DNA of 23,732 nucleotides from Candidatus Wukongarchaeum yapensis. Lineage in GTDB: Archaea; Asgardarchaeota; Wukongarchaeia; Wukongarchaeales; Wukongarchaeaceae. Made by a program: the position numbers and the translations under genes. Below the pieces are notes generated by a model, which was not told where the DNA came from, ran no database searches, and saw nothing but the letters and a program-made list of their open reading frames with translations. Each line of letters starts with the position of its first letter. Positions within the stretch are counted from its first letter, which is position 1. The stretch is taken from the NCBI GenBank assembly GCA_016840425.1, contig JAEOSI010000006.1, positions 1 to 23,732 of the forward strand, given 5' to 3'. This document shows positions 1 to 23,732 of the stretch, in pieces.

Positions 1-358
1 TTATTGCACTGGGGTGGTCTTCTACGAGGATGTATTGTGTGAGTTGGGCTGCCACCGCGCACATAGCAAAAAGTACTGCTGCTCTTTTTTCCTTCTGTAA
101 TTTGGCAACTGGCCAGTATTCGAATCCTACGGTGAAAAGTATTAGGTAGAATAGGAATGCTACCCAAAAGTTAGCTTGATTAAGGAAAGAGAAACCTGCC
201 GCGCCTTTCAAATCACCGGCGAAGGCGTATGTGAAGATTCCGAACACAATGAAAGAGATAAGTAGTCCCCATGCAGTTGCGTTAAATCCTTTACCGATGT
301 CTAACTCGGTTACAACAGCCTCTTTTTCGGCTTTTACTTTCTCTTCTGAGGATGCCAT
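1..358 (-). CDS. Integral membrane protein of unknown function, 3'-truncated by the window edge
   Basis: Not in the ORF track; translated by hand from ATG at 358: MASSEEKVKAEKEAVVTELDIGKGFNATAWGLLISFIVFGIFTYAFAGDLKGAAGFSFLNQANFWVAFLFYLILFTVGFEYWPVAKLQKEKRAAVLFAMCAVAAQLTQYILVEDHPSAI... The frame stays open to base 1, has three hydrophobic segments, and has a strong SD (GAGGAGGT) upstream. Confidence 0.75.
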   Translation of the reverse strand, partial: MASSEEKVKAEKEAVVTELDIGKGFNATAWGLLISFIVFGIFTYAFAGDLKGAAGFSFLNQANFWVAFLFYLILFTVGFEYWPVAKLQKEKRAAVLFAMCAVAAQLTQYILVEDHPSAI

Positions 359-716
359 TACATTTCCAACCTCCTCATCACGAATATACTATTTTCACTA
401 ATTCTTGAAGTTTTTCTCTTTTGATATTTTGTAAGGCAATAAACTTGTATTTTAAACATTTTTAAAGATTATGCTAACAATGCTCTATAGAAACCGAATG
501 AAAACCAAACGCCTTTGAAATTCGATCATAATGTTTAATGAGACCGCTTTAAGTTTTAGTTTTGAGCATGTTTTTTAAAATTCTGTATAAGTAGTTAAAC
601 AGCGCTCTTATAATTAAAACCAAAGTTCGATCCCTCTTGTATAAACTTACTGAAATAGCTCAGTCAATGCCGTTAGAGCCGCCTGTTATTAATTCGTTTT
701 TGCTTTCAAGCCTTCA

Positions 717-1639
717 TCATTTTTCACTACTTGCGATTGGTTCAGGCTCTATCTGCTTTCTCCCTCTCGCTTTACCCAGATAAAGGGCACTATTGATGAG
801 TCCGATATGACTAAAAGCTTGTGGAAAATTACCTAGCTGTTCACCTGTATCGGGGTCAATTTCTTCGGAAGAGAAGTGGTTGATGCTGCATATATCGCCC
901 CCGTTTCTTTATGGGTTAACAGCTTAAGAACCAAACCAGAGCGAGTAATTAACTCATGCCATTCAAAACTAAATATACACTGTTCGATTTCGCAACTATG
1001 AGCCCAATTTACCCAATATTCACTTGTATCTTTTAACCCCTTCACTTGCCTCTGGATCTACTGGAACATGATCTCCATACTGCATCACTAGCCATACTAT
1101 ATCGCCCTCTTTAACTGGATGTACCCCAACGGCTTCAGCGTCCCTTATCTGAAGTTTAAAGGGACTATCTAGAAGGGCCTGTTCATTATTACCAAAATGG
1201 TTATAACCCCTCTTTCAGTCGGTTTAATGATTGTTTGGGTTTGAGCATAATCAGATCGGGGTTTGAAAACGATTTTCAAGTCCATAAAACCTTTATCGCA
1301 TACTATTTTCCTGTATATGCCTTTCCGTAGCTGTTTTTCCGTGTTTTCTTCTGCTATTACTGGCATAAAATCTGCCAATATGGCAGTTCCTGTGGAAGTT
1401 TTGAAAACAGCTTGGAGAACATTAGTTCTTTCAATATATCGCTGTTCTGAATCGAAGTTATCTGAGGGATAAACGGCGAAGTGACCCCCTTTATCAATAT
1501 CCAGAACGCCTGCAAAAACACTTGGGGATTCTATGTGCGGGAAGCAACACCAGTCAATAGATCCATCTTTTCCTACCAGAGCGCAGGTATTTAGATCACC
1601 GATAATTCCATAATTCTCGATTTTTTTGTAATCCTTCAT
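717..1639 (-). pseudogene. Glycoside hydrolase family 15 (glucoamylase/trehalase-like) pseudogene
   Basis: 1169..1639 has the typical N-terminus (IENYGIIGDLNTCALVGKDGSIDWCCFPHIESPSVF). After a frameshift near 1200 another frame reads HFGNNEQALLDSPFKLQIRDAEAVGVHPVKEGDIVWLVMQYG. After a second shift near 1038 it reads YWVNWA...RSGLVLKLLTHKETGAIYAASTTSLP. It then jumps to the family C-terminal motif EEIDPDTGEQLGNFPQAFSHIGLINSALYL, with stop TGA at 717-719. Confidence 0.9.
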
Positions 1640-1693
1640 TAAGCCTTTAATCCGCGTAGAAAATAACTTGTATAACTGCTAACCATAAAACTT

Positions 1694-2152
1694 TTATCTT
1701 CCATATTTTGCCATTGCTTCTCCATACTGCAAAATATGTCCTTCCATAGCCTTTTCTAAATCTTTCTTTTTAGAGCCTTTTTTCAAATCAAGAGTTGTGT
1801 CTAAACCGTAAATTTTGAAGAAGTATCTGTGTGGTTTTCCTTTCGGGGGGCAAGGACCGTTGTATCCTATTTTTCCAAAATTATTCTTTCCTTGTATCGC
1901 TTTGAAAGGTTTTGAAATCTCGCTTTCTTTTGGAATTCCCTCGGGTATAACGTTAGCTGGCTCAATATTCCAGATTACCCAGTGAGTAAAGGTACCAATA
2001 GGAGCATCTGGGTCATCAACTATTATCGCGATTGATTTTGCATTTAACTCTTCAATTTCTATTTTCGGTGAGATGTCTTCTCCGTCGCACGTGTATTTCT
2101 TAGGGAATTGGCTGAATTCAAGCTTTACATCAAGCTTTTCTATTTTTGCCAC
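1694..2152 (-). CDS. YbhB/YbcL family (PEBP, Raf kinase inhibitor-like) protein
   Basis: Motifs YTCDGEDISP, DDPDAP-GTFTHW, GYNGPCPP, HRYFF. GTG at 2152 after a purine-rich SD-like stretch is preferred over the ORF-track start at 2212. Confidence 0.92.
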   Translation of the reverse strand: MAKIEKLDVKLEFSQFPKKYTCDGEDISPKIEIEELNAKSIAIIVDDPDAPIGTFTHWVIWNIEPANVIPEGIPKESEISKPFKAIQGKNNFGKIGYNGPCPPKGKPHRYFFKIYGLDTTLDLKKGSKKKDLEKAMEGHILQYGEAMAKYGR

Positions 2153-2339
2153 CTCCTTTTCCTCAAAAAATCTTATATACCCTATCAAAATAATTTCAAT
2201 GAGAAATTTCACATAGCTTATCGTTATTAAAAATTAAAAAGTAATCCCTTTCAAAAATATCACTAACATGCTTTAAATCGTTAAAGTTTTTAATGGCAAT
2301 TACGTTCTTTTTTTGAGACTATATAGAAAACTAATTGGT

Positions 2340-2362
2340 TTTTGTAAAATCTCATTACAAAA
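2340..2362. promoter_or_regulatory. Perfect inverted repeat TTTTGTAA-N7-TTACAAAA, candidate operator
   Basis: 8-bp arms read directly, 40 bp upstream of the RCK gene in the divergent intergenic region. AT-rich, so chance cannot be excluded. Confidence 0.3.
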
Positions 2363-2402
2363 TCTTTATTGATTTATTTATTTTATAAGGGAAGGTTTAA
2401 AG

Positions 2403-3041
2403 TTGGTTCGAGAAAATGTTCTGATTGTTGGTGGTGGACGTACTGGGGAGGAAGCTTCTTCATTGCTTGAAAGTGTAGGATACAGAGTCTCCTTAATTGA
2501 ATTATCCCCCAAAAGGTGTGAAGAATTAAGCGAGAAATCTCAGAATGTCACTCTTTTCTGCGGTGATTCAAGGTTACCTTCCGTTTTAGAGAATGCTGGC
2601 GTAAAAACTACAGATATCTTTTTTGCGTTGACCAATGATGATGAAGCAAACGCTTTATGCGCTATTTTAGCCAAAAGTTATGGAGTTAAACAAATTTTTG
2701 TTCGTCTTCGGGACGAGGCTCTCATGGAAACATGTTTAAAATTAGGAATTGAAAACATTATTAATGTACCAAAAATCGTGGCAGGAATCATCAGCATGAA
2801 GCTTGAGGGCGTTGATCCTTTATCTGTTTTCACCATGCTAGCCGGACATGTCTCGATAAAAATCAAATCCTCCAAATCTTTAGGTGGAAGAATTGTAAAG
2901 GATATTGATATGCCTCATGAAAGGCGAGTTTTAGCTATTATTAGACACGGACACCTCCATCATAGAAAAGTCATCGTGCCCTCAGAAGATGAAGAAATTA
3001 AGGAAAATGATGAAATATTATTCATCCAAAAACGGTCTTAA
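2403..3041 (+). CDS. TrkA/KtrA-like RCK regulatory protein (RCK_N Rossmann fold plus RCK_C)
   Basis: VLIVGGGRTG nucleotide-binding motif, GDSR..SVLENAGV, FALTNDDEANAL, and a C-terminal VLAIIR...VIVP..DEEIKENDEILFI segment. TTG start after GGGAAGG. Confidence 0.9.
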   Translation: MVRENVLIVGGGRTGEEASSLLESVGYRVSLIELSPKRCEELSEKSQNVTLFCGDSRLPSVLENAGVKTTDIFFALTNDDEANALCAILAKSYGVKQIFVRLRDEALMETCLKLGIENIINVPKIVAGIISMKLEGVDPLSVFTMLAGHVSIKIKSSKSLGGRIVKDIDMPHERRVLAIIRHGHLHHRKVIVPSEDEEIKENDEILFIQKRS

Positions 3042-3092
3042 ATCCCATAATAAAAACGTCTATGATCCCTTTTAATAACAGTTTTTTCATTA

Positions 3093-4478
3093 GTGTTAGA
3101 GGCTCTGATTTTGTGTGCTTGGAAGTTCAGAATACTTGCAAAGGAAGAGGCTGAAGAGGCAAAAAATATCGGTAAGTGGATCCTAATCAGTTCCATTGTA
3201 GGTTTCATCGTGGGATTCGCTGTTGTACTTTTCCACTATATCTTAGTGAAGTCTGACGAATTTTTTACAAATTTGTCCGGGCAAAGAAAGATAGTTTTTC
3301 TCGTTTTTCTCTTACCAACATTAGGACTTTTTTTAAGCGGTTTGTTAACCACCCTAGCACCAGAAGCTAAAGGAGACGGTCTAAATGCTGTAATAGACTC
3401 CTATCACAAAAATTGGGGAAAAACAAGATCCCGAGCTGTACCCATCAAACTTTTAGCAAGTTCCTTAACATTAGGATCTGGTGGTAGCGCTGGCGCTCTT
3501 GGTCCCGCCATCCAAATGGGTGGCAATACAGCTTCTCTAATGGGTGATGAGTTCAAACTCGCTTTTAAAGATTCACGAACCATTACAGCTTGCGGAATGG
3601 CGGCTTCTTTTTCCGCAATTCTTGCTGCTCCTATTTCTGGCGCGGTTTTTGCTTGTGAAGTCCTTTATGGAAGAGATATTGAGTATAAACACTTGAATTA
3701 TGCAGTTATTTCGAGCATTGTTGCTTATTTTACGGGAGATGTATTCCTCAAGCGTTTCGAGATCGCAAGAAAAATCTATTTCGAAGCGCCAGAAAGCCTT
3801 ATCCAAAATTACGTTTTTAAACCGGTTCACATCCCTATCTTTATCCTTCTTGGCGTCACTTGCGCTTTTTTCGGAATCCTTTTTATAGAAACTTTAGAAG
3901 AAGTCCGTGAGAGATTTAATCTAAGCAAAGCAGATGATTATGTTAAAACCGCTATCGGGGGCTTACTTACAGGTCTTATAGCCCTTCTTGTAGGACTTTT
4001 AACTATGGATCTTGAAAAGGGAACACTGATTTTAGGTCTCAGCGTAGAGTTAATCCAAGACCTTATAGAGGATCCTGAAAACTTTTTCATTTTAGTTCTC
4101 TTCCTCTTTCTCTTGGGTAAATTGTTCGCAACTTCCGCCACTTTAGGTTCGGGGGTTTCTGGAGGGGTTGTAGTGCCAAGCTTAGCCATGGGAGCGATCA
4201 TTGGCGCCATATTTGCAGCAGCTTTTAATTTGCAGAATGGTGGCGCTATCGTTATTGTGGGTAGCATCATATTTTTTGCAGCGGTTTACCACGTACCTAT
4301 TACTGGCACGATTCTAGTAGCAGAATTATTCGGGTTTGAATTCGTGATTCCTGCAGCAATTGGAAGCTTTGTCGCCATACTTCTAATGCAACATGAATCA
4401 ATAGCAGTTAGCGCAAGAGTAAGCAAAGAAGACTGGTTAAAAGAAGGAAGAGCATACATAGACCTCAGAAATATATGA
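3093..4478 (+). CDS. CLC (EriC) family chloride channel/transporter paralog, no CBS domains, degenerate ion-binding motifs
   Basis: Multi-TM protein with PEAKGDGL, TLGSGGSAGALGP, CGMAASFSAILAAPISGAVFACE, GSGVSGGVVVPSL and PITGTILVAEL, collinear with CLC signature regions. Exact start uncertain. Confidence 0.88.
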   Translation: MLEALILCAWKFRILAKEEAEEAKNIGKWILISSIVGFIVGFAVVLFHYILVKSDEFFTNLSGQRKIVFLVFLLPTLGLFLSGLLTTLAPEAKGDGLNAVIDSYHKNWGKTRSRAVPIKLLASSLTLGSGGSAGALGPAIQMGGNTASLMGDEFKLAFKDSRTITACGMAASFSAILAAPISGAVFACEVLYGRDIEYKHLNYAVISSIVAYFTGDVFLKRFEIARKIYFEAPESLIQNYVFKPVHIPIFILLGVTCAFFGILFIETLEEVRERFNLSKADDYVKTAIGGLLTGLIALLVGLLTMDLEKGTLILGLSVELIQDLIEDPENFFILVLFLFLLGKLFATSATLGSGVSGGVVVPSLAMGAIIGAIFAAAFNLQNGGAIVIVGSIIFFAAVYHVPITGTILVAELFGFEFVIPAAIGSFVAILLMQHESIAVSARVSKEDWLKEGRAYIDLRNI

Positions 4479-4497
4479 AAAATTAGTTTAAAGTAAG

Positions 4498-5100
4498 TTA
4501 TGCATCCTTATTGACATTTTTTAGGATGTTGTATCCTCCCTTTTTTTTCACGATTTCAACGTTTCCAAAGGTTTTCTCCATACTCTTCATTATAGCCTTA
4601 ACACCTTTTCTAACAACCAATTGAAGCTTCCCTCCCTTTGTTAGGACTGTTTTTGATCCTTCCACAAGCTCTTCTATAACCTTTAAACCGGCAGATACAG
4701 GCGGGTTAGAAACAATAGCATCAAACTTCTCCTTTTTAACAGGTTCATATAAGTTTCCTGTTCGAACCCTTACATTTTGTTTCACACCGTTAAGCTCTAC
4801 ATTTTTACGCGTTAACCATGTTGCACGAACATTAACATCGGTTAAAATCACTTGGGTTTTAGGCGAGCTTTTTGCGGCAACTATTCCAAGCACACCTATA
4901 CCACACCCTAAGTCCAACAAATGACCTTTAGGAACCGCCATATATTCAGCCAAAAGAAGCGTACCCTTATCTATCTTTTTACTAGAGAAAACTCCTGGAG
5001 CAGTATAAAAACTATAAAAATCCCCCCTTATCAAGACATTCTCAATCTTAAAAAGCTTCTCGGAAGATAAAGGCAAGCTAGTATAGTAATGATCACTCAC
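4498..5100 (-). CDS. Class I SAM-dependent methyltransferase, RsmC/YbxB-like small-domain family
   Basis: MSDHYY N-terminus, GVFS..KIDKGTLLL, motif I LLDLGCGIG, and NPP motif (IVSNPP). Substrate not determinable from sequence. Confidence 0.88.
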   Translation of the reverse strand: MSDHYYTSLPLSSEKLFKIENVLIRGDFYSFYTAPGVFSSKKIDKGTLLLAEYMAVPKGHLLDLGCGIGVLGIVAAKSSPKTQVILTDVNVRATWLTRKNVELNGVKQNVRVRTGNLYEPVKKEKFDAIVSNPPVSAGLKVIEELVEGSKTVLTKGGKLQLVVRKGVKAIMKSMEKTFGNVEIVKKKGGYNILKNVNKDA

Positions 5101-5196
5101 CTAAAATCCCTTCTAAGGAAGAAGTAAGGAGAAAGAAGAGATGCCAATCAGTCTTCTTAAACTTATCCTTCTTAAAATTACACCATCTCTTATCAA

Positions 5197-7062
5197 TCAC
5201 ACTGTATTTTGTTTATCAATTTTCTTTTTTTCTTTTTCTGGAGGTTTTTTGAAAAATATTTTTTCCCATGTTTCTCTATCCAAAAGCATAAGTTCATGGG
5301 CTTTCATTAAGTCGGTCTTAGTTACTATCCCGATAGGCTTTTTTGGATTCGTTAGCAAAACCACGGGAAGCCTCCCTATACCATACTTGAACATTCTATC
5401 CATAACGTGGTGCATCGTTTCGTGAGGCTTTATAGTTATAACGCCGGAGGTAAAGAGCTCACCTAAGGTTGTAGTTTTTAGATCAATATCGGGATTTTGT
5501 AATGTATTCCGGATATCAGAAAATGTAACAATACCTACAAGCTCTCCATCCTTATTTACGATGGGGTAACCAGTATGCTTTCCCTTCATAAAAATCTCAA
5601 CCGCTTCTCCAACCGGCATAGAATCTGGAAGGGTCTCAACAGGAACAGTCATAACATCTTGAACCTTGGTTTCATCCAATATATCGAGTAGATGACCTCT
5701 CTTCATTCGGAGACCGCGTTTATATAACCGTATATGATAAATATCTGCTTCTCCGATCAAAAATATTGCCAAAGCATATGATAAAATATTGGCTGCAAGA
5801 AGTGGAGGTAACAAACTAAACTCTCCAGTCATTTCAAACAGTAAAACAGTAGAAGCAATCGGTGCTCTAGCCGCCCCGCTAAATACTGCCCCCATAGCAA
5901 CTATCGCAACCATCTCCTTATCTGCCTCTGATATAAGACCAATGCTAACCATAATCTCTCCAAATATCGCGCCCCAAGCCACCCCAAGAAACAAAGAGGG
6001 GGCAAAAGCACCTCCACTTCCACCGGAACCACAAGTAGAACCTGTAGCTATCATCTTAAAAATCAAAAAACCTACTAAAGTAATCAAAGTTAATTCTCCC
6101 TTAATCATGTTCTTCATAACATCATAACCCTGACCTGTAATCTCTGTAACTCCCCCAAAAGCTATAACGCCTACCACAAGCCCGCCCAAAGCCGGTTTTA
6201 TTTCTGGTGGTAAATCTATTTTTTCAAAAAGATCCTCAATAAAATCAAACAATCTAACCCAAGAAAAAGCAATAAAACCCGCACATAAACCAAGTAATGC
6301 AAATAAAAACATTTGTAAACTATCATCAAACCTAAAAAATGGCAACTCAATGGCAGGGTTAGCACCTCTAAAATGGACCATAACAGTAGAAGCAGTAATA
6401 GATGCAAGCACAATAAGTACCAAAGCAAAGGGTTGCATTACACCAACAAGTACCTCAAACCCAAAAAGCGCTCCCCCAAGAGGCGCATTAAAAGTAGCCG
6501 AAATTCCAGAGCATATCCCTGCAGCAGCAAGCATTCTTCTCTCCTCAAACCTAAGATTCAAAAACCGACTAATAATCGAGCCTAATCCTGCACCGATTTG
6601 ACTACAAGGTCCTTCCCTGCCCGCACTCCCCCCCGTACCGATCGTGATGCTTGTAGCAATTGCTTTCACAAAAGGTACTCTTGTCCTTATTCTACCTCCA
6701 TGAAAATAGAGCGCTTCTAACGATTCAGGTATACCGTCACCTCTTGTCTCTAACGCAAGCTTAGTGACTATACCAACAGCGAGTCCTCCTAAAGGAGGAG
6801 CTGCTAGATAAATAAGATTCCACTTGAGTTCGCTATTTTTATTGGAATAGATCGTATCTGTTAAATAGTCTATCATATAAGTAAAAATAACTACTCCCAA
6901 TCCAACAATCAAACCAACAACGATACCAAGGGACATGAGTCTAACCTCCCCCCTATATCTAAATCCTCTCCACGCATTTTCTAGTCTTTTGTGAAAGCCT
7001 ATCCTGTTCGCTTTAGATTTTCCCTTCTTTTCACCTGATTTCTGTTCTTTTTTATTTTCCAC
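5197..7062 (-). CDS. CLC family chloride transporter with C-terminal CBS pair
   Basis: GDGIPE, GGSAGREGP, FNAPLGGALFGFE, GGSGGAFAP, DIY, then two CBS repeats (VQDVMTVPVETL..., GYPIVN, IGRLPVV). GTG at 7062 after GGTGG is preferred; the ORF extends to 7125. Confidence 0.93.
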   Translation of the reverse strand: MENKKEQKSGEKKGKSKANRIGFHKRLENAWRGFRYRGEVRLMSLGIVVGLIVGLGVVIFTYMIDYLTDTIYSNKNSELKWNLIYLAAPPLGGLAVGIVTKLALETRGDGIPESLEALYFHGGRIRTRVPFVKAIATSITIGTGGSAGREGPCSQIGAGLGSIISRFLNLRFEERRMLAAAGICSGISATFNAPLGGALFGFEVLVGVMQPFALVLIVLASITASTVMVHFRGANPAIELPFFRFDDSLQMFLFALLGLCAGFIAFSWVRLFDFIEDLFEKIDLPPEIKPALGGLVVGVIAFGGVTEITGQGYDVMKNMIKGELTLITLVGFLIFKMIATGSTCGSGGSGGAFAPSLFLGVAWGAIFGEIMVSIGLISEADKEMVAIVAMGAVFSGAARAPIASTVLLFEMTGEFSLLPPLLAANILSYALAIFLIGEADIYHIRLYKRGLRMKRGHLLDILDETKVQDVMTVPVETLPDSMPVGEAVEIFMKGKHTGYPIVNKDGELVGIVTFSDIRNTLQNPDIDLKTTTLGELFTSGVITIKPHETMHHVMDRMFKYGIGRLPVVLLTNPKKPIGIVTKTDLMKAHELMLLDRETWEKIFFKKPPEKEKKKIDKQNTV

Positions 7063-7299
7063 TAATTTCCCACCAATAATCACTAAAAAAACTCTTATAT
7101 ATGCGCTTAAATTACATTCTAGCATCTAAAAACAAAACAGTTTAAAAGAAGATTCTTAAAAATTCCTATATTAATCTTGTAAAACAACTTAAATTTTAAT
7201 TTTTCTCAAAGAAAATAAAAAAAGCAAATAAAGGCAACCCCGTATAATAATAATCGCTCACCTAACATTCCCTTTTCTTATCTGTTTCTATAGCCGTTT

Positions 7300-10200
7300 C
7301 TATCGGTTTTTATAGGACTTGAAGACGGTTTTTATAGGGTTTCCGTGGAGGGAGAAAACTCCCCAGTAAGCAGGGTTTTGAAATTTTTCATAAACAGCTT
7401 TCTTCGCCTCAAATACCCCTTCGTGTAACGGCCTTCCTTTCAGCAAATTTTCGTAGAACTTCTCCATAAAGATGGGTCCGACGATGTCGAACATCTCCCA
7501 GTTTGTAGCGAGAATGCTTGAAGCACCAGCAAGGAACAACCCTCGGATTAAACCGATGACTTCATCCCCTTTCTCTAACTCTCCCATGCCTGTTTCACAA
7601 GCACTTAAAACAAGCAAAGGAGTGCCAGAAAACCTCTCCCTTAGCATCTCGTCTACTGTAAACATTTCCGTCCCCTCTGGTCGGTGAAATAGTAGATGAC
7701 TGTTCCAAGGATAATCTGGGTCAAACTTCCCGTGCCCCGCGAAATGGATTACTGCAGAGTAAAACTTCATTTCTTCAAGAAAGTTTTCTTCTGTTGCTTC
7801 GTTCTCTTCGATTTTATATGCTTGAGTATCGTGTTTTTTCAAAACTTCCAAGATTTTTCCCACTTCTTTTTTAGCCCCGGGAAGGTTAAGCTCTGGTATG
7901 TTGAAATTCGGGTTTGAGACCAGTAAAACGCCTTCCCCATGCTTATCTTTCACCATGCAAGCGTTAACGATGCCGAGAGAGTAGCTTATAACGGTGGGAA
8001 GGTTTAAGCTAAGCCCCAACCCGTTATCAGGATTGGTGGCTATGTCCCACGGAAAATTATGCAGTTTACCGTGGGGAACAACAATCAAAAAAGTCTTCCC
8101 CTCTAAACTTTTCCACAAATTTTTTGGGACGGCCTTTCCAAGCCTTTTAGCAACAGCGGAAAGTATCTTCTCTACGTTCTCAACATCTTCCTCCCTGAGT
8201 AATGAACGAAAGGTTTTAACAGCTTCCCCAAGCTTTTTAACAGGTAAAGTACCTTCGTGAATCACTATTTTTTCCCCGTCCCAGGCAATAATCTTGAACT
8301 CTTCCTCCTTCTTTTCATCGTAGATAAACTCCCACACGGAAGCGTTATTCTTCTTGAGCAAAGATGCATATTCTGGCAAAGGATTATATTCAGATGTAGG
8401 TTTGGCAAGACCTGGATCGCGGCATTTCTCCATGATCTCTGCGCGGAGTCTGCGCAATTGGGCTCCGAAAACCTCGGCCTCCTCCAGTGCTGTTCTTGCT
8501 GCTCTTGTTTCTCTCTCGACGGTTTTCCTGATCTCTTCCTCTTTTTGGGTGAGTTCCCTCATCAACTCTTCTTGTTTTCTTAAAAGCTCTTCATGCTCAG
8601 GGCAGATCATCCGTTCTGCTTCAAACTCCTCCCATCCTCTTTTCTCCAGTTTATCAACTATCTCCCTTGCCTTAGAAAGCTCTATAAAACGCAAAGCTTC
8701 AAGGAGATGTTTCTCATCCTTATCCCTCTCAAATTCCTCGATTAAAAGGTTGGAAACCGCAGCATAAACATCCATAAGAGAGGCACGATAACTGGTCCTT
8801 ATAAGCTCCGAAGAAACTCCAGAAACCAAGCTCTCTGCAAGATCAGTAGACCTCTTTAAATATTCAAAAGCACGTTCAAACTCACCCAAAGACCGATACG
8901 CCCAACCAATATTACCCAAAACAACCTGCAAACCGCCACGATCTCCTATCTCTTCGCGTATTTTCAGGGATTTTTGGTAGTATTCTAGGGCTTCTTGATA
9001 CTTGCCCAAAGCCTCATACACTACTCCGATGTTGCTGAGGGTCACTCCTTCTCCTGCCTTGTCCCCTATCTCTTCGCGTATTTTCAGGGATTTTTGGTAG
9101 TATTCTAGGGCTTCTTGATACTTGCCCAAAGCCTCATACACTAAGCCTATATTGTTAAGACTCACTCCTTCTCCTGCCTTGTCCCCTATCTCCCCGCGTA
9201 TTATCAACGCTTTTTGTAAATATTCTATAGCCTCATCATACCTGCCAAAATCATAATACACTAACCCTATACTGTTAAGAGTTATCCCTTCTCCTTTTTT
9301 GTCCCTTATCTCCCCGCTTATTTTCAGAGATTTTTGATAGTGCTCTATGGCTTCTTGATATCTGCCCCACTCATTATACACTCCTCCTATGTTACCAAGG
9401 GTCGTGCCTTCTCCTTTTTTGTCCCCTATTTCCTCAAATATTTTCAGAGATTTTTGGAAATGTTCTAAGGCTTCTTGATACCTACCCCAAGATCGATACA
9501 CTACTCCAATGTTGGTAAGAGTCCTTCCTTCTCCTGCCTTGTCCCCTATCTCTTCTTGTATTGTCAACGCTTTTTGGTAATGAACTATGGCTTCTTGATA
9601 CCTACCCCAAGATCGATAAACTATTCCTATATTGCTAAGGATCACGCCTTCTTCTTTCCTTCTCCCTGTATCTTGGTATATTTTCAAAGATTTTTGGAAA
9701 TGTTCTAAGGCTTCTTGATACCTACCCCAAGATCGATAAACTCCTCCTATGTTGTTAAAGGCTGTGGCTTCTCCTAACTTGTCTCCTATCTCTTCTTGTA
9801 TTTTCAGCGCTTTTTGGAAATGTTCTATGGCTTCTTGATACCTACCCCACTCAGCATATACTACCCCGATATTGCTAAGGGTTGTGCCTTCTCCTCTCCT
9901 GCCCCCTATCTCCTCGCGTATTTTCAAAGATTTTTGGTAGTATTCTAGGGCTTCCTCATACCTACCCCAATCACTATACACTAACCCTATGCCGTTAAGG
10001 GTTGTGCCTTCTCCTGCCTTGTCCCCTATCTCCTCGCGTATTTTCAAAGATTTTTGGAAATGTTCTATGGCTTCTTGATACCTACCCCAAGATCGATAAA
10101 CCCCCCCGATGTTGCTAAGGGTCACTCCTTCTCCTGCTTTGTCTTCTATCTCTTCTTGTATTTTCAGCGCTTTTTGGAAATGTTCTATGGCTTCTTGATA

Positions 10201-11223
10201 TCTACCCCAAGCATCATACATTAACCCGATGTTGCTAAGGGTCACTCCTTCTCCCTCTCTGTCTCCCATCTCCTCGCTTATTTTCAGAGATTTTTGTAAA
10301 TATTCTATAGCTTCCTGATACTTACCCCAAGCCCGATACACTTCCCCAATGTTGTTAAGAGTTCTGCCTTCTCCTCTTCTATCTTCTACCTCCTCGCGTA
10401 TTTTCAAAGATTTTTGGAAATGTTCTATGGCTTCTTGATACCTTCCCCAAGCATGATAAACTAATCCTATGTTGTTAAGAGTCACTCCTTCCCCTCTCCT
10501 ATCTTCTATCTCCTCGCGTATCTTTAGAGATTTTTGTAAATATTCTATGGCCTCATCATACCTGCCCAAATAGTAATACACTAATCCTATGTTGTTAAGG
10601 GTCTCACCTTTTCCTCTCCTGTCCCCCATTTCATCACGTATTTTCAATGCTTTTTGATAATGATCTATAGCTTCTCTGTACCTCCCCCAAGCCTCATATA
10701 TTGCCCCTATGTTGTGAAGGGACGTGCCTTCTCCTTTTTTGTCCCCTACCTCCTCGCGTATTTTCAACTCTTTTTGGTAGTGTTCTATGGCTTCTTGATA
10801 CCTTCCCCAAGACCGATACATTCTTGCGATGTTGCCAAGGGTCACGGCTTGTCCTTCCTTGTGCTTTAGCTCCTCGCGTATTTTCAGCTCTTTTTGGTAG
10901 TGTTCTATGGCTTCCTGATATTTGCCCAAGACATAGCATATGAACCCCATGTTGCTAAGGGTTACAGCTTGTCCTTCCTTGAGCCCTATCTCCTCGCATA
11001 TTTCCAGAGATTTTCGGTAATGTTCTAAGGCTTCTTGAAACCTGCCCCAAGCCCTATAGGCTGATCCTATCTCATATATTACGATGGCTGCTTCCTCTTT
11101 TTTTTCAATTTTTAGAAGAATATTAACAGCTTTTAACCAGAGATTTGTCGCAACATCGTAATCATTCGCTTTTCTTGCCTTTTGACCTTCCTCGAATAAG
11201 GCTTCCGCCTCCTCAAAAGACAT
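7300..11223 (-). CDS. TPR-repeat CHAT-domain (caspase/HetF-like, clan CD) protease, 1307 aa
   Basis: 19 tandem 40-aa TPR-like repeats, a helical/coiled-coil linker (ALRFIELSKAREIVD), then CHAT motifs LIVVPHGKLHNFPW, LPGAKKEV, IHFAGHG (His), VLSACETG (Cys), GLFLAGASSILATNW and PAYWGVF. SD GGAGTG upstream. Confidence 0.95.
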   Translation of the reverse strand: MSFEEAEALFEEGQKARKANDYDVATNLWLKAVNILLKIEKKEEAAIVIYEIGSAYRAWGRFQEALEHYRKSLEICEEIGLKEGQAVTLSNMGFICYVLGKYQEAIEHYQKELKIREELKHKEGQAVTLGNIARMYRSWGRYQEAIEHYQKELKIREEVGDKKGEGTSLHNIGAIYEAWGRYREAIDHYQKALKIRDEMGDRRGKGETLNNIGLVYYYLGRYDEAIEYLQKSLKIREEIEDRRGEGVTLNNIGLVYHAWGRYQEAIEHFQKSLKIREEVEDRRGEGRTLNNIGEVYRAWGKYQEAIEYLQKSLKISEEMGDREGEGVTLSNIGLMYDAWGRYQEAIEHFQKALKIQEEIEDKAGEGVTLSNIGGVYRSWGRYQEAIEHFQKSLKIREEIGDKAGEGTTLNGIGLVYSDWGRYEEALEYYQKSLKIREEIGGRRGEGTTLSNIGVVYAEWGRYQEAIEHFQKALKIQEEIGDKLGEATAFNNIGGVYRSWGRYQEALEHFQKSLKIYQDTGRRKEEGVILSNIGIVYRSWGRYQEAIVHYQKALTIQEEIGDKAGEGRTLTNIGVVYRSWGRYQEALEHFQKSLKIFEEIGDKKGEGTTLGNIGGVYNEWGRYQEAIEHYQKSLKISGEIRDKKGEGITLNSIGLVYYDFGRYDEAIEYLQKALIIRGEIGDKAGEGVSLNNIGLVYEALGKYQEALEYYQKSLKIREEIGDKAGEGVTLSNIGVVYEALGKYQEALEYYQKSLKIREEIGDRGGLQVVLGNIGWAYRSLGEFERAFEYLKRSTDLAESLVSGVSSELIRTSYRASLMDVYAAVSNLLIEEFERDKDEKHLLEALRFIELSKAREIVDKLEKRGWEEFEAERMICPEHEELLRKQEELMRELTQKEEEIRKTVERETRAARTALEEAEVFGAQLRRLRAEIMEKCRDPGLAKPTSEYNPLPEYASLLKKNNASVWEFIYDEKKEEEFKIIAWDGEKIVIHEGTLPVKKLGEAVKTFRSLLREEDVENVEKILSAVAKRLGKAVPKNLWKSLEGKTFLIVVPHGKLHNFPWDIATNPDNGLGLSLNLPTVISYSLGIVNACMVKDKHGEGVLLVSNPNFNIPELNLPGAKKEVGKILEVLKKHDTQAYKIEENEATEENFLEEMKFYSAVIHFAGHGKFDPDYPWNSHLLFHRPEGTEMFTVDEMLRERFSGTPLLVLSACETGMGELEKGDEVIGLIRGLFLAGASSILATNWEMFDIVGPIFMEKFYENLLKGRPLHEGVFEAKKAVYEKFQNPAYWGVFSLHGNPIKTVFKSYKNR
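8812..11091 (-). repeat. Coding tandem array, 19 units of 120 bp (40 aa)
   Basis: Consensus EGxTLxNIGxVYxxWGRYQEAIEHxQKSLKIREEIGDKxG. The 120-bp period is visible in the DNA, e.g. 8945-9023 is identical to 9065-9143. Confidence 0.95.
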
Positions 11224-11542
11224 GGTTAAACACTCCTATAAGTAAAAAACTGGATAGAACATGGTTTGATAAAAGTCTTGCTGGATTTACCTATATTATG
11301 TTGTAAAAGTTTTTCTGCAAGCCTAAATTTCAAGATTTGTGAATTTCCTTTCCTCCAGATAAGGTAGAACCTCCCCCCAATAAAATAAAGAAAACCTTCA
11401 GGAAGGGAAAAAGTTAGAAAAACAAAAAAATAAGCATGAAAAACACTTAATCAAAAAAGAGAAAAAAAAACAACAAAAAAAGCTTTACAATAGACTTATC
11501 AATTTTTATCCTTCATTTGTAATAATTGGAGTGTTTGTTTGA

Positions 11543-12805
11543 ATGGGTAAAGGTGTTTCTGGATCTGAGCTTAAAAGTCGTCGTTTTTGTGTTTGTGTTA
11601 CTGGAAGTGTCGCTATTTTTGAAGGGGTGCGTTTAGTCCGAGAACTTTCTAAAAAGTTTAACGTTAACGTTATTGTAGTTATGTCTGAGACGGCGGCGGA
11701 GTGGATTCCCCCCCTCTTGTTCGAATGGGCTTCTGGGGAAACTCCTATCGTTAAATTAAGCGGGAAAGCGGAGCATATCAGGGTCTTCGAGGAGGGTTTT
11801 GAGTGTGTTGTTGTTTATCCAGCGACTGTTAACACTATTTGTAAAATGGCAAATGGTATCTGTGATACCTCAGTAACTCTCTTTCTTGCTGTCGCTTTAG
11901 GTTTAAAGCTTCCCGTTATTATGGCTCCTGCAGCTCACCTTTCATTATATGCGAATCCTATGGTTCAAGAGTGCGTTGAAAAGTTAAAAAGTCTCGGTGT
12001 AAGGTTTACTGGTCCTAGGTTAGAGGAGGGAAAAGCAAAGGTAGCTTTAGTAGAAGATGTACTAGAAATAATCCTTGAAACAGCTGAAGAAAAAGACCTT
12101 ATGAAAAAACGATTAAGCGGTGTGTCTTTCCTAATAACCGCAGGACCTACAAGAGAATATATTGATGATATCAGGTTTATGACGAACAGCAGTTCTGGAA
12201 AAATGGGCTTAGCTTTAGCAAAAGAAGCATTAAACCAGGGAGCCGATGTAACCTTAGTTATTGGAAAAGGTTCCACAGTAGCCCCCCCTCCAGGAATAAG
12301 AAGTATTTGGGCAGAAACCACCCAAGAAATGACCGATGCTGCCCTCTCGGAAATAGATCGAAAAAAACAAGATGTAATCATAAGTGTAGCCGCAATATCT
12401 GACTTCACTTTCAAAAAATTTGAGGGAAAAATTCCATCAAAAGAAGAGATTTCCGTCAAACTCACACCTCTACCAAAACTTGTTGAAATTATCCGAGAAA
12501 AATATCCTAGTACATACATGGTAGGCTTTAAAGCCGAATATAACGTGAGTGACGAAGAACTAATTAAGCGGGCGAAAAATAAGCTTAAAGAGTCTAAATT
12601 AGACATGGTCGTAGCAAACGATGTGGCGAAAGAAGGTGCAGGGTTCGGAACAGACACTAACGAGGTAATTATAGTGGACGAAAAAATCATTAAGAAATTA
12701 GGCAAACTGCCAAAAACAGAAATAGCAAAAATAATAATCGATTTAATAGCCGAAAAAATAGACCTTACACAAAAAGAAATTAAAATAATAAAAAATAGGC
12801 CTTAA
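11543..12805 (+). CDS. coaBC: Bifunctional phosphopantothenoylcysteine decarboxylase / phosphopantothenate-cysteine ligase
   Basis: VTGSVA, YPATVNTICKMANGICD, LITAGPTREYIDDIRFMTNSSSGKMG, AAISDF, VGFKAE, VVANDV. Confidence 0.95.
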   Translation: MGKGVSGSELKSRRFCVCVTGSVAIFEGVRLVRELSKKFNVNVIVVMSETAAEWIPPLLFEWASGETPIVKLSGKAEHIRVFEEGFECVVVYPATVNTICKMANGICDTSVTLFLAVALGLKLPVIMAPAAHLSLYANPMVQECVEKLKSLGVRFTGPRLEEGKAKVALVEDVLEIILETAEEKDLMKKRLSGVSFLITAGPTREYIDDIRFMTNSSSGKMGLALAKEALNQGADVTLVIGKGSTVAPPPGIRSIWAETTQEMTDAALSEIDRKKQDVIISVAAISDFTFKKFEGKIPSKEEISVKLTPLPKLVEIIREKYPSTYMVGFKAEYNVSDEELIKRAKNKLKESKLDMVVANDVAKEGAGFGTDTNEVIIVDEKIIKKLGKLPKTEIAKIIIDLIAEKIDLTQKEIKIIKNRP

Positions 12806-12823
12806 ACTACTAACTGTTTTCTT

Positions 12824-13888
12824 TTAGCCGTCTGCTATTCCTTGGGGAAGGATTGCGAAAACGGCTTCTCCTGCAGGGAGCAACGGGCTGTCAATCATCC
12901 GCGCTATCCTCTTTTCACCCTTAGATTTTCTGAGGTACAACCGCGTAGTGCAGCCGTGAGCTACGACATGTCCTCCTATGGGGGTGGTAGGGTCGCCGAA
13001 AAACGCGTCAGGTTTCGCCATAACCTGATTAGTCACGATCACGGCCAAATTATAAACCTCGGCAGCCCTCAAAAGTTGGTGAATATGCTTGTTAAGTTTT
13101 TGTTGGCGAGGAGCAAGGGTGCCTCTACCAATGTACTCTGCCCTAAAATGGGATGTTAGCGAGTCTACAACCAATAACCGAACATTTTTTTCCCTTAATT
13201 CAGGTAAAGCTTGATCAGCTAAAGCCATTTGATGATCTGAATTAAAAGCCCTTGAAACAAAAATATTCTTCAAAACTTCCCCCTTATCAACTTTGAATCT
13301 TTCAGCTATTTGAAGAATTCTCTCCGGCCTAAAAGTGCCTTCAGTATCTATATAAAACGCCCCTCCTTCAAGACCTCCAAGGTCTTTTTCTAATTGGACC
13401 GTCACACAAAGCTGATGAGCAATCTGGGTTTTTCCCGTCCTAAACTCTCCGAAAAGCTCAGTAATTCCGCCAGTTTCAATCCCTCCAGCAAGTAACTCGT
13501 CCAAATTTTTACTTCCTATGGTTATACGACTGATATTTTTCCGCCTCTCCCAAATTATATCAGCGGTAACAAAATCTAATTGTAAAGCATCTCTAGCAGC
13601 TTCTATCAAACTTCTTACTTGAGCGTCACCAAGATCAGTAACCGCAACAATCTCTGCCACAGAAGAAATAGCTATCGATTCAAGAGTAGCATATCCCGAT
13701 TCTTCCAACCTCTTAGCTGTGGCAGGCCCTACTCCCGGCAAATTTTGTAAAACCTCAGCAACTGACCGTTGTTCCACCAAAACATCGCCTATTTCGTCCA
13801 CAGGTTGGTCTTCTGCACTTGAAGAAGATTCTCCCTCGTTTTTCTCGCTTTTAGATTCTTCCTCGCTTGTCGAACTTTTCCTTGGCAT
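12824..13888 (-). CDS. radA: DNA repair and recombination protein RadA (Rad51/RecA family)
   Basis: HhH domain [78 protein letters not shown] at 13888; an in-frame GTG at 13897 is possible. Confidence 0.97.
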
Positions 13889-14056
13889 CCTTCTCACTTT
13901 TCCATAAAAAATAAAATTACATACATAATAATTTCTTAATCCCTTTTATAAGCTTTGCAAACATCTAAAAACACAAAAAATTTTTTCATACCTTAAAAAA
14001 TCACCCTTTTTTCCTAATTTATATATAATCACCCTAATTTTATTATATGATCCCCC

Positions 14057-14980
14057 CTAAACCTTTTTTTCCTCCAAATTTTCCATTTTTTGAATCAATC
14101 TTATTATGGCTAAGGAGGAATGTAGAGCTTCTTCAAAACGGATCGTACGTGTTCCTTGTTCGGGTATCATGTTGATGTAGAAGTCAAAAAGGTTTCTGGG
14201 GTCCTCGTTTAACCTTTTAAGAATATTTTTAAGTCCCTCACGAGGACTCCCAAAGACTAAAAAAATTTTTTCTTTAAGTAAAAGCTGGCAGTGAAGTTCT
14301 TTAAACTTTTCAGAGATTTTGTCCCCCAGCCTAGAAGTTCCTATCCATAAACCCTCAGACTGTTTTTTAACATAATCTTTCAAGCTCTCTTTAATCGTAT
14401 TGACATTATAACCCCAATATTCTGGCACATCCTCCCTCTTTGCAGGGTATGCGTAAACCTCGTCTCTTTCTTTCTTTATTTTTACAGTGATCCTTTGCCC
14501 TAGTTTTACGCGATTTTTTATGGTTAAATTGTTTTTTTTATCGATGAGAATCTTGATCTTTTTTTTCAAACCTATATCACACATGATTTTTTTCTTAGAG
14601 ATCTCTGTTATAACAGCTTCTCGGAACTCGCCGTCACTAAGATCCTTGATTTTAACTTCCAGTTTATGTTGGGGCGTTGCTAAGGGAGGTAAAATACCCG
14701 CATATTTCAGTTCTTCCTTTAGGGGAAACAGATACTTGCGCAGATATTGAGGTGTTTCTAAGTATCTAAGGATTAGTGAGATCAATTCCATCTCCTTTTT
14801 TTGGGATTCGTAGCTGATGTCTGGATAAATAATCGCTTCATCAACTCGGTAGATTGCAAGGGCGCGCCCAAAAACTCCTAATTTCGTTGTCGAATCGCGC
14901 AAGCCTGAAGATTCTGAAAGTAGAGATGCAGGAGCACAAACTATTAGCCGTTTTCTCTTTTTATTTGGTATCATTAACAT
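14057..14980 (-). CDS. SPOUT-family RNA methyltransferase (MTH1/DUF171/SPOUT1-like)
   Basis: GRALAIYRVDEAIIY, YLETPQYLRK, LKYAGILPPLATPQH, YWGY, LVFGSPREGL, NMIPEQGTRTIRFEEAL. Confidence 0.93.
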   Translation of the reverse strand: MLMIPNKKRKRLIVCAPASLLSESSGLRDSTTKLGVFGRALAIYRVDEAIIYPDISYESQKKEMELISLILRYLETPQYLRKYLFPLKEELKYAGILPPLATPQHKLEVKIKDLSDGEFREAVITEISKKKIMCDIGLKKKIKILIDKKNNLTIKNRVKLGQRITVKIKKERDEVYAYPAKREDVPEYWGYNVNTIKESLKDYVKKQSEGLWIGTSRLGDKISEKFKELHCQLLLKEKIFLVFGSPREGLKNILKRLNEDPRNLFDFYINMIPEQGTRTIRFEEALHSSLAIIRLIQKMENLEEKKV

Positions 14981-15347
14981 AACCTAAAGTTTTTAAAACC
15001 ATGTTTCTGCCTTAAACAAGGTTATTGTATTTCAATATTATTTCAGACAATAATAAGAATATTGAACCTATTATTTCAAAGGGACTGTTATGGGGTAACG
15101 TTTTATGTTATAGTATGCGAAAAGTAAAACTGTTCGTCAGAGGTAATTTTAGGTTATATGGTAAGCGTTCAGAGGAAAACTTTATTTTTTATAAATATTT
15201 CAGTTTTGAGTTAGTAATGTATTATTTAAGGAGAAGTTTGTTAAAATTATACGGTAATTTATGGCCATTATATCGTTTTATATGCCTGTTAACTTTCGGA
15301 ATCTAAAGCTAACATTTAAAGGTTTTAATTTATAAGTGAATTACAAT

Positions 15348-15363
15348 AAAAAGGTTTAAAATA
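15348..15363 (+). promoter_or_regulatory. Candidate BRE/TATA promoter of the hydrogenase operon
   Basis: AAAAAGGTTTAAAAT: purine run followed by a TATA-like box about 30-40 bp before the ATG at 15395. Confidence 0.35.
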
Positions 15364-15394
15364 TAATCCACATCTGGCGGGAAGTGTTTTCACT

Positions 15395-16447
15395 ATGCCA
15401 TTGATAAAAAAGCAAAAAATACCTTTGCTCGTCGATAAAATGTTGAAAAAGTTCGACGTTATAGGTCCCGTTCCTAAAGATGAAAAATACGTTTTCTCAA
15501 AGGTCTCTAGGGGAGAAGAGGTTTTTCTAGGCTATGATACCTCCATACTACCCCCGAAGAAAATCTTTTTTCCTCAAGAAGAGACTTTGATCACCTTTAA
15601 AAAAGATGAACAATTGGAGTTTAAACCCGCTTTAGAAGACGGAACCCCTTCCAAAACCGATGGGGATAGAAAGTTTGTAATTTTCGGGGTGCACGCTTGC
15701 GATATTCATGCCATATTAACCCTTGACAAACAGTTTATGGAGGTCTACCCTGACCCTTACTATATCTCTAAACGTGCCAGATCATTAATCATAGGGGTTT
15801 CTTGTCGTGAGCCTAAAGAAACATGTTTTTGCGGGATTATGGGCACTTATACAGTGGAAAAAGGTTTTGATTTGTTTTTAGAGCAAATCGATGAGGATGA
15901 ATTCTATGTTATAGTGGGCTCTGATGAAGGAAGAAAGCTCTTATCTGCTTATCCCGATTTTTTTGAAGCATCTACAGAAGAAACCCTTGAAAAGTTAAGA
16001 AAGGTTTTGAAAGAAAAGGATGAAAAGTTTGCTGATTCTGTGAGTATAACTGGTTTACCCACCCTCTTGGAGCAAGAATTTGACTCTGTGAACGGTGAAA
16101 TTTGGGAAGAGCTTGGTGAGAAATGTCTCGGTTGTGGAACTTGCTGTCTTGTATGTCCCACTTGTTTCTGTTTCAATGTCGTAGACAAAGTTGAGTTAAG
16201 CGGAAAAGAGGGGTTAACAAAAAGGGTTTGGGACTCGTGCTTATTAGCAGATTTCGCAGTTATTGCTGGAGGGTTTAACTTCCGTCCCACCCAAACCTCA
16301 CGTATAAGGTATAGGATATATCATAAACTAAAATATGAGCTGGAAAGAGGGGGGATACTAGGCTGTGTAGGCTGTGGACGTTGCAATATAGCATGCCCTG
16401 CGGGGATAAAGATGCAGGATGTAATTAAAAAGATTAAAGGCGAGTGA
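15395..16447 (+). CDS. hydB: Group 3b [NiFe] hydrogenase (sulfhydrogenase) beta subunit, 4Fe-4S
   Basis: FGVHACD, CLGCGTCCLVCPTCFC, WDSC, GCVGCGRCNIACPAGI; first gene of a beta-gamma-delta-alpha operon. Confidence 0.9.
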   Translation: MPLIKKQKIPLLVDKMLKKFDVIGPVPKDEKYVFSKVSRGEEVFLGYDTSILPPKKIFFPQEETLITFKKDEQLEFKPALEDGTPSKTDGDRKFVIFGVHACDIHAILTLDKQFMEVYPDPYYISKRARSLIIGVSCREPKETCFCGIMGTYTVEKGFDLFLEQIDEDEFYVIVGSDEGRKLLSAYPDFFEASTEETLEKLRKVLKEKDEKFADSVSITGLPTLLEQEFDSVNGEIWEELGEKCLGCGTCCLVCPTCFCFNVVDKVELSGKEGLTKRVWDSCLLADFAVIAGGFNFRPTQTSRIRYRIYHKLKYELERGGILGCVGCGRCNIACPAGIKMQDVIKKIKGE

Positions 16448-16453
16448 GAAAAC

Positions 16454-17299
16454 GTGGAAATGAAAACCTTGGTAGTTAATCCATATCTACCTATCCCTGC
16501 CCGTTGCACAAAAATTGTTTCTCAAACCGAATTGGAAAAACTCTTCCGTTTCGAGTTTCTTGGCAAAACTATACAAGAAAATTTCGATTACTTGCCTGGA
16601 CAGTTTTTAGAACTTTCGATTCCTGGCTTTGGAGAAGCCCCCTTCTCCATAACCTCTACTCCCACGAAGAAAGAATATTTTGAATTTTGCGTGCGAAAAG
16701 TGGGAACCGTGACAGGAGCCCTTCATGACTTAAAAGAAGGGAAAAAAGTAGGCATAAGAGGCCCTTTCGGTAACGGTTTTCCATTAAACGACCTTAAAGG
16801 AAGAGACATCATCGTTATTGCAGGCGGTTTAGGGCTTGTACCCCTCAGATCCCTGATAAACTATATCCTCGACAAGAGGGATAAATTTGGCGCTTTAAAG
16901 ATCCTTTACGGGACAAAACAACCAAAAGAATTACTGTTTCGAGACGAATTAAAAGCTTGGGAAGAACGAAAAGACGTTGAGCTTCTAATCACAGTAGATG
17001 CAGTCCCTGAAGGACAAGAGTGGTCAGGTAATGTGGGCGTTGTCACCACCCTCATACCAAAAGTAGAAATGCACAAAGATTATACTGCCGTAATTTGCGG
17101 TCCGCCTATAATGTATAAATTCGTGCTAAGGAAGCTTGATGGAAAACTTAGAGAAGATCTAATTTTCCTCTCTTTAGAGAGGCGTATGAGGTGTGGAATC
17201 GGGAAGTGTGGGCACTGTGCTATCGGTCCAAAATATACTTGCTTGGACGGTCCGGTATTCTCTTATGAGGAGATCAAAAACTTACAAGGAGCAATTTAA
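16454..17299 (+). CDS. hydG: Group 3b hydrogenase gamma subunit, FAD/NAD(P)-binding, 2Fe-2S
   Basis: PGQF..LSIPGFGEAPFSI, GIRGPFGNGFP, AGGLGLVPL, CGPPIMY, RMRCGIGKCGHC...CLDGPVF. ATG at 16460 is an alternative start. Confidence 0.92.
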   Translation: MEMKTLVVNPYLPIPARCTKIVSQTELEKLFRFEFLGKTIQENFDYLPGQFLELSIPGFGEAPFSITSTPTKKEYFEFCVRKVGTVTGALHDLKEGKKVGIRGPFGNGFPLNDLKGRDIIVIAGGLGLVPLRSLINYILDKRDKFGALKILYGTKQPKELLFRDELKAWEERKDVELLITVDAVPEGQEWSGNVGVVTTLIPKVEMHKDYTAVICGPPIMYKFVLRKLDGKLREDLIFLSLERRMRCGIGKCGHCAIGPKYTCLDGPVFSYEEIKNLQGAI

Positions 17300-17320
17300 A
17301 CCAAAAATTTTGAGGAAAAG

Positions 17321-18100
17321 GTGATATTTTTGGTTAGTGATAAAGGTAAACTGAAGGTCGCAATCCTCGGTCTAACGTGTTGTGGTGGTTGCCAGCTTGA
17401 AATATTAAACCTTGAACCCGTACTTCTTGACCTTGTAGAAGTGATCGAGCTGGTTAATTTCCCAGAAGCTCAAAGTGAAAACAAAGACGGCCCTTATGAT
17501 GTAGCCTTTGTTGAAGGGTCTGTAACCACCAGAGAAGAGATTGAACGAATCAAAAATATCAGGAAGGAATCAAAGTTTCTCGTAGCCCTTGGAACCTGTG
17601 CGTGCTATGGTGGCGTACAGTCTATAAGGAACTTTGGCGACGTAGAAGAGGCAAGAAAACAAGTTTATGACGATGATGGTTCTCATATAGATGCTTTGCC
17701 TGCGACGGGATTAGATGAACATGTTAACGTTGACTATTATATGCGGGGGTGCCCTGTTGATAGGTCAGAAATTGTTGACGTGCTCACTTCCTTGTTGATC
17801 GGTAAAACACCCGAGCCCAAACATTACTCTGTATGTGTGGAATGTAAGCTGGCTGAGTACGCTTGCCTTCTAAACGAGGGAAAGCTTTGCATGGGTCCCG
17901 TTACCAACGCAGGTTGCAAGGCTAGATGCCCCGCTGTTTCTGTGCCTTGTGATGGTTGTAGAGGTCCTTACGATCAAGCAAACCTAGAATCTTTTATCGA
18001 AATCCTGAAAGAAAAGAAAATAAGCGTTGAAGACATCTTGAGGAAGTTTAGAATGTATACCAGCTGGGCGCCACAATACAGGAATTTAAAGGTGATTTGA
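17321..18100 (+). CDS. hydD: Group 3b hydrogenase delta (small) subunit
   Basis: LTCCGGCQ, FVEGSV, ALGTCACYGG, GCP, VCVECK, CMGPVTNAGCKARCP...PCDGCRG. The start may be a few codons downstream. Confidence 0.93.
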   Translation: MIFLVSDKGKLKVAILGLTCCGGCQLEILNLEPVLLDLVEVIELVNFPEAQSENKDGPYDVAFVEGSVTTREEIERIKNIRKESKFLVALGTCACYGGVQSIRNFGDVEEARKQVYDDDGSHIDALPATGLDEHVNVDYYMRGCPVDRSEIVDVLTSLLIGKTPEPKHYSVCVECKLAEYACLLNEGKLCMGPVTNAGCKARCPAVSVPCDGCRGPYDQANLESFIEILKEKKISVEDILRKFRMYTSWAPQYRNLKVI

Positions 18101-19392
18101 AGATGAAACAATCAATAGCAATAGACCATTTTACCCGTGTAGAAGGACACGGTCGCCTTTTCCTGGAATTAGAAGACGGTGAAGCGAAAAATGTTCAATT
18201 GTCAATCTTTGAAGGTCCAAGACTCTTTGAAGCTTTTCTTAAAGGTAGAAAGTATGATGAAGTACCGCCGCTTGTTTCAAGAATTTGCGGTATATGTTCT
18301 GCTTCCCATATTTTAACTGGCCTAGAGACCGTTGAAAACGCGATGGATATCCAGGTTTCAGACCAAACTCGCTTGTTACGTGAACTTTTAGATATAGGTG
18401 AAATTGTTCAAAGTAACGTTTTACACGCCTGTTTCTTGGCTTTACCCGACTATTTAGGAGCGCCTTCTGCCATCGCCTTAGCTGATAACCATAAAGAGTT
18501 AGTTAAAACTTCTCTGGAACTTAAAGATCTTGGAAATAACATCGCAAGAATCGTTGGTGGAAGAGCTGTACACCCCATCACAACCAAAATAGGGGGATTC
18601 TCCAAAATACCTTCAAAAAATTCCTTAGAAGCTCTAGAAAACAGTTTTAAAAATCTTAAAGATCGGGCTTTAAACCTTGTAGAAGTTTTCGGCTCGTTAA
18701 AATATCCCGATTTTGAAAGAGAAACAGATTACGTTGCATTAAAAGGTGATAAAAAATACGAGTTTTTAGACGCGCCTCTCGCCTCTTCAAAAGAAGGCAT
18801 CCTTGAACTTTCAAAATACAAGGAATACATAGAGGAATACACTCCACCATATTCCAACTCAAAAGCATGTAAAAGAAACGGTAAAGGTTTCATGGCCGGC
18901 GCCTTATCCAGAATGAACCTAAACCATGACCTTATAGACGACGAAGTAAAATCGTTAGTAGAACGAACAGGAATAGAGTTTCCTAACAAAAATCCCTACC
19001 TCATATCCTTCGCACAAATAATCGAAGTAGCCCACCTAATCAAGCGCGGTATCGAGATCCTTGAAGAGCTGAAAAACACGGAACTAAAACCTGAGAAAAA
19101 CAGCTTCAAAATAAAAGAAGGGGAAGGAATAGCGGTAACAGAGGCACCAAGAGGAGCCCTCCTACACCACTACAAGTTCGACGATAAAGGCATTGTAGAG
19201 TATGCAAACATCATAACCCCCACCTGCATGAACAACAGAAATATAGAAGAAGACATAATAGCCTACACACCCCAACTCCAAGGAAAAACCGAAGAAGAAA
19301 TCACCTTCGAACTACACAAACTTATAAGGGCCTACGACCCCTGTATCTCGTGCTCCACTCACACCCTACAAATAGACTTGAAAAGCAAGTAA
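18097..19392 (+). CDS. hydA: Group 3b hydrogenase alpha (large, NiFe) subunit
   Basis: TRVEGHG, L1 motif SRICGICSASH, EAPRG.L.H, L2 motif YDPCISCSTH followed by a 9-aa C-terminal extension. Overlaps hydD by 4 nt. Confidence 0.95.
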   Translation: MKMKQSIAIDHFTRVEGHGRLFLELEDGEAKNVQLSIFEGPRLFEAFLKGRKYDEVPPLVSRICGICSASHILTGLETVENAMDIQVSDQTRLLRELLDIGEIVQSNVLHACFLALPDYLGAPSAIALADNHKELVKTSLELKDLGNNIARIVGGRAVHPITTKIGGFSKIPSKNSLEALENSFKNLKDRALNLVEVFGSLKYPDFERETDYVALKGDKKYEFLDAPLASSKEGILELSKYKEYIEEYTPPYSNSKACKRNGKGFMAGALSRMNLNHDLIDDEVKSLVERTGIEFPNKNPYLISFAQIIEVAHLIKRGIEILEELKNTELKPEKNSFKIKEGEGIAVTEAPRGALLHHYKFDDKGIVEYANIITPTCMNNRNIEEDIIAYTPQLQGKTEEEITFELHKLIRAYDPCISCSTHTLQIDLKSK

Positions 19393-19403
19393 AAATTCTA
19401 TGA

Positions 19404-20414
19404 TTATAGGATGTTTTCCATCTTTTTTATTTCAATTAAATCAGTTATTGCGTTTGTATCAGTTTTAATACCTTTTTCTTCTACGGCTGCCATGGCATTG
19501 ATCCCCCCTACAATCGCCATCCCAAACCTATCTCTCTCTACGGGAACTGATAAGAGCGGGCGATTCACTTCTCCCACCTCCAATGCAGGTATAAAATTAA
19601 CTTTTTCCAAACGTTCTAATATGTCCTCCACGGATTCTTTTGCCACACTGGGTATCTCCCTAAAGTTAGCAAGTATTTTTCCATGTCCCCCACTAATTAC
19701 GTCGTTTACAGAAGTCATCCCTCTCGCCATAAAAACTTCTAAAGGATCAAGAGATGAGCCCTCATAGGCGATTAAATCAGTAAATCTTAAAGCTTCAATA
19801 GTCATCATATCTCCCTCTTTGACAGGCCTCATTTGAACGGTTCCACCATATTTTGGATCCGTTGGTATGCCTGCCTTAAGCAAAACTCCATCAATCGTAA
19901 TACTGCAAGTAGTCGCTAACCCGACTTTTCCCTTAGGAATAATTGTTGTTTCAAACTCCTCTCCTTCTTCAAAAATTTTTATGTAAGGCGCAACACATAA
20001 ACCCACATTAATTACTTCTTTAATAATGCCCAGCGCTTTATCGATCTTATCTTTCTCAATATAACTTAAGTTAACGATTATTTTACCTTCAAACGTATAG
20101 GGATTAAAAGTTGTTTGGTAAGCCATTGTCCTTATCTTTGATATAACAAATCCAACGCGATCAAATACAAGGGCATTTTTTAACTCTTCTTTTCCTTTTT
20201 CTGTCAGTGTTCTCCCTAAATTGGAATTTTTCTTGGTTAAACCGTGATCGTCAAGAACCTCCAAGTAGTATCTTACTCCCCTCTCTCCGATAAAAATTCC
20301 TACTTTTTCCAAATCTCTAGCGATTATTCGCGCTCCTACTGGCTCGTTATACTGGCTTAAAATCTGTAAGATTTCCACTGTTTTTCTTTCGCTTTCAGAA
20401 TTTTTAGCGTACAT
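19404..20414 (-). CDS. nrpR: NrpR-family nitrogen repressor (wHTH plus a single DUF128/NRD domain)
   Basis: EILQILSQYNEPVGARIIARDL...ERGVRYYL...GR.LTEKG.EEL wHTH, then CSITIDGVLLKAGIP..PKYGG, RFTDLI.YEG.SLDPLEVF, GGIN..AA..E.GI. Divergent from glnA. Confidence 0.9.
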   Translation of the reverse strand: MYAKNSESERKTVEILQILSQYNEPVGARIIARDLEKVGIFIGERGVRYYLEVLDDHGLTKKNSNLGRTLTEKGKEELKNALVFDRVGFVISKIRTMAYQTTFNPYTFEGKIIVNLSYIEKDKIDKALGIIKEVINVGLCVAPYIKIFEEGEEFETTIIPKGKVGLATTCSITIDGVLLKAGIPTDPKYGGTVQMRPVKEGDMMTIEALRFTDLIAYEGSSLDPLEVFMARGMTSVNDVISGGHGKILANFREIPSVAKESVEDILERLEKVNFIPALEVGEVNRPLLSVPVERDRFGMAIVGGINAMAAVEEKGIKTDTNAITDLIEIKKMENIL

Positions 20415-20489
20415 TCTAAACTCCCTAATTTTGATCTGTTTTCCCTATTTTTGAATTTAATTTTAAATGTTTCTTTACAAATATCAACA

Positions 20490-20503
20490 GAAAAGTTTAT
20501 TAA
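20490..20503 (+). promoter_or_regulatory. Candidate BRE/TATA promoter for glnA
   Basis: GAAAAGTTTATTAA: BRE-like purine run directly before a TATA-like box, just upstream of the operator pair. Confidence 0.45.
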
Positions 20504-20509
20504 TATCTC

Positions 20510-20549
20510 GGAAACATACTTCTTATGTGATAGGAAATAAATTTCCTAT
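20510..20549. promoter_or_regulatory. Tandem NrpR-type operators
   Basis: GGAA-ACATAC-TTCT at 20510-20523 (one mismatch to GGAA-N6-TTCC) and a perfect GGAA-ATAAAT-TTCC at 20533-20546 inside the palindrome ATAGGAAAT-AA-ATTTCCTAT (20530-20549). Confidence 0.8.
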
Positions 20550-20649
20550 TATATATATTTAAATCTTACTGTTAAGGTGAGTTTAACGTGATCGAAAATC
20601 GACCTAAAAAACCAAACTCCAACAAAGAATTTAGAATTAGGTGATCTTT

Positions 20650-22023
20650 ATGGTTAGAATTAGGACTGATTATAGTGAAGAAAGCAAAGCAAAAGCGCTT
20701 GAAACAGCAAAACAAAGGGACGTAAAATTCATACGGCTCCAGTTCACAGATCTACGCGGTATAATAAAATCTACAGCCATAACCGATAAACACCTTGAAG
20801 ATGCATTCGAGGAAGGCATAGGTTTTGACGGCTCTTCAATACTAGGGTTCACGCCAATTGAGGAGTCAGATATGCTTTTGGTCCCTGATCCAAATACCTT
20901 CGCAATACTTCCCTGGAGACCCAATGACAAAAAAGTCGCACGCATAATTTGCGATGTTTATTTCCCTAGCGGCGAACGATTCGAAGGTGATCCTCGCTAT
21001 GTGGCTCAGAGAGCAGCGCAAAAAGCAAAGGGCATGGGATACGTATACAAGTGTGGCCCCGAATTAGAGTTTTTCCTGTTCCAAAAAAAGGAAGGAGACG
21101 TCTTAAACCCTGCGAAAATAGATAGCGGTGGCTACTTTGACTTCCATCCACTAGACCTTGCAGAAGACTTCAGAAGAGACATGATATTCTCCTTGGAAAA
21201 TTTTGGCATCGAAATAGAGATGAGCCACCATGAAGTCGCTCCTTCCCAGTATGAAGTTGACTTCAGATTCGCAGACCTCGTAACAACAGCAGACAGAGTC
21301 ATGACCTATAAAATGGTTGCAAAAACCATCGCTCACTTGCACGGTTATATAGCCTCTTTCATGCCGAAACCGATCTTCGGCGTGAACGGTTCTGGAATGC
21401 ATACTCATCAAAGTCTTTGGGAAATAGAGAAGAACAAGAACGCTTTCTACGATCCTGAAAAGATGAGGAGTGATGCTCTAACTGATGAAGCTCTGTATTT
21501 CATTGGAGGTTTATTGTCTCATGCAAAGGCTTTGGCCGGTGTAGTTGCCCCGACTGTTAATTCTTACAAGAGACTGGTTCCAGGATATGAAGCACCAGTT
21601 TACATCTCTTGGGCTCATAAAAATAGGTCTGCACTAATAAGGGTTCCAGAATACTTCCCGGGAATGGAAAAAGCTATAAGAGCAGAATTCAGGTGTCCTG
21701 ACCCATCATGTAACCCCTATTTAGCGTTTGCTTGCATGTGTAATGCAGGTCTTGACGGCATAGAGAAAAAGATCCTCCCTCCAGAACCTGTTGAAGCAGA
21801 TATTTACGAAATGACTGCTAAAGAAAGAGAAGAACTGTATATAGGCTCTTTACCCAGCACGTTAGCAGAAGCACTATGTGAAACGGAGAAAGACGACGTG
21901 TTAAAAAAGACTTTAGGAAACCACGTATATGAGAATTTCATAAAGGTAAAACGCGACGAATGGGATCAGTTTAGGCTTCAAGTCACTCCATGGGAACTAG
22001 AAAAATATCTCAAGCATTCATAA
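20650..22023 (+). CDS. glnA: Glutamine synthetase type I (GSI-alpha-like)
   Basis: FIRLQFTDL.G, FDGSSI.GF, GPELEFF, HHEVAPSQYE, FMPKP.FGVNGSGMHTH, NSYKRLVPGYEAP, NRSALIRVP, EFRCPDPSCNPYL. ATG at 20650 follows an AGGTGA SD; the ORF track starts at GTG 20641. Confidence 0.97.
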   Translation: MVRIRTDYSEESKAKALETAKQRDVKFIRLQFTDLRGIIKSTAITDKHLEDAFEEGIGFDGSSILGFTPIEESDMLLVPDPNTFAILPWRPNDKKVARIICDVYFPSGERFEGDPRYVAQRAAQKAKGMGYVYKCGPELEFFLFQKKEGDVLNPAKIDSGGYFDFHPLDLAEDFRRDMIFSLENFGIEIEMSHHEVAPSQYEVDFRFADLVTTADRVMTYKMVAKTIAHLHGYIASFMPKPIFGVNGSGMHTHQSLWEIEKNKNAFYDPEKMRSDALTDEALYFIGGLLSHAKALAGVVAPTVNSYKRLVPGYEAPVYISWAHKNRSALIRVPEYFPGMEKAIRAEFRCPDPSCNPYLAFACMCNAGLDGIEKKILPPEPVEADIYEMTAKEREELYIGSLPSTLAEALCETEKDDVLKKTLGNHVYENFIKVKRDEWDQFRLQVTPWELEKYLKHS

Positions 22024-22028
22024 ACAGA

Positions 22029-22049
22029 GGGGGTTCAGGAAGAACCTCC
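22029..22049 (+). terminator. Possible stem-loop just after glnA
   Basis: GGGGGTTC-AGGAA-GAACCTCC: 8-bp stem with one G-U pair and a 5-nt loop, 5 nt after the stop. No adjacent U-tract. Confidence 0.3.
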
Positions 22050-22174
22050 CATCATACATTTTTCCGCATGTATGTAGTTCCTAAGTTGATTATCAAAAAG
22101 AGCCACGTAAGCTCACCTTTATTTAGTAAAATCATTATCAAAAGAAAAAATCAGCTTTAAGGGGGTTTTAAAAA

Positions 22175-22582
22175 ATGAGTTGTCCTGAATGTGGAGAAGC
22201 TGCCGATCAGGTTTCAGTTGATGAAATGCAATGCTACAAATGTGGCCATCGTTGGAAATTAGACTGGAAAGTAATCAGCCACGGTGAAAAAGGCAAATGT
22301 CCTGAATGTGGAGAAGCTGCCGATCAGGTTTCAGTTGATGAAATGCAATGCTACAAATGTGGCCATCGTTGGAAATTAGACTGGAAAGTAATCAGCTACG
22401 GTGGAAAAGGCAAATGTCCAAACTGTAAACGAATAGATTCCATTATTGTTTATATGGCCGTTGATCCTAACACAAAAAAGACCCCTTATAATGGGAATAT
22501 CAGTATTAAAGTTTTATGTCTTCAGTGTGGGCTACAATGGAAGATAGAAAGAGCCAAGGAATTGGAAAGACAAATAGGATGA
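22175..22582 (+). CDS. Small triple zinc-ribbon protein of unknown function
   Basis: Six CxxC pairs: two units of CPEC-x13-CYKCGHRW and a third CPNC-x27-CLQCGLQW. GGGGG purine tract upstream. Confidence 0.8.
   Translation: MSCPECGEAADQVSVDEMQCYKCGHRWKLDWKVISHGEKGKCPECGEAADQVSVDEMQCYKCGHRWKLDWKVISYGGKGKCPNCKRIDSIIVYMAVDPNTKKTPYNGNISIKVLCLQCGLQWKIERAKELERQIG
22181..22419 (+). repeat. 117-bp (39-aa) in-frame tandem duplication
   Basis: 22181-22297 vs 22298-22414: the first 99 bp are identical, with two substitutions in the last 18 bp (CAC/TAC, GAA/GGA). Confidence 0.95.
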
Positions 22583-22685
22583 GTACTATAGCTCGGTAAA
22601 ATGCCGAGAAAAGCTTTGGAACTTTTGTCTTTTGTCATTTTTTTCCGAATTAATTTAGCTAGGATGCTGTTTGGAGGAATATTAC

Positions 22686-23672
22686 TTGTGCGGAATTATA
22701 GGTATTGTGTTAAAGCATGGTGAAGGCCCTATTGGTGAAGTAATGATCAAAATGCTTAAAGAATTACAGCACCGTGGCCCAGATTCCACAGGAATCGCAA
22801 TATATCGTGATAGAGGCAATGGAGAAAACCAATATATACTAACCGTCGTTGCCCCTGATGTCCCAGGGAGCGAAGCCTCCATCTCCTCCATAATTGCTGC
22901 TTGTGATGGCAACATTCACGATATTAAGCTTAACACGCGAAATGGTATTGGTTTCAATGAATACCTTATCACTCTTAACGGGCCCAATAGCCCAATAAAG
23001 CTTCTAAGAGACCTAGAAAAAGCCGATAACGTCGATGTTTTAAGCATTGGTAAACGAATGAAGATCTTCAAAGATTGCTTATTAGTTCCAGAATTTGATG
23101 ATTTCTTCAAAATTTCGAGTAAAAATGGTACCCATGCAATAGGCCACGTAAGGTTCTCTACAGAAAGCATTGTAAATAGGTATTTTGCACACCCTTTCTT
23201 CGACAATTTTTACACCGATTTTGCAGTGGTTCATAATGGGCAAATAACTAATTATTATGAATGGCGTCAAAAACTGAAAACTTTAGGATTTGACTTTTTC
23301 ACATACAATGATAGTGAAGTTCTTATTCATTACATAGTTTGGCGAATGATGCAAGGCGATTCCTTAGAAGAAGCTTTAAAAAACACTGTAAACGATATGG
23401 ATGGACCTTTCTCTTTTATAGTGAGCACTCCTTGGGGTATAGGTGTCGCTAAAGATCCTTTAGGATTAAGACCCGCAGTGACTATGGAGACAGATGAATT
23501 TTTCGCGATAGCTTCTGAAGAAGGCCCCCTCAGAACTATTTCCCCTAAATCGTCAATACATTATTTGGCTCCAGGAGATGTCGCGGTATTTGAAATTCCT
23601 GAAATCCGTGAGAAATTACGACAAGAATATGATAAAATCTCATTACCTAGAATCCGAACTTTAACCGTATAG
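22686..23672 (+). CDS. Class II (Ntn) glutamine amidotransferase, stand-alone glutamate synthase subunit (GltB1/GlxB-like)
   Basis: TTG at 22686, 8 nt after GGAGG, gives M-CGIIG with catalytic Cys1. Also QHRGPDSTG, GHVRFSTES, AHPF, VHNGQITNY, NDSE, DGPFS, KDPLGLRP, ASEE. The ORF-track start at 22671 would bury Cys1. Confidence 0.9.
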   Translation: MCGIIGIVLKHGEGPIGEVMIKMLKELQHRGPDSTGIAIYRDRGNGENQYILTVVAPDVPGSEASISSIIAACDGNIHDIKLNTRNGIGFNEYLITLNGPNSPIKLLRDLEKADNVDVLSIGKRMKIFKDCLLVPEFDDFFKISSKNGTHAIGHVRFSTESIVNRYFAHPFFDNFYTDFAVVHNGQITNYYEWRQKLKTLGFDFFTYNDSEVLIHYIVWRMMQGDSLEEALKNTVNDMDGPFSFIVSTPWGIGVAKDPLGLRPAVTMETDEFFAIASEEGPLRTISPKSSIHYLAPGDVAVFEIPEIREKLRQEYDKISLPRIRTLTV

Positions 23673-23691
23673 AAGGAGAGTTTGGAAAAAT

Positions 23692-23732
23692 ATGCTCTTT
23701 CTGGAAGTCTATAAGGAAAGTTTTGATGAAGT
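23692..23732 (+). CDS. Possible start of the next gene, truncated by the window edge
   Basis: ATG CTC TTT CTG GAA GTC... is open to the edge and follows AAGGAG. Too short to identify. Confidence 0.3.
   Translation, partial: MLFLEVYKESFDE

Follow-up and report, generated by a model that had tools for sequence, protein, structure and literature searches.

A stand-alone TPR-CHAT protein from an Asgard lineage: a predicted caspase-like cysteine protease with a plausible sensor function

Introduction

Few uncharacterised caspase-like proteins of prokaryotes are, to our knowledge, as numerous as stand-alone TPR-CHAT proteins, whose roles are known only in special cases (Csx29, DdvA, and SAVED-CHAT). 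The window, by which we mean the whole 23.7-kb stretch of DNA that was analysed, carries one such gene, and the question that it raises is what a long TPR array joined to a CHAT domain might do in this host. A first-pass annotation had proposed a single-gene sensor-effector, in which ligand binding to the repeats activates proteolysis of a target encoded elsewhere, with a bearing on the origins of separase and caspases. The stand-alone gene, the intact catalytic dyad, and a Csx29- and separase-like build are borne out below, and the variability of the TPR groove is consistent with a sensor, but the architecture is common rather than rare, and a special bearing on separase is not supported. Judged from the sequence, the sensor-protease reading is plausible.

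Results

The gene and its flanks

A single long frame occupies positions 7300–11223 of the minus strand in open reading frame analysis, with a product of 1307 residues (Table 1). As first described, the gene has intergenic regions of its own on both sides (319 nt upstream and 174 nt downstream). An AGGAG motif at 11233–11237 lies 9 nt ahead of the ATG, and similarity to a close relative, as well as to a contig from a mangrove metagenome, stops at 7223, within the 3′ flank. One metatranscriptome contributes two short contigs over 7892–8476, for which DNA carry-over is possible, the rest of 7100–8900 being without cover in that run. Inspection of the sequence reveals an acidic N terminus without a signal peptide, in agreement with the first-pass annotation, and no credible transmembrane segment, the top KD window falling inside the CHAT core. 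The product is predicted from these sequence features to be soluble and cytoplasmic and, by class, a cysteine protease.

Table 1. Positions of the TPR-CHAT gene, its modules, and its flanks in the window
Feature	Position	Strand	Description
3′ flank with T-runs	7126..7299	-	174 nt downstream of the TPR-CHAT gene
TPR-CHAT open reading frame, complete	7300..11223	-	1307 aa; stop codon 7300-7302
CHAT domain (caspase-like, clan CD)	7342..8127	-	aa 1033-1294
Catalytic Cys1209 codon, in SACETG	7597..7599	-	aligned to DdvA C907
Catalytic His1164 codon, in HFAGHG	7732..7734	-	aligned to DdvA H862
Middle module	8128..8823	-	aa 801-1032; five long helices, three-stranded sheet, further helices
19 tandem 40-residue Pins/LGN-type TPRs	8824..11103	-	aa 41-800
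N-terminal degenerate helical cap	11104..11223	-	aa 1-40, acidic, no signal peptide
Divergent intergenic region, common to coaBC	11224..11542	.	319 nt upstream of the TPR-CHAT gene

The TPR array

The 19 repeats counted initially are recovered by Pfam as 19 TPR_1 stretches, and a repeat anchor appears at 40-residue intervals across residues 41–800, in 19 copies with zero indels. At the nucleotide level, TRF reports a 120-nt period with 17.6 copies at 8945–11052. The units are of the Pins/LGN type, with a 40-residue period that is exact in all 19 and matches to Pins at an E value of 7e-47 and to LGN at 4e-44. In the predicted structure of residues 560–1307, the TPR part aligns to LGN–peptide complexes at 27–30% identity.

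The scaffold of the TPR unit is near-invariant, and unit positions 3, 7, 10, 14, 17, and 18 are hypervariable. These correspond to canonical TPR positions 34, 2, 5, 9, 12, and 13, respectively, which are reported to form the concave ligand-contact set (PMC1261162). Variability on the concave face is a generic property of TPRs. Within the array, dN reaches 0.98 at the six hypervariable positions, an elevation that is partly circular because the sites were chosen for their variability; overall dS is 0.70, and dN/dS of the scaffold is 0.2. The six positions are not elevated in the comparison with the close ortholog (dN/dS 0.23), and values of 1.3–1.4 are obtained at the variable sites in the comparison with the paralog. 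Positive selection was considered for the paralog values and rejected, the sites having been chosen for variability and the aligned repeats perhaps not being orthologous.

The CHAT domain and the middle module

Residues 1033–1294 match the Pfam CHAT family PF12770 with a score of 136.7 bits, the cut-off being 24, and an E value of 1.5e-39, and the AF2 model and structure comparison show the caspase-like fold expected of such a domain. The catalytic His and Cys that had been picked out near 7732 and 7597 are placed exactly there by alignment with DdvA, giving a dyad of His1164 and Cys1209 (H862 and C907 in DdvA). Cys1209 and His1160 do not vary among 30 homologs, in which the conservation of His1164 is 90% or higher. 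Comparison of ortholog with paralog gives dN/dS values of 0.12–0.23 for the CHAT domain and 0.10–0.13 for the linker that precedes it; both are under purifying selection.

This linker had been labelled a coiled coil. Its structure is that of a helical bundle with a small β subdomain, a middle module that is kept across the family and superposes on the MID domain of Csx29 and on the pseudo-protease region of separase.

Two models were compared with known structures, one of residues 800–1307 (pLDDT 84.7, pTM 0.87) and one of residues 560–1307 (748 residues; pLDDT 88, pTM 0.85). The loop following the catalytic Cys is disordered in both, and a homodimer prediction for residues 835–1307 scored 0.00 and gave no verdict. 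The shorter model aligns to Csx29 over 364 residues (VIA Z 29.5, rmsd 3.2) and the longer one over 580–605 residues (Z 25–26.7). Matches of the shorter model to separase have Z scores of 28.3 (Chaetomium protease domain) and 27 (human separase), the overall range for both models being about 23–28, and the match to DdvA has a Z score of 22.5. The CHAT fold is matched more weakly by gingipain (Z 19) and by metacaspase and caspase (Z 12–14), and the match to the SAVED-CHAT structure 8tl0 is confined to the CHAT core.

In sequence, the family lies closer to prokaryotic CHAT proteins than to separase. A plain search returns a sole protein of solved structure, DdvA, the Myxococcus TPR-CHAT anti-sigma factor (PDB 8ROT), at an E value of 1.1e-5. 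With a profile of the family, the best match among solved structures is Csx29 (E 2e-12, including the middle module), DdvA is found at E 2e-6, and separase chains score E 0.75–1.1. The Csx29 family model NF041237 of NCBIfam reaches 36–40 bits against its cut-off of 300. Pfam finds TPR and CHAT only; a SAVED sensor domain is absent, as are the anti-sigma domain and the transmembrane helix of DdvA, and Peptidase_C50 (PF03568) gives no match at E ≤ 10.

Genomic context

The neighbours of the gene in the window are housekeeping genes. No CRISPR array, Cas7-11 (gRAMP), RAMP, or Csx30/31 was found in the 23.7 kb, and a PADLOC scan of ten neighbouring window proteins was empty bar one methyltransferase-domain match; the earlier statement that the window holds no CRISPR stands. 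Among its Asgard relatives, too, the gene is stand-alone: in the homolog contexts that were read, partner, substrate, and defence genes are not conserved. Genes that recur beside homologs encode a BD-FAE/Abhydrolase_3 protein (in three cases), an Arf-like GTPase (likewise in three), and a WD40 protein (in two, which are orthologous contexts), and these are judged to reflect lineage synteny or chance. Only one homolog sits in a defence-like island, with AIPR, methyltransferase, UvrD, and RAMP genes.

Paralog, ortholog, and distribution

The gene is not single-copy, since a recent paralog with 71% identity and 14 rather than 19 repeats is encoded on another contig, the end of which truncates its upstream context. 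In a close relative, an ortholog with 17 repeats lies at the same site and carries a frameshift, and the region between the TPR-CHAT gene and coaBC contains a 3.6-kb, two-gene insertion. The frameshift may mean that the gene is dispensable or decaying in that relative, or that the repeat array is misassembled. The same-genus genome G001 has no CHAT match; as coaBC and the CLC gene are likewise absent from it, the locus was simply not assembled there.

Of 301 genomes of the phylum, 11 carry the subfamily (five of the 90 high-quality ones), in one to three copies each, and the gene is therefore accessory rather than housekeeping. According to the first-pass annotation, a housekeeping role would be indicated by an ortholog that is strictly conserved, single-copy, and invariant in its repeats. 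The patchy distribution, the paralog, and the varying repeat number depart from that pattern on each count, and a housekeeping role is therefore unlikely.

The protein falls in a well-supported clade of 40 rows, the named members of which are without exception Asgard archaea, with identities of 36–44% inside the clade and at most 32% outside. The nearest homologs are named Helarchaeota, Heimdallarchaeota, and Hodarchaeota, which, together with a 444-bit actin match in the host, supports the suggestion of an Asgard host. Far from being rare, as had been claimed, the TPR-CHAT architecture is very common, with matches to 83,081 cluster representatives at E ≤ 1e-3 and to 21,000 at E ≤ 1e-10. A profile search of genome contigs gave at least hundreds of TPR-CHAT loci, among the matches listed, in Bacteroidota, Acidobacteriota, cyanobacteria, and others; all of those listed are bacterial, with zero Asgard loci among them. 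Proteins of 2.5–2.8 thousand residues among the top hits were considered as eukaryotic TTC28-like proteins, an assignment that was rejected, the named ones being bacterial (KSB1, JGI metagenomes).

Discussion

The gene is a lineage-specific representative of a prokaryotic protein type that is very common and for the most part uncharacterised, and for this reason we regard the result as a sound annotation rather than as a new kind of system. The protein is probably a TPR-MID-CHAT cysteine protease with an accessory role. Its 19-repeat Pins/LGN-type solenoid would bind an extended polypeptide in the concave groove, and the six hypervariable positions in every repeat would determine its specificity. 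Binding could either present the substrate or release the dyad from a misaligned resting state, as in Csx29, separase, and DdvA, upon which the CHAT domain would cut a protein encoded elsewhere. The likeliest class of role is signalling in conflict or stress, antiviral defence included, and the chance of defence proper is about one in three.

A more specific proposal is that of a dedicated antiviral abortive-infection sensor resembling Borvo, in which the groove recognises a viral protein and the protease destroys essential host proteins. A single-gene CHAT defence system is on record in Borvo, and the patchy distribution, the paralogs, the changing repeat number, the diversified binding positions, the different flanks of close relatives, and the one homolog within a defence-like island are all in line with it. 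Against this, the PADLOC model of BovA is matched at only 19 bits and in the CHAT core alone (profile positions 509–666 of 711) rather than over its full length, defence genes are lacking in the window and in the other homolog contexts read, and no marks of mobile elements were seen; we consider the proposal doubtful. Further still, the Asgard clade might be a one-protein immune or surveillance sensor in which about six specificity residues in each 40-residue repeat allow a groove of 14–19 repeats to read a long, extended segment of a foreign protein, for instance a viral one, in modular fashion, repeat gain and loss and paralogy retuning the target and recognition switching on the caspase-like domain. 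This elaboration is unlikely.

The protein could also act on itself or on nothing, the CHAT domain cutting only its own chain or no longer cutting, and the TPR solenoid serving as an assembly hub. Autoproteolysis is a proposed activity of DdvA, itself a TPR-CHAT protein, and the disordered loop after the catalytic Cys in both models would fit such a self-processing or scaffold protein, but an intact, conserved dyad and purifying selection on the CHAT domain make it distinctly improbable. An archaeal counterpart or forerunner of separase, cutting the kleisin of an SMC complex, is very improbable indeed. In fold, separase protease domains (Z 27–28) are matched as strongly as Csx29, and on one Helarchaeota contig a homolog and SMC are divergent neighbours, two ScpB genes lying within 6 kb; yet this adjacency occurs in one context only among those read, the family profile that finds Csx29 and DdvA misses separase, and Peptidase_C50 gives no match. 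Separase is also expected to be universally present and essential alongside cohesin or kleisin, and the subfamily was found in few of the 301 genomes of its phylum. The literature searched held nothing relevant on separase or the CHAT domain in Asgard archaea. There is no support for a special link to the origin of separase, and the protein does not, so far, inform the origins of separase or of caspases.

As a probable accessory TPR-MID-CHAT protease, the protein adds a clean, intact example of its type to a clade with only Asgard archaea among its named members. The two paralogs, which differ mainly in repeat number and groove residues, lend themselves as a pair to the question of what is bound by the repeats.

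Comparison with Known Systems

Separase (Peptidase C50) shares with the window protein a helical-repeat N terminus followed by a two-lobed protease module but differs in that the sequences show no significant similarity and the Asgard gene is patchy and accessory. BovA of Borvo is likewise a stand-alone CHAT protein and is believed to work by itself. Pins and LGN (GPSM2) have 40-residue TPR units at 27–30% identity to those described here, and, according to the titles of PDB entries, extended peptides sit in their inner groove; they are, however, polarity adaptors of eukaryotes that have 8 repeats and lack a protease. DdvA is a TPR-CHAT protein with a resting-state dyad, a paradigm set out in PMC11506125, and its dyad aligns with that of the window protein residue for residue, but DdvA is a periplasmic dimer with a transmembrane helix and an anti-sigma domain, neither of which the window protein has. 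In Csx29, from type III-E CRISPR "Craspase", the order of modules is the same, TPR, middle domain, and CHAT, whereas the TPR array of the window protein is much longer, with 19 repeats, and identity is about 16%. The same architecture, often with the middle module, is found in the generic bacterial "CHAT domain-containing tetratricopeptide repeat proteins".

Domain Architecture and Catalytic Dyad

The TPR-CHAT protein is composed of an N-terminal cap, a TPR array, a middle module, and a CHAT domain. Pfam assigns 19 TPR_1 units as well as TPR_12 at E 1e-191, and a TPR anchor occurs 19 times, at residues 65, 105 ... 785, with a spacing of exactly 40 residues. At the DNA level the units are on average 71% identical, with a maximum of 92% between units 17 and 18, indicating an old array with one recent duplication. 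When solved structures are searched by plain sequence, the TPR-CHAT anti-sigma factor DdvA is a match, and its published catalytic dyad, H862/C907 (PMC11506125), aligns to His1164 and Cys1209, the same codons that the first-pass annotation had assigned to the dyad. Among 30 homologs, Cys1209 never varies and conservation of His1164 is at least 90%. The N terminus is acidic, and the sole hydrophobic window falls within the core of the CHAT fold. Intergenic flanks bound the gene: the upstream one is 319 nt long, with AGGAG 9 nt ahead of the ATG, and the downstream one is 174 nt long and has T-runs. The gene as first described, with 19 repeats, an intact dyad, no signal peptide, and flanks of its own, is confirmed.

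Features of the TPR-CHAT locus and related loci (C217, C97, C20, and C207, other contigs of the same assembly; L019, a close relative; L101 and L108, contigs with Asgard homologs)
Feature	Contig	Position	Strand	Remarks
TPR-CHAT reading frame	Window	7300-11223	(-)	Sole long frame of the region; 1307 residues
CHAT domain	Window	Residues 1033-1294	(-)	Pfam, E 1.5e-39; 136.7 bits, cut-off 24
120-nt tandem repeat	Window	8945-11052		Tandem Repeats Finder, 17.6 copies
His1164 codon	Window	7732-7734
Cys1209 codon	Window	7597-7599
CLC-CBS chloride-channel gene	Window	5197-7125		Downstream of TPR-CHAT
coaBC	Window	11543-12805		Divergent neighbor of TPR-CHAT
Trehalase-like/GH15 gene	Window	1-1639		156-aa TREH_N piece and separate C-terminal frame
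Double zinc-ribbon gene	Window	22175-22582		117-nt unit tandemly doubled at 22181-22419, 98% identity
Neighbors of TPR-CHAT	Window			Two CLC channels, TrkA, MTS methyltransferase, CoaBC, RadA, RNA methyltransferase
Further neighbors	Window			NiFe hydrogenase cluster, NrpR, glutamine synthetase
Insertion, coaBC to TPR-CHAT	L019	5454-9110		3.6 kb; genes of 147 and 697 aa
PPS_PS (phosphopantothenate synthetase) and GHMP-kinase (pantoate kinase-like) genes	C217	5518-7240		~2.2 kb from the paralog
Actin-family frames	C97; C20	541-1704; 3187-4386		Pfam actin order permuted: model positions 63/69-408 first, 5-70 after
Peptidase_C14 gene	C207	940-1569		Separate; caspase/metacaspase-like
SMC neighborhood of P0005	L101	2173-5718; 11872-15129		Helarchaeota homolog divergent from SMC; two ScpB-family genes and Arf-like GTPase within 6 kb
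Defense-like island with P0015	L108	292-16940		AIPR, two N6/N4 DNA methyltransferases, TGT, UvrD-like helicase, RAMP

Structural Models and Relationship to Characterized CHAT Proteins

Residues 800-1307 were modeled with AlphaFold2 from 30 homologs (pLDDT 84.7, pTM 0.87). In the model, the middle module, which is conserved throughout the family, comprises five long helices, a three-stranded sheet, and then more helices, rather than the coiled-coil linker initially described. By DALI-like Z-score, the closest fold relative of this model is Csx29 (Z 29.5; 364 residues aligned, rmsd 3.2), followed by the Chaetomium separase protease domain (Z 28.3), human and yeast separase (Z ~27), DdvA (Z 22.5), and SAVED-CHAT (Z 20); Foldseek ranks them identically. 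In a second model, of residues 560-1307 (pLDDT 88, pTM 0.85), the repeats match those of LGN-peptide complexes with an identity of 27-30%, and Csx29 aligns over 580-605 residues (Z 25-26.7); the overall build is thus Csx29-like, TPR-MID-CHAT.

The family profile detects Csx29 at E 2e-12, middle module included, DdvA at E 2e-6, and SAVED-CHAT at E 3e-3, whereas separase is reached only at E ~1 and Pfam Peptidase_C50 does not match the protein; the bearing on separase origins once proposed for it is not upheld. The Csx29 NCBIfam model gives 36-40 bits where its cut-off is 300; for the PADLOC BovA model the score is 19 bits. From these profile scores, the protein is a CHAT-family member that appears to lie outside every characterized subfamily.

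Distribution

Searched exhaustively with HMMER, a set of 1.84 billion representatives yielded 83,081 proteins at E<=1e-3, of which 21,000 fall at E<=1e-10 and only ~22 below 1e-70, and a genome scan with the family profile includes hundreds of bacterial TPR-CHAT loci among the matches listed. The architecture is ordinary, contrary to its claimed rarity. In a FastTree phylogeny of 243 CHAT modules, the window protein groups with its paralog and two near relatives (100% support), and this group is nested in a 40-row clade (99% support) that contains 17 named sequences from Asgard archaea and none from a named bacterium; the next relatives outside include Ca. Argoarchaeum. The protein is a new member of a very common, known type, and the named sequences of its clade are Asgard without exception. 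Of 301 genomes searched in the phylum, 11 match the profile at E<=1e-40 (5 among the 90 of high quality); the 11 are scattered over several families, each with one to three copies, a pattern that is accessory rather than housekeeping. One of the 11 has two copies on one contig, ~1.6 kb apart. Sediment, marsh, and mangrove metagenomes of >10 studies contain the gene.

Copy Variation and the Repeat Groove

The paralog on C217 is 71% identical and has 14 repeats, five fewer than the window copy; it lies at a contig end and is short of just ~14 N-terminal residues. Both paralogs adjoin coenzyme A biosynthesis genes, an arrangement not seen near other Asgard homologs; this post hoc observation may reflect chance. 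On the close-relative contig, with flanks 92-96% identical to the window, an ortholog with 17 repeats occupies the equivalent site and lacks window unit 3 and either unit 17 or unit 18. A frameshift within its array splits the frame into 204 + 1021 residues, reflecting genuine decay or else misassembly of the repeats. This otherwise syntenic contig is missing the CLC-CBS gene, and it has a similarity break at window position 7223 in common with a mangrove metagenome contig. The 147-aa insertion gene has two paralogs in the W. yapensis assembly; the 697-aa protein has a hydrophobic N terminus, a coiled coil, and ~9 TPRs. In the same relative the trehalase-like gene encodes 612 aa, ~0.9 kb of it without window counterpart, either because that part is deleted here or because the assembly has a gap.

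In comparisons between ortholog and paralog, the middle module has a dN/dS of 0.10-0.13 and CHAT one of 0.12-0.23, values that argue for a working protein. Helix B and the structural residues in helix A hardly vary across the 17 central repeats, and the entropy maxima fall on unit positions 3, 7, 10, 14, 17, and 18. Aligned to the consensus TPR, these are canonical positions 34, 2, 5, 9, 12, and 13, precisely the concave-face, ligand-contact set of Magliery and Regan (PMC1261162). Within the array, dN reaches 0.98 at these sites, compared with 0.70 for overall dS; the scaffold has a dN/dS of 0.2. Between paralogs the six sites give a dN/dS of 1.3-1.4. These values are not taken to prove positive selection: the sites were picked for their variability, the repeats aligned may not be orthologous, and the close ortholog pair gives 0.23, which is not elevated. 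They do show that the paralogs differ mainly in the groove lining.

Host and Genomic Context

The possible Asgard host is well supported, since the assembly (2.16 Mb, 277 contigs, 92% complete) encodes an actin scoring 444 bits and the TPR-CHAT protein has its closest named homologs in Helarchaeota, Heimdallarchaeota, Hodarchaeota, and Promethearchaeota. The 23.7-kb window contains no CRISPR array, as originally stated, and in a PADLOC scan of 10 neighboring proteins the sole match is a generic methyltransferase domain. No conserved partner gene is common to the Asgard homolog contexts read, in which the SMC adjacency and the defense-like island are each seen once. A BD-FAE/Abhydrolase_3 (Peptidase_S9-like) gene lies within ~3 kb of three Asgard homologs (on L105, L107, and the P0016 contig) and an Arf-like GTPase near three others; these recurrent neighbors may reflect lineage synteny.

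Proposed Mechanism and Comparison with Known Systems

A separase-like cutting of kleisin would accord with the single SMC/ScpB neighborhood of P0005 and with the separase fold match, though Csx29 has the same match; the patchiness of the distribution and the absence of any sequence signal to separase make this role highly improbable. Self-processing or a scaffold role is somewhat less remote, yet unlikely. The protein probably functions in conflict or stress signaling; defense proper is possible, at distinctly lower likelihood.

A sensor-protease, as first proposed, is plausible by analogy. The fold, dyad, selection pattern, and accessory distribution are established here, and binding, gating, and target are inferred. 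The long Pins/LGN-type solenoid would hold an extended polypeptide in its groove, and this polypeptide would either be presented as substrate to His1164/Cys1209 or, by binding, license that site. Such gating would resemble that of Csx29, separase, and DdvA, in which the dyads rest misaligned and binding of a partner or substrate activates the enzyme (PMC11506125).
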